64,000 nt of DNA from an uncultured delta proteobacterium. GTDB lineage: Bacteria > Myxococcota_A > Polyangia > Fen-1088. Of the stretch, positions 1-64,000 are shown in pieces (position 1 is the first letter of the stretch; each line of letters opens with the position of its first letter). The stretch spans positions 96,001 through 160,000 of the forward strand of contig CAVYGB010000001.1 of the NCBI GenBank assembly GCA_963767925.1, written 5' to 3'. Made by a program: the position numbers and the translations under genes. The notes below the pieces were generated by a model that was given only the letters and a program-made list of their open reading frames with translations, was not told the origin of the DNA and did not search any database.

Positions 1-610
1 CGAGGAGCAGGCGCCTGCCGCGTTCGAGACGCATCCCTTCGAGATGGCAGTGGCGCCCGCCGACGGCTTGATCGAGACACCGGGGGCCAATCCCCCGGCG
101 TCGGAGCCTTCCGACCCGGTTGCCGGGGTCGTTGTGGCGGTGGCTGAACCCGAGGTGATCGGGTTGGTCTGTGCGACGGCCGCGCCCGAGGAGATGGCGT
201 CGGCCGAAGCGGTGGCCGAACCGGAGGTGGTCGCGTCGGCGGACATCGCGGGGGAGGGGTTCGTGATCGTCGGGCAAGCGGCGGTGGTGGCTGTGCCGGT
301 GGTCGAGGGGAACGGGATCGCGGCGGCGTTCGTGTCGGCGGCGGCCATGGGGCACGTGGCGGCGGCTCGAGCGGAGTTTGCCCCCGCGCCGACCAGCGTG
401 GCCGAGATCCAGACGCAGCCGTTCGAGCGGGCGACAGCCGTGATCTGGCCCGAGCGCACGACCGGCGCGGAGCAGCTCCGGGCGGTGGGGATCCTGCCGA
501 TGGCCCGGCGGCTCGGTACGCCGGCCGCCCCCCGGCGGCCGGCCCCGGCGCCCCCACCCCTCACCGTGCGCTGGCTGCTGTCGAAGATCCGCCGCTGGGC
601 AGGTCTCTGA
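1..610 (+). CDS. Ala/Val/Glu/Pro-rich hypothetical protein, 5'-partial
   Basis: Frame is open from base 2 through the ATG at 44 to TGA at 610; low-complexity sequence ending in WLLSKIRRWAGL. Confidence 0.5.
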   Translation, partial: EEQAPAAFETHPFEMAVAPADGLIETPGANPPASEPSDPVAGVVVAVAEPEVIGLVCATAAPEEMASAEAVAEPEVVASADIAGEGFVIVGQAAVVAVPVVEGNGIAAAFVSAAAMGHVAAARAEFAPAPTSVAEIQTQPFERATAVIWPERTTGAEQLRAVGILPMARRLGTPAAPRRPAPAPPPLTVRWLLSKIRRWAGL

Positions 611-826
611 TCGGCGACCGCTCGCCCTTCGACGGCGAGCTCCCGCGCTCGAAGACGCGCACCCGACGCACAGTCAGAGGTGTCCGTTCCTCCAGAACCA
701 GCCCAGCGCGTGCAGCAGGTGGGTCTTGCCGAGGCCGCCCCCCCCGCCGTAGATGAGGAGATGAAAAACGGGCGAACCCGCGGTGGCTCACCCACCGGCG
801 GGACGCCCGTCCGCTCGCGGTGAGCG

Positions 827-1447
827 CTACTTCTTCGTGGGCTCGGCGGCGAGGTCGTCGAACTGGGCGACGGTGTCGTCCTTGACCCAGACGCCGACCT
901 TGCCGGTCTGGGCCAGGGTGGTGTCCTTGGCGTCGAACTGCTTCTTGCCGTCGACGCTGACGGTGATGGCCGTGCCGACGTGCTCGACGGTCAGGGTGTG
1001 CCAGGTGCCGGGCTTGATGGCGGTGGTGGCCACGCCGGCCAGCTTGCGGCGCTTGCCCCCCACGAAGACGTAGAGGTTGATGTTCTCCTCTTCGGGGTTT
1101 ATGCGGGCGACGTAGTAGTTGTCGGGATCCTGCAGGCGCCAGACGACGCCGGCGGCCTGGTAGCCGCCCGCCTGGGTCTTGATGCGGGCCGAGAGCTTGA
1201 GGTCCCCGAAGGCCTGGTCGCCGGCCACCGCCACGGTGTAGCGATCGTCGGTCTTGTCCTCCTGGGACAGGACGAGCCCCTTGCCGACGCTCTTGCCGTC
1301 GGCGCCGCTCGCCGGGCGGAGCACCCACTTGCCGACGGCGCCTTTCTCGGTAGCCGCAAAGGCGAATCCATTCGGCGGGCTGCCCGCCTTGCCGTCATCG
1401 AAACCCCAGCTCGCGGCGAAGAGCACCAGCGTCACAACCAAAGACAT
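827..1447 (-). CDS. Secreted DUF1080 / family-16 glycoside-hydrolase-like (concanavalin fold) protein
   Basis: AAGGAGG RBS before ATG at 1447; hydrophobic signal peptide; motifs AGVVWRLQDPDNYY, WHTLTVEHVG, GKVGVW, FDDL. Confidence 0.75.
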   Translation of the reverse strand: MSLVVTLVLFAASWGFDDGKAGSPPNGFAFAATEKGAVGKWVLRPASGADGKSVGKGLVLSQEDKTDDRYTVAVAGDQAFGDLKLSARIKTQAGGYQAAGVVWRLQDPDNYYVARINPEEENINLYVFVGGKRRKLAGVATTAIKPGTWHTLTVEHVGTAITVSVDGKKQFDAKDTTLAQTGKVGVWVKDDTVAQFDDLAAEPTKK

Positions 1448-1574
1448 GAAGAGCCTCCTTTTCGAGTCGTTCCGGGCGCGGGCCCGCCACTTCGAGGCCT
1501 GAATATGAATATTGGTTTCATCTAATGTCAACCCGCCGGGCATATCCAGGCGCCGGTGGGTGACGATCGGACGA

Positions 1575-2387
1575 TCAGAAGACCGCGCCGAAGCCGAGAT
1601 AAGCCAGCGCGCCAACGCGGGTATCGTTCTCGAGGCGCATGCGGATGGCCGAGAGGCCGCCGCCGCCGGTCACTGCGAATCGGCCGAAGGTCACGGTGGC
1701 GGCCGGGCCGGCCAGCAGCTCCCAGTCCGGCTCGCCCGCCGGCTCGTCGCTGTCGCGCTCGAGATCGATGCGGAAGCGGGAGTCGAGGCCCAGGCGCAGG
1801 TTGCCGGTGACCCGGTACAGCGCCGCCAGGCGCGTGTCGCCGTAGTGCTCGCCCTCCTCGAGGCCGAGCCCGTAGCCGGCGTTGCCGAGCAGGTAGAGGT
1901 CGCCGAAGCCGCGCCCGATGGCGACCAGGGCGCCCGCGGCCGGGACCGTGTTGAACCCGTGGGGCTCGTAGCCGGCCGACACGGCCAGATCGATGCCGTG
2001 GCGCTCCTGGCGGAGGGCGTCCAGCTTGGCGGAGACGATCGGCCGCATCTTGCCGTTGGGGCCGACGTAGCTGCCGCCCGCGCGAATCGACAGCGGGCCC
2101 AGCAGGCGCGCCTCGACAACGCTCTCGAAGGCGACCCCGCCCTTGGCGCCGTCGTAGCCGCCCAGGACGTGCGCGAGGCCGCCCTGGCGGTCGCTGCGCG
2201 CGGCCATGCTCCAGGGGGCCAGGCCGCCGCTGTCGGCGGTCCGCGCCGCGCTCGCCGGGCGGGCAGCGCCGTCGTCGCGGGCGAGCTGGGCCAGCGCCGG
2301 GGTCGCGCCGATCGCGATCAGACTTGTCAGGCCGGTCAGGCAGCCGGTGATCCACAGCGAAACGAAGCTTCGGTTTCTAGCGGTCAT
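1575..2387 (-). CDS. Secreted protein, probable outer-membrane beta-barrel
   Basis: Signal peptide ending ALA-Q; alternating amphipathic strands; C-terminal YLGFGAVF; GGGAG RBS. Confidence 0.55.
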   Translation of the reverse strand: MTARNRSFVSLWITGCLTGLTSLIAIGATPALAQLARDDGAARPASAARTADSGGLAPWSMAARSDRQGGLAHVLGGYDGAKGGVAFESVVEARLLGPLSIRAGGSYVGPNGKMRPIVSAKLDALRQERHGIDLAVSAGYEPHGFNTVPAAGALVAIGRGFGDLYLLGNAGYGLGLEEGEHYGDTRLAALYRVTGNLRLGLDSRFRIDLERDSDEPAGEPDWELLAGPAATVTFGRFAVTGGGGLSAIRMRLENDTRVGALAYLGFGAVF

Positions 2388-2699
2388 CGTTGGTCTCCCG
2401 TCGACGTGGTCTCCCGTCGGCCGGACCATAGCCCGGGGCGCCCCTCCGGTCAGCGCCGATCTCGACCGCGGAAAGGTTCCCCCGGGCGCCCCCAGGATCC
2501 CTCTGTGATCCCGGCCGGTCCTGGCCCTGGTCGCCGCTCGTAAGAAGAACCGGGCAAACCCGAGCGCCGGGCCGCGGCCGGGTCGGCCGGTGCCTACATT
2601 CGTGGCATGGGCAAGGAGGGTGGCGGTGGGGAGGGGGCGCGTGGCAATGGCGGTGGTGGGGGGACGGTCGGTCGTGGAGAAGACGCCGGCGACCGGGGC

Positions 2700-2875
2700 G
2701 CCCCGCGGACACGTCGTGTTGCCACCGCCAGATCCCAGGTTCGACGGGGTCATTGGCACGACCTACAAGGACTCCCAGCTGGGGGGACCTTCCCTGTCTC
2801 CAGGGCGCCGGAGGGCGCGCCGAACGTGCTGCTGGTGGTGATCGACGACCGCGGCTTTGGCGGCTTCGGTTGCCA
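2700..2875 (+). pseudogene. N-terminal fragment of an arylsulfatase (frameshifted, truncated)
   Basis: LPPPDPRFDGVIGTTYKDS followed, in another frame, by FPVSRAPEGAPNVLLVVIDDRGFG; the rest of the sulfatase is absent. Confidence 0.65.
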
Positions 2876-2895
2876 CCTCAGGCGTATAACTGAAT

Positions 2896-3573
2896 ATGCA
2901 AGTCAAAGTCAAGATTGGGCCAGCCCGGCGTCGTGCGTCGGGCGGCCTGCGGCTCGGGCCTCGCCGGTGGCTCGCGGGGGAGCGGGAATGCGGGCATACT
3001 GGTCGACCAGCCGTGTCACCGAACCGACGTGATCTCCTCGTCTCTCCCCTGAAGACAGTTGCCCTCCTGCTCGGGCTCACCCTGGCGTTCCTGCTGCCGG
3101 CGGCGTGCACCTCGCGGGCGCTGAAGAACAGCCGGAACTCGCGGAAGATGTTCATCGAGTCGATCCAGCGCGCGGGGCGGTCGCCGACGGGGGTGTTCGA
3201 CATGCGGGAGCTGCTCCCCTTCGCGTGGGATCGCTTCCTGGTGTTGCCGGCCAACGCCCACGCCGCAGAAGTGAACAGCAAGCTGGGGTTTCAGTGGGAC
3301 GACCTCAACAAGAGCCGCAGCCAGATCCTGCCGCAGTTCCTGCTGCTGGTGTTCGTAAAGGGGCAGAAGGTGGCGGCCTGGATAGATCTCGACCGCAACC
3401 GTTACAGCTTCGAGCCGTTCCTGGACCGGGGGTACGTCGCCCGCGCCGACTCGCTGTTCGACATCCGGGGCGCCGGACGGCGGCGGGTGGAGATCTCCCC
3501 GCGCCGCGGGACCTCCACCACGACCTCCTCGACCCCCCCGCCGCGAGAGCCGGCGCCGAGCGGCCCGCCCTGA
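2896..3573 (+). CDS. Hypothetical lipoprotein (true start probably later, about 3030-3050)
   Basis: Hydrophobic stretch ending in lipobox-like LPAAC; globular body FAWDRFLVL...FLLLVFVKGQKV. Confidence 0.5.
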   Translation: MQVKVKIGPARRRASGGLRLGPRRWLAGERECGHTGRPAVSPNRRDLLVSPLKTVALLLGLTLAFLLPAACTSRALKNSRNSRKMFIESIQRAGRSPTGVFDMRELLPFAWDRFLVLPANAHAAEVNSKLGFQWDDLNKSRSQILPQFLLLVFVKGQKVAAWIDLDRNRYSFEPFLDRGYVARADSLFDIRGAGRRRVEISPRRGTSTTTSSTPPPREPAPSGPP

Positions 3574-3791
3574 GGGGTGGGCGGCAGGGCGGGCGACGCG
3601 GGGCGGGTCTTAACCATATTGCGTCCCGGCGGGTCGGAGGAGGGACGTTCTGCCGACGTGAGCCCGTCGGTGCGTGCGCGGCGACGCCGACCCGCTCGGC
3701 GCGAAGCTGCGCGGGGGGTGAGATCCCCGCGAAACTCCTCGAAGCGACGCCGGGCCCGCGTTAAACACAAGAGCCCAGCGGCAGGCCCCCC

Positions 3792-4930
3792 ATGATCCTC
3801 ACAGCACAAACATCCAGAATCGCCGTCCTGCTCGCGGGGCTCCTGCTGTCGTCGTGTGGCAAGACCGAGGCGACCGGCGCGGCCGGTCGGGCCCGCCCGG
3901 ACGCCGCGGCCCGCTCGGTGAAGGTGGTGCGGGTCGAGGGTCGCGCCATGGAGCGCTTGCTGCAGGTGGTCGGCACGCTGTCGGCCCACGAGGAGGCCAC
4001 CGTCGCCGCCCAGGTGGCCGGGCAGATCGAGCGGGCGTATGTCGACGTGGGGGATCGGACCAAGGCCGGGACAGCGCATGGCCTCGATCGACACGAGCGC
4101 CTACCAGGCCCTGGTCCGCCAGGCGGCGGCCAACCTGGCCCGCGCCCAGGCCCGCGCCGACAACGTGCGAGCAGACGCTGCGCGCGGGTGCAGCAACTGC
4201 AGAAGGATCGCTTCGCCCCCGCCAGCGAGCTGGACCAGGCGGTGGCCGAGTCGGCCGCGGCCAGGGCCGAGGTCAAGTCGGCGGAGGCGGCCGCCGCCAT
4301 CGCCCGTCTCGAACCTCGAGCGATCGCAGGTCAAGGCCCCCTTCGACGGGGCGGTGGCCGAGCGCATCGCCAGCAGCGGGGACTACGTGGCGGTGGGCGC
4401 GCCGATCGTTTCGCCTCGTGCAGACCGATCCGCTGCGGCTGCGGCTGCAGGTGCCCGAGCGCGAGTCGCCGGCCGTGCGCCTGGGCCAGACGGTGCGGGT
4501 CACGATCGAGGGCGACGCCGAGATCCACCTCGGGCGGGTCACCCGCATCGCCCCCTCGATCCGGGAGAGCGATCGCGTCCTGCAGGTGGAGGCCGACATC
4601 CCCAACGAGGGCGGGCTGCGCGCCGGCCTGTTCGCCCGGGCGGAGGTCGTCATCAGCGATCAGGACCAGGCCATCAGCGTGCCGCCGCGGGCCCTGGTCA
4701 CCTTCGCCGGCCTCGAGAAGGTCGTCGTCGTCAAGGGCGGCAAGGCGACCGAGAAGACCGTCGTCACCGGGCGCCGGGGCGACGGCTGGGTGGAGATCGT
4801 CTCCGGGCTGGCCGCGGGCGACGTCGTCGCGATCGAGCCGGCCGGCCTGCGCACCGGGCAGCCGGTGCGGGCGATCGACACGCCGGCGCCGGGCGGCGGG
4901 GCCGGGGCCGGGGGCGAAGGCAGCTACTAG
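3792..4930 (+). CDS. RND efflux periplasmic adaptor (MFP) lipoprotein, several apparent frameshifts
   Basis: Lipobox LLSSC; VVGTL..EEATVAAQVAGQI..VDVGD, VKAPFDG and GLRAGLFARAEV motifs lie in different frames between about 4060 and 4420. Confidence 0.85.
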
Positions 4931-4951
4931 CCGACCGCGGAACGATAAGCG

Positions 4952-8148
<3,197 letters not shown>

Positions 8149-8156
8149 CGGTCCGA

Positions 8157-8534
8157 CTACTCGCTGAGGTGGGCGTCGACCGAGCTGAGGCCGGGGACGT
8201 CGCGCACCGTGCGCGCGAAGTGGAAGTGCCGGCCGAGGGCAGCCGCCGCGGTGGCCACCCCGAGTCGGACGATGGGGTGGATCTTGGCCCCCACGATCCA
8301 GATGTCGGTGATCTGGCGGCGGTGCCGGGCCAGCCACTCCTGCCACAGCTTGCGTACGGCCGGGTCGTAGCCGGTCATCACCGAGACGTCGGCCACGAAG
8401 ACGTAGCGTCCGGCCGGGTCGAGGAGGTGTTGCATGGCCGCCACGGCCGGCTCCGCGTCGGACAGCTCCCAGCGGCCCGGGGGAATCGTCAGCACCAGCA
8501 GACCGTTGGTGGTCCTCGCGACCCTGGACTGCAT
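8157..8534 (-). CDS. STAS/SpoIIAA-like small protein
   Basis: FVADVSVMTGYDPAVRKLW...IWIVG..PIVRLG pattern; GGAAAGG RBS. Confidence 0.55.
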   Translation of the reverse strand: MQSRVARTTNGLLVLTIPPGRWELSDAEPAVAAMQHLLDPAGRYVFVADVSVMTGYDPAVRKLWQEWLARHRRQITDIWIVGAKIHPIVRLGVATAAAALGRHFHFARTVRDVPGLSSVDAHLSE

Positions 8535-8712
8535 ACCTTTCCTTCCACCATCGGTGGTTCGGGGGGGCGGCTTGACGGAGCCTCCCGCGACGGGGCGCTC
8601 ACCGAGGGGGGCGACGCGGATCCAAACGCACCCCGGCAGGAAAGCCACACGGGGCGCTGGCCAGGGGTCGCGCCGGTGGAGCAGAATCGACGTCGGGGGC
8701 GGGCGCGCGACG

Positions 8713-9690
<978 letters not shown>

Positions 9691-9737
9691 CCCGCCGCTC
9701 GGGCGGCCTGCGGCGGCCCGGGGTATAAGAGCGCCCG

Positions 9738-10244
9738 ATGCCGCCATCCGAATCGGCCTGTCCGGGTTGCGGCGCCGTGTTGCCGGTGGTGGGTGGGGCG
9801 ACCAATCCCTACCGGGGGGCGTCGCCAGCCTGCTGGGCCCGGGCGGGCGACGTGCTGGCCCGCGAGTTCGGCGAATACGACTACCCGCCGGTGCACCGGC
9901 TGACCGTCGACGCCTATATGGCCCAGCACCCCGGGGGCGAGGTCCCGGGCGCGGTGCGCTCGGTGGCGATCCACCTCATGGCCCTGCACCTGGTCTTCGA
10001 GCGCGGCTACAGCCTGAACGCCACCGACCAGGCCATGCGTGTCCTCGCCCGCCGCGATCAGCCGCTCGTCCACCTGCCGCGCCCCGAGTCGCTCGGCCCC
10101 CTCACCGTCCTGGAGGTGGTCGGCGCGCCCTCGGTCGAGCAGCACACCGAGCGGGTGTGGCTGTGGGCCCGCTCGGTCTGGTCGGCCTGGCACCCGCAGC
10201 ACGCCACCATCCGCGCCTGGTGCCAGGCGCTGCCCCTGCCGTGA
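9738..10244 (+). CDS. DUF5946-like protein
   Basis: CPGCG, ASPACW, HRLTVDAYMAQHP and SVAIHL motifs. Confidence 0.7.
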   Translation: MPPSESACPGCGAVLPVVGGATNPYRGASPACWARAGDVLAREFGEYDYPPVHRLTVDAYMAQHPGGEVPGAVRSVAIHLMALHLVFERGYSLNATDQAMRVLARRDQPLVHLPRPESLGPLTVLEVVGAPSVEQHTERVWLWARSVWSAWHPQHATIRAWCQALPLP

Positions 10245-10325
10245 GCCGCGGGGCTCGGGCGCGGTCCCTCTCAAGCGCAGGCCTGAGCGGTCCGATGTGG
10301 CCTCCGGTACGAGAAGGAGGCTGCT

Positions 10326-10961
10326 GTGACGCGGAGCTGGGCGTGGGGCGTGATCGGGCTGTGGTCGAGTGTGGGGCTGCTCGGGTGCGATCCGTGTGAT
10401 GTGGACGCGACCAGCCCCGAGTGCACGGGGGTCCATCCCGTGACGGTGACGGTGGAGCTGCAGAGCGCGCTCATCGGGCCGGGCAAGCTGGATCGCACGG
10501 CCTGGGATGGGGACGGGACGATGGTGTCGACGGAGGTGTGGTCGCAGCTCGCCACGGCGCTGGCGGGGGCCAATCCCTACGCAGCGGCGGCGGCGCTGCT
10601 GGTCAACCCGGTGCTGGCGGGAACCAAGGCCCCGGATCCGCTGGGGACGGCGCGGCTCGATGTCGGGCAGGGCATCGGCCTGACGATCACCCTGGCCGAT
10701 CCCGCCACCAACATGGAGGACACCTACGCCACCACCTGGAGCTGGCCGGCCATCTGGCAGAAGGTGCCGATCGACATGCCCCTGCGCATCCGGGTCAGCC
10801 TCACCGACGAGGACCTGGTCAACCACGACGCCATCGGCGTGGCCGAGCTGAACAACAGCCACCTGCGCGCCGCCCTGATGGCCGGGCAGGTCTACCACGT
10901 GCCGGTAGCCGACCAGACCAACCAGCAGATCCTGTTCCTGGGGATCTCCGTCCGTCAGTAG
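10326..10961 (+). CDS. Lipoprotein with a C2-like domain
   Basis: AAGGAGG RBS; lipobox LLGC; PDP.G and LRIRVSLTDEDLVNHDAIG motifs. Confidence 0.6.
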   Translation: MTRSWAWGVIGLWSSVGLLGCDPCDVDATSPECTGVHPVTVTVELQSALIGPGKLDRTAWDGDGTMVSTEVWSQLATALAGANPYAAAAALLVNPVLAGTKAPDPLGTARLDVGQGIGLTITLADPATNMEDTYATTWSWPAIWQKVPIDMPLRIRVSLTDEDLVNHDAIGVAELNNSHLRAALMAGQVYHVPVADQTNQQILFLGISVRQ

Positions 10962-10964
10962 GGC

Positions 10965-11436
10965 CTGGCAGGCCCTGCGCCAGGCGCTGGTCAACGTCGT
11001 CGGCAACGCCCTCGAATACGGCGGCCCGCAGCCGGTGGTGACGGTGCGGATCGCCGAGGTGGAGACGCCGGCCGGACCGGAGGCGCGGGTCGCCGTCACC
11101 GACAGGGGCATCGGCATCCCCGCCTCGAGCTGCGCCACATCTTCGAGCCCTTCTTCCGCGGGCGCGAGGCGCTCGGCCAGCAGATCCACGGCACCGGGCT
11201 GGGGCTGTCCCTGGTGACCCGGGTCATGAAGGCCCACGGCGGCCACGTCTCGGTCGAGAGCACCCCCGCGCGCGGCACCTGCTTCACCCTGCGCCTGCCG
11301 GCCCGCCCCGGCGCCGGGGGGCAGCGGGGTCGACGTCTGCAGCCAGCTCCGCGCCCGGGGCGTGACGACGCCGGTGATCATGTCGACCGCGCGCTCGGCG
11401 GTGGTCGACAAGGTCATCGGGCTCAAGATGTCGGGT
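10965..11436 (+). pseudogene. Remnant of a histidine kinase HATPase domain joined to an internal response-regulator fragment
   Basis: [24 protein letters not shown] / [30 protein letters not shown], then [34 protein letters not shown]; no start codon, frameshifted. Confidence 0.75.
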
Positions 11437-11676
11437 AGCGCCACGCCCTTCGAACCGCCGACCCTCCCCTCACCCTGGGCTGCCTGACCCGTCCCCTGGC
11501 GATCGCCCCGGGGGCGGGTGTTCGCTACCCAGGCACAGTGTTCCCGGTCCCCAGTCACGTGATTCCTGGAGGCTCTCCGGGGAGTCCGCCGGGAAAAGGA
11601 CGTCGTTCCGGGGTTGTCGGGCGCGGCCCGGGCGGACAGGGCCTGGCACGGGTTGTGCGATGTCCGGGATCGCACC

Positions 11677-12891
11677 ATGAGCCCGGTCGTCGTCACAACC
11701 TGCCCCGCGCCCCTCGAGACGGCGCTGCTCTCGGGCGCCACCCGGCTGAAGCTGTTCTACGCCTGCTTCTTCGTTTGCCAGGGCGTATCGGTGCCGTTTC
11801 TCCCGAGTTACCTGCGCGGGCTGGGGTTCTCCGGCCGCGAGGTCTCGCTGCTGATGTCGGTGGGGCCGCTGTTCTTCCTGGCGGTGCCGCTCGGCTGGGG
11901 CTGGCTCGCCGATCGCACCCGCAAGCCGCACCTGCTGCTGCGGGTGGCCTGCGCGGGCGCCGCCTTGCTGATGGCGCCCGTCGCGGGCGTGACCGCGCTG
12001 CCCGCGCTGCTGGCGCTGTTCGCCGCCCACCAGCTCTTCGCGGTGCCGATCGGCAGCCTGACCGACAGCCTGGCCCTCGATCAGATGCGGCGCACGGGGG
12101 GCAACTACACCCGGGTGCGGCTGTGGGGCTCGGCCAGCTTCCTCACCGTGTGCGCCACCTTGGGGCTGGTGCTCGAGGCCCGCGGCGGCGCGGGTGGCGA
12201 TCCCCTGGTGCCGGGGCTGATCTGCGCCGGCTTCGCCCTGGCCGCCATCGCCGCCCTGGGGCTGCGGGGCGAGCCGGGCCGCCCGGCGCCGCAGCTGCAC
12301 CAGGTGCGGGCCCTCCTGCGCGCCCCCCGCTTCCTCTTCATCCTCGTGCTGGGCTTCCTGCACTGGACGGCGCTGGCCCCCCAGAACGGCTTCTTCGGCA
12401 TCCTCGCCACCGACCGGGGCTTCGGGGCCAGCACCATCGGCACCGGGTTCTTCGTCGGCATGGCGGCCGAGGTGGCGGCCTTCGCCTTTTACCCGCGCCT
12501 GGCCCGCCGCTTTCGCCTCGAGACGCTGCTGGTGCTGATGGCCGCCGCCACCGCCCTGCGCTGGCTGCTCACCGCCGGCGCCCTCGGCGCCCTCTCCGCC
12601 CCGGCCCTGCTGGCCGTGCAGCTCCTGCACGGCCTGAGCTTCGCGGTGTTCTGGGCCTCCGCCCTGACCTGGCTGGGCGAGGCGGTGCCCCCGGCGCTGC
12701 GCGCGACCGGCCAGGCGATGTTCACCGCCGCCACCTTCGGGCTCGGCAGCCTGACCGGCTTCACCGCCAGCGGCTGGCTCTACGACCGCACCGGCGGCGC
12801 CGAGGCGGCCTTCCTGGCCGCCGCCGCCCTCGAGCTCGTCCCGCTGGCCATGGCCCTGGCGGCCCGCCGGCGAACCCTCCGTCCCGCCTGA
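11677..12891 (+). CDS. MFS transporter (MFS_1_like, HcaT-type)
   Basis: About 12 hydrophobic helices; WGWLADR, YTRVRLWGS and VQLLHG motifs. Confidence 0.85.
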   Translation: MSPVVVTTCPAPLETALLSGATRLKLFYACFFVCQGVSVPFLPSYLRGLGFSGREVSLLMSVGPLFFLAVPLGWGWLADRTRKPHLLLRVACAGAALLMAPVAGVTALPALLALFAAHQLFAVPIGSLTDSLALDQMRRTGGNYTRVRLWGSASFLTVCATLGLVLEARGGAGGDPLVPGLICAGFALAAIAALGLRGEPGRPAPQLHQVRALLRAPRFLFILVLGFLHWTALAPQNGFFGILATDRGFGASTIGTGFFVGMAAEVAAFAFYPRLARRFRLETLLVLMAAATALRWLLTAGALGALSAPALLAVQLLHGLSFAVFWASALTWLGEAVPPALRATGQAMFTAATFGLGSLTGFTASGWLYDRTGGAEAAFLAAAALELVPLAMALAARRRTLRPA

Positions 12892-12938
12892 AAACCACCT
12901 GCCCGACAACCCCCGCTCACGAAACAAGGAGACGCACG

Positions 12939-13823
12939 ATGAAAAGGACATGGATGGCCCTCGTGACCCAGCCCGAGTATTTCCCCGGCCTGGAGGTCCT
13001 CGCGAAGGCGCTGCGGGTGCACGGATCGAAATACCCGCTGCACATCCTCGTGACCGACAACATCTCGCACGCCTGGCGCGATCAGATGCGCGACGAGGGC
13101 TGCACCATCAAGGAGATCGAGCGCCTCATCCCCCCCAGCCTGACGCCCGAGGCCTACCTCAACCCGAACTTCGCCGAGGTCTGGACCAAGCTGCGCGTCT
13201 GGGAGGAGGACCAGTTCGACCAGGCCGTCTACCTCGACTCCGACATGCTCATCACCAAGAACATCGACGAGCTGTTCGAGATCGACAGCAAGCTGGCCTC
13301 GGTCCAGGCCTGCATCTGCAACCCCTTCAAGGTGCCCCGGGTCTCCCCCTTCTTCACCCCCGAGGCCTGCCCCTACTCCGATCACAACCTCACCGACGAG
13401 CTCCGCCGCACCGGCACCGTCGACCTGGCCAAGCTCGACCCGCGCGGCCGCTACTTCAACGCCGGCTTTTTCATCTTCAAGCCCGACCGCAACGAGTTCG
13501 CCAAGATGATGGCCGCCCTGCAGACCTGGGACGACTCCAATACCGCCTTCGCCGAGCAGGATTTCCTCAACGTCCTTTACGCCGGCCAGTGGGACTCGGT
13601 GCCCTATTACTACAACACGCTGAAGACCTGGGATCACGCCCACTCGGCCATCTTCGACCTCAGCAAGATCAAGATCATTCACTACATCCGGGCCAAGCCC
13701 TGGCAGGACGACCCCACCAACAAGCGTTACGAGCACCTCAACAAGCTCTGGTGGGACATGCGCAACCTCAACACCCGCCCCGCCGCTCCCGCCCCCACCC
13801 CCGCGACGACCGTCGCGCTGTAG
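12939..13823 (+). CDS. Glycosyltransferase family 8 (galactinol synthase/glycogenin-like)
   Basis: AAGGAG RBS; WTKLRVW, YLDSD (DxD), YFNAG, FAEQDFLN and IIHY..AKPW motifs. Confidence 0.9.
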   Translation: MKRTWMALVTQPEYFPGLEVLAKALRVHGSKYPLHILVTDNISHAWRDQMRDEGCTIKEIERLIPPSLTPEAYLNPNFAEVWTKLRVWEEDQFDQAVYLDSDMLITKNIDELFEIDSKLASVQACICNPFKVPRVSPFFTPEACPYSDHNLTDELRRTGTVDLAKLDPRGRYFNAGFFIFKPDRNEFAKMMAALQTWDDSNTAFAEQDFLNVLYAGQWDSVPYYYNTLKTWDHAHSAIFDLSKIKIIHYIRAKPWQDDPTNKRYEHLNKLWWDMRNLNTRPAAPAPTPATTVAL

Positions 13824-13873
13824 TCTTGCTGAGGATCCGCTCGGAGCAGAGAGGGTCAACCCTCGCGCAGCCG

Positions 13874-13923
13874 CCCCTCACCCTTCCTTCTCCCCACGGA
13901 AGACCGCGGGGAGAGGGCAAACG
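13874..13923 (+). repeat. REP-like hairpin element, copy 1
   Basis: CCCCTCACCCTTCCTTCTCCCC-acggaagaccgc-GGGGAGAGGGCAAACG. Confidence 0.7.
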
Positions 13924-14020
13924 GGCAGCGGGTTGTCGGGCTGAATAGCGTTCCGGCTAGCCCTCGAGAGGGCAAACGGGCAGCGGGTTGTCGGGCTGAA
14001 TAGCGTCGCGGCTAGCCCTC
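13911..14020. repeat. Tandem duplication, 2 x 55 bp, including the sigma-factor stop codon
   Basis: GAGAGGGCAAACGGGCAGCGGGTTGTCGGGCTGAATAGCGT..CGGCTAGCCCTC occurs at 13911 and 13966. Confidence 0.9.
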
Positions 14021-15274
14021 GACCGAGGTGCTCAGGCGGGCGGCGTTGGTGAGGAGGTAGGTTCGTTCGGCGAGGCTGAGGGTGCGCTCGGCGGCCCGCC
14101 GGAAGAACGTGCTGGCGCCCGCCCGGTCGCCGGCCCGTTCCAGCAGGTGGGCCCGGACGGCGTCGAGGCGGTGGTTGCCGGCCAGGCGCGGGTCAGCCTC
14201 GAGGGTGTCGAGCAACGCCAGCCCGGCGGCCGGACCCTGGACCATGGCCACCGCGATGGCCCGGTTGAGCGCCACCAGCGGGTTGTCGGAGATGCGGCCG
14301 AGGACCTCGTACAGCGCCAGGATCTGCGGCCAGTCGGTCTTCTCGGCGCTCTCCCCCTCGTCGTGCACCGCCGCGATGGCTGCCTGGAGCTGGTAGGGGC
14401 CGACCGCTCCCCGGCGCAAGGTGGCGCTGATGAGGGCCACGCCCTCGGCGATGGCCGCCTGATCCCAGCGGGTCCGGTCCTGCTTGTCGAGCGGGATCAG
14501 CTCGCCGGCGGGCCCGGTGCGGGCCGTCCGGCGGGCGTCGGTCAGCAACATCAGCGCGAGCAGCCCGGCCACCTCCGTTTCGCCCGGGGCCAGCCGGTGC
14601 AGCAGGCGGATCAGGCGCAGCGCCTCGCTCGACAGGTCGGTCCGCACCAGCTCGGGCCCCCCGCTGACCGCGTACCCTTCGTTGAAGATGAGGTAGAGCA
14701 CGTGCAGCACGTCGGGCAGCCGGCTGGCCAGCACGGCCGGGCCGGGCATCTGGAAGGTCTCGCCCGACTCCTTGATGCTCGCCTTGGCCCGGCTGATCCG
14801 CTGGGCCATCGTCGCCTCGGGCACCAGGAAGGCCCGGGCGATCTCGGCGGTGGTCAGGCCGCCCACCGCGCGCAGGGTGAGGGCGATGGCCGAGGTCGAG
14901 GTGAGGGCCGGGTGGCAACACATGAAGAGCAGGTCGAGGGTGTCGTCACGCTGCTGGGCCCCCTCCGCGTCGGCGGCCAGGGCGACCTGCTCGTCGGCCG
15001 GCACCAGGCTGACCACCAGCTTCTCCCGGTGACGGCGGGCGCTCTCCGCCCGCACGTGGTCGGTGATGCGGCGGACGGCCACCTGGATCAGCCAGCCGCG
15101 CGGGTTGTCGGGCCGGCCCTCGCCCGGCCACTGGGAGGCCGCCGCGATCAGCGCCTCCTGGACCGCGTCCTCGCAGGCCGGGAAGTCCCGGTACCGGCGC
15201 AAGATCGTGCCCAGCACCTGCGGCGCGAGCTCGCGCAACAGGTGCTGGGTCCCGGCGTCGAGGGCAGGTGACAT
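14012..15274 (-). CDS. ECF sigma factor with long C-terminal extension (ECF42-like, DUF6596/TPR)
   Basis: EDAVQEAL, LLFMCCHPAL, GGLTTAEIARAFLVPEATMAQRISRAK and GPYQLQAAIAA motifs. Confidence 0.92.
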   Translation of the reverse strand: MSPALDAGTQHLLRELAPQVLGTILRRYRDFPACEDAVQEALIAAASQWPGEGRPDNPRGWLIQVAVRRITDHVRAESARRHREKLVVSLVPADEQVALAADAEGAQQRDDTLDLLFMCCHPALTSTSAIALTLRAVGGLTTAEIARAFLVPEATMAQRISRAKASIKESGETFQMPGPAVLASRLPDVLHVLYLIFNEGYAVSGGPELVRTDLSSEALRLIRLLHRLAPGETEVAGLLALMLLTDARRTARTGPAGELIPLDKQDRTRWDQAAIAEGVALISATLRRGAVGPYQLQAAIAAVHDEGESAEKTDWPQILALYEVLGRISDNPLVALNRAIAVAMVQGPAAGLALLDTLEADPRLAGNHRLDAVRAHLLERAGDRAGASTFFRRAAERTLSLAERTYLLTNAARLSTSVEG

Positions 15275-15330
15275 CGCGGCCGATCGCGCCTGGCGAAGTA
15301 GTCGGGTTCCCTCGCTTCGCTCGGCCCCGA

Positions 15331-15714
15331 CTAGGCCGGGGCGCTCATCACCTGCCGCACCTCGATCGCCAGGTACAGCGGTTGGCCGCCGGGGCCGGGG
15401 GCGGCCGAGGCCTCGGCGGCGATGGCGTAGGCCCGCTCGGGGCTGGGCACCTCGACGATCCAGTAGCCGGCCAGGTACTCCTTCGACTCGGGGAAGACGC
15501 CGTCGGTGATCGGCTTGCCCTCCTTGCTCCCGCGCACCAGCCGAGCCTGATCGGGGCCTGCCAGGCCCTCGGCGCCGACCAGCTCGCCGGCCGCCGACAG
15601 CTTGCCGGCGAAGCTCTTCATGAACTCGATGTGCCGGACCAGGTCCTCCTTCGGCCACTGCGCGACCTGGAAGGGGCCGCCGCCCGGGGTGTTCATCATC
15701 AGCATGTATTTCAT
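15331..15714 (-). CDS. YciI/DGPF-family protein
   Basis: MKYMLM start; TDGVFPESKEYLAGYW and IEVR motifs; typical ECF42 partner. Confidence 0.9.
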   Translation of the reverse strand: MKYMLMMNTPGGGPFQVAQWPKEDLVRHIEFMKSFAGKLSAAGELVGAEGLAGPDQARLVRGSKEGKPITDGVFPESKEYLAGYWIVEVPSPERAYAIAAEASAAPGPGGQPLYLAIEVRQVMSAPA

Positions 15715-16247
15715 GGGTCGCTCTTCCCTTCGTCGTGTTTCAACTCTGCGTCCTCGGGCTCCCCGTCCGCTCCGCTCGCGCTTCCGCGGGGCCCTTCGTC
15801 CGGTAGTCGGAGCCGACCCGCCCGCCTCGACATCGGGCCGGTCGATTTTTCGATCTTTCTCCCCGCCGACTCAAGTGACGGAAAGGACGGGAAAATGAGC
15901 CGCCCGCCGGCGCGAGCCGCCGGCGAACCCGACCGACCTGTCGGGTGATCGGATGCGAGGGCGGTGGAGGTCAGCGCTTGGGATCCGTTGTCCCGCTCGC
16001 GCGCACCTGGTTCGCCCCGTCGCTGTTCTCACCGACGGAAGGGTACGCCCTGAATGTGAGACACGACGGGCCAAATCGTGTACGAGGCGCACGCTATCGC
16101 CCTGGCGTTCTGGTACGAACAATTCTGGGGAATCATCGCGGGGACTGCATGAGCGCTGGTAACGAACACGCAGTCACGATGGCACCCCGGCAATTCGCGC
16201 GAGCCGGCAATGCGGATTGTTCCAGAGCCGGATGACTTCGTCCAAAA

Positions 16248-18095
16248 ATGAACGAGAGTCTTCCTGTAACGAGAGGCCCTGTCGCCGCCTTGATGGCGAT
16301 TCCCGGTGCACGCGGGGGGGGCGGCACGGCCGGTGACGGGCGGGCGCGCGACGAAGGCGCCTTGCGACCCGGGACCCGCCTGCGGAGCTACCAGCTCGTC
16401 AACCGGCTGGCGATCGGCGCCACCTCCGAGGTCTGGCTCGCCAAGCTGACCGGCGCCCAGGGCTTCGAGAAGATCGTCGTGTTGAAGGTGATCGCGGCCG
16501 ATCCCGCCCGCCGGGGGGAGCTGGCCGATCTGCTCACCAACGAGGCCACCATCGGTGCGCGGCTGTACCACCCCGGCATCGTCCACCTGCTCGACTTTGC
16601 CCAGGCTGACGCCCGTTGCTTCATCTCCATGGAGCACCTCGACGGCGTGAACCTGCTGCAGGCGGCGGTGCGGCTGGGTGAGCTCGGGCAACGTTTTCCT
16701 CTGCCGCTGGTGGTCTATGTGGCTGGCCAGGTCTGCCGCGGCCTGCACTACGCCCACGAGCTGGCCGATTCGAAAGGTTCCCTCGGCTTTCTCCATCGCG
16801 GGATCAGCCCGGACAACGTGATGTTGTTGCGGTCGGGCGCGGTGAAGTTGATCGACTTCGGCGCCTCCCGCATGCGTTCGGTGCCGACCCCGCCCTCCAG
16901 CGTCGGGACCCAGACCCACTACGCCGCCCCCGAGCGGCTCAACGACCGGGAAGAGGATCGGCGCAGCGACATCTACTCGCTGGGCGTCGTCCTTTACCAG
17001 ATCCTGTGCGGGCAGCGCCCGTTCGAGGGCGACGACGACGTGGTGCGGGCCCGCGTGCTCGAGGGGCGCCCCGCCTCGCCCACCGACGTGGCGCCCGACC
17101 TGCCCGAGGGGATGGCGCAGGTGGTGCTGCGGGCGATGTCCCGCGACCCCGACAAGCGCCAGCCCACCGCCGAGGCGCTGTCCACCGACCTGCAGGCCGC
17201 CTACGAGGAGCACCTCGCCATCGCCCCCGACTCGGGCCACGACGAGCTGGAGCTGCGCATCGGCCTCAACCAGATCTTCGGCAACGGGCTCAACGGCGCC
17301 AACGAGGTGCCCGGGTCGATGCCCCTGCGGATCATCGCCCGCGCCACCAGCGCGGCGCGCTCGCTCGGCTCCGAGCCGGTGGCCCTCGCCCCCGCGGCCC
17401 CCATCGCCGCTCTTCCCCTGCTGGTGGGCGGGGACCCGCCGGCCGAGCCGGGCTGGACCCAGGACGACACGACCGAGCCCTGCTCGATGCCCCTGCCGGT
17501 CGAGGAGCCCGCTTCCTCCCCGCCGGCCCGCGCGCCCGGTCCCGGATCCATGCCGGGGGCGGTGCCCGAGCCCATCCCCACCCAGGAGTCGGCCCCCGTG
17601 CCGGTCTCGGCCCTGTTCGACGGGGGGACCTCGAGCGGCCGCCGCGTCCCCACGGTCTACTGGCTCAAGGACGAGGTGGGGGCCGACCTCACCGGGTCGG
17701 TCTTCGACGTGGCTCTCACCCGCGTGCGCGAGCCCTCGATCAACTTCGTTCCCCGGGAGATCTCCGGGTTCGGCGAGAAGTCCGGAGTGGCCGACATCTT
17801 CGCCATCCGCCGCCGGGGCGAGGCGGCCGAGAGCGGCCCCCGCCACCAGGCCTGGATCACCCCCGAGCCTCCCCCCACGGCCGCCTCGGCCGGGCCGGCG
17901 CCGCCGGCCCCCGAGGACCGCCGTACCCCCCGCCAGCTCGAGGCGGCGCGATGTTTCGATCGAGGGCTGGCCTTTCTCACCGACAAGCAGTACGGGCTCG
18001 CTCTCGACGAATGGGAACGCGCGATCGAGCTCGACCCGTACAACCGGACGTACCAGACAAACCTGAAGCGACTACGCGCGCGCCACAACAAATAG
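16248..18095 (+). CDS. Ser/Thr protein kinase-like protein (probable pseudokinase) with Pro-rich linker and C-terminal TPR
   Basis: VVLK, DFG, YAAPE and DIYSLG are present, but the catalytic loop reads HRGISPDN; C-terminal FDRGL..YGLALDEWERAIELDP TPR; start position uncertain. Confidence 0.85.
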   Translation: MNESLPVTRGPVAALMAIPGARGGGGTAGDGRARDEGALRPGTRLRSYQLVNRLAIGATSEVWLAKLTGAQGFEKIVVLKVIAADPARRGELADLLTNEATIGARLYHPGIVHLLDFAQADARCFISMEHLDGVNLLQAAVRLGELGQRFPLPLVVYVAGQVCRGLHYAHELADSKGSLGFLHRGISPDNVMLLRSGAVKLIDFGASRMRSVPTPPSSVGTQTHYAAPERLNDREEDRRSDIYSLGVVLYQILCGQRPFEGDDDVVRARVLEGRPASPTDVAPDLPEGMAQVVLRAMSRDPDKRQPTAEALSTDLQAAYEEHLAIAPDSGHDELELRIGLNQIFGNGLNGANEVPGSMPLRIIARATSAARSLGSEPVALAPAAPIAALPLLVGGDPPAEPGWTQDDTTEPCSMPLPVEEPASSPPARAPGPGSMPGAVPEPIPTQESAPVPVSALFDGGTSSGRRVPTVYWLKDEVGADLTGSVFDVALTRVREPSINFVPREISGFGEKSGVADIFAIRRRGEAAESGPRHQAWITPEPPPTAASAGPAPPAPEDRRTPRQLEAARCFDRGLAFLTDKQYGLALDEWERAIELDPYNRTYQTNLKRLRARHNK

Positions 18096-18122
18096 GCGCC
18101 GGGTCAAAGGACGGACACAATC

Positions 18123-18494
18123 ATGAGCACCAAGAGCGAAAAGATCAGCGAAGTCCTGCGGGGCCTTCGCACCAGCTCGCCGGAGGTCATCGGCGCCTGC
18201 GTGGTCAGCACCGAGGGCTTCATCGTCGCTTCGGTCGTCCCCAGCGAGATCGACGAGGACCTCATCGGCGGTATGGCGGCCTCTCTGCTCGGCGTCGGCG
18301 AGCGGATCGCGGCCGATCTGATGCGCTCGCAGATGGAGCAGGTCTACGTCCGCTCGCCCAAGGGGTACATCATCGTCAACGCCGTGGGTCCCGACGCCGC
18401 CCTGGTGTTGCTGGTGACCCGGGAGGCCAAGCTGGGGCTCATCTTCCTCGAGCTGAAGCGAACCACGGTCGAGCTGGTCAGGCACGTCGCATGA
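18123..18494 (+). CDS. Roadblock/LC7 (MglB-like) protein
   Basis: 123 aa; GACVVSTEGFIVAS, MAASLLGVGER and AKLGLIFLEL motifs. Confidence 0.9.
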   Translation: MSTKSEKISEVLRGLRTSSPEVIGACVVSTEGFIVASVVPSEIDEDLIGGMAASLLGVGERIAADLMRSQMEQVYVRSPKGYIIVNAVGPDAALVLLVTREAKLGLIFLELKRTTVELVRHVA

Positions 18495-19216
18495 TGGGAA
18501 GCGCCCGCGCCACGCTGCTGATGACGGGGTGCCTGGCTCTGGGACTGGCCGACGTCGCCGTGCTGAACCTGGTGCTGTTTCCCCGGGTCCGGCAGCAGGG
18601 CAAGGGACCGCCGCCCGCCCCGACCGAGCCGCTGCCCCGGGTGGTCCCGCGGCCGGCGCCGATGGTGGCCGCCACCCCCGCCCCCCTGCCCGATCCCGAG
18701 CCCGCCGCGGCGCCCGAGCCCGCTGCGGTCCCCGAGCCCGCCGCGGTCTTCGAGCCCGCCGCGGTCCCCGAGCCCGATCCCGTCGCCATCGCCGTCCCCG
18801 AACCTGCTCCGGCCCGCGCGCCGGCGGAGGCGCCTCCCGCGATCAACGAGCAGGTCCTCGCCCGCCTCGAGACCGAGGCGCCGCAGATCATCCTCTTCGA
18901 GACCAACCAGGCGCGCCTCGACCGCGAGGCGCAGGCCGCCATCGACCGCCTGGCCGCCCGGCTGACGGCGGTGCCGGCCACGGTGGTCCTGATCGAAGGC
19001 CACACCGACGTCCGGGGCCCCGAGACGGCCAACTACCGGCTCAGCCGGGCGCGTGCCCGGGCCGTCTTGCTCCGATTCACCGCCGAGGGAATCCCCCGCA
19101 GCCGCGTGGTGCTGCGGTCCTTCGGCTCGCGCCGCCCGGCCGCTAGCGGCAGCCACTCCGAGGCGCTGCGCCGCAACCGTCGGGTGGAGGTCTCCGTGCG
19201 GCGAGGGACTTCGTGA
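18491..19216 (+). CDS. OmpA-family peptidoglycan-binding protein with N-terminal TM segment and PEPAAV-repeat linker
   Basis: ATGA overlap with the roadblock stop; ILFETN, IEGHTD..G...NYRLSRARA and NRRVEV motifs. Confidence 0.88.
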   Translation: MMGSARATLLMTGCLALGLADVAVLNLVLFPRVRQQGKGPPPAPTEPLPRVVPRPAPMVAATPAPLPDPEPAAAPEPAAVPEPAAVFEPAAVPEPDPVAIAVPEPAPARAPAEAPPAINEQVLARLETEAPQIILFETNQARLDREAQAAIDRLAARLTAVPATVVLIEGHTDVRGPETANYRLSRARARAVLLRFTAEGIPRSRVVLRSFGSRRPAASGSHSEALRRNRRVEVSVRRGTS

Positions 19217-19220
19217 CATC

Positions 19221-20375
19221 ATGAACGCCACCAATCCGGTCATCGTGGTCTGGATCGCCTCTTTGATGGGGGCGCTGCTGTTCTTCGCCGCCGGCGCCTT
19301 CGCCGCCCGCCGGCGGGCCTACGCCGGCGGCCCGGTCGCTGGCCTGGGCGCGGTCAAGCGCAACACCCCGGTGCCCTCGGCGGCGGCGGGGGGCGTGTTC
19401 GATCAGCCCGCCCGCCCGCCGGTGCCCAACCTCGACGCCAAGATCGCCGCCATGGAGGCGGAGGCCACCCTGCTGCAGTCGGCCCTGGCCACCGCCCAGG
19501 AGCAGCTCAAGACCCGGGAGGGGGAGCTGCAGCGGTTCCGCCGGGCGCTCGAGGAGGTGCAGAGCCGCAGCGGCGAGGAGGCCGGGCGCTGGCACAGCGA
19601 GCGCGCCGACCTGGAGGACCGGGCCGCCCGGGTGCCCCGCCTCGAGGCCGAGCTCGAGCAGCGCCGTCAGGAGATCGCCCGCTGGCGTCAGGAGCTGCGG
19701 GAGGCGGAGGGCCAGCTCGCCCGCTCGCCCTCGGCCGAGACCGAGCAGACCCTGAAGCAGGACCTGGCCATCAAGGTGCAACTCTTGCGGGCCAACGAGC
19801 AGCGCCTCGTCCACCTCGAGGAGGAGAACGCCAAGCTCCGCCAGGACACCGGCGGGGCCGCCGGCGTGCGCGAGGAACGGGACCGGCTGCGCGCCGAGAA
19901 CGCCCAGCTCCGGGCCAAGGCCTTCGCCGGCCGCCCGGCCAGCAGCGGCTCGTCGATCCTGGGCGGCGGGGGGACGGTGCCCCTGCAGGCGCCGCCCAAG
20001 GGCGCCGGTCGGGGCCACCTGTTCCAGACCTTCGTCGAGCAGGTCAGCCGCATGGCCGACGTGCGCTGCGCGGTGGTGGCCGACGAGCTGGGCCTTGTCG
20101 TGGCCAGCCACGGCAGCCTCGGCGACGAGGTGGCGGCGGTGGGGGCCCTGCTCTCCCGGGCGGGCGGAAAGGCCATCGAGGTGCTACCCCTAAGAAATGT
20201 GCATCGGGTGACGGTCGAGGATGACCAGCGGATCATCCTGACCCTGAGACCCCTGCCGACCCGGGAAGGCCGGGACAGCGACCTCTCGTTGATCACGCTG
20301 GCGGTCGGCGTTGCTCCGGATCCCCAGGCACTCACAAAGCTCATCAACGAGGGTCCGCGCAACATTCTGACGTGA
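19221..20375 (+). CDS. Membrane-anchored coiled-coil protein with C-terminal Roadblock-like domain
   Basis: N-terminal TM; about 160 aa E/R/L/Q heptad region; C-terminal VRCAVVADELGLVVAS..DEVAAVGALL. Confidence 0.75.
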   Translation: MNATNPVIVVWIASLMGALLFFAAGAFAARRRAYAGGPVAGLGAVKRNTPVPSAAAGGVFDQPARPPVPNLDAKIAAMEAEATLLQSALATAQEQLKTREGELQRFRRALEEVQSRSGEEAGRWHSERADLEDRAARVPRLEAELEQRRQEIARWRQELREAEGQLARSPSAETEQTLKQDLAIKVQLLRANEQRLVHLEEENAKLRQDTGGAAGVREERDRLRAENAQLRAKAFAGRPASSGSSILGGGGTVPLQAPPKGAGRGHLFQTFVEQVSRMADVRCAVVADELGLVVASHGSLGDEVAAVGALLSRAGGKAIEVLPLRNVHRVTVEDDQRIILTLRPLPTREGRDSDLSLITLAVGVAPDPQALTKLINEGPRNILT

Positions 20376-20393
20376 TTGCCAAAGGAGTTACCA

Positions 20394-20909
20394 ATGCCAT
20401 TGCCAACCTCACCCGCCAACGCGATACCCTCGCTGGACGCGTCCGCCTACAAGGGCGTGGATGTCACCAACGCGCTCAATATCGTGCGCCCCACCCTGGG
20501 TGATCAAGCGGGCATCGCCCTCTACCGCCTGCTGCGCCTGGTGGCGCTGGAGGACATCATCGGGCGGGGCGCGGCGGGCACCGCCTACATCGCCGGCAAG
20601 AAGCTGGGGATCGCGCTGGGGCTGACCAAGCTGGAGGACTTCCTGGCCCTGTGCAACGCCCTCAAGATCGGGATCATCAAGGTCCCCGTCCTCAAGGCCG
20701 AGCAGATCCACATCGACGTGTACGAATGTGTGACCTGCTCGGGCATGAAGAAGGTGGGGCGGACCCTCTGCCACTTCGAGGGGGGCCTGATCGCCGGCGC
20801 GGTCGAGCACATCCTCAAGAAGCGGACCCGGGCCCACGAGATGACCTGCATCGGCGGCCTCGGCCACGAGGCCTGCGGCTTCGACCTGGAGTTCCGGGGA
20901 GCGGTTTGA
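20394..20909 (+). CDS. Stand-alone V4R (4-vinyl reductase) domain protein
   Basis: AAGGAG RBS; YECVTCSG..LCHFEGGLIAG..EMTCIG.G...CGF motif. Confidence 0.88.
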   Translation: MPLPTSPANAIPSLDASAYKGVDVTNALNIVRPTLGDQAGIALYRLLRLVALEDIIGRGAAGTAYIAGKKLGIALGLTKLEDFLALCNALKIGIIKVPVLKAEQIHIDVYECVTCSGMKKVGRTLCHFEGGLIAGAVEHILKKRTRAHEMTCIGGLGHEACGFDLEFRGAV

Positions 20910-20935
20910 AAGAGACCGAGCTGTCTGGCCGGAGA

Positions 20936-20972
20936 CCCCTCCCTCTCCCCGCTGCGCGGGGCGAGGGCGAAC
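20936..20972 (+). repeat. REP-like hairpin element, copy 2
   Basis: CCCCTCCCTCTCCCCGCTGCGCGGGGCGAGGGCGAAC. Confidence 0.75.
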
Positions 20973-21096
20973 AGGTGAGGAGGAGCGGAGATTTCGGCCG
21001 AGTCCCGGCGCCTGGCCGGTGGTCAATGGGAGGGGAGCCTTCGGCTGGATCCGGCAGATGTTGGGGCCCGGGGGATTGTGGGGGCACCTGGCCGGT

Positions 21097-21142
21097 CGTT
21101 CGCCCTCGCCCCGCGGCAGCGGGGAGAGGGCGGGGTGAGGGG
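21097..21142 (-). repeat. REP-like hairpin element, copy 3 (inverted relative to copy 2)
   Basis: CGTTCGCCCTCGCCCCGCGGCAGCGGGGAGAGGGCGGGGTGAGGGG. Confidence 0.75.
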
Positions 21143-21213
21143 TCCTCTGGCGTTCGCGAGACCGGCTTGCTGCTGTCGTCGAGCGAGGTCCCCTCTCCCG
21201 GGGGGCTCCGGCG

Positions 21214-21798
21214 TCACTGGGCCAGGGCCACCCGGATGACGATGCCGCCCATGACGTCGCCGAGCTTGAAGTCGGTGCGGGGGCTGTCGGGGTGGCCGTT
21301 GTGGCAGTCCACGCAGGCCTGCGAGACCGCCTTGTCCGGGTAGACGGCGGTGAAGTAGCGGGCCTCGCCCAGCACCTCGTCGGTGTAGTGGTTTGTCGCC
21401 TTCTGGGTCACCTCGGCCAGGCCGACCTTCTCCGCCTCGGTGCGGGGGCGGTTCTGCTTGTTGATGGGGTCGAGCGACAGCAGGCTGTAGGAGAAGTCCT
21501 TGGTCTTCTCGCGCACCCGCTCGGCCCCCATGCGGAACATCTGGGCGGGCAGGGGGAGGGTCTTCTCGTCCTTCCAGTGTTCGGTGGCCTTGAGGACCTT
21601 GTCCTCGTTCTGGAGGCGGTTGACCACCTCCTTTGTGTAAACCTCCCGGTCGGCCGACATCACGGCGTAGAGAGCGTCGGTGAAGGCGCGTTTGCGGGCG
21701 GCCTCGTCGGGCGGGGCGGGCGGGGGGGTGGCGCGGCAGGAGGAGCCCAGGAACGCCCCGGCCAGCAAGGCCGGTATAATCGAGTCGGTTGCTTTCAT
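21214..21798 (-). CDS. DUF3365 / Tll0287-like c-type heme lipoprotein
   Basis: Lipobox LGSSC; LPLPAQMFR, YSLLSLDPIN, CVDCH and GDVMGGIVI motifs. Confidence 0.85.
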   Translation of the reverse strand: MKATDSIIPALLAGAFLGSSCRATPPPAPPDEAARKRAFTDALYAVMSADREVYTKEVVNRLQNEDKVLKATEHWKDEKTLPLPAQMFRMGAERVREKTKDFSYSLLSLDPINKQNRPRTEAEKVGLAEVTQKATNHYTDEVLGEARYFTAVYPDKAVSQACVDCHNGHPDSPRTDFKLGDVMGGIVIRVALAQ

Positions 21799-21858
21799 CA
21801 GTCGTCGTCCTTCGCAAGGTGTCGGCACGGTAGCGGCTGGCGCCGGGGGGGGCCGGCG

Positions 21859-23250
21859 TCAGCGGGGAAGCTTGTCGATGAGGTCCATGCTGGTGACGGC
21901 GGGCGCCGGGCGGCCCTGGAAGTTGGTCTGCACCAGGGCGGGATCGGCCAGCGCGTCCAGGGAGAAGCTCGCGCCGTGGCAGTGGATGCAGACGTCTCGC
22001 CACATCCGGTCGCTGGGGCGGAGGTTGCCGTTCTGGTTGTGCTCGACCTTGATCACCTGGGCGCCGTCCTTCGTCACGAGCTGCCGGGGCAGGTGGCAGG
22101 TCGCGCAGGAGACGCCGGTGCCGGGCGCGGCCTCGTGCCGCTGCTCGTCCCGCCAGGCGTTGAAGTGGGCCGAGGTCCGGTAGGCTCGGGTGTGGCTGTC
22201 GTCGTGGCAGCCCTCGCAGGCGGTCACCGCGGCCTGCACCCGGTCGAAGCGGTGGGACCCGTGGCAGGTGGTGCAGCCGAGGGTGCGGGAGGCGCCCTCT
22301 TCCTTCGCCTGCGGCTTCATCGGGGCCCGGGCCAGGCTGGGGGACATGGCGCTGTGGCCGGCCACCAGCCGCATGCCGTGTTTGCCGTCCCGGAAGCCCA
22401 GCCGCTCGTCGCGGTGGCAGTTGGCGCAGACGGTGTCGTTGACCGTCCAGCTCCAGCTCGGGCTGGGGGCGTTGACGCCGGGGGCCCGGTCGCCGTCGAG
22501 GGGCCGCTCGTGGCAGCCGGTGCAGTTGACCTGGGCCCGGGCGTGGGCCGACGCCGTCCACTCGCTGATGCTGGCCATCATGCGGCCGTTCCACTGCTCG
22601 GGCTCCATCCCCTCGGGCCCTGGCTCGCTGCCCGAGGTGGCGGGAAAGTCGGGCGGGGGGGGGATGGCGGCGGCGACCGTGGGGGCCAGCACCACCGGCG
22701 GCAGCGGGACGCGGGGGTCGGCCCGCAGCTCGGGAGCGCCGCGGTCCTTGAGCAGGAAGTCGCGGTACAGGCCCCGGTTGTCGTGGTAGTTGTGGCAGCC
22801 GGCCGAGGCGCAGCCGGCGTCGTCGAAGGTGGCGTGGCTGGGGCGATCCTCGCGAACGTCGGCGTGGCAGGCGATGCAGAAGGTCTGCGGCTCGCTCACG
22901 CTGCCGCGAAGCCGGGCCTCGGCCCGGTGCTCGCGGTGGCAGGCCACGCAGGAGCGGGCGTCGACGTGGGTGAGCTGCAGGGCCCGCACCGGGTCGTCGA
23001 ACTTGGCGGGGGCGTGGCTGTCGTTGCGGGCGCGCAGCGATTCGCCGTGACAGCCCAGGCAGGAGGCCTCGCTGACCCCGCCGAAGGGGGTGTGGCAGGT
23101 GGCGCAGTCGTTCTCGATCTGGTGGTGCCCGTCCGAGGTGCGCCCGGGCAGGAACAGCGCCTGCTCGGCCCGCCAGTGGCGGTTGCCGGCGAAGCCGACC
23201 GGCGCGCAGAACAGCAGCCCGAAAAACAGTCGGCGGGGCCAGGTCCTCAT
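21859..23250 (-). CDS. Multiheme cytochrome c (10 CxxCH + 1 CX4CH)
   Basis: CATCH, CLGCH, CVACH, CIACH, CASAGCH, CTGCH, CANCH, CTTCH, CEGCH, CATCH, CIHCH; N-terminal hydrophobic segment. Confidence 0.92.
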   Translation of the reverse strand: MRTWPRRLFFGLLFCAPVGFAGNRHWRAEQALFLPGRTSDGHHQIENDCATCHTPFGGVSEASCLGCHGESLRARNDSHAPAKFDDPVRALQLTHVDARSCVACHREHRAEARLRGSVSEPQTFCIACHADVREDRPSHATFDDAGCASAGCHNYHDNRGLYRDFLLKDRGAPELRADPRVPLPPVVLAPTVAAAIPPPPDFPATSGSEPGPEGMEPEQWNGRMMASISEWTASAHARAQVNCTGCHERPLDGDRAPGVNAPSPSWSWTVNDTVCANCHRDERLGFRDGKHGMRLVAGHSAMSPSLARAPMKPQAKEEGASRTLGCTTCHGSHRFDRVQAAVTACEGCHDDSHTRAYRTSAHFNAWRDEQRHEAAPGTGVSCATCHLPRQLVTKDGAQVIKVEHNQNGNLRPSDRMWRDVCIHCHGASFSLDALADPALVQTNFQGRPAPAVTSMDLIDKLPR

Positions 23251-23257
23251 GGCGGGA

Positions 23258-23989
23258 TCAGAAGTAGTAAGAGGCGAGGACGTGCAATCCGATGAAGGCG
23301 ATCACCGGCCAGAACAGCAGGACGTGCAGCCGGCGGCCGATCTTGAGCCCCCGGTGGACGGGGGGGCTGCCCCCCATGGCGAGCGAGCAGTAGGCGCCGA
23401 GCACGCACAGCGCGAGAAAGAGGATCGACAGCCAGAGGTTCAGGTTGGCCCCCAGCCGCAGCCCCGTGTGCGAGACGAGCCCGGCGATGGCCAGGGTGCC
23501 CACCAGGGCGTGCACGGTTCGCCACAGCCAGAGCTGCTTGCTGCCGGCGCGCAGCTTGCGGGCCAGCGGCAGAAGCATGCCGATCACGAGCAGCCCCACC
23601 ATGGCGAAGCCGGTGATCTGCTGCTCGAGCGGTCGGCGCAGGAAGAACGCCCACTGGGTCAGCCAGTTGGGCTGGTAGATTTGCAGCAGCTCGCGGCCGC
23701 CGGCCGTGACCGCCACCAGGAGCAGCCCGAGGAGCCCCATCGCGCCCATCGCGCGATGACCGCGGGACCGGGTGGGCTTGCCGGTGGCGGCGCTCGGCTC
23801 GCGCTGGGCGGTGCGGGTTTGCCCTGGGCGCGCGGCGATCCTGATCCCGGACGCAGCCGTCGCCAGGGTCGGAACCGATTTGGTGGGGTTCGCCGACAAG
23901 GACACCTCTACCCGCTGAATCCGTCCCTTTTTCAAAGCCGGACGGGCTCGTTTCTTCGTCGATCGTGGAACGACAGGTACGCGTCGCAC
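23258..23989 (-). CDS. Polytopic membrane protein with His-bearing helices (cytochrome b-like); start uncertain, possibly about 23750
   Basis: WRTVHALVG, SHTGLRLGANLN, RLHVLLFWP and GLHVLASYYF motifs; ends 7 bp before the cytochrome start. Confidence 0.65.
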   Translation of the reverse strand: MRRVPVVPRSTKKRARPALKKGRIQRVEVSLSANPTKSVPTLATAASGIRIAARPGQTRTAQREPSAATGKPTRSRGHRAMGAMGLLGLLLVAVTAGGRELLQIYQPNWLTQWAFFLRRPLEQQITGFAMVGLLVIGMLLPLARKLRAGSKQLWLWRTVHALVGTLAIAGLVSHTGLRLGANLNLWLSILFLALCVLGAYCSLAMGGSPPVHRGLKIGRRLHVLLFWPVIAFIGLHVLASYYF

Positions 23990-24241
23990 GCACTCCCCCT
24001 TGCCCTCATACCCCCGAGTACCGTTGCCAAAAACTTACCGTTCCCGGCGGCCAAGTCAACGAGCGACCGGAGCCTTCTCCGACGGACAGTGCCCTGAGAA
24101 CCCTGATGCGAGGGCGGTGCGTGGAGGTGGATCGCGAAGGTGCGCGAAGCATTTCTCCGACGGAGAAGCCTCAGCCCCTGATACGGCGAGGGAGCATTCG
24201 CGTGGGATCGCGCGCGGCAGGCAGCTTCGATCGGCGGCGCA

Positions 24242-24343
24242 GCGCTGAGGCCCTGAGGCGTCAGGCGCGCGGCGCTGGATGTGGTCGCTGTCCGAAGATG
24301 TAGTCATCCACAGACAACGCGCGCTGAGGCCCTGAGGCGTCAG
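24242..24343. repeat. 23-bp direct repeat, 2 copies
   Basis: GCGCTGAGGCCCTGAGGCGTCAG at 24242 and 24321. Confidence 0.8.
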
Positions 24344-24514
24344 CCCGCCGGCGCGCCCCGCCGTCGCTACGCACGCCCAGCGATCGGCGAGGTGCGCACG
24401 GCGCGCGGGGCGATCCGCGCTGAGTGGGGGCGGCTGGGACGGGGAGCAGAGTCCGGGGCCGGACGGCTGCTTGCTTCATTGCTGGTACGCCTCCGCTGGC
24501 GGGGCCGCGGCCGA

Positions 24515-25297
24515 TCACACCGGGTGGGGGGAAGGGGTGGTCTCGGGGTTGGTGGTGCCGGGGAGGTCGAAGGGGCTCTTCAGGGTGCTCCGGCGCAGAG
24601 AGGCGGGCGGCAGGGAGCGGCGGTCGGTCACGTCGACGGACATGCCGAGGATGCCGATGACGGCGCCGCGATCGTCGCGCAGGGGGACCTTGCTGACCAG
24701 CAGGGAATGGGGGCCGTCGGGGCGCTGCTGGATCTCTTCCAGGTTGTGGACGGGCTCACCCGACTCCATCACCCGGCGGTCGACCGAGAGGGAGCGGTCG
24801 GCCTCTTCCCGGGTCGAGCAGAGGTCGTGGGGACTCTTGCCCACGAGCTGATCGAGCGAGGCCAGGCCGAGGGCGCGCAGCTGGTTGTGGTTGGCGCCGA
24901 GATAGACGCCGTTGCGGTCGCGCCAGAACACGCAGTAGGGCAGCCCGTCCACCGTCAGCCGCACCACCGCGCGCTGCCGTTCGAGATCGTTGATCGTCTT
25001 CTCGTGGCCGAGGATCTCCTCGGCCAGGCGATCTTCCATCTCGGTCAGGGCCCGGTCGAGCTCGGCTCGTTCGAGGCTGGCGGCCTGGGCACGCGCCTCG
25101 GCGCGCTCGAGGGCCTCCAGCAGGGCGTTGCTGGCAGCGGCCAGCTCGCGCAGCGACGTCTCCTCGAAGGGGCCGCGGATGCGCCCGAGCGGGCGGCGAC
25201 CCAGGATGCCCCGGAGCTGCGCGCTGAGGGAGGTAACCGCCTGATCGAGTGGGACCGCCGGATTCGCGCGACCGCCACGACCAGGTGGGTTGCCCAT
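24515..25297 (-). CDS. Coiled-coil + PAS/PAC protein with no output domain
   Basis: LPYCVFWRDRNGVYLGAN, LVGKSPHDL and KVPLRDDRGAVIGILGMSVDVTDR motifs. Confidence 0.75.
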   Translation of the reverse strand: MGNPPGRGGRANPAVPLDQAVTSLSAQLRGILGRRPLGRIRGPFEETSLRELAAASNALLEALERAEARAQAASLERAELDRALTEMEDRLAEEILGHEKTINDLERQRAVVRLTVDGLPYCVFWRDRNGVYLGANHNQLRALGLASLDQLVGKSPHDLCSTREEADRSLSVDRRVMESGEPVHNLEEIQQRPDGPHSLLVSKVPLRDDRGAVIGILGMSVDVTDRRSLPPASLRRSTLKSPFDLPGTTNPETTPSPHPV

Positions 25298-25622
25298 GGC
25301 TCGACATGATGGCACGCCCCGCCACGCCGGTAGCGACGATCGTCGGGCGCGAAGGCGCGTCGGCGACGGGGGCTGGCGATCGCGGGCCCGCAGCGCAGAG
25401 TGGATGTGATGGAGGCCCCGATCGGACGGATTTGTCCTGGCCGCAACCGACAGTGTGGATGTGGATGTGGATGCGGATGTGGACGCCAGCCAGTCCCCTG
25501 GAACGCATCAGGCGGCCGCTGTCGGTGCCCGGCTCGCCCCCCTACTTCTTCCACTGACCGGGGAACCCCGAAGGGCGCCGACCTTGCCCCTATGTGTCAG
25601 ATGGCGCTATGCTTGGAGCCAG

Positions 25623-26051
25623 ATGGCACTGAGGAGCGCTGTCGATTTTCTCGGTGGCAGGCGTGTCATGGGCCATCGTGTCGAGGAGGTTCAGATCCGG
25701 GACGCTGTGCGGAAGGGCCTGCCCTACGCGGCGCTGGACGCTCTGGCGGAGGCGCTGGCCATGGGGCAAGGCGATCTCACTGACGTCGTGGGGCTCTCCC
25801 GGCGCACGACTGTGCGTCGCCGGAGTGAGGGCCAGCTCTCGCCCATCGAGTCGGACCGGCTGTACCGGGTGGCCCACATCGCGGAGTTGGCGGTCGAGAC
25901 CTTCGGCGGGTTGCGGGAGGCCCGCCTCTGGCTGAGCCGTCCGAACCGAGCGCTGGGCGGTGAGGTTCCGCTGCAGATGCTCGATACCGGGATCGGCGAG
26001 CAGCAGGTGAAAGAGGTTCTGCTGCGCCTCGGCCATGGGATCCATAGCTGA
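25623..26051 (+). CDS. Antitoxin, Xre/MbcA/ParS family
   Basis: VRKGLP, LSPIESDRLYR and ARLWLSRPNRALGGEVPLQML motifs. Confidence 0.9.
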   Translation: MALRSAVDFLGGRRVMGHRVEEVQIRDAVRKGLPYAALDALAEALAMGQGDLTDVVGLSRRTTVRRRSEGQLSPIESDRLYRVAHIAELAVETFGGLREARLWLSRPNRALGGEVPLQMLDTGIGEQQVKEVLLRLGHGIHS

Positions 26052-26510
26052 GTGCAGGTGTGGCGCATCCTGCGGCGACGGTACCTGCGCGAAGCGCTCA
26101 GCGGCCGCGGAGGCCTTGCCGTGGCAGGCCGCTGGCACAGCCGGGGCCGCCTCATTGTCTACGCATCGGAGTCACTGTCGCTGTCCGCGCTCGAGGTGCT
26201 GGTTCACACGGAGCCCGATGTGGTGCCGCCCGACCTGATGTCCGTGGTGATCAACATCCCCGACGACATCCGCATATCCACCATGCACCTCCGGACGCTG
26301 CCCGTCCGATGGCGGGGCCATCCAGCGCTCCGCTCGCTTCAGGTGCTGGGCAACCGGTGGCTAGACGCCCGCCGGACGGCGATTCTCCAGGTGCCGTCGG
26401 CCGTCATTCCCGGTGAGCGCAACTACCTGATCAATCCCTCCCACCCCGACGCCGGGCGCATCCGCGTCGTCGGTGCTGCGCGTTTCGCCTTCGACTCACG
26501 GTTGATCTAG
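26052..26510 (+). CDS. RES-domain toxin (NAD+-targeting family)
   Basis: VWRI, GRWHSRG..VYASES..ALEVLVH and VPSAVIPGERNYLINPSHP motifs; abuts the antitoxin stop. Confidence 0.92.
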   Translation: MQVWRILRRRYLREALSGRGGLAVAGRWHSRGRLIVYASESLSLSALEVLVHTEPDVVPPDLMSVVINIPDDIRISTMHLRTLPVRWRGHPALRSLQVLGNRWLDARRTAILQVPSAVIPGERNYLINPSHPDAGRIRVVGAARFAFDSRLI

Positions 26511-29500
26511 GTCGCCGACGCCATCTGCGCGCCGGCGTCAGCGAGGTGGGGGGACTCGTCTTGCAGGAGGAAGCCGGCGGCGGCGAGCTGGGGGCGCAAG
26601 GTCGTGGCGTCGCCGACGATGGCCAGGACCTCGCGGTCCTGGCAGGGTTGCAGCAGGGTGGCGACGGCGGGGGGGGTGGTGGCGGCGAGGTTGGTGGGGT
26701 AGTCGTCCCAGACGGTGAGGGGCCAGCGGTGGTGGAAGGCGCTGCGGATGGCGCTGGCCTGCACCGAGGCGAGGGCGAAGCGGCTCATGAAGGTGCGGCC
26801 CACTTCCCAGCGGGCGTCGGCGAAGCTTGCGGGGTCCAGGGCGCCGCGGCCGATCTCGCCGATGACGGCCAGCAGGTGGGTCAAGGCGCGCGCGACGGCG
26901 GGGTTCTCCACGGTGCCGCCGAGCTGCAGGTGGGCGGCGTTGCCGGGCATCACCACCACCCGGGCGTGCAGGCCGTAGCTGGCGCCCCAGCTCGCGCGCA
27001 CGCTCCAGGCGCGCTCGCCGGCCAGCTCCTCCAGCACATCGTAGGCCGGGCGCCGCTCGGGGGCGGCGTCGGCCAGGCGGCAGCCGAGCGATAGGCTGGC
27101 CTGGGTGGCGCCGGGGCGATCCACCAGGTAGGCGGCGCGGTGGGTGGGACCGGCGGGCGCGGGGGGCGCGGCCATCGGCAGGGCGGGTGGGCCGGCGGCG
27201 GTCCAGGCGCCGAGGTAGCGATCAGCGAGCGCTTTTACCGCCGCCGGCTCGACGTCGCCGTGGACCACGACGACGGCGTTGTCGGGGCGGAAGTGGGCCT
27301 GCACGAAGGCGCGGGTCTCGCTGGCCGGCGCTCCGGCCAGGGCCAGGGGGTCGACGTAGCCCGCCTCGCCGAAGGGGTGCCCGGGGTAGAGCGCGCCCCA
27401 CAGGCGCTGGCCGGCGGCGAACTCGGGGCGGCGGCTGGCCCGGCGCCAGTGCTGGCTCTCGTCGCGCAGCCGGCTGCCGAGCAGGAGCAGGGCCTCGTCG
27501 TCGAGCTCGCGGCAGCGGACGCTGTCGGACAGGACGGCCAGGCCGTTGGCCAGGTTGCCGGAGAAGACGCGCACGAAGGTCTCCGATTCGGTGAGCCCCT
27601 GCAGCCCCAGCATGCGGCCGCCCACCGGCTGCAGGCTGCCGTGGGTCCGACAGCGGGAGGGGTGCAGATCTGCGGCCAGGCGGGCCAGACCGACCGGCCG
27701 CAGGCTGGCGTCGCCGCCGCGCAGGCCGAGCTCGATCTGGGCGATGGGGGCGGCGGGGCGGGGGATGAGGTGCAGCTCGAGGCCGTTGGCCAGCCGGAAG
27801 TGGGGCAGCCGGGCAAGGCCGGGCGAGGGGACCGTCTGGCGGATGCGGGCGCCGTCGAGCGCCTCGGCGGGGGCGCCGGTGCGGGCGGGGATGGCGGCGG
27901 GGTCGCCCAGCAGGTGGGGCGCGGGGTGGAGGGGCTCGGAGGGGGCGGCGGTCCCGCTCGACACGCCGGGGATTTGGCTGCTCTCCGGCTCGAGGTAGAT
28001 CGCCACCGCCCGGTCGCGCCCCAAAAAGTCGATCCCGAGGTCGCGCACGCGCGCCGGCTTGATCGCGGTCAGCGCCCGGAAGTTGTCGAGATAAAACGTG
28101 GCGCGGCCGGTGGCGGCCAGGTGCTCGGCCAGCGCCAGGGCGCGGGTCAGCGGCTCGACCGAGGTGGCCAGCAGGTCGGTGGCGGCGTACCAGCGGCTCG
28201 TCGCGGTCTCGGCCAGGCGCTCGCCGGTCCAGGCCTCGCCGAGGATGTCGAGCAGACGGGTGCGGGCCCAGGCCGGGTCCGACCCGGGCCGCAGGGAGGC
28301 CTGCAGCAGGATCACCGAGGCGTGTTGCAGCTCGAGGCTCTGGGCGTCGACCCGCTCGATGTCGCGATCGCGGACCGGATCGAGCGCGGCGGCGAGGGCC
28401 TGGTCGAGGCGGGCGGTGGTCAGGCGCAGCAGGGCGCCGTCGTCGCGGGGGCCGGGCGGCAGCGACCAGGCCAGCAGCAACTCCGGCTGCACGAGGGGGC
28501 CCCGGTGCCGTTGCAGGGCGCGCTGGTGGGGGGGCATCGCGGGGGAGGACGTGCGCGCGCGCAGCGGCGGTCGCGGCTCGCTGGCCGGGCCTTCGGGGCC
28601 GCGGGGGCCGAACAGGACCTCCGCCGGCCAGACCCCGACCAGGCGGCTCACCTCGGCGGGGCCGACGTCGCCGGCGATGACCAGGGTGAAGTTGTCGGGG
28701 CGGTAGTGGCGGGCGACGAAGGCGCGCGCGTCGGCGGCGGTGGCCGCGTCGAGGGAGGCGTCGGTGCCGCTCACCGGTCGGGCCAGCGGGTGACCGGGCG
28801 GGAAGAGGGCCTGCAGCACCAGCTCGAGCCCGCGCTGGCCGACGGTGGTGTCGCTCCGTTGCCGGCGCTCGTTGCGCACGACGCCCTTCTCGGCGGCGAA
28901 CACCTCGGGCGAGACGCCCTCCAGGGTGCGGGCCAGGCGCCAGCCCTCGAGCTCCATCAGGCGGGGGAGCTGGTCCCGGTGGGCGATCGAGTGATAGACG
29001 GTGCGGTCGCTCGTCGTGTAGGCGTTGAAGGTGGCGCCCATGCGCTGCAGGTGATCCCAGAGCTGCGGTCCGCCCCCCGGCCGGGAGCGGAAGGCCAGGT
29101 GCTCGACCAGGTGGGCCAGCCCCTCCCGCCCGGGCGGATCGGCGGTGCCGCCCGCGCCGAACACCGCCACCGCGGTCACGATGGGGGCGCTGCGGTCCTC
29201 GATCACGAGGACGCGCGCTCCGCTGGGCAGCGGCACCAGCCAGTGCGGGTGCTCCTGCGGCCCGATCACCGGTGAATCCGGCAACCCGGTGGCGCAGGCG
29301 CCGGCGAGCAGCAGGGCGGCCAGGATCGGTGCGGGCGCCCGGCGGGGGCGATCGCGATAGGGGGCGGCTGCCCGGCGGGGACGATCGCGATCGCTTGCGG
29401 GTGCCCGGCGGGCGTGCTCGCGATCGGTGGCGGGTGCTCGGCGGGCGTGCCCGCAATCCGTGGCGGGTGCCTGGCGGGCGTGGTCGCGATCGGTGGCGAC

Positions 29501-29551
29501 GGGGGTCGGGAGGCGCGCGGAGGGGGCGGTCCGCGGGGCCGCGGGGGTCAT
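26507..29551 (-). CDS. M16 (insulinase-family) zinc peptidase lipoprotein
   Basis: GLAHLVEHL (HxxEH), FNAYT and EKGVVRNERR motifs; lipobox LAGAC; second, degenerate M16 half. Confidence 0.88.
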   Translation of the reverse strand: MTPAAPRTAPSARLPTPVATDRDHARQAPATDCGHARRAPATDREHARRAPASDRDRPRRAAAPYRDRPRRAPAPILAALLLAGACATGLPDSPVIGPQEHPHWLVPLPSGARVLVIEDRSAPIVTAVAVFGAGGTADPPGREGLAHLVEHLAFRSRPGGGPQLWDHLQRMGATFNAYTTSDRTVYHSIAHRDQLPRLMELEGWRLARTLEGVSPEVFAAEKGVVRNERRQRSDTTVGQRGLELVLQALFPPGHPLARPVSGTDASLDAATAADARAFVARHYRPDNFTLVIAGDVGPAEVSRLVGVWPAEVLFGPRGPEGPASEPRPPLRARTSSPAMPPHQRALQRHRGPLVQPELLLAWSLPPGPRDDGALLRLTTARLDQALAAALDPVRDRDIERVDAQSLELQHASVILLQASLRPGSDPAWARTRLLDILGEAWTGERLAETATSRWYAATDLLATSVEPLTRALALAEHLAATGRATFYLDNFRALTAIKPARVRDLGIDFLGRDRAVAIYLEPESSQIPGVSSGTAAPSEPLHPAPHLLGDPAAIPARTGAPAEALDGARIRQTVPSPGLARLPHFRLANGLELHLIPRPAAPIAQIELGLRGGDASLRPVGLARLAADLHPSRCRTHGSLQPVGGRMLGLQGLTESETFVRVFSGNLANGLAVLSDSVRCRELDDEALLLLGSRLRDESQHWRRASRRPEFAAGQRLWGALYPGHPFGEAGYVDPLALAGAPASETRAFVQAHFRPDNAVVVVHGDVEPAAVKALADRYLGAWTAAGPPALPMAAPPAPAGPTHRAAYLVDRPGATQASLSLGCRLADAAPERRPAYDVLEELAGERAWSVRASWGASYGLHARVVVMPGNAAHLQLGGTVENPAVARALTHLLAVIGEIGRGALDPASFADARWEVGRTFMSRFALASVQASAIRSAFHHRWPLTVWDDYPTNLAATTPPAVATLLQPCQDREVLAIVGDATTLRPQLAAAGFLLQDESPHLADAGAQMASAT
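29331..29500 (-). repeat. About five imperfect 33-bp tandem repeats encoding (APATDRDHARR)-like units
   Basis: ATDRDHARQAP-ATDCGHARRAP-ATDREHARRAP-ASDRDRPRRAA-APYRDRPRRAP. Confidence 0.85.
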
Positions 29552-30069
29552 GGCCGGCGGGCCCGCGCGCGGTCCCTGTCGATGGCGTCGGGGGTGGTTC
29601 CTCGGGCAGGTGGGCGCGCGACCTTCGTCGCCGGGGTGCGGATCGACGGCTGCATCGGTCGGGTGGAGGTGCTGCTGGACGATGAAGCGGGGCTGGTCAC
29701 GGGGCTCGTGGCCGGGCCGGCGCTTCCGCGGCGGGCGCCGGTGTCCTCGATCCGTTCGGTGCCCTTCTCACCGGTCACCTGCGCGCACTCGGCGCCTGGC
29801 TGGTCGGGGTCGGGGCGCTCGCCGGGCAGGTCGTGGTTGAAGAACGCGCCGCGTGTGCGGCAGATGAGGGTCACGTCGGGGCGGGTGCGCACGGTGATGG
29901 TGATGCGCATCTCGGACGTCACGGCGGGCGCGGGGACGCCATCGGCCGTGGCGGGCAGGCGGGTCGCGGGGCGATCGAGGTTCTGCAACACGCCGCCCAG
30001 CGAGGTGGGGATGGCCCAGCGGCCAGCCCAGGGCGTGTTGAGCATCAATAGCAGGAGCAGGGATTTCAC
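29548..30069 (-). CDS. Hypothetical secreted protein
   Basis: GGAGGA RBS before GTG at 30069; MKSLLLLLML signal-like start; ATGA overlap with the peptidase. Confidence 0.5.
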   Translation of the reverse strand: MKSLLLLLMLNTPWAGRWAIPTSLGGVLQNLDRPATRLPATADGVPAPAVTSEMRITITVRTRPDVTLICRTRGAFFNHDLPGERPDPDQPGAECAQVTGEKGTERIEDTGARRGSAGPATSPVTSPASSSSSTSTRPMQPSIRTPATKVARPPARGTTPDAIDRDRARARRP

Positions 30070-30615
30070 GATTCCTCCAGAAGGTCCGGCGGTCCGGCGG
30101 AACATCCGCACGGCATCACCGAAACAGAGACGTCGGTCGAGGCAACGACGTGAACAGGTCGTTGCCGGAAAAGGAACAGGGGTTGCCAGGCTTCCCGTGT
30201 GAAACGGAAATGAAGCTCAGCGGTATTGGCCGCCAGAAAACGGCCGGTGCAGGCTCTCGCTCGGTCCTGGATCTCCTTGGATCACCAGGCGATGGGACAG
30301 CGATGATAAGGAGCTGGATGCGCTGGCTTCGACCAGGCCTGTCGGGGCTTGAGCGCGATCGAGAGGGTCGTGACAACCCCGAGGATCCCGGTCATTTCCG
30401 ATGCCTGTATGTCGATGTCGCCAGAACGCATGTCAATTCTCCCTCCTGCAGAGGCAAACGTACGACAAAGGCTTTCTTCTCACGAGGGCAATTTGGCGAC
30501 TAATCCGCATGAAGGCGTGATGGTCCGTACAATTCCCGGTGACTCGGGAGAAACGGGCCCGGATCATTTTCCGCAGTTTCCGGCCTGAAATGGCGGAGCC
30601 CGCTCGGTTTCAGGA

Positions 30616-30745
30616 TGAATTCGCCAGCTCGACACCGCCGCGGGTGACCTTGGTCCCGGCGATCTCCTTCAGCGGGTGGGTGAATCCGACGGCTCGACAC
30701 CGTCGAGGGTGACCTTGGTGCTGGCGATCTCCTTCAGCGGGTAGA
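30616..30745. repeat. Imperfect tandem duplication, 65-bp period, 2 copies
   Basis: GCTCGACACCG..GGGTGACCTTGGT...GGCGATCTCCTTCAGCGGGT at 30627 and 30692. Confidence 0.8.
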
Positions 30746-30809
30746 CGCAGGTCGGTCCCGTGCCGGTCAACATGCAGCGCCGCGCGGGTGGTGTTTTCGA
30801 GTCTTCGCC

Positions 30810-31502
30810 GCCCTCGGCAAGCGCATCCGCCTCGGCAAGCTCACCCAGGAGTTTCCCTGGGCCACCATCGTCGGCATCGTCGGCGACGTGCGGGGGCGCT
30901 ATGGCCTCGACCGCCCGCCCCGGCCGGAGATGTACCGGCCGGCGGCCCAGATCGGCGGAGCGTCCGCGCTGGCGGTCGTCGTGCGCACCCAGGGGGACCC
31001 CACCTTGTCGCTGGGCGCGGTGCGGGCCGCGATGGCCGAGCTCGACCCGGGCCAGCCGATCTTCGGCCTGCAGACCGTCGAGCAGCTCGTCGCCACCTCG
31101 CTGGGGCAGCGCCGGTTCACGCTCACCCTGCTGCTGGTGTTCGGCGTGCTGACCCTCGCCCTGGCGGCGGTCGGCATCTACGGCGTGATGGCCTACACGG
31201 TCGCGCAGCGCACCCGCGAGATCGGCATCCGGGTGGCGCTCGGCGCCCGCCCCGCCGACGTGCTCGGCATGGTGATCCGCAACGGTATGACCCTTGTCGC
31301 CATCGGCTCCGCCATCGGCACGGTGGGCGCCCTGGCGGCGACGCGCGCCGCCTCGTCCCTCCTGTACGGCATCTCCAGCACCGACGCGGCCACCTACGCC
31401 GGCATCGCCGCGGTGCTGGCGGCGGTCGCCCTGCTCGCCACCGTGTTGCCGGCCCGCCGCGCGATGAAGGTCGACCCGATGCGCGCGCTCCGCACCGAAT
31501 AG
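30810..31502 (+). pseudogene. C-terminal fragment of a MacB/FtsX-type (ADOP) ABC permease
   Basis: LGKRIRLG..WATIVGIVGDVR, GIYGVMAYTVAQRTREIGIRVALGA and PARRAMKVDPMRALRTE; the N-terminal majority is missing. Confidence 0.8.
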
Positions 31503-31564
31503 CCGCGGCGGCGAGCCGGTGACACTTCCTCCCCCCGCCGGTGTTGACCGAGGGAGGAGTCACC

Positions 31565-32170
31565 ATGCCCGTCCCCGCGCTCGAGGCGCCCCCTGCGCCT
31601 CGCTCTGCCCTCGTCCCCCGCGATCTCGTCCGCCGACTGGGATCGTCGCCCTTCAACTACTGGTTCGGCTACCTGGCCAACGCCGGCCTCATCGTCGGGC
31701 TGGCCGCCCAGGCCCGGGCCGGCGGCACCTTGTTGCTATCGCCGCTGGCGCTGGTGGCGCTGGCCATCGGCGGGATCTTCACCTGGACCCTCGCCGAATA
31801 CCTGCTGCACCGGTACGTGTACCACGAGCTCCCCTCGTTCCTGCGCGTCGGGCACGGGCTGCACCACGCCACCCCGCGCGCGCAGATCGGCGTCCCCTGG
31901 TGGCTGACGAGCATGATCGTCCTGGGGGTGTTTTTTCTCGTCAGCCGGGTGCTGGATCCCGCCGCGGTCGGCGTGTTCCTGGCGGCCACCTGGCTGGGCT
32001 ACGTGCTCTATTGCATCGCCCACCACGGCAGCCACCGCTGGCGCCTGCGCAACCGCTGGTTCCGCAACATGCGCCGCCGCCACCTCATCCACCACGGTCG
32101 CCCGGATCGCAACCTGGGGTTCACCACCGCCCTGTGGGACCGGGTGTTCGGGACGTATCACGATCCCTGA
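31565..32170 (+). CDS. Sterol desaturase / fatty-acid hydroxylase family protein
   Basis: His boxes EYLLHRYVYH, HGLHH, HHGSH and HLIHH; NLGFTTALWDRVFGT. Confidence 0.9.
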   Translation: MPVPALEAPPAPRSALVPRDLVRRLGSSPFNYWFGYLANAGLIVGLAAQARAGGTLLLSPLALVALAIGGIFTWTLAEYLLHRYVYHELPSFLRVGHGLHHATPRAQIGVPWWLTSMIVLGVFFLVSRVLDPAAVGVFLAATWLGYVLYCIAHHGSHRWRLRNRWFRNMRRRHLIHHGRPDRNLGFTTALWDRVFGTYHDP

Positions 32171-32450
32171 GCGATCGTCGATCCCGGAGCGCGATCTCGG
32201 CGCGACGCCAACGCCCGCTCACCCGAGAGCGCTCCGCCGTTCCTCGATGCTCCTTCGAGGCCGGGTGGTTCGGCGACGTTACGCAAGGCGCCCCGGCACG
32301 CTCGAGACCGGCCTGAGAAGCCTCTCAGGCCCCGGCGATGCGCCGCGTTTCCCGCGGTCTCGAGCCCACATCGGCTCAGGCAACGACCTGAACCTGCCGA
32401 TTGGACCGGGCGTGCGGGAGGGCTACCCAGGCGGGCCTACGTGGCTGCCG

Positions 32451-33350
32451 ATGTCTGCGCTGATCGCGCTGACCGCGGCCTGCACCACCCCCAACCCGAG
32501 CTACGTCGGCGTCGAAGGCCCGCCGGCGCCCGACGCCGCCGCGCACGACAGCGGGCCCGGGGTGCCGGCGCCCGACGCCGCCGCCCCCGACGGACCGATC
32601 GCGCGTGACGGACCCGCCGAGCTGGCGCTGCCCGACGGGCCGCCGCCGCCGAATCCGGACGTCCCCGCCGACGCGCCGACGGACGCGCCCGCCGACTTGC
32701 CGCCGGCCGCCGACCTGCTGCCCACCGCCGGCCTGGTGGCGCACTGGCCGCTCGATGAGGGCACCGGCGTCGCGACCGCCGATCGCTCGGGCAACGCCAA
32801 CGACGGCAGCTTGATCAACGGCCCCACCTGGCTGGCCGCCGGCGCGCCGCTGGCCGGGGGCGCGATGGCCCTGCGCCTCGACGGCAGCGACGACTACGTC
32901 GACCTGGAGGTCCGGACCTTGCCGCGCGCCGAAGCCAGCCAGACCATCGCGGTCTGGTTCCGCAACGCCGCCGACAGCCCGCGGCTGCGCAACCTTGTCT
33001 CGCTCTTCAACGATGACGAGAGCACCGGCGTCCACCTGGGGTTCGACGGGGCCAAGGTGGCGGCCTGGCGCTTCGGCGACGTCGAGCCGGTGGTTGTCTC
33101 GCCCGGAGAGCCCGACGGCGACTGGCACCACCTGGCCTACACCTGGAACGGCACCACCCACCGCCTCTACCTCGACGGCGCCCAGGTCGACAGCGGCTCC
33201 GGCGCCGTCGACCCCGGCCCGGTCGAGACCGCCCGCTTCGGCACCTGGGATCTCCCCGAGGAAGTCTTCGGCGGCGACCTCGACGAGGTCCGCGTCTACG
33301 CCCGCGCCCTCTCCGCCGCCGAGATCACCGCCCTCGCCGGCCGCCCCTGA
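32451..33350 (+). CDS. LamG-like jelly-roll domain lipoprotein
   Basis: Lipobox TAAC-TTPNP; PDAA linker; LVAHWPLDEG, WHHLAYTW and GDLDEVRVYARAL motifs. Confidence 0.85.
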   Translation: MSALIALTAACTTPNPSYVGVEGPPAPDAAAHDSGPGVPAPDAAAPDGPIARDGPAELALPDGPPPPNPDVPADAPTDAPADLPPAADLLPTAGLVAHWPLDEGTGVATADRSGNANDGSLINGPTWLAAGAPLAGGAMALRLDGSDDYVDLEVRTLPRAEASQTIAVWFRNAADSPRLRNLVSLFNDDESTGVHLGFDGAKVAAWRFGDVEPVVVSPGEPDGDWHHLAYTWNGTTHRLYLDGAQVDSGSGAVDPGPVETARFGTWDLPEEVFGGDLDEVRVYARALSAAEITALAGRP

Positions 33351-33580
33351 GTGGCGGCGCTAGTGCACCGCAGTCGAAATATCGTCAAGGCTGCACCGAC
33401 GATCCTGCGCCCCCGCTTCGTTGCTCCTCCTGGGGATATGCCGGATGTTCGTCGTCGTCGCGCCTCGCGGGGCCGCAGGCTTGTCGGCGGATCCTTGACG
33501 CTCTTTCGACTGCGGTGCAGTGTTCCAGGGGACTAGCTGGGCTCGCCACCGCGCGGACACTCGAGTACGCAGAGGGTGCA

Positions 33581-34113
33581 TCATCGTGAATCCAGTCCGG
33601 TCCGCCCTGCGCCCCGCAGGCAATCCTTCGGCAACGGCTTCGAGCCCGGTGGGCTCCTCCGGGCGAAAAAGTGCTCAGGCAGCGGTGGGTCACGCAGGCG
33701 CGCTGTCTCCACGATGTCCAAACCCAGGGCCGCGGCCACATCGCAGATCCGCGCCAGGCTCGCTGTGCGGTACTCCGTCGCCGCGTACCGTTTTGTACCT
33801 GCTGCTCGGCGATGCCGAGCGCGTCGTCGAGGCGTCGCTGGCTCCAGCCGCGCGCGATACGCGCCTTGATCAACAAGCTCGCGAGACCAGCGAGGGACGA
33901 TGCTTCGAATGTCGAAACGTTACCCGACAGCAGCGCCTCATACTCGCGGATCTCGGCTCGACGATCTTCGGACTGAGCGCTCACCGCATCGATCTCGAGG
34001 CGCTGAAGCTTGCTCGGTTTGTCCCCGGCCGCGGCTATCAGATTGGCGAGTGCCTCTTCGAACTTTCGCAGATGAGCCTTCGTTGACCGATATTGCAGGT
34101 CGTTGGTGATCAT
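33581..34113 (-). pseudogene. XRE/HigA-like HTH antitoxin-type regulator, frameshifted near 33790
   Basis: MITNDLQYRST..LIKARIARGWSQRRL..EQQVQ, then RYAATEYRTASLARICDVAAALG in another frame. Confidence 0.7.
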
Positions 34114-34119
34114 GCGCGC

Positions 34120-34380
34120 CCCCTGAGCTCCAGAAGCACTATGCCCTTGCGAGAGCCGTTCGCTCCTGTCGAAAGAACTCCGCGAACACAAGGCCGCTGC
34201 GTCCCTCGATAGCGTTGGGAAGAAACTCGCAGCCGAGACGCTTCTTCTGCGCGGCCCGCCCCCGGGACAGATCGAGGAAAATCGGATCGATGCGTTCCAG
34301 GTCGACACCTTCGGTGTCCCAGCAGACGTGCACGTCGGCTGGTTCATCCTTCGCGGTGACGAAGCTTCCGTTGATCCAAT
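34120..34380 (-). pseudogene. Fragment of a DUF6932-like nucleotidyltransferase (putative toxin partner)
   Basis: WINGSFVTAKDEPADVHVCWD..GRAAQKKRLGCEFLP; no N-terminus. Confidence 0.6.
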
Positions 34381-34550
34381 GCTTATGCGTCAGAGGAAGG
34401 AACGATTCACCGGGCCAGACGTACTGTCGCGCTCGGTGGAGACGGAGGCCTGATCTTCGCCTTCTCGGCCGACCAGCCGCAGCCCACCCCGGATGTGGGT
34501 GCCGCGGCGCCGGACCGGGGGCGGCATGCCTCCCCCGGGTCGGCGGGGGG

Positions 34551-35285
34551 TCAGTCGTTGCGGGCGCCGGAGCTGGCCCAGGTGCGGATGGTCTGGATCT
34601 GCTCGGCGGTCAGCGGGGGCTTGCGCACCGGCGGGTTGCCGAGGTTCTCGCCCGACTGCGGCGGCATACGCACGGGGTTGTTGCCCTGGGGCGTGACGTA
34701 GTTGAGGAGGGTGTTGACCCGCCCGGGGATGGTCCCCACCCGCGGGATCTCGTTGACCAGCAACATGTACGAGCGGTCCTTCATGCCGGCGTTGAACAGG
34801 AAGTACTGATCGCGGGGCACGCTGTGGCAGGCGTTGTTGGGCGCCGTGCAGCCGGGGGCGAGGATCTCGGTGAAGATGCGGGTGAAGGTCGGCCCGGCCG
34901 GTGCGGCCGGGGCCGCGTCGGTGCTCGGCGCGCCGGTGTCGAGGCGACCGGCATCCACCCGGGGCGCGCCGCCCGCGTCGGCCCGGACCACGCCGCCGCT
35001 GCCGCCGCTCGGCACGCCGCCCGCGCCGCCTGCGCCGCCCCCTGCTCCCCCCGCGCTGCCCGCGACCGGGCCCCCCGTGCCGGCCACGGGCGCGCCGCCT
35101 GTCCCTGCGCTCGCCTGCCCACCGGCGCCACCGGTCCCGGCGGGTGCCGGGGCGGGTGCGCCGGCCACCGGGGCCGGCGGCGTGGGGGGGATGTCGACGT
35201 GGGGAACACAGCCCACCAGCGCGAAGCCGCCGATCAGCAGGAGGGGCCAGGTGGCGGGCAGACGGGGAGAGGGTCGCTTTTGCAT
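34551..35285 (-). CDS. Lipoprotein with Gly/Ala linker and cytochrome c-like C-terminal domain
   Basis: AAGGAG RBS; lipobox LVGC; CTAPNNACH and RMPP..PLTAEQIQTIRTWASSGARND. Confidence 0.65.
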   Translation of the reverse strand: MQKRPSPRLPATWPLLLIGGFALVGCVPHVDIPPTPPAPVAGAPAPAPAGTGGAGGQASAGTGGAPVAGTGGPVAGSAGGAGGGAGGAGGVPSGGSGGVVRADAGGAPRVDAGRLDTGAPSTDAAPAAPAGPTFTRIFTEILAPGCTAPNNACHSVPRDQYFLFNAGMKDRSYMLLVNEIPRVGTIPGRVNTLLNYVTPQGNNPVRMPPQSGENLGNPPVRKPPLTAEQIQTIRTWASSGARND

Positions 35286-35376
35286 CCGGTGCTCCTTGAG
35301 GAAGGGGAAGGCCAGGGTCGACCCGGACGCTACGAAAGCGGCCCGCCGGCCGCTTGAGACGTTCCTGAGAGTTCTC

Positions 35377-36774
35377 TCAATCGCGGCGCGCCGTGGGCGC
35401 CGGCGCGAGCGTCGGCAGCTCCAGGGCAAAGCGGGCGCCGCGCTCCGACGGCAGCAGCAGGATGTCCCCGCCGTGCTGGCGCGCCACCTCGCGCGCGATG
35501 GGCAGACCCAGGCCCGTGCCGCCGCCCGCCTTGCGCGTCCGGTAAAACGGCTCGAAGATCTTCGTCCGCTCCTCCGGCGGCACCCCGGGGCCCTCGTCGC
35601 TGACCAGGACGCGCACCCGCCCGGGGGCGGCGCCGTCGCGCTCGAGGGTGAGGCGCACCAGCCCCCCAGCGGGCGAGAACTTTAGGGCGTTGGCCACCAG
35701 GTTGTCGACCGCCCGCCGCAGGGCCGAGCCACTGCCGCGCACGATCACGCCCGGGGCCTCGCCCGCCGGCTCCTGCCGCAGCTCGAGGCCGCGCCGGCCC
35801 GCCTCGGGGCGGAAGGACTCGGCCGACGCGCGCAGCACCGGCAGGAGATCGATCTCCTGCTCGTCCATCATCACCTGCTCGGCCGCCGTCATCTCCAGCA
35901 GGTCGCGGGCCAGGGCCGCCAGCCGATCGATCTCCGCGCGCGCCTCCCGGACCGCCTGGCGCAGCTCGGCCGTGGTGCGCTCCTTGAACAGCGCCAGGTC
36001 CATCAGCGTGCGCATGCAGGCCAGCGGCGTCTGGATCTCGTGGGCCGCGTTGGCGATGAGGCGCTCCTGCCGGTCGCGCGCCCCCTGGAGCTGGCGGGTG
36101 GCCTCCTCGAGGGCGTCGCGCAGCTCGGCCACCTCGTCGCCGGTAGGGTCGGGGGGCAGGCGGCTCTCGAAGTCGCCCTCGCGCAGGCGGGGGAGCTGCT
36201 GGGTGACCGCGCCGATGCGCGCGCTCAGGCGCCGGGCCTGCCAGACCTGGATGGCGAACAGCAGCGCCGCCATGGCCGCGCAGACCGAGAGCGAGGCCTG
36301 GTAAAAGCTCGCCGTGGTGGCGTCCACCTCGCCCAGCGGCCGGGCCACCCAGAGAGGGAAGCGCTTGCCGTCGTGGGCGCTCACGACCACGGTCAGCTCG
36401 CGGGTGGGCTCGCCGTCGAGCGCCAGGCTTGAGAGCGGCTGCCCGGGCACGCGATCGGCGACGCTGGCCGGGACCTGGATGTCGGGCGGCACCTTGATCA
36501 GCGGGCGTCCGTGCAGGCCGTACACCGCCACCGCGCCGGCGGGCAGGGGCAGCTCGTGGGCGTTGGGGTTGGGGACGATGGGGGGCAGGTGGGGATAGCC
36601 GCGGGGGCCGTCGAACAGGGTGACGCTCTCGACCGCCGCCAGCTCGGCCAGGCCGCGGTCCATCGACCGCAGCAGGCTGAAGTGGAACAGCTCCCCGGCG
36701 ACGAGCACGCCACACAGCGTGCCGACCACGGGCAACACGGCGCCGAAGGCGAGCAGGCGGGTGCGGACCTTCAT
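35377..36774 (-). CDS. Sensor histidine kinase (2 TM, HAMP, HisKA, HATPase)
   Basis: AAHEIQTPL, NLVANALKF, DEGPG, IFEPFYR and GTGLGL motifs. Confidence 0.93.
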   Translation of the reverse strand: MKVRTRLLAFGAVLPVVGTLCGVLVAGELFHFSLLRSMDRGLAELAAVESVTLFDGPRGYPHLPPIVPNPNAHELPLPAGAVAVYGLHGRPLIKVPPDIQVPASVADRVPGQPLSSLALDGEPTRELTVVVSAHDGKRFPLWVARPLGEVDATTASFYQASLSVCAAMAALLFAIQVWQARRLSARIGAVTQQLPRLREGDFESRLPPDPTGDEVAELRDALEEATRQLQGARDRQERLIANAAHEIQTPLACMRTLMDLALFKERTTAELRQAVREARAEIDRLAALARDLLEMTAAEQVMMDEQEIDLLPVLRASAESFRPEAGRRGLELRQEPAGEAPGVIVRGSGSALRRAVDNLVANALKFSPAGGLVRLTLERDGAAPGRVRVLVSDEGPGVPPEERTKIFEPFYRTRKAGGGTGLGLPIAREVARQHGGDILLLPSERGARFALELPTLAPAPTARRD

Positions 36775-36781
36775 CGGAGCG

Positions 36782-37477
36782 TCACCCGGGCGGCGGGGTG
36801 GCGACGGTGAGGCGGAACCCGACCCCCCGCACCGCCTCGATGGCCACGTCGCTGGCCTGCAGCTTGGCCAGCTTGCCGCGCAGGTAGCCGACGTAGACGT
36901 CGATGACGTTGGGGGTGCCGTCGAACAGGGAGCCCCAGACCTTGGTCAGCAGCTCCGACCGGGTGAGGGTCTCGCCGGCGTGCCCGGCCAGCTCGTGAAA
37001 CAGGGCGAACTCGCGCCCGGTGAGGGTCTCCTCGCGCCCGCCGCGGATCAGCACCCGCCGGTTGCTGTCCACCTTGAGCGACCCGAGCTGGCGCACCAGC
37101 AGGTGCCCGCCGCCCCGCCGGTGCAGGGCCTCGAGGCGGGCCAGCAGCTCGCCGAAGTCGAACGGCTTGGGCAGGTAGTCGTCGGCCCCCGCCCGCAGGC
37201 CCACGATCCGCTCGCCCACCGTGCCGCGCGCGGTGAGCATGAGGACGGGCGTGTTCAGGCCGCGGTCGCGCCAGCGGCGCAGCAGGGTGACCCCGTCGGT
37301 GTCAGGCAGCGACCAGTCGAGCACGATGCCGTCGTAGGCGATCGCCTCCGCCTGCTGCGAGCCGGTCTCCCCGTCGGCGCAGGCGTCGACCTGGTGCCCG
37401 GCCTCGGTCAGCCCGCGCACCAGCAGGCGCGCCAGCTTGGTCTCATCCTCGATGACCAGCAGCTTCATTCGGGGCAT
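36782..37477 (-). CDS. OmpR-family response regulator
   Basis: KLLVIEDE, LDWSLP, GADDYLPKPF, NVIDVYVGYLR and VRGVGF motifs. Confidence 0.95.
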   Translation of the reverse strand: MPRMKLLVIEDETKLARLLVRGLTEAGHQVDACADGETGSQQAEAIAYDGIVLDWSLPDTDGVTLLRRWRDRGLNTPVLMLTARGTVGERIVGLRAGADDYLPKPFDFGELLARLEALHRRGGGHLLVRQLGSLKVDSNRRVLIRGGREETLTGREFALFHELAGHAGETLTRSELLTKVWGSLFDGTPNVIDVYVGYLRGKLAKLQASDVAIEAVRGVGFRLTVATPPPG

Positions 37478-37625
37478 CAGTCTACGATCATCGGGCCCGC
37501 TCCGGCCCCGATGCCACCCTCGGCGCGGCTGACGCCCGACGTCGGGGCAGTCCCTGGGTAGGCTCGAGGTCGCGCAGCGATGTGCCGATTGCAGGAAAAG
37601 ACCCAGGTTGTCAGGGGGAGGTTTC

Positions 37626-37778
37626 ATGAAAATGCACCAGGGGCGGGCGGCGATCGACGACCACGACCAGGGGCACGACAACGTCTTCCGCGACGGCAGC
37701 ACCACCCAGCTCGCCCCCACCACCGGCAGCGTCGCTGAAGGCTACACCAGCACGCTGGTGGTCGGCATCGCGGGGTAG
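37626..37778 (+). pseudogene. 50-aa ORF, probable internally deleted intradiol dioxygenase-like gene
   Basis: GGAGG RBS; MKMHQGRAAIDDHDQGH is fused directly to DNVFRDGSTTQLAPTTGSVAEGYTSTLVVGIAG*. Confidence 0.5.
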
Positions 37779-37832
37779 CGGGCGCCGTCCGTCACGTCTT
37801 CCCCCAAGCCGGCGCTCTACCGGGCAGCCCGC

Positions 37833-37878
37833 TTGACATTACCTACGATTGTAGGCAATATGCCGACAGGTGTAGGTA
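37833..37878 (+). promoter_or_regulatory. Sigma70-like promoter overlapped by two BlaI/CopY-type operator boxes
   Basis: TTGACA at 37833, 17-bp spacer, CAATAT; boxes CCTACGATTGTAGG (37842) and CCGACAGGTGTAGG (37863) resemble TACANNTGTA. Confidence 0.75.
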
Positions 37879-38406
37879 ATGTCGATTCTGCGGAGACGGG
37901 CCCACGAAGGCCTGACGTCAGCCCAGATGGAGATCCTGAACGTGGTCTGGGAGATGGGCGAAGCCGGCGTTGCCGACGTATGGAGGGTGCTGGGCAGCCG
38001 CCGAGTCGTTGCCCGGAACACGGTCCAGACTATGTTGAAACGGCTGCATGAGCGCGGCTGGCTGCACGCACGTGAGGCCGGCAACGCCTTCGTCTACAGC
38101 CCGGGCGCGAAACGGGCCTCGGTGCTGGCCCGGGTGGTGGGCAGCCTGGTCGACAATGCTTTCGGTGGATCGGCCACTCTGCTGGTGACGGCCCTGTTGC
38201 AGTCCCGTCGCCTGGAGCCGGATGAGGTGGCACGCATCCGGGAGCTGATTCTGTCCGCGGAGCAGGCTGCCTCACCAGACGGGAATGAGGGTGCTGCAAA
38301 TGGCGACGGGGAAGAAACCGCAAACAATGGCAAACATGTCGCGGTCGGCCGACCGCTGCGCGCGCACCGGCGCAAGCGCGAACGGTTCGATCCCGGCTGG
38401 GGGTAA
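37879..38406 (+). CDS. BlaI/MecI/CopY family transcriptional repressor
   Basis: LTSAQMEILNVVW, ARNTVQTMLKRLHERGWL and LVDNAFGGSA motifs. Confidence 0.92.
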   Translation: MSILRRRAHEGLTSAQMEILNVVWEMGEAGVADVWRVLGSRRVVARNTVQTMLKRLHERGWLHAREAGNAFVYSPGAKRASVLARVVGSLVDNAFGGSATLLVTALLQSRRLEPDEVARIRELILSAEQAASPDGNEGAANGDGEETANNGKHVAVGRPLRAHRRKRERFDPGWG

Positions 38407-38407
38407 G

Positions 38408-40240
38408 ATGCGATTCCAGGTCCGCACGTTTTACACCATCGCCCTTCTGTCCCTGGTGCCTGCTGGCGCGCCGGCGGCGAGTCGGCCGAGCCTCCAGCAG
38501 ACCGAAGACCCGGCCGCAGCCCCGCAGGGCGCCGTCAAGGAGGCGCCCGCGCCCGCGCCCGACCCCGACGATCCGGCCCGCGACCGCATACTCAGGCTAC
38601 AGGAACAGCTCAGCGGCATCGTGGAGGGACCGATCATGAGCGGTGTGCGGGTCGGCATGCGCGTGACCGATGCGACGAGCGGGCGGACGCTCTTCCGCAG
38701 CGGTGACACCGTCATGATGGATCCAGCCTCCAATCAGAAGGTGCTCGCCACGACGACGGCGCTGATGCGACTGGGGGCGGGGTTCCGCTTCCGCACAGAA
38801 TTGCTGGGGCCCGCACCCGATGGGTCCGGCGTGGTCCGCGGCGACCTGCTCCTGCGGGGCAACGGCGACCCAGCTCTTCGCATGGCCGACCTCGAGCATC
38901 TGGCCACCGCCCTGGCCGCCCGGGGGATCTTGCGCATCGAAGGCGGCATCGCCGCCGATCCCCGCCGGATCGGCTCGCCCGAGAGCCACCCCGAGGAGCG
39001 CACCCCCTTGCGTGTGCACAAGACCTTCATCCACATCCGGGTGCGCCCCAGCCTGAAGGGGTTGCCCCCGCTGGTGACGGTGAAACCGGAGATCGAGGGC
39101 CTCGAGGTCCGCAACCGGGCGCTGACGGCAGGACGCGGGCGCAACCTGCGCCTGAGTCTGACCGCGTCTGCGGACCGGGTCACAATCGATCTGTCTGGCC
39201 GCCTGTCTCCCGAGCATCCGGGTGTTCTCATGCGGCGGATCTCTCCCGACCAGCGCATCTTCACGGCGGCCTTGCTCCGTCAGGTGATCGTCGAGTCCGG
39301 CATCGAGGTGCGGGACCGCGCCCGGCTCCTCGACCTGCGACAGGCCCGGCCGGTGGCCAGCAATCAGGCCATGCTGGCGCTCCACCAGTCCGAGCCGCTG
39401 TCGGTGCTGACCCGGCGGATCAACAAGGACTCGGACAACGAGTGGGCCGACCGCCTGCTCGACGTGGTGGGCGCCGAGTTGTACGGCGGTCCGGCGACGG
39501 TCGACAAGGGCCTGCTGGCGCTGCGCGAGGCGATGGACGCGCTCCACTTACCCCGGGAAAACTACCTGCCCATGAACGGATCGGGCCTGGGCCACGGCAA
39601 CCGGCTGACCGCCGACGCCCTGGCCGAGCTGTTGCACAAGATCTACCTCGACCCGCGCTGGGGGCCCGAGTTCCTGCAGTCACTATCGGTGGGCGGCGTC
39701 GACGGCACGACCCGCAACCGCTTCCGGGGCTCGCCGGCCGCCGAACGGGTTCGCACCAAGACGGGCACCCTGAACGGCAAGTCCTGTATCTCCGGGTACG
39801 TGGGCGACGGGCAAGACGTGCTGGCGTTCTCGATCTTCGTCGACGGCATTCGCAACCGCAGGTTCACCACGGGGGCCGTGCGGGCCGCTCAGGTCAGCGC
39901 GGTGAACGCCATGATGAGGTTCGCCCAGGGCGTCCACACACCCGCCGGCGACGACATCGAGCCCGGCATCGACTACGAGGGCGGGGACGAGCTCATCAGC
40001 GCGGACGTCGAGGAGGGCGTCGTCTCCGCCCAGCCCCGCCAGCTCCCCGAGACCCGCGAGCCGCGAGAGTCGCGCCCGCGCCCGAGCAGCTTGCGGCCGC
40101 TTCCCGTCGAGCCCGAGGTGGAGATCTTGCTGGACGAGCCGGGCAGCGTGGTGGCGCCGGTGCGGCGCGGTTCCTCCTATTCGGGGAGTCGGCGTCCAGG
40201 TGCCGGTATGTCGCTGACCGGAGGCTCGTCGCGCCGCTGA
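38408..40240 (+). CDS. dacB: D-alanyl-D-alanine carboxypeptidase/endopeptidase (PBP4, peptidase S13)
   Basis: PASNQK (SxxK), DSDN (SxN), KTGTL and NGSGL motifs; signal peptide; acidic tail. Confidence 0.9.
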   Translation: MRFQVRTFYTIALLSLVPAGAPAASRPSLQQTEDPAAAPQGAVKEAPAPAPDPDDPARDRILRLQEQLSGIVEGPIMSGVRVGMRVTDATSGRTLFRSGDTVMMDPASNQKVLATTTALMRLGAGFRFRTELLGPAPDGSGVVRGDLLLRGNGDPALRMADLEHLATALAARGILRIEGGIAADPRRIGSPESHPEERTPLRVHKTFIHIRVRPSLKGLPPLVTVKPEIEGLEVRNRALTAGRGRNLRLSLTASADRVTIDLSGRLSPEHPGVLMRRISPDQRIFTAALLRQVIVESGIEVRDRARLLDLRQARPVASNQAMLALHQSEPLSVLTRRINKDSDNEWADRLLDVVGAELYGGPATVDKGLLALREAMDALHLPRENYLPMNGSGLGHGNRLTADALAELLHKIYLDPRWGPEFLQSLSVGGVDGTTRNRFRGSPAAERVRTKTGTLNGKSCISGYVGDGQDVLAFSIFVDGIRNRRFTTGAVRAAQVSAVNAMMRFAQGVHTPAGDDIEPGIDYEGGDELISADVEEGVVSAQPRQLPETREPRESRPRPSSLRPLPVEPEVEILLDEPGSVVAPVRRGSSYSGSRRPGAGMSLTGGSSRR

Positions 40241-40395
40241 CCTGCAGCGGCGGCGCCCCGATGGGGCATTTTGCCCTCTAGGGCGGACCGCTGACTCCGG
40301 CTAGGAAGGGAGCCCGTGGGCCCGCCCTCCCGATCGGCCTCGACCACCGTCCCTTCGCCACCTGAACGCGTGGTGGAGCGCGCGGCGATGGAACA

Positions 40396-40857
40396 GTGAT
40401 GGCAACGACCGCCGTCGGCCTGCGAATGCTCTGCCCCTTGCTGGCCACGTTGCTGTTCGCCGGCCTGTGCGGCAAGCTCATCCGCTGGCCGGTGCGCCGG
40501 CTCCCGGGTTCTCGGCTGCTCCGCTCGCTGGCGCCCTGGCTGTGGCTGGCCCTGCTGTCGCCCCTGCCGGTCGAGTGGTCACATGCGCCTCTGCGCACGC
40601 TGGGGCTCGGCTTGCTCGGCGTGCTGTCCTGGAAGGCGGCCACCGTCGACATCGACCTGGGCCAGGACGACCCGCTCTGGAACGAGCGGCTGTTCCTGAT
40701 CGCGAGCGCCCTGCTGAGCTACTTCAATCCGCTGTTCATGCTGCCCAACCTGTTCGTGCCTCCAGTCCCGCTCGCTGATCCCCTTTCGGCCATGGAGCTG
40801 CGAGCCGCTCGAGCTCTGGCCCGTCGAGCGCAGCTTGCTCCGGCACATCGGCAATAG
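40396..40857 (+). CDS. Hypothetical membrane protein, possibly truncated
   Basis: Several hydrophobic segments; the C-terminus looks out of register. Confidence 0.35.
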   Translation: MMATTAVGLRMLCPLLATLLFAGLCGKLIRWPVRRLPGSRLLRSLAPWLWLALLSPLPVEWSHAPLRTLGLGLLGVLSWKAATVDIDLGQDDPLWNERLFLIASALLSYFNPLFMLPNLFVPPVPLADPLSAMELRAARALARRAQLAPAHRQ

Positions 40858-40899
40858 CCTCGTGTTGATCCGCGCGGACGGCGGCCTCCGGGCGCTGCT

Positions 40900-41101
40900 G
40901 CGCGCGCTGGCGCGGCTGTTCTCGTTCAGCCCCGAGCTCCTCCGGATCCGGGGCGAGCAACAAGCGCCCGGCGACCCCGCGGCGGCGGCCCGGGACTACC
41001 GCGAGGCGATCCACCTCGCCCGGGCGACGGGCGCCGGCAGCCTGGAGCGCCGGGCCGCCGAGAGCCTCGCCGCGCTCACCGCCAGCGGCCCGACCGCCTG
41101 A
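40900..41101 (+). pseudogene. C-terminal TPR-like fragment typical of AAA-ATPase/adenylate-cyclase multidomain proteins
   Basis: FSPELLRIRGE...YREAIHLARATGAGSLERRAAESLAAL; no upstream body. Confidence 0.55.
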
Positions 41102-41132
41102 ACAGTCCGCAACGGCCCCCGTGCCGGCGCGG

Positions 41133-42965
41133 TCAGCGCGAGCCGGAGGCGGCGGGGCGGGGGGCCTCGGCGGGGGCGAGCTGCATGAGCTGCTCGGCCT
41201 GGGTGCGGGCCTCGGCCAGGGTGAAGGTCACGGCGCTGGCCCCGTCCTCCACGAGGGTGAGGGCCGCCTCCTGGGCCTCCGCCTTCACCCCCGCCCGCAG
41301 GATCAAGATCCGGGCCCCGTGCCGGCGGCCGCGCAGGCGCTTGCACAGGTAGCGCACGTGGGCCAGCCCGCCAGGCGGGAGCGAGGTGATGCAGACGACG
41401 TCGGGGGCGTCCTGCTCGACCGCGGCGCCGACCTCGGAGGCGAGCGCCTCGGCCCCCAGGCCGTCGAGCTCTACGCGGGCCGGATCGAAGAGCAGGGCCA
41501 GCATCTGCCAGACCAGCGCCTCGGCCTCGTTGCGAGCCGGCACCCCCAGCAGGCGGTACCTCCGCGCGCTCGTCTCGCCGGGGGGGGCAGCGGGCGGGGG
41601 CTCTTCGCCCCGCGCGGTGACGAGCAGGGCGCGCAGGGTGCGCAGGATCTCCTCGTGGTCGGGATCGGCGATCTCGCCCCGCGCGCGGTCTCGCTCGAGC
41701 AGCAACATCGCCGGCACGACCAGCTGGTCGAACACCCGCTCGAGCGAGGAGGTGCGGAGCTGCCGGTTGAGGATGGCCCCCGCCTCGTCCTCGTCGCGCG
41801 CCAGCAACCGCTGGTAAAACGTGAGCTCGGCCTCCAGGGCCGGCTCGTCGCCGAGGAGCACCGCCAGGAACTCCAGCCGGGGCATCTGCCGTCCCAGCAC
41901 CACCAGGCACAGGGTGAGGGGGGTGGAGAGCAGCAGCCCCACCGGGCCCCACAGCCAGACCCAGAACACCGCCGCCACAACCATGGCCACCGAGGAGACG
42001 CCGGTCCCCTTGCCGATGGCCACCGGCTCGACGACGTAGGCCCCCATCACGTCGAGGGCCAGGAACAGCCCCAGGGTGGCCAGAGTGTGCCACCAGTCCG
42101 GGAAGAGGGCGAAGGCCAGCAGGGCGGGCGGCAGCAGGCCGAGGATGCTCCCGAGGAAGGGGACGAAGCGCAACATGGCGGCGAGGAAGCCCCAGAGGGC
42201 GGCGTAGGGGACGCCGATGAGGAGCAGCCCGATGGTCACGGCCACGCCGAAGCCGGCGTTGATCACCGACTGGATCATCAGGAAGCGGCCGATGCGCCGG
42301 CCCGCCTCGTCGAGGGTGCGGGTGGTGAGGGAGACGTTGCGTCGCCCGGCCAGCCGGACGAAGCGGTCGCGCAGGTCCTCGCGCTTGGCGAGCAGGAAGA
42401 TCACGAGGACGAAGACGATCACCACCTTGGCGATCGGTTTGAGGGCCGGCTCGAGGGTGGCCCGGATTCGCTCCCAGGCGGTCGACTCGGCCGGCACGAT
42501 GCGCACCGGGCGCGCCCCGCGCGTCTCGGTCACCTGGGCGTCGAGCTCGCGCGCCACCTGGTCGATGGACTTCGAGAGGGCGCCGATCCCGACCCGGCTG
42601 TCGCCCCGCAGGTCAACCACCTTGCGCCGCATGGACTCCGTGTACTGGACCATCTGGGTCGAGAGGTCGAAGAGCTGGCGCTTGAGGAGGGCCCCGAAGC
42701 CGATCGCGAGGCCCAGCGCCACCAGCACGACCATGGCCACCGACAGCGCCCGCCCCAGCCGGCGCTCCAGGTACACAACGGCGGGGGTCAGGGCGAAGGC
42801 GATGACCACCCCCAGGGCGAGCGGGACCAGGACCTCCTGCCCCCGGGAGAAGATCGTCACCAGCAGGGCCAGGGTGGCCAGCCAGAAGAACAGCGGGTGG
42901 CGATCGAAGGAGCCGGGCGTGGGCACCCGCTGCGGGGGGAGGACCGATCGCGGGCTGGGTTCCAT
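41133..42965 (-). CDS. AI-2E family transporter with C-terminal cytoplasmic (B12-binding-like) domain
   Basis: REDLRDRFVRL, GVPYAALWG, WLWGPVGLLLSTPLT and FYQRLLARD motifs. Confidence 0.9.
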   Translation of the reverse strand: MEPSPRSVLPPQRVPTPGSFDRHPLFFWLATLALLVTIFSRGQEVLVPLALGVVIAFALTPAVVYLERRLGRALSVAMVVLVALGLAIGFGALLKRQLFDLSTQMVQYTESMRRKVVDLRGDSRVGIGALSKSIDQVARELDAQVTETRGARPVRIVPAESTAWERIRATLEPALKPIAKVVIVFVLVIFLLAKREDLRDRFVRLAGRRNVSLTTRTLDEAGRRIGRFLMIQSVINAGFGVAVTIGLLLIGVPYAALWGFLAAMLRFVPFLGSILGLLPPALLAFALFPDWWHTLATLGLFLALDVMGAYVVEPVAIGKGTGVSSVAMVVAAVFWVWLWGPVGLLLSTPLTLCLVVLGRQMPRLEFLAVLLGDEPALEAELTFYQRLLARDEDEAGAILNRQLRTSSLERVFDQLVVPAMLLLERDRARGEIADPDHEEILRTLRALLVTARGEEPPPAAPPGETSARRYRLLGVPARNEAEALVWQMLALLFDPARVELDGLGAEALASEVGAAVEQDAPDVVCITSLPPGGLAHVRYLCKRLRGRRHGARILILRAGVKAEAQEAALTLVEDGASAVTFTLAEARTQAEQLMQLAPAEAPRPAASGSR

Positions 42966-43059
42966 CTGGCTCCGTGCCGCGGGCATCCTAGCAGCTCGCG
43001 GACCTTCCACGACGCTGGCACGACAATTGAGTAGGCGAGGGGCCGGGGGGAACCGACCG

Positions 43060-43365
43060 ATGCATGGCGAAAGCAGACGAGCCTATCTGGAGACGATGTC
43101 CGAGCGCCTGGCCGAGTGGGAGGCGCTGCTGGGCCTCGACCAATCTGGCTCACCGCGCGCGCAGGCGCCCGGGCTGACCGAAGACGGCGCCACCGACGCG
43201 CTGGTGGCCGAGGACGCGGCCTTGCGGAGCATGCTGGCCCAGCTCAGCCGCGCTGGCGACGACGGCTGGGACACGATCCGGGAGGAGCTCGAGGGCGGCT
43301 GGGACCGCTTCAAGGTCCTCGTCGCCCGCCGCCGGCAGCCGGCCGGGGCGGCCGGATTGCCCTGA
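43060..43365 (+). CDS. Small helical hypothetical protein
   Basis: RRAYLETMSERLAEWEA...AGDDGWDTIREELEGGWDRF pattern. Confidence 0.55.
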   Translation: MHGESRRAYLETMSERLAEWEALLGLDQSGSPRAQAPGLTEDGATDALVAEDAALRSMLAQLSRAGDDGWDTIREELEGGWDRFKVLVARRRQPAGAAGLP

Positions 43366-43504
43366 CGGCCCGGGCAAGCGAGGGCCACCCCGTAACCGGC
43401 GGGGGACGTTCGTCCGCCGGCGGTAACGAGGCGCTCGCCCCGGCGATCTGGCGCGCGCCCGGACCGACGGCGGACGCGTCAGACGCGCCGTCCTCGCGCG
43501 GCGC

Positions 43505-44386
43505 TCAGGGAACCAGCTCGATGTCGTCGAGAAAGTACACGGTCGCGTCGGGCGGGGGCGACCACTCGAAGGCGGAGGCGGCCGTCCGGTCGATCGCGCC
43601 GAGACCGATCTCGTGGGTGGCCATCGTGGTGCCGACCGTGATCGTCGCCAGCAGCGGGGTGGCGGTCGTGTCGCAGGCCTCGGTCGACACCTTGGCGTAG
43701 ATCGCCACCCGCTTGCCGGGGCTGGAGGCGCGCATGCGGAAGCGCAGGGCCCGGTAGGCGGTCACGTCGCGCGGGCAATAGGAGCCGCGCAGGGTCTCGA
43801 TGAAGTCCTGGAAGCCGCCCGCGCCGGTGTGCTGCACGCGCAGCTCGCCGCTGCTGATGGTGACGTTCTGGTTGTCCCAGTCCACGATGCCGCCGAGCGG
43901 GTTGCTCGACCCCAGGGTGACGCCGGTCCGCTCGAAGTCGTCGATGGGCAGCGCCGGGGTGCCGGCGTCGGGCTCGCCCGGGTCGACGTCGGCGGCAGCG
44001 TCGGCGGGAGCGGGCGCGGGGTCGGGCGGCGCCAGATCGGGCGGGGCCGCGTCGGCGGCGGGAGGGAGGGGCGCAGGCGGGGCGCCGTCGGGCGCGGCGT
44101 CCTCCGCGGCGGCGGGCGCGTCCGGCGCTGGCGCGGGATCGGCGGTCGCCCCTTCGGGCGCGCCGGCGTCGGCGGGGGAAGCGGGCGCGGTGTCCTCGAT
44201 CGGGAGGGCGGCGTCGGCGGGGAGAGGGTCGGTCGGGGAGCCGCCGCTGGGGGCGCCGGGGCCGGCCTCGCTGCGCGGCCGCGGGTAGCCGGCGTCCCGC
44301 ATCGCCGTCAGCTCGGACGGGCTGGTCAGATCCACGCAGCCGGCGGTCAGCAGCAGCCACGCGATCGCCGGGCCGGGTGCTCTCAT
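43505..44386 (-). CDS. Lipoprotein with Pro/Ala/Asp linker and carbohydrate-binding-like beta-sandwich domain
   Basis: Lipobox TAGC; IDDFE...NPLGG, DVTAYRALRFRMR and VYFLDDIELV motifs. Confidence 0.7.
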   Translation of the reverse strand: MRAPGPAIAWLLLTAGCVDLTSPSELTAMRDAGYPRPRSEAGPGAPSGGSPTDPLPADAALPIEDTAPASPADAGAPEGATADPAPAPDAPAAAEDAAPDGAPPAPLPPAADAAPPDLAPPDPAPAPADAAADVDPGEPDAGTPALPIDDFERTGVTLGSSNPLGGIVDWDNQNVTISSGELRVQHTGAGGFQDFIETLRGSYCPRDVTAYRALRFRMRASSPGKRVAIYAKVSTEACDTTATPLLATITVGTTMATHEIGLGAIDRTAASAFEWSPPPDATVYFLDDIELVP

Positions 44387-44747
44387 CGGGCCATGATGTT
44401 CCATCAGCGGGCCGAGCAGAGCAACTCCTGTGACGGTCCGGCGCGCGCTGATCTCGCGGCCCGCACCCCGGTCAGAGGTACGTCCCGATGGGAGGACCGG
44501 TCCGGCACGGCGCCCGCATGGGGAACGCCGCGTCCGAGGTCGATCGTCAACCTGCTGGCGCGATCGGTGGGTCTTCGGGGCGCCCGCCAGGGAGTCCCCT
44601 TATCGGCCCCCCGAGGCGAACCGTTCGCAAGGTGCGATAGGCACGTAGCCCGTCGCTGCGATCGGCGGGGAGCGCGTTGACCGAGCAGATCCTGACCCTG
44701 ATAATTCAGGGGAGTCGTCCGAGGCGAGGGAGGAGACAGGGGAAGTG

Positions 44748-45971
44748 ATGACGGTCGAGTCGAAGGTGAGCATTCTGATGGTGGACGACGTGCCCGCCAA
44801 CCTGCTGGCCCTCGAGGCGATGCTCGAGAGCCTGGGGCACGAGCTGGTCCGCGCCCGATCGGGAAAGGAGGCGCTCAAGCTCCTGCTCGAGCGCGAGTTC
44901 GCGGTGATCCTCCTCGACGTCGAGATGCCCGAGATGGACGGGTTCGAGACCGCCACCTTCATCCGCGCCCGCCTCGAGACCCGCCACACCCCCATCATCT
45001 TCCTCACCGCCTCGCAGCAGCACCGGGATCAGATCTTCCGGGGCTACGCGGTGGGGGCCATCGACTACATGCTCAAGCCGCTGGTGCCGGAGATCCTCCG
45101 CTGCAAGGTGGCCAGCTTCGCCGAGCTGGCCCTCAAGACCCAGATCGTGGAGCAGCAGGCCCGCCAGCTCGAGAAGGCCCTCGTGGTGCAGCAGCAGCAG
45201 GCCGCCGAGCTGGAAGCCAAGAACCTCGAGCTCGAGGAGGAGCGGCGCCGGGTGGAGCTGCAGAGCCGGGCCAAGTCGGACTTCCTGGCCGGGATGTCCC
45301 ACGAGCTGCGCACCCCCCTCAACGCCATCATCGGGTTCTCCGAGCTGCTGGTGCAGGGGTTGCCCGGCCCCCTCAACGACAAGCAGAACGAGTTCGTGGG
45401 GCACGTGCTGGCCAGCGGCCGCCACCTGCTGACCCTGGTCAACGACGTGCTCGACCTGTCGAAGGTGGAGGCCGGCCGCCTCTCGCTCGAGCGGGAGATG
45501 GTGGCCCTCGACGGGGTGGTGCAGGCGGTCAAGGGGGTGGTCGGCGGCCTGGTGGTCAAGCAGGGGGTCGAGCTCGACGTGGCGGTGCCCGAGGACCTGC
45601 CCCTGGTCTCTTGCGATCCGGTCCGCATCAAGCAGGTGCTCTACAACCTGATGTCCAACGCCATCAAGTTCACCCCCCGGGGGGGCAAGGTCACGCTGGT
45701 GGCCAGCCGCACCGGACCCTGGATCGACATCGCGGTCAGCGACACCGGCATCGGCATCGCCGAGAAGGACCTGCCCCGCCTGTTCCGGGAGTTCGAGCAG
45801 ATCAAACCCTCGGCCGGTCACAAGCCGGAGGGGACCGGGCTGGGGCTGGCCCTCACCCGGCGCCTGCTGGCCATGCACGGCGGGTCGGTCTCGGCCCAGA
45901 GCCGCCTCGGCGAAGGCTCGACCTTCACCGTGCGCCTGCCCATCGAGGCGGAGGTGGTGCCCCAGTCATGA
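44748..45971 (+). CDS. Hybrid kinase (REC-HisKA-HATPase)
   Basis: ILMVDDVPANL, LLDVEMP, MSHELRTPL, NAIKFT and GTGLGL motifs. Confidence 0.95.
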   Translation: MTVESKVSILMVDDVPANLLALEAMLESLGHELVRARSGKEALKLLLEREFAVILLDVEMPEMDGFETATFIRARLETRHTPIIFLTASQQHRDQIFRGYAVGAIDYMLKPLVPEILRCKVASFAELALKTQIVEQQARQLEKALVVQQQQAAELEAKNLELEEERRRVELQSRAKSDFLAGMSHELRTPLNAIIGFSELLVQGLPGPLNDKQNEFVGHVLASGRHLLTLVNDVLDLSKVEAGRLSLEREMVALDGVVQAVKGVVGGLVVKQGVELDVAVPEDLPLVSCDPVRIKQVLYNLMSNAIKFTPRGGKVTLVASRTGPWIDIAVSDTGIGIAEKDLPRLFREFEQIKPSAGHKPEGTGLGLALTRRLLAMHGGSVSAQSRLGEGSTFTVRLPIEAEVVPQS

Positions 45972-46336
45972 CGATTCTCCTCGTCGAGGACAACGCCCTC
46001 AACCGCCGCCTGGCCGAGGTGACCCTGCTGGCGCGGGGCCACCAGGTCCTGCAGGCCGACACCACCGACGCCGCCCGGGCCATCCTGACGGTCGAGCGGC
46101 CCGACCTCGTGCTGATGGACATCGAGCTGCCGGGGGCCGGCGGCGAGTCGCTGCTGCGCGAGATCCGGGGCCAGGCCGACCGGGCCCACCTGACGGTCAT
46201 CGCCGTCACCGCCCGGGCCATGAACGGCGACCGCGAGCGCCTGCTGAGCTCGGGCTTCGACGGGTACATCAGCAAGCCCATCGACGTCGGCACCTTCGGC
46301 GCGGAGATCGAGTCGCTTGCCGCCCGAGGCGCGTGA
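45968..46336 (+). CDS. Single-domain response regulator
   Basis: ILLVEDN, LMDIELP and GFDGYISKPI motifs; ATGA overlap with the kinase. Confidence 0.92.
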   Translation: MTILLVEDNALNRRLAEVTLLARGHQVLQADTTDAARAILTVERPDLVLMDIELPGAGGESLLREIRGQADRAHLTVIAVTARAMNGDRERLLSSGFDGYISKPIDVGTFGAEIESLAARGA

Positions 46337-47153
46337 GCCGGCAATCGCGGATGTCAGACGTTTCGTCGAGCTGATCGAGCGCCGCTTCGGCTACGACTTC
46401 CAGGGATACGCCCTGGGCTCGCTGGCCCGCCGGCTGGCGTGGCTCAAGGACCGCACCGGCCTGACCGGGCCGGGGGACCTCGAGCGGCGGCTCGACCAGG
46501 ACCCCCACTTCGTCGACCAGGTGATCGACGCCCTCACCGTCGACGTCAGCGCGATGTTCCGGGACCCGGAGTTCTTCCTGACCTTCCGGCGCAAGGTGGT
46601 CCCCTTCCTGCGCACCTATCCCCGGCTGCGGCTCTGGGTGGCGGGCTGCGGGCGGGGCGAGGAGGTCTATTCGCTGGCCATCATCCTGCGCGAGGAGGGG
46701 CTGGAGGAGCGTTCTCTGATTTACGCCACCGACCTGAACCCCGCCGCCCTGACCCGGGCCCGGGAGGGGATCTACCCGGCCGACTCGCTGCGGAGCTACG
46801 CCGAGAGCTTCCTCCGGGCGGGGGGCCGCTCCTCCTTCGCCGGGTACTTCACGGTGGCCCACGGCTACGCCGCCATCGACCCCACCTTGCGGCGCCGGCT
46901 CTGCTTCGCCCAGCACAACCTGGTGGCCGACCGGGTGTTCGGGCAGATGCAGGTGGTGTGCTGCCGCAACGTCTTGATCTACTTCGCGCCCCCCCTGCAG
47001 GAGAGCGCGGTGGGGCTGCTCGACGCCAGCCTAGAGCCGGGGGGCTTTCTCGGGCTCGGCAGCCACGAGAGCGTGACGGTCTTCGGGGTGGCCCGCCGCT
47101 ACCAGGAGCTGGTCCCGGGCAGCCGGGTCTACCGCAAGCGTCCCTCGGAGTGA
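46317..47153 (+). CDS. cheR: CheR-family protein-glutamate methyltransferase
   Basis: FGYDF..Y, MFRDP, WVAGCGRGEEVYS, IYATDLN and CRNVLIYF motifs; start uncertain. Confidence 0.9.
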   Translation: MPPEAREPAIADVRRFVELIERRFGYDFQGYALGSLARRLAWLKDRTGLTGPGDLERRLDQDPHFVDQVIDALTVDVSAMFRDPEFFLTFRRKVVPFLRTYPRLRLWVAGCGRGEEVYSLAIILREEGLEERSLIYATDLNPAALTRAREGIYPADSLRSYAESFLRAGGRSSFAGYFTVAHGYAAIDPTLRRRLCFAQHNLVADRVFGQMQVVCCRNVLIYFAPPLQESAVGLLDASLEPGGFLGLGSHESVTVFGVARRYQELVPGSRVYRKRPSE

Positions 47154-50100
47154 GCGGCCTCCGCGCTGAGCCACACCCGCAGGGTCGACAGGAACTGCTG
47201 CACCTCGACCGGCTTGGTGACGTAGTCGCTGGCCCCGGCGTCGAGGCACTTCTGCCGATCGCCGGGCATCGCCTTGGCGGTGAGGGCGATGATCGGCAGC
47301 TTGCCGCCCCCGGGCTGGGCGCGGATGCGGCGGATGGCCTCGTAACCGTCCATGCCCGGCATCATGATGTCCATCAGCACCAGCTCGATCCCGCTCTCCC
47401 CGCTCAGCTTGTCGAGGGCGCCCTGGCCGTCGGCGGCCACCTCGACCTGCAGCCCCTTGTCGCGCAGGACGGCGGACAGCGAGTAGACGTTGCGCATGTC
47501 ATCGTCGACGATGAGCACGCGCTTGCCCTCCAGGGCGGGCTCCTTGTTGTGCACGACCTCGGTGAGGCGCTGCCGCTGCTCGGGCAGCTTGCGCCGCACC
47601 CGGTGGACGAACAGCCGCACCTCCTCCATCAGCCGCTGCGGTGAGCGCTCCCCCTTGAGCACCACCACCGTCTGGGGCTGCTTCTCGAGCTCGGACACCT
47701 CCTCGGCGGTCAAGGGGAAGCCGGTGTGGACGATGGTCGCCAGCTCGGAGGTGCGGGGGTGGGCCCGCAGGCGGGCCAGCAAATCCATCCCCGTTCGCTT
47801 GTCGGGCAGCCCCAGGTCGAGCACCAGGCAGCCGAAGGGCTCGTCGCAGAGCTGCTGGAAGGCCTCCTCGCCGGTGCCGACCGCCACCACCTCGATGTCC
47901 TTGCTGGCGATGAGGGTCGTGAGCGCCGCTCGCAGGTCGGCGTCGTCCTCCACCATGAGCACCTTGCGGACCTGCACCCCCGAGGTCTGCTCGAGGTTGC
48001 GGATGGCGCTGCGGAGCTGGTCGGCGTCGTGGGGCTTGCTGAGGAAGCCCACCGCCCCCAGCGAGCGGGCCCGATCCGCCCCCTCGGCCGCGCTGATGAA
48101 GTGCACGGGGATGCCCCGGGTGATGGGATCCATCCGCAGCCGCTCCATCACCGACCAGCCGTCCATGTCGGGCAGCCCCACGTCGAGGATGATGCCGCTC
48201 GGGCGGTGGCGGCGGGCCATGGCCAGGCCGCTTTCGCCCCGGTCGGCCACCAGGCACTTGAAGCCGGCCTGCCGGCACAGCGCGAGGGCGATGTCGATGA
48301 AGGTCTTGTCGTCGTCGATGACCAGCAGGCAGGGCTCCCCCGGGCGCAGGGCCGACTCGTCGTCGCGCACCGGCTCCGGTGGCGAGGCCGGAGCGGGCGG
48401 CCGGGTCTCCTCGGCGGGGGCGGCGTCCAGCGGGAGGTAGAGGGTGAAGGTGCTCCCCTTCTTGCCGTCGCTGGAGACCCGCAGATCGCCGCCCAGGGCC
48501 ACCGCCAGCTTGCGGGCGATGGCCAGCCCCAGGCCGGTCCCCCCGAACTTGCGGCTGGTGGTGCCGTCGGCCTGGGCGAAGGCCTCGAAGATCCACTCCT
48601 GCTTGTCGGGGGGGACGCCCACCCCGGAGTCGGTCACCGCGATGGCCAGGAAGGCGCTGGCCCCGCTCTCGGCGGCGGGGACCTCGCGGGCGGGCGCCCG
48701 GCGCAGCCGCACCGCCACCTGGCCCTTCTCGGTGAACTTGAGGGCGTTCGACAGCAGGTTCTTGAGGATCTGCTCGACCCGCATGCGATCGGTGTGCAGG
48801 TGCTCGGGCAGGTCGGCCTCTGCCTCGACCGAGAAGAGCAGCCCCTTGCGGGCGGCCAGCGGGCTCCACATCCCTCGCAGGTAGGTGGCCAGCTCCTCGG
48901 GGCCGACCTCCTCGCGCACGAGCTGCTGGCGCCCGGCCTCCACCTTCGACAGGTCGAGCACCTCGTTGATGAGGGTCAGCAGCTCCTGGCCCGACCGGTG
49001 GATCACGGTGGCGAACTCGACCTGCTTGGCGCTGAGGTTGGACGCCGAGTTCTCGGACAGCATCTGCGACAGCACGAGGATGCCGTTCAGGGGCGTGCGC
49101 AGCTCGTGGGACATGTTGGCCAGGAACTCGGACTTGTAGCGGCTGGCCCGGGCGACCTCGTCGGCCTTGTCCTGCACCATCTGGCGGGCGTCCTCCAGGG
49201 CGGCGTTCTTGTCGAGGACGGAGGCCCGCTCCACCTCCAGGGCCTCGCTCTGGCGGGCCAGCTCGTCGTTGATCTGGCGCAGCTCCTCCTGCTGGGCCTG
49301 CAGCTCCTCGGCCTGCCGCTGGCTCCGCTCGAGCAGCTCGCTCTGGCGCCGGCGGGAGCGGGCCACCGCGAAGGCCACCGCCAGCACGTCGCGGGCCCCC
49401 CTGGCCCCCTCGAGCTGCTGCTCGCTCCAGGGGGTGAGGCGGCCGAGCTCGACCACGCCGAGCACCCGGTGCTCGTGGGCGAAGGGGGCCACCACGATCT
49501 GACGGGCGGCCGCCTCGACCAGCGCCGAGCGGACCAGCAGGTGCCCGCCGGGCGGCTGGTCGAGCACCCGGAGCTGCCCGTCTTGCAGGGCCTCGCCGAG
49601 GAGGCCCTCTCCGGGCTTGAAGGTCGCCGGCAGCCCCTCCGGCTGAACGAAGGCGTGGCTGGCGCACAGGTGCAGGGCCCCGTCGTCCTCCACCAGGTAC
49701 AGCGCCGCCACCGGGGCCTCGAGGTAGCGGGCCAGGTAAACGAGGGAGCGGCGAGCCAGCTCGGCCTCCGACTGCTCGCCGGCCAGCTCGGTGGTCAGCC
49801 CGATGAGGCCGGTCTTCAGCCAGTCCTCGCGCGCCCCCTTCTCCCGGTATTCGCGCAGGCGCAGGGCGGTCTCGTTGCCCTGGCGGGCCAGGTCCCCGAA
49901 CTCGTCGAGGCTGGCCACCCGGATCTCCTGGCCGAAGTCACCCCGGGCCAGCCGCTCGACCCCCTCCTGCACGGCCTGCAGCGAGCGCACCGTGCCCCCG
50001 ATGATGCGGAAGGAGAGCAGCCCGGCCACTGCCAGGGCCAGGCCGGCCACCAGCAGGTCCAGCACCAGCGTCTGGTTGTAGGACTGGCGGGCGGCGGCGA

Positions 50101-50611
50101 AGGCGCCGGCCATGCGGGTCCGGTCGGGGGTGGCGGTGCTCTCGAGCCGGGTGGTGAGGCGGGCGTGCCGCTCCTGCATCCGCTCCATGCGATCGACCAG
50201 GGCCTCGCCCGCCTGCCCCCCGAGCAGGCGCACCGTCACGTCGCGCGCGGTCCGGTAGTAGTCCTCCATGTCGCGGCGGAGGGCGTTGGCGTCCTGGCCG
50301 TTGGCCGCCACCGCCGCCCGGGCGGCGTCCAGCGCGTGCAGGAACCGGCGCTGCAGGTCGTCGGCCTCGGCCAGCCCGTCGTGGTCCTGGGCGGCCGCCG
50401 CCCCCTCGAGCTTGCGCTGGATGTCGCTGAAGATCCGCTTGAGGTCGCGATCGAGCTCGAGCAGGGGCAGATAGGTGTCCTGCACCCGGGCGACCTGGGC
50501 CTCCGCCCGCCGGTTGAGCACCAGGGCGATGGCCGTCACGAGCAGCAGGCCCAGCAGGGCCGGCCCGACCAGCAGCAGGATCTTGTAACGGAACCGCAGC
50601 CGTTCGAGCAT
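47129..50611 (-). CDS. Membrane hybrid histidine kinase: periplasmic sensor-HAMP-GAF-coiled coil-HisKA-HATPase-3xREC
   Basis: 2 TM segments; EELQAQQEELRQINDEL; MSHELRTPL; three receivers (LVIDDD, LMVEDD, LIVDDD). Confidence 0.95.
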   Translation of the reverse strand: MLERLRFRYKILLLVGPALLGLLLVTAIALVLNRRAEAQVARVQDTYLPLLELDRDLKRIFSDIQRKLEGAAAAQDHDGLAEADDLQRRFLHALDAARAAVAANGQDANALRRDMEDYYRTARDVTVRLLGGQAGEALVDRMERMQERHARLTTRLESTATPDRTRMAGAFAAARQSYNQTLVLDLLVAGLALAVAGLLSFRIIGGTVRSLQAVQEGVERLARGDFGQEIRVASLDEFGDLARQGNETALRLREYREKGAREDWLKTGLIGLTTELAGEQSEAELARRSLVYLARYLEAPVAALYLVEDDGALHLCASHAFVQPEGLPATFKPGEGLLGEALQDGQLRVLDQPPGGHLLVRSALVEAAARQIVVAPFAHEHRVLGVVELGRLTPWSEQQLEGARGARDVLAVAFAVARSRRRQSELLERSQRQAEELQAQQEELRQINDELARQSEALEVERASVLDKNAALEDARQMVQDKADEVARASRYKSEFLANMSHELRTPLNGILVLSQMLSENSASNLSAKQVEFATVIHRSGQELLTLINEVLDLSKVEAGRQQLVREEVGPEELATYLRGMWSPLAARKGLLFSVEAEADLPEHLHTDRMRVEQILKNLLSNALKFTEKGQVAVRLRRAPAREVPAAESGASAFLAIAVTDSGVGVPPDKQEWIFEAFAQADGTTSRKFGGTGLGLAIARKLAVALGGDLRVSSDGKKGSTFTLYLPLDAAPAEETRPPAPASPPEPVRDDESALRPGEPCLLVIDDDKTFIDIALALCRQAGFKCLVADRGESGLAMARRHRPSGIILDVGLPDMDGWSVMERLRMDPITRGIPVHFISAAEGADRARSLGAVGFLSKPHDADQLRSAIRNLEQTSGVQVRKVLMVEDDADLRAALTTLIASKDIEVVAVGTGEEAFQQLCDEPFGCLVLDLGLPDKRTGMDLLARLRAHPRTSELATIVHTGFPLTAEEVSELEKQPQTVVVLKGERSPQRLMEEVRLFVHRVRRKLPEQRQRLTEVVHNKEPALEGKRVLIVDDDMRNVYSLSAVLRDKGLQVEVAADGQGALDKLSGESGIELVLMDIMMPGMDGYEAIRRIRAQPGGGKLPIIALTAKAMPGDRQKCLDAGASDYVTKPVEVQQFLSTLRVWLSAEAAHSEGRLR

Positions 50612-50616
50612 CACTC

Positions 50617-51060
50617 CTACTTGACCGCGACCGCCCGCACCCGCTGGGCGTCCGCCGACGTGGGAAGGTATCCGATCGCGCCCGCGTGCTTGAGCACGTA
50701 GTCGATCACCTCGATCTCCGAGGGCAGCTCGGGCGGGGGGACGTTTTTGCCCGAGAAGATCTGCTGCTGCCAGTAGCGCTTGATCTCGGAGACCCCCCGG
50801 CCCAGCACGTCCCGGGTGAAGGTCGTCCGGGCCGGCGCCGCCGGGGTGAGGTCGACCGGGCGGATGGGGGGACCGTGGGGCCAGTCGGCGTTGCGCTTGA
50901 GGAAGGCGTCGCGCACGAAGGTCCGGGAGACCTCCCGGATCGGGCTGTCGGGGTGCACGACGACGACGTAGCCGCCGTCTTTTCCCGCGACGGGCGAGGT
51001 CCCTGCCGCCAGCAGGATCGTCAGGGCCAGGACGCGCCCGAGGTTCTTCCAGGTGGACAC
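50617..51060 (-). CDS. Small periplasmic binding-protein-like protein ('phosphate ABC substrate-binding'-like)
   Basis: Signal peptide; VVVVHPDSP, YWQQQIFSG..PP and GAIGY motifs; AGGAGG RBS. Confidence 0.8.
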   Translation of the reverse strand: MSTWKNLGRVLALTILLAAGTSPVAGKDGGYVVVVHPDSPIREVSRTFVRDAFLKRNADWPHGPPIRPVDLTPAAPARTTFTRDVLGRGVSEIKRYWQQQIFSGKNVPPPELPSEIEVIDYVLKHAGAIGYLPTSADAQRVRAVAVK

Positions 51061-51072
51061 CGGGTCGTCCTC

Positions 51073-52299
51073 CTAGAACGTGACCGTGGTCTTGAAGAGG
51101 AAGAGGCCCCACTCGCGGGCCAGCTTGGCGATGCCGCCCGTGTTGGCGATGTCGGCGCTTTGCAGCGAGGCGGTGCCAACCAGGTAATGCGCCTCCAGCT
51201 TGAACAGCCAGTGATCGTTGACGTCGAAGCGAACCGAAAGGGCGAGATCGCGCTGATAACCTCGGTGGTGCTCGGCCGCGTAGCTGGGGTTGGAGTCGCC
51301 GTTGCGGTCGCCAGCGTCGAGGTGGATGATCGAATAGTAGGCGCCTGCCTCCAGCCAACCGGTGAAGCGATAGGTGAGCAGCCCGTAAAAGCGCTCCTCG
51401 TTGACCTTGCCGGGTGGCTGGCCCTGGTCCGGCTCGAGCACGAGCCGGCCGAAGTAGCGGCCGTATTCGGCGGCCAGCAGGAAGCCGTGCGATTCGAACT
51501 CCAGGGAGGCCACGTACATGCGGAAGTCCTGGAAGTCGAAGTGGATCTTTCCGTCGAAGTCGGGCGGGACCCGCATGGCCATGCGGAGCGCCTCGGCCGT
51601 GGCCGCGGGTAAGGTGTAGTCGAGGCTCAGCCGGAGGGCCTGGGCCGAGCCGCCGATGCGCAGGCCGGGCAGGGGCGTGCGCCAGAAAACCTGGCCGGCG
51701 GCGACGTAGGGGGTGTCGAGGTTATCTACGGCGGGGTTCTCCTTGGCGTCGACGAAGATGGTGCCAAAGCCGAGCTGGTACTCGAGCAGCCCCAGGTCGA
51801 ACGGCCGGAAGGCCCCGTAGAGCGAGAAGCCGGTCTGGGCCAGGGTGAAGTCGCGGCCCCGGGTGGGGTACAGGCTCTGGGGCAGCAGGATCGACAGGCG
51901 GGCCGAGTCGATGTCCGAGTATTCGTTGTAAAGGCCGAAGGGCAGCTTGATCCGCCCGGCCCGCAGGCCGAGCCAGGGCCGCCAGCGGTAGTCGAGGTAG
52001 GCCCAGTCGGCCTTGAGCGAGTAGTCGCCGAGCGGTCCCAGGTCGCGAGCGAAGATCTGCACCCCCACCCGCAGCCGATCCACCACCTCGGTGGAGAAGT
52101 TGAGCCCCGCATCGAAGAACTCGACGCTGCCCCGTCTGGTGTGGGCCAGGTAGTCGTTCCCGGTGGACAGCATGGCACCCTGGCTGACGAAGCCGTGCAC
52201 CTGCACCCCTTCGGCGCGCGCCGGTCCCGTGGCGATGACGACCGCGGCGAGGCCCACGGCGAGCCCCGCCCCACCAACCCCACCATCCCGTATGCGCAT
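51073..52299 (-). CDS. Outer-membrane porin-like protein
   Basis: VQVHGFVSQG, DWAYLDY, LRAGRIKLPFGLYNE and VRFDV..LFKLEAH motifs; terminal Phe. Confidence 0.8.
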   Translation of the reverse strand: MRIRDGGVGGAGLAVGLAAVVIATGPARAEGVQVHGFVSQGAMLSTGNDYLAHTRRGSVEFFDAGLNFSTEVVDRLRVGVQIFARDLGPLGDYSLKADWAYLDYRWRPWLGLRAGRIKLPFGLYNEYSDIDSARLSILLPQSLYPTRGRDFTLAQTGFSLYGAFRPFDLGLLEYQLGFGTIFVDAKENPAVDNLDTPYVAAGQVFWRTPLPGLRIGGSAQALRLSLDYTLPAATAEALRMAMRVPPDFDGKIHFDFQDFRMYVASLEFESHGFLLAAEYGRYFGRLVLEPDQGQPPGKVNEERFYGLLTYRFTGWLEAGAYYSIIHLDAGDRNGDSNPSYAAEHHRGYQRDLALSVRFDVNDHWLFKLEAHYLVGTASLQSADIANTGGIAKLAREWGLFLFKTTVTF

Positions 52300-52671
52300 G
52301 GATACCCCCCGGTTACTTTCTACGCGCGTACAACCAGTGTCAATGAAATCGACCCCGGCTTCAGGGAGCGCACCGACGGAGACCCGAGGTGGGCGTTGCG
52401 CGCTCACGCCGACGGAACGAGCGCGAGGTGCGCGCGCCTGCCTCGGCGGCCCACCTTGCCGGAGGCGGGGCCGGGGCGCTCGCGGGGTCGGAGGCAGCGG
52501 CGGCTCGACGTCGTCGGGACGCGGTCTGGACCGGCCACGCACCTCGAGACGAACATCAAAGTGAGTTACACGCTGCAGGCCCGGTCCCTCACTTGCGCGG
52601 CCCGGGTCCCCTCCGCAAAATAAAGAGTCCAATATCCCTCGTGGGGTAGGGCACATCGAGTTCGGGGGGGA

Positions 52672-53841
<1,170 letters not shown>

Positions 53842-54033
53842 TCGTCGGCGCGACGCGGACGCGACGCCGGCGTCATACCGGCGCGCGCATCCCGATGTCC
53901 GGCGCCCGAAAGAGGGCCACTTTCCGTCGCTGGCGCGACCGGGGAGCGTGGCATGTCGGTTGCTGAGTTCCCCTGACTGCGTGGGAAATTGCAGCCGTTC
54001 CAGCCGCAATCTGGTTCCGGGGGTCAGCGGCAA

Positions 54034-55110
54034 ATGACCCGCAAGCCGCCGATGTATTTCGTCAACGCGGGGGTCGACTTTGCCCTGATTGGCGGGGTGT
54101 CCATCGTGGCCTACGTCCTCCTGGCGGTGTTCAGCGATGGGTCGCGCACGCCGTTTGGCTGGACCCTCGCCGCGGCGCTGGCCTGGATCGTGAACTGGCC
54201 GCACTTCTCGGCCACCAGCTACCGCCTGTATCAGTCGAAGGCCAACGTCCAGCAATACCCCATCGTGGCCCTCGTGGTGCCGCTGCTGGTGACGGCGGCG
54301 GCGGTGGGGTCATTCTCCTCGCCCGAGGGGGTGGCGCCCTGGCTGGTGAAGCTGTTCCTCACCTGGTCGCCCTACCACTTCAGCGGGCAGACCCTCGGCA
54401 TCACCCTCATCTACGCCCGCCGGGCGGGGTTCGACATCGGGCGCGGCCAGCGGGTGGCGATCTCCGGGTTCATCTTCGCCACCTTCCTCGTGCAGATGGC
54501 CAGCGTCGAGGCGGGGCAGGGGATGTCCGAGTATTACGGCGTCCCGGTGCCCATGCTGGGGCTGCCGATCTGGGTGGCGCAGGTCCTGCGGGTCTGGATG
54601 TACCTGTGCGGGGCCGCCTTCCTGTTCTTCGTCGTGCGCTGGAGCGTGCGGGAAAAGCGTCTGCTGCCGCCCATCGTGCTGCTGCCGGCGGTGACCCAGT
54701 TCGTCTGGTTCGTGGCCGGGTCCAAGGTGGGCAGCTTCAACGAGTTCGTGCCCTTCTTCCACTCGGTGCAATACCTGCTCATCGCCTGGTTGATGCAACT
54801 CAAGGAGAAGCTCGACAGCCGCAGCCTCGAGCCGTCGCGCCGGTACGTGCTGTCGGAGAGCGCGCGCTGGGGCCTGGTCAACTTCGCCGGGGGGGTGTTC
54901 CTGTTCTGGCTGCTCCCCCGCATCAGCGCCTCGGCCGGGTTCACCTTGCCCTTCGCCAGCGCGGTGGTCCTGTCGGCGGTGCAGATCCACCACTTCTTCG
55001 TCGACGGCGTGATCTGGAAGCTCAAGAACCCGCGGGTCGCCTCGCCCCTGCTGGCCAACCTCGGCGACGTGACGGCGCGGCCCGAGCCGCGCGTCTTGCA
55101 CGCGGCTTGA
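54034..55110 (+). CDS. Polytopic membrane protein with four spaced His motifs
   Basis: NWPHFSAT, YHFSGQTLG, FHSVQY and IHHFFVDGVIWK; about 9 TM segments. Confidence 0.7.
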   Translation: MTRKPPMYFVNAGVDFALIGGVSIVAYVLLAVFSDGSRTPFGWTLAAALAWIVNWPHFSATSYRLYQSKANVQQYPIVALVVPLLVTAAAVGSFSSPEGVAPWLVKLFLTWSPYHFSGQTLGITLIYARRAGFDIGRGQRVAISGFIFATFLVQMASVEAGQGMSEYYGVPVPMLGLPIWVAQVLRVWMYLCGAAFLFFVVRWSVREKRLLPPIVLLPAVTQFVWFVAGSKVGSFNEFVPFFHSVQYLLIAWLMQLKEKLDSRSLEPSRRYVLSESARWGLVNFAGGVFLFWLLPRISASAGFTLPFASAVVLSAVQIHHFFVDGVIWKLKNPRVASPLLANLGDVTARPEPRVLHAA

Positions 55111-55112
55111 CC

Positions 55113-56162
55113 ATGCGCACCCTCGCCGCCTTGGTCGTGCTCGCCTTCGTGGTGCTCGCCTTTGCGGGCGGGAGCCGGCCGGCCGCCGCCGGCGAGGACA
55201 CCTCCGCCGGGGCGGCCCCGAGCGCGCCCCGCCTGGGCGACGAGCGGATCCTGCTGCGCACCAACCGGGGCGACCTGGTCATCGCGCTCTACCCCGACGT
55301 GGCCCCCCAGCACGTCGCCCAGCTCCTGAAGCTGGTGCGGCTGGGGGTCTACGACTCGACCTGGTTCTTCCGGATCGATCCCCGCTTCGTGGTCCAGACC
55401 GCGTCGGCCCAGAGCCGGCGCTTCCCGCTGTCACCCGAGCAGAGCGCCGCCATCCGAAAGCTGCCAGGCGAGTTCTCCCGCCTGCAACACCGGCCGGGGG
55501 TGCTGTCCATGGCCCGCGCGGACGGGGATCCCGACAGCGCCGAGACCTCGTTCTCGTTCCTGCTGGTGCGGTCGCCCCACCTCGACGGCAAATACACGAT
55601 CTTCGGCGAGCTCGAGTGGGGCAGCGCGGTCCTCGTCGCCATCGCGATGAGCCCCCGCGACGCCCAGAACCGGCCGCTCAGGGAGGTGATCGTCGAGAAG
55701 GCGGTGGTCAAGACCGGGGCGGAGATCGCCCGCATGCGGGTGGCGGGCGAGCTGGTGCAGGCGGTTCCCCTGCCGCTCGCCGGCGCCCTGGGCGCGCCGG
55801 CCACCGCTGGCACCGACCTCATCGTGGCGGCGGGCATCGCGGTCATGATGGGGCTGAGCCTGCTGGGCTTCTTGCTCACCGGGCGCATCGCGCCCCACCG
55901 GGCCAGCGCCTTCGGGCTGCTCTCCATCCTCACGGGGGCCTTCTTCCTCATCCGGGAGGTGGTGCCGCGGGCGCCCGGCGACGGGCTGCTCGCCACGGGC
56001 CTGTTCTTCGGGATGTTCGGGCTGTTCAAGCTGATGAACCGCTTCGAGGGCGCCCGCCCCCCGGCGCCGCCCGGAACGCCCGCCGCCGCCGCGGATCGCG
56101 CGGGGGCCGCCGGCCGGCCACCCCCGCAGCCCGCGGCCGCGGGCGAGCGGCTCACGCCTTGA
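55113..56162 (+). CDS. Cyclophilin-type peptidyl-prolyl isomerase with signal peptide and C-terminal TM bundle
   Basis: [34 protein letters not shown] and [10 protein letters not shown] motifs. Confidence 0.85.
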
Positions 56163-56727
56163 GCACGCCGGAGGCCTTCGCCGTGAAGGTGGCGATGTAG
56201 TCCATCAGCCCCGGCGACAGGCAGTCGTGGGGCGGCAGGCCGAGCTCCTGCAGGCGCGCCCGCACCGCGCCCATCCCGTCGGGGTTGGCGCCCGCCTCGA
56301 TGATCGAGGACACGAAGGCGGCGAAGGTCGGCGGCGCCCAGCCGGCCTCCTTCGACAGCTCGGTGTGGATGAACACCAGCCCGCTGAAGGGGTGCTTGTC
56401 CCGCTCGACCGGGGCCTGCATGTGGGTCCCGCATTCGCGGCAGGCGTGGCGCACGATGAGGGCGCTGGCGTCGACGATCTTGAGCTTGTCGGCGTTCTTG
56501 CTCACCCGGGCCTTGTCCCGCGGCACCACCGCCACCTGCGAGAACAGGGCCCCCTTCGGCTTCCAGCACCTGGTACAGCCGCAGACGTGGTTGTGCGCGC
56601 ACTGGGCGCTGATCACCACCTCCACCGGGTCGCTCGCGCACAGACAGCGCAAGGTCCCGCCCGCGAACTCCTTTGCCCCTGGCTTCACACCGCCATCGAC
56701 GGCCGGATGAATCGCAACCTGTCCCAT
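56152..56727 (-). CDS. gfa: Glutathione-dependent formaldehyde-activating enzyme (S-(hydroxymethyl)glutathione synthase)
   Basis: [47 protein letters not shown] and DCLSP motifs; AAGGAGG RBS. Confidence 0.93.
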
Positions 56728-56959
56728 GGTCGCCTCCTTGTGGTTGGAGCCGTCGAGCACGCTCGGCGGCTGCTCACGCGGTTGTCTCCGGGACCCCCAG
56801 GGGGCCCCCACCCCGAGCGAGCATGCGCCCGTCCAGCCAGGGTGTGGTGAAAAATGGGGTGGGGTGAAAAACGGTAGGTGCGGAAGGCGCGTCGACGTCA
56901 CTTCTGTCAGGGCGGACCCCCGAGCGTCCGCCAAGTGCCCGCAAACCCGAGGTAAGCCC

Positions 56960-57667
56960 ATGAACAGCCGTTTTGCCCCCCTGTCGCTCGCGTCCGCCCT
57001 GGTCGTCGCCGTAGTCGCCTTGGCAGGCGGCGGCGCCGCCTGCCGCGACGCCGGCCCGCCGCCCCCCTGTCCGAAGTGCCAGCGGATCTTCGATGGCAAG
57101 AGCTTCGCCGGCTGGGAGGCCGGCGGGGAGTCGTGGACCATCGTCGACGGGGCCATGCGCGGGTTCGGCGGCAAGTCGCGGGCCGCCTACACCAAGGCCG
57201 ACTACGGCAACGTCCGCCTCATCGTCACCTCCCGGCTCACCCCGGTCAACGGCGACCACCTCGGCATCCTGTTCTGGGGCGACCGCCCGGCCGATCCCGA
57301 CAAGCCCAAGATCGACCTCGCCGGCTGGCTGCAGTGGATGCCCCCCTTCGGCGGGATGTGGAGCTACCACCCGCCCAAGCACCACGGGGTCAAGGGCACC
57401 AAGCTCGCGCCCAGCCCCAGCAAGAACACCGACTGGCACACCTCGGAGCTGCTGCTCAACCTCGACAAGGGCACCTTGCGCGTGGCGGTCAACGGCATCG
57501 AGACCACGCGCTACACCCATCCCTGGCCCAGCGAGCGCACCGACCCCACCACCCGCATCGTGAAGGGCCCGCTGGCGATGATGAAACACGGCCGCGGCGG
57601 CTCCGAATACAAGGACATCTGGGTGGAGGTCGACCCCGCGGAGGACCGGCTGTACACGGTGAAGTGA
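56960..57667 (+). CDS. DUF1080 family lipoprotein
   Basis: Lipobox-like [27 protein letters not shown] and EYKDIWVE motifs. Confidence 0.8.
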
Positions 57668-57827
57668 TCGCGCGATCGGCGCGCTCCCGCGCTGCCGTTC
57701 GCGGAGGACCGGCCGTACACGGTGAAGTGATCGCGCGATCGGCGCGCTCCCGCGCTGCCGTTCGCGGAGGACCGGCTGTACACGGTGAAGTGATCGCGCG
57801 ATCGGCGCGCTCCCGCGCTGCCCGTTC
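57638..57827. repeat. Tandem triplication, 3 x 63 bp, of the DUF1080 gene 3' end and its downstream flank
   Basis: GCGGAGGACCGGCTGTACACGGTGAAGTGATCGCGCGATCGGCGCGCTCCCGCGCTGCCGTTC at 57638, 57701 and 57764. Confidence 0.95.
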
Positions 57828-57867
57828 GCCCTCGCCCCGCGCAGCGGGGAGAGGGAGGGGTGAGGGG
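57823..57867 (-). repeat. REP-like hairpin element, copy 4
   Basis: CGTTCGCCCTCGCCCCGCGCAGCGGGGAGAGGGAGGGGTGAGGGG. Confidence 0.75.
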
Positions 57868-58042
57868 TCTGGTCGGGGTTTCCCCCGGGAAATCCGGGGG
57901 CCGTGGGAAGAGATCCGGACCAGCGCAGCGGCCCATCCGTCCGCTCGCCGTAACGTCGGCGGTCGCTGCGACATCCAGCGCAGAATGCAAGGGGCCCGGC
58001 GGTGCATGGGCCCGCCGGGCCGCTACACTTTCGCTCCGCCAG

Positions 58043-58954
58043 ATGAACACGTCCCCCTGCTCGCCCCCCCGGTCTTCCTCCCGTCGCTTCGCCGCCTCCT
58101 GTCTCGCCTTCGCGGTGGCCGCCTCCGGCTTCGCGCTCTCGCCCGGGCTCGCCCGGGCGGCCGGCGCGGCCGACGTCTGGGCGCTGGTCCCCGATCCGGC
58201 CCCCGGTCCCGCCCGGGTGATCGGCGGATCCGGCGGCGCCTGCGTTGTCGGCGCCGTCCCGCTGCCGCTCGAGGGGCCCGGCTACCTCGCGGTCGACGTC
58301 ACCCGCCGCCGCCACTTCGGCCATCCCGCGCTCGTCGGCTTCATCGGCGACCTGGGGCAGACGGTGGCAGAGCGGGCCCTCGGCCGCATGCTGGTCGGGG
58401 ACATGGCCCAGCCGCGCGGCGGACCCATGTCGTCCGGGCACGTGAGCCACCAGGGCGGGCTCGACGTCGACGTCTGGTTCCGCCTCGACCAGCCCGACCT
58501 GCCCCGCGCCCAGCGCGAGGGGATCCCGCAGCCCCCGGTTGTCGACGCGAAGACCGGGCGGCCGGACCCCGCCCGCTGGTCGGATCGCCACGCCGAGCTG
58601 ATCCGCGCCGCCGCCAGCGACCCCCGCGTCTCGCGCGTGTTCGTCGGCGCGGCCATCAAGCGCGATCTGTGCGAGCGGGCCTGGCCCGACCGCACCTGGC
58701 TGCGGATCGTGCGCCCCTGGCCGGGCCACGACGACCACCTGCACATTCGCCTGCGCTGCCCGGTGGAGTCGCCCGCTTGCGTCGAGCAGAAGGACCTGCC
58801 GGTCTCCGAGGGCTGCAACGCCACCGAGCTGGCTCCCGCCTTCGCCTACCAGCGCGCCTGGCAGGAGCGGCCAGCGCCCCGTCCCGGACGCACCTTGCCC
58901 GCGGCCTGTGGCGCGCTCCTCGGCACCAGCAGCGGCGAACCGCGCCGGCGCTGA
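58043..58954 (+). CDS. mepA: Penicillin-insensitive murein endopeptidase
   Basis: RRRHFGHP, GDMAQPRGG..SGHVSHQGGLDVDVW, RPWPGHDDHLHIRLRCP motifs. Confidence 0.92.
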   Translation: MNTSPCSPPRSSSRRFAASCLAFAVAASGFALSPGLARAAGAADVWALVPDPAPGPARVIGGSGGACVVGAVPLPLEGPGYLAVDVTRRRHFGHPALVGFIGDLGQTVAERALGRMLVGDMAQPRGGPMSSGHVSHQGGLDVDVWFRLDQPDLPRAQREGIPQPPVVDAKTGRPDPARWSDRHAELIRAAASDPRVSRVFVGAAIKRDLCERAWPDRTWLRIVRPWPGHDDHLHIRLRCPVESPACVEQKDLPVSEGCNATELAPAFAYQRAWQERPAPRPGRTLPAACGALLGTSSGEPRRR

Positions 58955-59016
58955 GGGCCGCCCTGCAATTGTCGCCTGTAGGCGGCTGACCGACCTGGCC
59001 GTCACCATCGTAAGGG

Positions 59017-60081
59017 GTGATGACCAAGGGAAGGTGGATCCGGGTGATGCTGGTGCTGCTGGCGGTCTGCGCGAGCGCGGCCGGCGATCGGATGGCGCGC
59101 GCCCGCGACGAGATCAAGCTCGTGCCGCACACGAGCGCCAGCCGCTACGAGCGCAAATACGAGAACCGCGACCTCAAGGCCTGGCGGGCCCGGGTGCCGC
59201 AGATCAAGGTCGTCGACATCGCGTCCTCGGTCGACGGCAAGGAGCAGCGGACCATCTGGTACGACTCCGGCTCGAAGGCCCCAAAGCCCCTGCTCGTCGC
59301 CCTCCATAGCTGGAGCGCCGACTACGAGCAGAACCTGAACATCCCCTTCGCCGAGTTCGCCATCGAGAACGACTGGGCCTTCCTGCACCCCGACTTCCGG
59401 GGGCCCAACCTGCGCCCCGAGGCCACCGCCTCCGACCTGGCGGTCAGCGACGTCATCGACGCCGTCTCCTACGCCCGCAAGCGCGCCGAGATCGACCCGA
59501 GCCGCATCTACCTGGTCGGCTACTCGGGCGGGGCCATGAAGGCGCTGGTGCTGGCCGGGCGCTTCCCCGAGCTCTGGGCCGGGGTGGCGGCCTTCGGGAG
59601 CATCTACGACATCGCCGACTGGTACCGCTACAACCGGGGCAAGAACGTGCGCTACCGCAAGGAGATCGCCGCCTCCTGCGGCGGCGCCCCCCGCCCCGGC
59701 AGCGCCGCCGAGACCGACTGCCGCGAGCGCAGCCCGCAGGCCGTGCTGTCCGAGGCCTCCGGCAAGCTGCCCGTCCTCATCGCCCACGGCATCAGCGACG
59801 AGACCGTCCCCCCCGGCCACGCCCTGCGCGCCTACAACGAGCTCGCCGCCCGCGACGACCGCTTCAGCGAGTCCGAGCAGACCCTCATCGAGTCACGGGG
59901 CGTGATCCCCGCCGAGCTGCGCAGCAAGGGCGGCAGCGACATCGGCCCCCTGTTCGCCCAGGCCGGCCTGCCCGTCCGCCTCGAGCGCCACTCGCGCAAG
60001 GTCACCCTCGTCCTCTACGGCGGCGGCCACGACATGGTCTACAACGTGGCCCTGCGCTGGCTCGGCGACAAGCACCGCTGA
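59017..60081 (+). CDS. Secreted alpha/beta hydrolase (prolyl oligopeptidase S9-like)
   Basis: LLVALHSWS, PDFRG, GYSGG nucleophile elbow, HGISDETVP and GGHD motifs. Confidence 0.85.
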   Translation: MMTKGRWIRVMLVLLAVCASAAGDRMARARDEIKLVPHTSASRYERKYENRDLKAWRARVPQIKVVDIASSVDGKEQRTIWYDSGSKAPKPLLVALHSWSADYEQNLNIPFAEFAIENDWAFLHPDFRGPNLRPEATASDLAVSDVIDAVSYARKRAEIDPSRIYLVGYSGGAMKALVLAGRFPELWAGVAAFGSIYDIADWYRYNRGKNVRYRKEIAASCGGAPRPGSAAETDCRERSPQAVLSEASGKLPVLIAHGISDETVPPGHALRAYNELAARDDRFSESEQTLIESRGVIPAELRSKGGSDIGPLFAQAGLPVRLERHSRKVTLVLYGGGHDMVYNVALRWLGDKHR

Positions 60082-60085
60082 AGGC

Positions 60086-60691
60086 GTGGTAAGAAGCGCC
60101 ATCCGCCTCTACAGCAGCCCCACCACCCCCTTCGGCCGCAAGGTCCTGCTCGTCGCCCACGAGCTGGGCCTGGCCGACCGCCTCGAGGTAGAGGCCGTCG
60201 AGACCGCCTCCGACGAGCTCGCGCGGGTCAACCCGCTCAGCAAGATCCCCGCGCTGATCCTCGACGACGGCAGCAGCCTGTACGACAGCCGGGTCATCTG
60301 CGAATACCTCGACCACCTCGCCGGCGGCAACCGCCTGCACCCGGCGCCCGGCCCCGCCCGCTGGGACGCCCTCCGCCTGCAGGCCCTCGCCGACGGCGTC
60401 AGCGAAGCCGCCGTCCTCCGCCTGCTCGAGTCGCGCCGCCCCCCCGCCATCCAGTGGCCCGACTGGCACACCCGCCAGCAGCGCAAGATCACCCAGAGCC
60501 TCGACCTCCTCGAGCGCACCCCACCCCCCACCACCGCCGACATCGGCACCCTCTCCCTCCTCGCCGCCCTCGGCTACCTCGACTTCCGCTTCGCCCCCGA
60601 CCCCTGGCGCACGCCCCGCCCCCGCCTCGCCGCCTGGTTCGCATCTTTCAGCGCCCGCGCGAGCTACCGGGCGACCGCCCCACAGGGTTGA
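60086..60691 (+). CDS. Glutathione S-transferase family protein
   Basis: TTPFGRKV, NPLSKIPAL, LYDSRVICEYLD and LGYLDFR motifs. Confidence 0.92.
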   Translation: MVRSAIRLYSSPTTPFGRKVLLVAHELGLADRLEVEAVETASDELARVNPLSKIPALILDDGSSLYDSRVICEYLDHLAGGNRLHPAPGPARWDALRLQALADGVSEAAVLRLLESRRPPAIQWPDWHTRQQRKITQSLDLLERTPPPTTADIGTLSLLAALGYLDFRFAPDPWRTPRPRLAAWFASFSARASYRATAPQG

Positions 60692-60728
60692 GGGTTGTTG
60701 CTGCGCCGCCCAGGCGGACCGGTGAGCC

Positions 60729-61505
60729 TTAGTTGCAGGTGGTGCCGAAGAGCCAACCAACGGTGACGCTCGCGCTGCTCGAGAGCTGCATGACGACATG
60801 ATCGAAGGCGTCGACCGGGGCTGCGTTGGCAGTGTCCGAACACGTCGCAGTGGCTCCTGCGGACACGCTCGCCACGCAGGTCAAGTCGGTAGCTACGCCA
60901 TTTCGAAGCAAGACGAACGTAACCGTCCCGGCGCCGCTTCCGGCCGTCGCTCGCACCTCGGCGTGCAGGGATTTGAAAGTGCACGAGGTCGGCATGAGCA
61001 ACTCTATGCTCGCTGGCGATCCACCGGTGAAGTCGGTGTTGTTGAGGGCGGAGTAGAATGGGCTCCCGGCCGGCAATGTCCAGTTGATGTTGTTTCGTCC
61101 GAGGAAAACCGTCCCGGGGCCAGTGGCGCCTGTTGCCCCAGTGCCGCCAGTCGCCCCGGTGGGGCCCATCGGACCGGAGGGACCCATGGGACCCGAGGGA
61201 CCCGTCGGGCCGGCCGGGCCCGCGGCCCCTATGCCCATGGGCCCAGTCAGTCCCGTGGGACCTGCTATCCCCGTCGGTCCGACCGGCCCCATCGCTCCGG
61301 TTGTCCCTGGGGCGCCGGTGGCACCGATTGTTCCTTGGGCACCGGTGGGACCGATGGGGCCGGCTGGTCCTTGGGCGCCGGTGGGACCGGCGGTGCCCAG
61401 GGGCCCTGGTGGTCCTCGATCGCCATCGGAGCAGCCGACGGCACATAGAATCAAGAGCCAGCTGAGGCGTTGTGCGGAACCAAGAGCTTGCAGCGTCCAA
61501 CCCAT
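60729..61505 (-). CDS. Collagen-like lipoprotein
   Basis: Lipobox AVGC; about 33 Gly-X-Y triplets with one interruption; Cys-containing beta-rich C-terminal domain. Confidence 0.8.
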
Positions 61506-61538
61506 CTTGCACCATCCCCCTTCGTTTGCGGGCCAACT

Positions 61539-62360
61539 TCAAGACTCAGCCTCGGAGCGGCCTCCCGCGGTCCTCTTCGTCTCTTCGCGCGAGTAATCAT
61601 CCGCGCTGACGAACACGCCTGCGCCCAGCGCGGCCAGCCACTGCTCGGAGAGCGAGCGGCCGAACGAGGGGTCGTCCACGAGGACGCCGACCTCGATGTT
61701 GCGGTCCTGGCCGCGGGCGGTGAAGTTGGCGGAGGTGACGAGGGACAGGCGCTCGTCCACCACCATGCACTTGGCGTGCAGGCTCGAGTAGGAGCCGTGG
61801 ACGACGGCCCGCGGGTCGAAGTAGAGGGTGGGGCGCAGGGGGAAGCGCCAGTTTTCCAGGAAGAAGCGTTCGGCCCAGCGGGCGACATGGGCAGGTGCCT
61901 TGTCGCTATCACCCTGGCGGGGGATGTCCACGAAGAGGCGGGTTTCGACCTGGTGGCGCTGCATGGCCGCGTGCAGCGGTTCGAAGATCTCGGCGCCGTT
62001 GTCGAAGGCGTAGCCCGCTATCAGGACCGAGCGGCGGGCCCGGCTGAAGAGCTCGCGGACGACGGTGGCGGTGTCGCGGGCGGTGCCGCTGACCGCTTCG
62101 GGACCGGTCCACACCAGCTGGACCTGGGGGCCGGCGCGCCGCGCGCGCTCGGCGACCACCGCCGTGCTCAGATCGCGGGCGACCGCCGGAGGCAGGCCGC
62201 GTAGGGGGCCCAGGCGGCGCGCCAGGTGGGCCAGGCCCGAGGACGCCAGCGTCTCTTCATCGAGAGGCTCGCGCACCAGCTTGCGGTCGATGGCCCGGGC
62301 CAGCTCTTCCAGCTCCTGGGTCGACAGCGCGATCGGGGTGCCTGGAACGTCGCGGGGCAC
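61539..62360 (-). CDS. drmC: DISARM phospholipase D-like nuclease DrmC
   Basis: VQLVWTGP..RDTATVVRELF..A, LHAKCMVVD..SANFT and NIEVG motifs; directly downstream of a DUF1998 gene. Confidence 0.88.
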   Translation of the reverse strand: MPRDVPGTPIALSTQELEELARAIDRKLVREPLDEETLASSGLAHLARRLGPLRGLPPAVARDLSTAVVAERARRAGPQVQLVWTGPEAVSGTARDTATVVRELFSRARRSVLIAGYAFDNGAEIFEPLHAAMQRHQVETRLFVDIPRQGDSDKAPAHVARWAERFFLENWRFPLRPTLYFDPRAVVHGSYSSLHAKCMVVDERLSLVTSANFTARGQDRNIEVGVLVDDPSFGRSLSEQWLAALGAGVFVSADDYSREETKRTAGGRSEAES

Positions 62361-62369
62361 GGCCGCGCC

Positions 62370-64000
62370 TCATCGCGGGGACGGGAGAAAGGCCAGGTCC
62401 TCGGCGCCCAGTGTCGGTACCACCAGGGCACGGTCGAGGTACTGATTGAACCGCTCGCAAGAGCACTCTGCGACGAACAGACAGCCGTGGCAGGCGGCGC
62501 CTTCCAGGTAACGCTCGCCCAGGTCCGAGGCGGGGGAGTGTCCGGCGCAAACGGGGTCGTGTGAGCACAGGCTGCCCAGGTCGACGGCGCGTCGCAAGTG
62601 GCGTTCGAGATGGCGGCCTTGCTCCACCAGGCCGCCCAGGGTCCCCTCCGCCCCGGGAGTGCCGGTTGAGATGAGCAGCCCGGACATGGGGTGGTCGGTG
62701 TCGCCGGGCTCGGAGCAGTAGAGGCGCTCGACGAGCGAGCTGGCGCTGTAGCCGCACTCCAGCGAGAGGGCGTTCATCAGCAGGTGGGACAAGGAGTGCA
62801 GCATGTAGAAGCGCGCGCCGGGGAAGCGGATGTCTGGCAGCTCGTCCAGGCGGACGCCCATCGATTCGGCCTGGTGGCGCCGCCAGGCCTCGAAGCCCTT
62901 GCGCAGCTCGGTCTCGCGCTTGCGGACCGTGGGGCGCTGCTCCCAGCGGGCGACGGAAGTGGCGGACAGTTGCAGAAAGAGGCCCTCACCGTTGATCTCG
63001 GCAGCCGGGAGCCAGTCCGTGTGCAATCCCAGGCGCGCGGAGGTGACCCGCAGGTCGAACTCCCCCTGCAGGTCAGCGGCGGGCGCTTCGAGCCGGGTGA
63101 ACCCGAGCTGGACGCGCACCTCGCGCAGGCGGGGAACCAGCACGACCTTCTCCACGAGCGGCGGCAGGTCGGGATCGCGGGGCAGGGTGGCGGCGTGGAA
63201 GGCGGCGCCGGGCGGGGGCATGTCGCCGCCGCGCTCGAGGGACCGCGTCGTGAGGCAGCGCCACTCGGCGGAGCGCAGGGGTTCCAGGGTCGGGCGGCGG
63301 TCCTCGCGAATGGCCTGGATGGTGTCGAAGATCTCCTGGTCCGCATAGTCGGCGAGCTTGCGGCCCGTCTGCTTGCGAACGAAGGGAAGGTCCGTCATGG
63401 CCTCGACCGGCGCCAGGAAGGTCCAGCAGGCGGAGACGGCGTCGTGGAGGGCGCGGCTGGGATCGGGAATGCTCAGACCGCTCACCACCTGGGCGAAATA
63501 GGCGTTGCTGGCCGCGCGGGAGAGCAGGCGGAGCTGCTCCTTGCATTCCTGGTCGGATTCACGACCCAGCCAGGGGCGCTGGCCCGAGCAGGGGCCGTTC
63601 GCGTTCGGGGCGTAGGCCCGGACCAGGGGCTGCGGCGGGGCGTCGCAGGAGGTGCACTCGACGAGGATCTCCGAGACGTCGCCGGAGGCGCCTTCCCGCA
63701 GCCGGACGATGGGGCTCGGGCAGATGGGCTGATCGCCGGCTCGGTGCGCGAATCGGGCCCAGCGAAACTCCTCGATGTGCCCGTGGCGGCAGGCAAGCAC
63801 GAAGCGGGCCGGGAGGCAGCGCCCCTTGCCGCCGCGGTCGCAGGCGTGCTCGTAGGGGGCCCGCCGCTGGTCCTGCAGATCGTTGCCCGGCACCAGCAAC
63901 CGGCAGCGCTGGCAGAAGAAGGAGGCCGGGAACTGCAGGACCTGGACCCCCTGGCTGGGCAGGTGCTGGCGGTCATCGGAGACCGGCGGTATCCGGAAGG
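62370..64000 (-). CDS. drmB: DISARM DrmB (DUF1998), 5'-partial
   Basis: PARFVLACRHGH, LHSLSHLLM..LECGYSASS, EGTLGGL and CSHDPVC..AACHGC..SCE..N.YLDR motifs; frame open to the window edge. Confidence 0.92.
   Translation of the reverse strand, partial: FRIPPVSDDRQHLPSQGVQVLQFPASFFCQRCRLLVPGNDLQDQRRAPYEHACDRGGKGRCLPARFVLACRHGHIEEFRWARFAHRAGDQPICPSPIVRLREGASGDVSEILVECTSCDAPPQPLVRAYAPNANGPCSGQRPWLGRESDQECKEQLRLLSRAASNAYFAQVVSGLSIPDPSRALHDAVSACWTFLAPVEAMTDLPFVRKQTGRKLADYADQEIFDTIQAIREDRRPTLEPLRSAEWRCLTTRSLERGGDMPPPGAAFHAATLPRDPDLPPLVEKVVLVPRLREVRVQLGFTRLEAPAADLQGEFDLRVTSARLGLHTDWLPAAEINGEGLFLQLSATSVARWEQRPTVRKRETELRKGFEAWRRHQAESMGVRLDELPDIRFPGARFYMLHSLSHLLMNALSLECGYSASSLVERLYCSEPGDTDHPMSGLLISTGTPGAEGTLGGLVEQGRHLERHLRRAVDLGSLCSHDPVCAGHSPASDLGERYLEGAACHGCLFVAECSCERFNQYLDRALVVPTLGAEDLAFLPSPR

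Follow-up and report, generated by a model that had tools for sequence, protein, structure and literature searches.

Five contiguous same-strand genes of an uncultured delta proteobacterium, designated K, R, O, C and V, are, judged from gene content and order, a conserved module of many soil myxobacteria. We give about even weight to the reading that they form an envelope-anchored Roadblock signalling module that lacks a GTPase. The genes lie in the window (the whole 64,000-nucleotide stretch of DNA analysed) as follows:

16248..18095, + strand, K: kinase domain of the Hanks type at residues 49-312, joined by a long linker rich in Pro, Ala, Ser and Gly to a single C-terminal TPR at residues 568-599 (Pfam, motif columns, homologues)
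18123..18494, + strand, R: free Roadblock/LC7 protein, 123 aa (Pfam Robl_LC7 1.5e-13; alignments; profile against the PDB)
18491..19216, + strand, O: N-terminal membrane helix with D21, Pro/Ala-rich linker and OmpA-like peptidoglycan-binding domain (Pfam, hydropathy)
19221..20375, + strand, C: TM helix at the N-terminus with RRR behind it, coiled-coil-like spacer and C-terminal Roadblock-fold domain (hydropathy, alignment, AF2, Foldseek)
20394..20909, + strand, V: stand-alone V4R/DUF2507 protein, 171 aa, with five invariant Cys (Pfam, alignment, model and Foldseek)

The distances between consecutive genes from K to V are 27, -4 (an ATGA overlap), 4 and 18 bp. Third-position GC is high in the five ORFs (0.90-0.91 in four of them), and a scan of the interval 16248-20909 revealed no internal terminator-like site. 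The cluster is bordered by a divergent ECF sigma gene on one side and by a convergent operon on the other, which delimits it as a discrete unit. The co-directional arrangement, spacings and domain content reported in the earlier note were all confirmed (ORFs and Pfam). Its statement that the operon lacks a GTPase and a histidine kinase was also borne out, neither being found in the cluster and immediate flanks by Pfam and by MglA tblastn of the window.

The kinase domain of K (Pkinase 8.1e-33; 114.4 bits versus a Pfam cut-off of 31.7) assigns it to the Hanks-type Ser/Thr kinases. With 18.3 bits the TPR falls short of the 27-bit cut-off, but is the best-conserved part beyond the kinase domain among the nearest database homologues. 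K of this genome keeps the Lys, DFG and APE motifs but has lost the catalytic Asp and the Gly-rich loop (HRG replaces HRD and the glycine loop reads IGATSEV), which makes it a predicted pseudokinase. All 29 other loci compared (motif columns, 30 orthologues) retain the HRD Asp, and their kinases are catalytically intact and predicted to be active. The pseudokinase is thus a local state of the close clade of this genome: the earlier proposal of a pseudokinase holds for this protein and not for the K family. At one locus (L009) K is replaced by a Response_reg-DUF4388(PATAN)-TPR protein that carries the common TPR tail.

R represents a distinct Roadblock subfamily with 50-82% identity across Myxococcota and Methylococcales (alignments). 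It does not group with MglB by sequence: identity with the MglB of this genome is 20%, the R profile scores this MglB at 24 bits, and the solved structure in the PDB that the profile matches best belongs to a Thorarchaeota Roadblock (3.5e-25), versus 2.5e-4 for MglB structures. R nevertheless shares the Roadblock/LC7 fold of the MglA/MglB regulator, as does the domain of C encoded by positions 19968-20372. Pfam gave sub-threshold matches alone for the C-terminus of C (LAMTOR5 3.2e-4 and Robl_LC7 7.5e-3). The last 135 residues are modelled by AF2 with a mean pLDDT of 90.6, and the top Foldseek matches of the model are Roadblock/LC7 3kye, MglB 3t1s and Ragulator p14/MP1. The domain models confidently as a Roadblock fold, in agreement with the second Roadblock suspected previously. 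The coiled-coil-like spacer that connects it to the membrane helix varies in length (alignment). In O, a single N-terminal hydrophobic helix is followed by a linker with 55% Pro+Ala and by the OmpA C-terminal-like domain (residues 135-230; 1.3e-17; 64.4 bits versus a Pfam cut-off of 27.2).

V starts with an ATG behind AAAGGAG, and an identical 171-aa database entry exists (P0006). Pfam detects V4R (1.7e-13; 50.8 bits versus a cut-off of 31) plus DUF2507, and an alignment of 29 homologues shows no variation at the five Cys. The Foldseek matches of its model, which is moderate (pLDDT 74.2), are YslB, MJ1460, PoxR/MopR, TRAPPC3 and H-NOX; the TM-scores with TRAPPC3/Bet3, about 0.4-0.5, are those of this moderate model. 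As modelled, V is a member of the V4R/PoxR/Bet3/H-NOX fold group, which bears out the kinship with the TRAPP subunit Bet3 put forward earlier. The V4R-fold proteins PoxR and Thor-TRAPPC3 hold Zn on four Cys and have a ligand cavity (PMC10933270). By analogy with them, the Cys of V probably hold Zn as well.

Conservation was surveyed in 57 sources, a set being complete when K, R, O, C and V all lie within 7.5 kb. Complete sets were found in 27 of the 57 (25 of the 56 genome_contigs loci, L005 and the window), a tally made with HMMs built from the same loci that were tallied and whose counts are not independent events, as the loci come from related genomes. The neighbourhood conservation postulated for the cluster is thus found. 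Three gene orders occur among the complete loci; K-R-O-C is constant while V follows C, precedes K or is transcribed divergently from K. Seven further Myxococcota loci are interrupted by contig ends, and V occurs without the rest of the set in 10 loci. L005 has additional PATAN response regulators and a histidine kinase. Proteins with fused Pkinase, TPR and V4R (P0185, P0199, P0202, P0206 and P0212, the V4R part of the latter being 51% identical to V) or fused Pkinase and Roadblock (P0177) point to functional coupling of the parts so joined. A minimal R-V pair is present in 9 Methylococcales loci, where other neighbours are not conserved; Methylobacter luteus and Methylomicrobium isolates have this two-gene form. 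A more distant O-V-R(-R'-K) arrangement was found in two other Myxococcota families.

No description of the K-R-O-C-V architecture was found in the literature, as the earlier note had supposed. The cluster shares with the MglA/MglB switch of Myxococcus and Thermus a Roadblock-fold protein, but differs from it by the lack of a GTPase, by two Roadblocks (one of them membrane-tethered), and by its V4R and OmpA partners. The MasK kinase gene adjoins mglBA, so that a Ser/Thr/Tyr kinase near a Roadblock gene is a further likeness. MglB homologues have also been linked to PATAN domains (PMC4316618). The actinobacterial conservon (CvnA-D) is likewise a membrane-associated signalling set around a Roadblock protein, and the R profile picks up CvnB5 (3leq) at 3e-10. 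The Roadblock is, however, the sole component of the CvnABCD operon that is present: a CvnA-type histidine kinase, a DUF742 protein and a CvnD GTPase were not found by Pfam in the cluster and flanks. Two proteobacterial loci (L083, L085) have a GTPase-Roadblock-PAS-PhnD-like-coiled-coil-BON/OmpA operon, whose GTPase-Roadblock core is also found in L084 and for which our literature search found no description. It resembles the cluster in having a Roadblock related to R (34-41% identity) together with coiled-coil proteins and a protein with an OmpA domain, but includes its own small GTPase, PAS and periplasmic-binding-type proteins, V4R being encoded elsewhere in the genome. The neighbourhoods of Group 1 Rup GTPases, a predicted envelope signalling set, similarly bring together a coiled-coil and a TM-OmpA protein; they centre on the Rup GTPase, and Roadblock or V4R proteins are not reported in the account given of them (PMC4316618). 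Likeness to Ragulator/TRAPP parts of eukaryotes and Asgard archaea concerns folds and pairing, known here from genes and models: the Roadblock fold resembles p14/MP1, the V model TRAPPC3/Bet3, and the R profile a Thorarchaeota Roadblock, whereas a Rag/Rab GTPase and a longin subunit are absent.

What is understood of Roadblock proteins in bacteria comes almost entirely from those that partner MglA-type GTPases. A count of 328 “orphan” MglB homologues was reported, none characterised at that time (PMC4316618). For one orphan Roadblock class the cluster supplies defined and conserved partners, namely a V4R sensor, a second Roadblock tethered to the membrane, an anchor in the wall and a kinase-TPR protein, and it brings kinase, pseudokinase and receiver-PATAN inputs into one module. 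Its pairing, by gene linkage, of a bacterial Roadblock with a Bet3-fold protein bears on the origin of Ragulator- and TRAPP-like scaffolds. In the mechanism we propose, R and the Roadblock domain of C would associate into a platform at the cytoplasmic face of the inner membrane, kept beside O, itself bound to the wall. V would dock on this platform along with the TPR tail of K or of its receiver-PATAN-TPR replacement, and V may bind a small hydrophobic or redox-related ligand. The output would be phosphorylation in most lineages and, with the catalytic Asp and Gly loop lost, scaffolding alone in the clade of this genome.

The MglA tblastn gave zero matches at E<0.05 in 57 loci (776,433 bases), which include all 27 complete ones, or in the window, and Pfam found no GTPase family among 39 proteins of five Myxococcota loci. 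No cognate MglA-family GTPase is thus detected within a few genes in the window and the 57 related loci, contrary to the possibility that homologous loci always carry an adjacent one. The single MglA-family gene of this genome (83.8% complete) sits with mglB on contig 8, apart from the contig of the cluster, and no Rag/Rab GTPase was found in this genome. Distant R relatives (34-41% identity) do occur in small-GTPase operons of Proteobacteria: R-like genes adjoin an ATP_bind_1/Ras-type GTPase in L083, L084 and L085 and, in L082, a Pkinase with a fused GTPase-like region. In other Myxococcota (L090, L094) they adjoin MglA paralogues. The cluster is therefore seen as a GTPase-less offshoot of GTPase-linked Roadblock modules rather than as unrelated to them, and the earlier idea of a GTPase-free system stands for the five-gene loci but not for the wider Roadblock family. 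The same adjacencies leave room for a distant partner such as MglA. The R/C Roadblock pair could regulate a GTPase encoded elsewhere, most simply the single MglA, as an accessory polarity or motility module akin to orphan MglB-like proteins; we regard this as plausible though unlikely. Roadblock dimers are a known platform for small GTPases (PMC4316618, PMC10933270) and mglBA is at hand on contig 8. Against it stand the 57 loci and Pfam-scanned loci without a GTPase, the weak scores of the R profile on MglB (24 bits in this genome, 2.5e-4 for solved structures), and the fact that MglA of this genome already has MglB as partner. MglA was moreover not found, with the query used, in the Methylobacter luteus and Methylomarinum genomes bearing the R-V pair, which encode another small GTPase elsewhere.

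The five-gene cluster has recurrent neighbours of a different type. Downstream of V, the window encodes:

21214..21828, - strand: Tll0287-like (haem-c Cache) protein with one CxxCH (Pfam 1.6e-19)
21859..23250, - strand: multihaem cytochrome c with 10 CxxCH motifs (Pfam)
23258..23989, - strand: DUF4079-like membrane protein with four hydrophobic helices (weak Pfam match, 0.0044; hydropathy)

Besides the window, 13 non-duplicate loci that cover all three gene orders have a Tll0287-like gene next to the cluster, and multihaem cytochrome homologues (42-45% identical) adjoin it in L009, L012, L013, L017 and L023. In four other loci the DUF4079-like domain is the C-terminal part of a Pyr_redox_2/BFD oxidoreductase whose gene comes immediately after C (tblastn; Pfam of L012 and L023). 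L012, L013, L017 and L023 display a colinear K-R-O-C-Pyr_redox_2/BFD-multihaem cytochrome-Tll0287 arrangement. The presence of a multihaem cytochrome c and a haem-Cache gene at about half of the loci suggests an envelope redox input, and the signal may originate from these adjoining periplasmic proteins. The role as a polarity landmark advanced in the earlier note finds no support, the recurrent neighbours being periplasmic haem proteins that point to envelope/redox signalling. An alternative, which we hold to be rather unlikely, is that the main task of the module is to sense or control a conduit for electron transfer in the envelope (cytoplasmic Pyr_redox_2/BFD oxidoreductase, DUF4079 membrane domain, periplasmic multihaem cytochrome and haem-Cache protein) with V4R as redox or ligand sensor. 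Besides the haem genes at the window and 13 loci, colinear with K-R-O-C in four, it is favoured by Fe-S proteins between the V4R-like gene and R in L081, by the kinship of the V4R fold with H-NOX haem sensors, and by the redox-type behaviour described for stand-alone Tll0287 proteins (bioRxiv 10.64898/2026.02.01.703092). It is weakened by 13 of the 25 complete loci, and by L005, in whose examined flanks no haem neighbours were found, and by their absence from six proteobacterial loci scanned, two of which are Methylococcales R-V loci. No biochemical link is known, and adjacency in related genomes may reflect inherited synteny.

A bolder and quite improbable extension of the GTPase-less module is that Roadblock and V4R proteins of bacteria physically bind each other as a pair, a prokaryotic counterpart of the Roadblock/longin and Bet3-fold pairing of TRAPP and of Asgard longin-TRAPPC3 fusions, such as the one of Heimdallarchaeota (PMC10933270). 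The pair, minimal in Methylococcales and elaborated in Myxococcota by the addition of a kinase, a membrane tether and a wall anchor, would form a membrane-anchored platform able to work with or without a small GTPase. If so, such platforms would predate eukaryotes and not be confined to archaea.

An Asp in a TM helix for ion flow is the defining trait of MotB/TolR/ExbD stators, and the single TM helix of O has such an Asp (D21), kept in 18 of 18 orthologues, ahead of its OmpA-like domain. That O is a stator subunit of this type and the cluster an energised envelope machine is highly improbable: the NCBIfam MotB/MotD/MotS matches span the OmpA part only, each scoring far under its cut-off, and no multi-pass MotA/TolQ/ExbB-type partner was found by Pfam in the loci scanned (window flanks, L005 and five Myxococcota loci). 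The chance that the five genes are functionally unlinked neighbours is negligible, as their linkage survives three rearranged orders, fusions connect K with V and K with R, and their start and stop codons overlap or lie at most 27 bp apart.

The five genes of the cluster lie on the + strand in a region of about 70% G+C, and a high third-position GC is common to all five ORFs:

16248-18095, + strand: K, kinase-TPR protein (Pfam Pkinase, 8.1e-33, and one sub-threshold TPR)
18123-18494, + strand: R, free Roadblock protein (Pfam Robl_LC7, 1.5e-13)
18491-19216, + strand: O, TM-OmpA protein (Pfam OmpA, 1.3e-17; one N-terminal hydrophobic helix)
19221-20375, + strand: C, TM-coiled-coil-Roadblock protein (weak C-terminal Pfam matches to LAMTOR5 and Robl_LC7; one N-terminal hydrophobic helix)
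20394-20909, + strand: V, V4R protein (Pfam V4R, 1.7e-13, and DUF2507)

The gene spacing described in the earlier note (27, -4, 4 and 18 bp) was recovered, and no terminator-like site was found within 16248-20909. A search of sequencing runs listed none of RNA, and one soil DNA run contained a small part of the query words. The most likely start of V is the ATG at 20394, which has an AAAGGAG 8 nt ahead of it and is also the start of an identical 171-aa database entry. An NCBIfam search gave nothing above any cut-off for the cluster proteins. The cluster is bracketed by a divergent ECF sigma gene upstream and a convergent operon downstream. The sigma gene (14012-15658, - strand), divergent from K, codes for an ECF-type factor whose C-terminal domain is DUF6596; no other locus was found to have it next to the cluster.

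The gene set recurs in other genomes. Of 1073 database candidates, 878 are relatives of V at E<=1e-3, and the best 120 of the 878 are all at least 69% identical. A V scan across genomes, with one genome per species, identified 56 loci in Kofleriaceae, Haliangiales, Polyangiales and other Myxococcota MAGs and, outside the myxobacteria, in Methylococcales, Accumulibacter, Gallionellaceae, Thiothrix and Acidithiobacillus. Profiles of the five proteins built from the same loci were run over six-frame translations of 57 sources, drawn from the 56 loci, locus L005 and the window, with L060 and L061 left out (short V matches below threshold).

Gene content around V in the 57 sources
All five genes near V: 27 of 57
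R-V only, all Methylococcales-type: 9 of 57
V alone: 10 of 57
Partial set at contig ends: 7 of 57
Exceptions (L009, L016, L038): 3 of 57
K and V with a distant OmpA match downstream, the contig also ending beside K (L007): 1 of 57

The order K-R-O-C is invariant, while V takes one of three places: behind C (as in the window), ahead of K in the same direction, or in divergent orientation to K. That the linkage of V persists through these rearranged orders argues for a shared function. In other Myxococcota families a distant V subfamily occurs in O-V-R (L068) and O-V-R-R'-K (L071) arrays. Few genomes carry the module. Of 401 sampled from the phylum, 8 have V at E<=1e-20, and of 41 near relatives 3 do. 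Among the sampled genomes, the three with a strong V also carry the top-scoring R; G153, one more genome with an R of that rank, lacks a clear V. Between Myxococcota and Methylococcales (L024-L028, L043, L045) V is ~70% and R ~47-59% identical. These values are high for such distant phyla and suggest that the R-V pair, the minimal two-gene form, moved between them by horizontal transfer. Isolates with the two-gene form include Methylobacter luteus IMV-B-3098 and Methylomicrobium sp. Wu6. The module is real and conserved. It is also apparently undescribed, as had been supposed: no description of the cluster was found in the literature searched on V4R, Roadblock, MglB, OmpA and Myxococcus, including the accessible parts of PMC10933270, PMC4316618 and bioRxiv 10.64898/2026.10.19.760177; the neighbourhood tables of MglB homologues that supplement PMC4316618 might include members.

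The last 135 residues of C, aligned with 36 homologues, yielded an AF2 model with a mean pLDDT of 90.6 and the order alpha-beta-beta-alpha-beta-beta-beta. Its best Foldseek match in the PDB is the Roadblock/LC7 protein 3kye of Streptomyces avermitilis (TM 0.66/0.72), other best matches being Asgard Roadblocks, MglB and Ragulator p14/MP1. Model and matches together bear out the proposal of the earlier note that C ends in a Roadblock, and the domain is thus predicted to have this fold. The N-terminal helix of C is followed by RRR; read from the positive-inside rule, the coiled-coil-like spacer and the C-terminal domain would be cytoplasmic. Complex prediction for R and the C-terminal domain of C with V as partner gave a score of 0.04 against a mark of 0.32, a value that speaks neither for nor against a complex.

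The membrane helix of O carries an Asp within G-x-x-D-[LV]-x-x-[LI]-[ND] in 18 of 18 orthologues; a strict pattern for the OmpA wall-binding motif was matched by only 4 of the 18 and was set aside. MotB, TolR and ExbD follow a pattern of one helix carrying an essential Asp and, after it, an OmpA-like domain. Pfam scans of the loci turned up no MotA-type partner, and O is therefore not filed with these proteins. Its Asp may mediate a helix-helix contact with C.

The cluster had been described as lacking a GTPase, and this stands for the cluster and all homologous loci searched. A search with the source genome's own MglA, the GTPase of the MglA/MglB polarity switch, in 57 loci (776,433 bases) and the window gave nothing at E<0.05, and Pfam detected no GTPase family in five Myxococcota loci (39 proteins) or in L005, L009, L016, L038, L068 and L071. 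The source genome (83.8% complete) has a single MglA-family match, an MglA on contig 8 that adjoins mglB. Absence of a GTPase does not extend to the relatives of R. The R profile used here, rebuilt without the MglB of the source genome (alignment A6), matched among solved structures a Thorarchaeota Roadblock best (3.5e-25), then CvnB5 (3e-10) and MglB (2.5e-4). In L083, L084 and L085 an R-like Roadblock follows an ATP_bind_1/Ras-type small GTPase; in L082 it comes after a Pkinase fused to a GTPase-like region. The L083 and L085 arrays also contain PAS, PhnD-like, coiled-coil and BON-OmpA genes, and the start of the contig truncates the L086 array. The R-like genes of other Myxococcota adjoin MglA paralogues (L090, L094), kinase-TPR genes (L088, L092) or PATAN genes (L089). 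With relatives of R placed beside GTPases, the cluster is a GTPase-less branch of a diverse Roadblock module family. It is best placed among Roadblock-based signalling sets, as a variant of them whose mechanism we infer.

The proteobacterial arrays have the order unknown, unknown, small GTPase (ATP_bind_1/Ras), 215-aa unknown, Roadblock, PAS, PhnD-like, coiled coil, BON/OmpA, coiled coil:

L083, 3881-11803: GTPase-Roadblock array
L085, 3096-11094: GTPase-Roadblock array
L084, 2637-6962: the array in part
L095, 8769-12483: the array in part

The Pkinase-GTPase-like fusion of L082 sits in the same position as the small GTPase. No published description of this GTPase-Roadblock-PAS array was found. 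The 215-aa protein between GTPase and Roadblock in L083 was considered as a Roadblock relative, which is unsupported (hhalign probability 3.8%). Methylococcales genomes with the R-V pair carry an ATP_bind_1/Ras-type GTPase elsewhere (L095); the source genome and two Myxococcota genomes with the five-gene set have only weak matches to it, that of the source genome being MglA itself. Five proteobacterial genomes with a lone V each have an R-like Roadblock (34-41% identity) elsewhere, the one described above for L082-L086. As a co-occurrence signal these 5 of 5 genomes are weak, since R-like genes are common at that score (49 of 401 Myxococcota genomes).

K had been read as a pseudokinase. This holds for the window copy, whose HRG and IGATSEV motifs are found nowhere else among the loci compared, but not for the module: the catalytic-loop Asp is kept in 29 of 29 other loci, nearly all of which also keep GGMGEVW, Lys and DFG. 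Among the 11 nearest database homologues of K, one has HRG (P0164), three have HRN (P0166-P0168) and seven have the Asp, while two loop glycines are lost in 9 of the 11. Such mixed motifs, beside an Asp kept in all other loci, indicate that pseudokinase drift belongs to this small clade and not to the module. K is also fused or exchanged. Its database relatives include five Pkinase-TPR-V4R fusions, one of which (P0212) has a V4R part that matches V along its full length at 51% identity, and one Pkinase-Roadblock fusion. A Response_reg-DUF4388(PATAN)-TPR protein takes the place of K in L009, with a TPR tail 48% identical to that of K, and L005 has the order V-R-O-C, two PATAN response regulators, histidine kinase, K. 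PMC4316618 already reports links of MglB homologues to PATAN proteins. The TPR tail (residues about 560-615), constant across these swaps and better conserved than any other part of K beyond its kinase domain, would be a docking piece. In the otherwise variable linker of K (window ~17450-17900) DD-x-TEPC-x-M, GSVFD and PD-[IV]-FA-x-RR are conserved among orthologues (alignment A7); these three may be docking motifs.

The structure model of V is of moderate quality (pLDDT 74.2). Foldseek matched it to YslB, MJ1460, the phenol-sensor domains of PoxR/MopR/DmpR, TRAPPC3/Bet3 and H-NOX, and the sequence profile to YslB (8.7e-8) and MJ1460 (2.9e-6). The protein atlas confirmed V4R/DUF2507 only. Five Cys of V are invariant among 29 homologues. 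A Zn bound by four Cys lies beside the ligand cavity of PoxR and of Thorarchaeota TRAPPC3 (PMC10933270), and by analogy V would have the same arrangement.

Three genes of the opposite strand lie downstream of the cluster. They encode a Tll0287-like protein (one CxxCH), a cytochrome c (ten CxxCH) and a DUF4079-like protein with four membrane helices. The Tll0287-like gene adjoins the cluster in 13 further non-duplicate loci, with each of the three orders represented (not counting L074 and L075, which are repeats of L019 and L042). In L012, L013, L017 and L023 the genes are colinear as K-R-O-C-Pyr_redox_2/BFD(+DUF4079)-multihaem cytochrome-Tll0287, and the oxidoreductase gene start overlaps the end of C. 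Haem neighbours were not found in the examined flanks of the other 13 complete loci, nor in L005. The Tll0287 family is described as one of haem-c Cache domains, with a stand-alone member of redox-type behaviour (bioRxiv 10.64898/2026.02.01.703092). This gene neighbourhood suggests a redox or envelope input to the module.

Two further arrays, L081 (G008:C255, 55-7304; window's own family) and L093 (G153:C545; same class), have a PATAN-TPR or K-TPR gene followed by a weak V4R-like ORF (hhalign E 6.8e-5, probability 63.5%) and are closed by R then C, with O between R and C in L081. NiFe-hydrogenase-small-subunit-like and 4Fe-4S proteins come after the V4R-like ORF of L081, which again links the module to redox proteins. 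In the four divergent-order loci L012, L013, L017 and L023 a class A penicillin-binding protein (Transgly and Transpeptidase) follows V. Elsewhere in the window, a RES-domain ORF (26052-26510, + strand; Pfam 1.9e-28) directly follows a 198-aa ORF (25455-26051, + strand), and the two may be a RES/Xre-type toxin-antitoxin pair.
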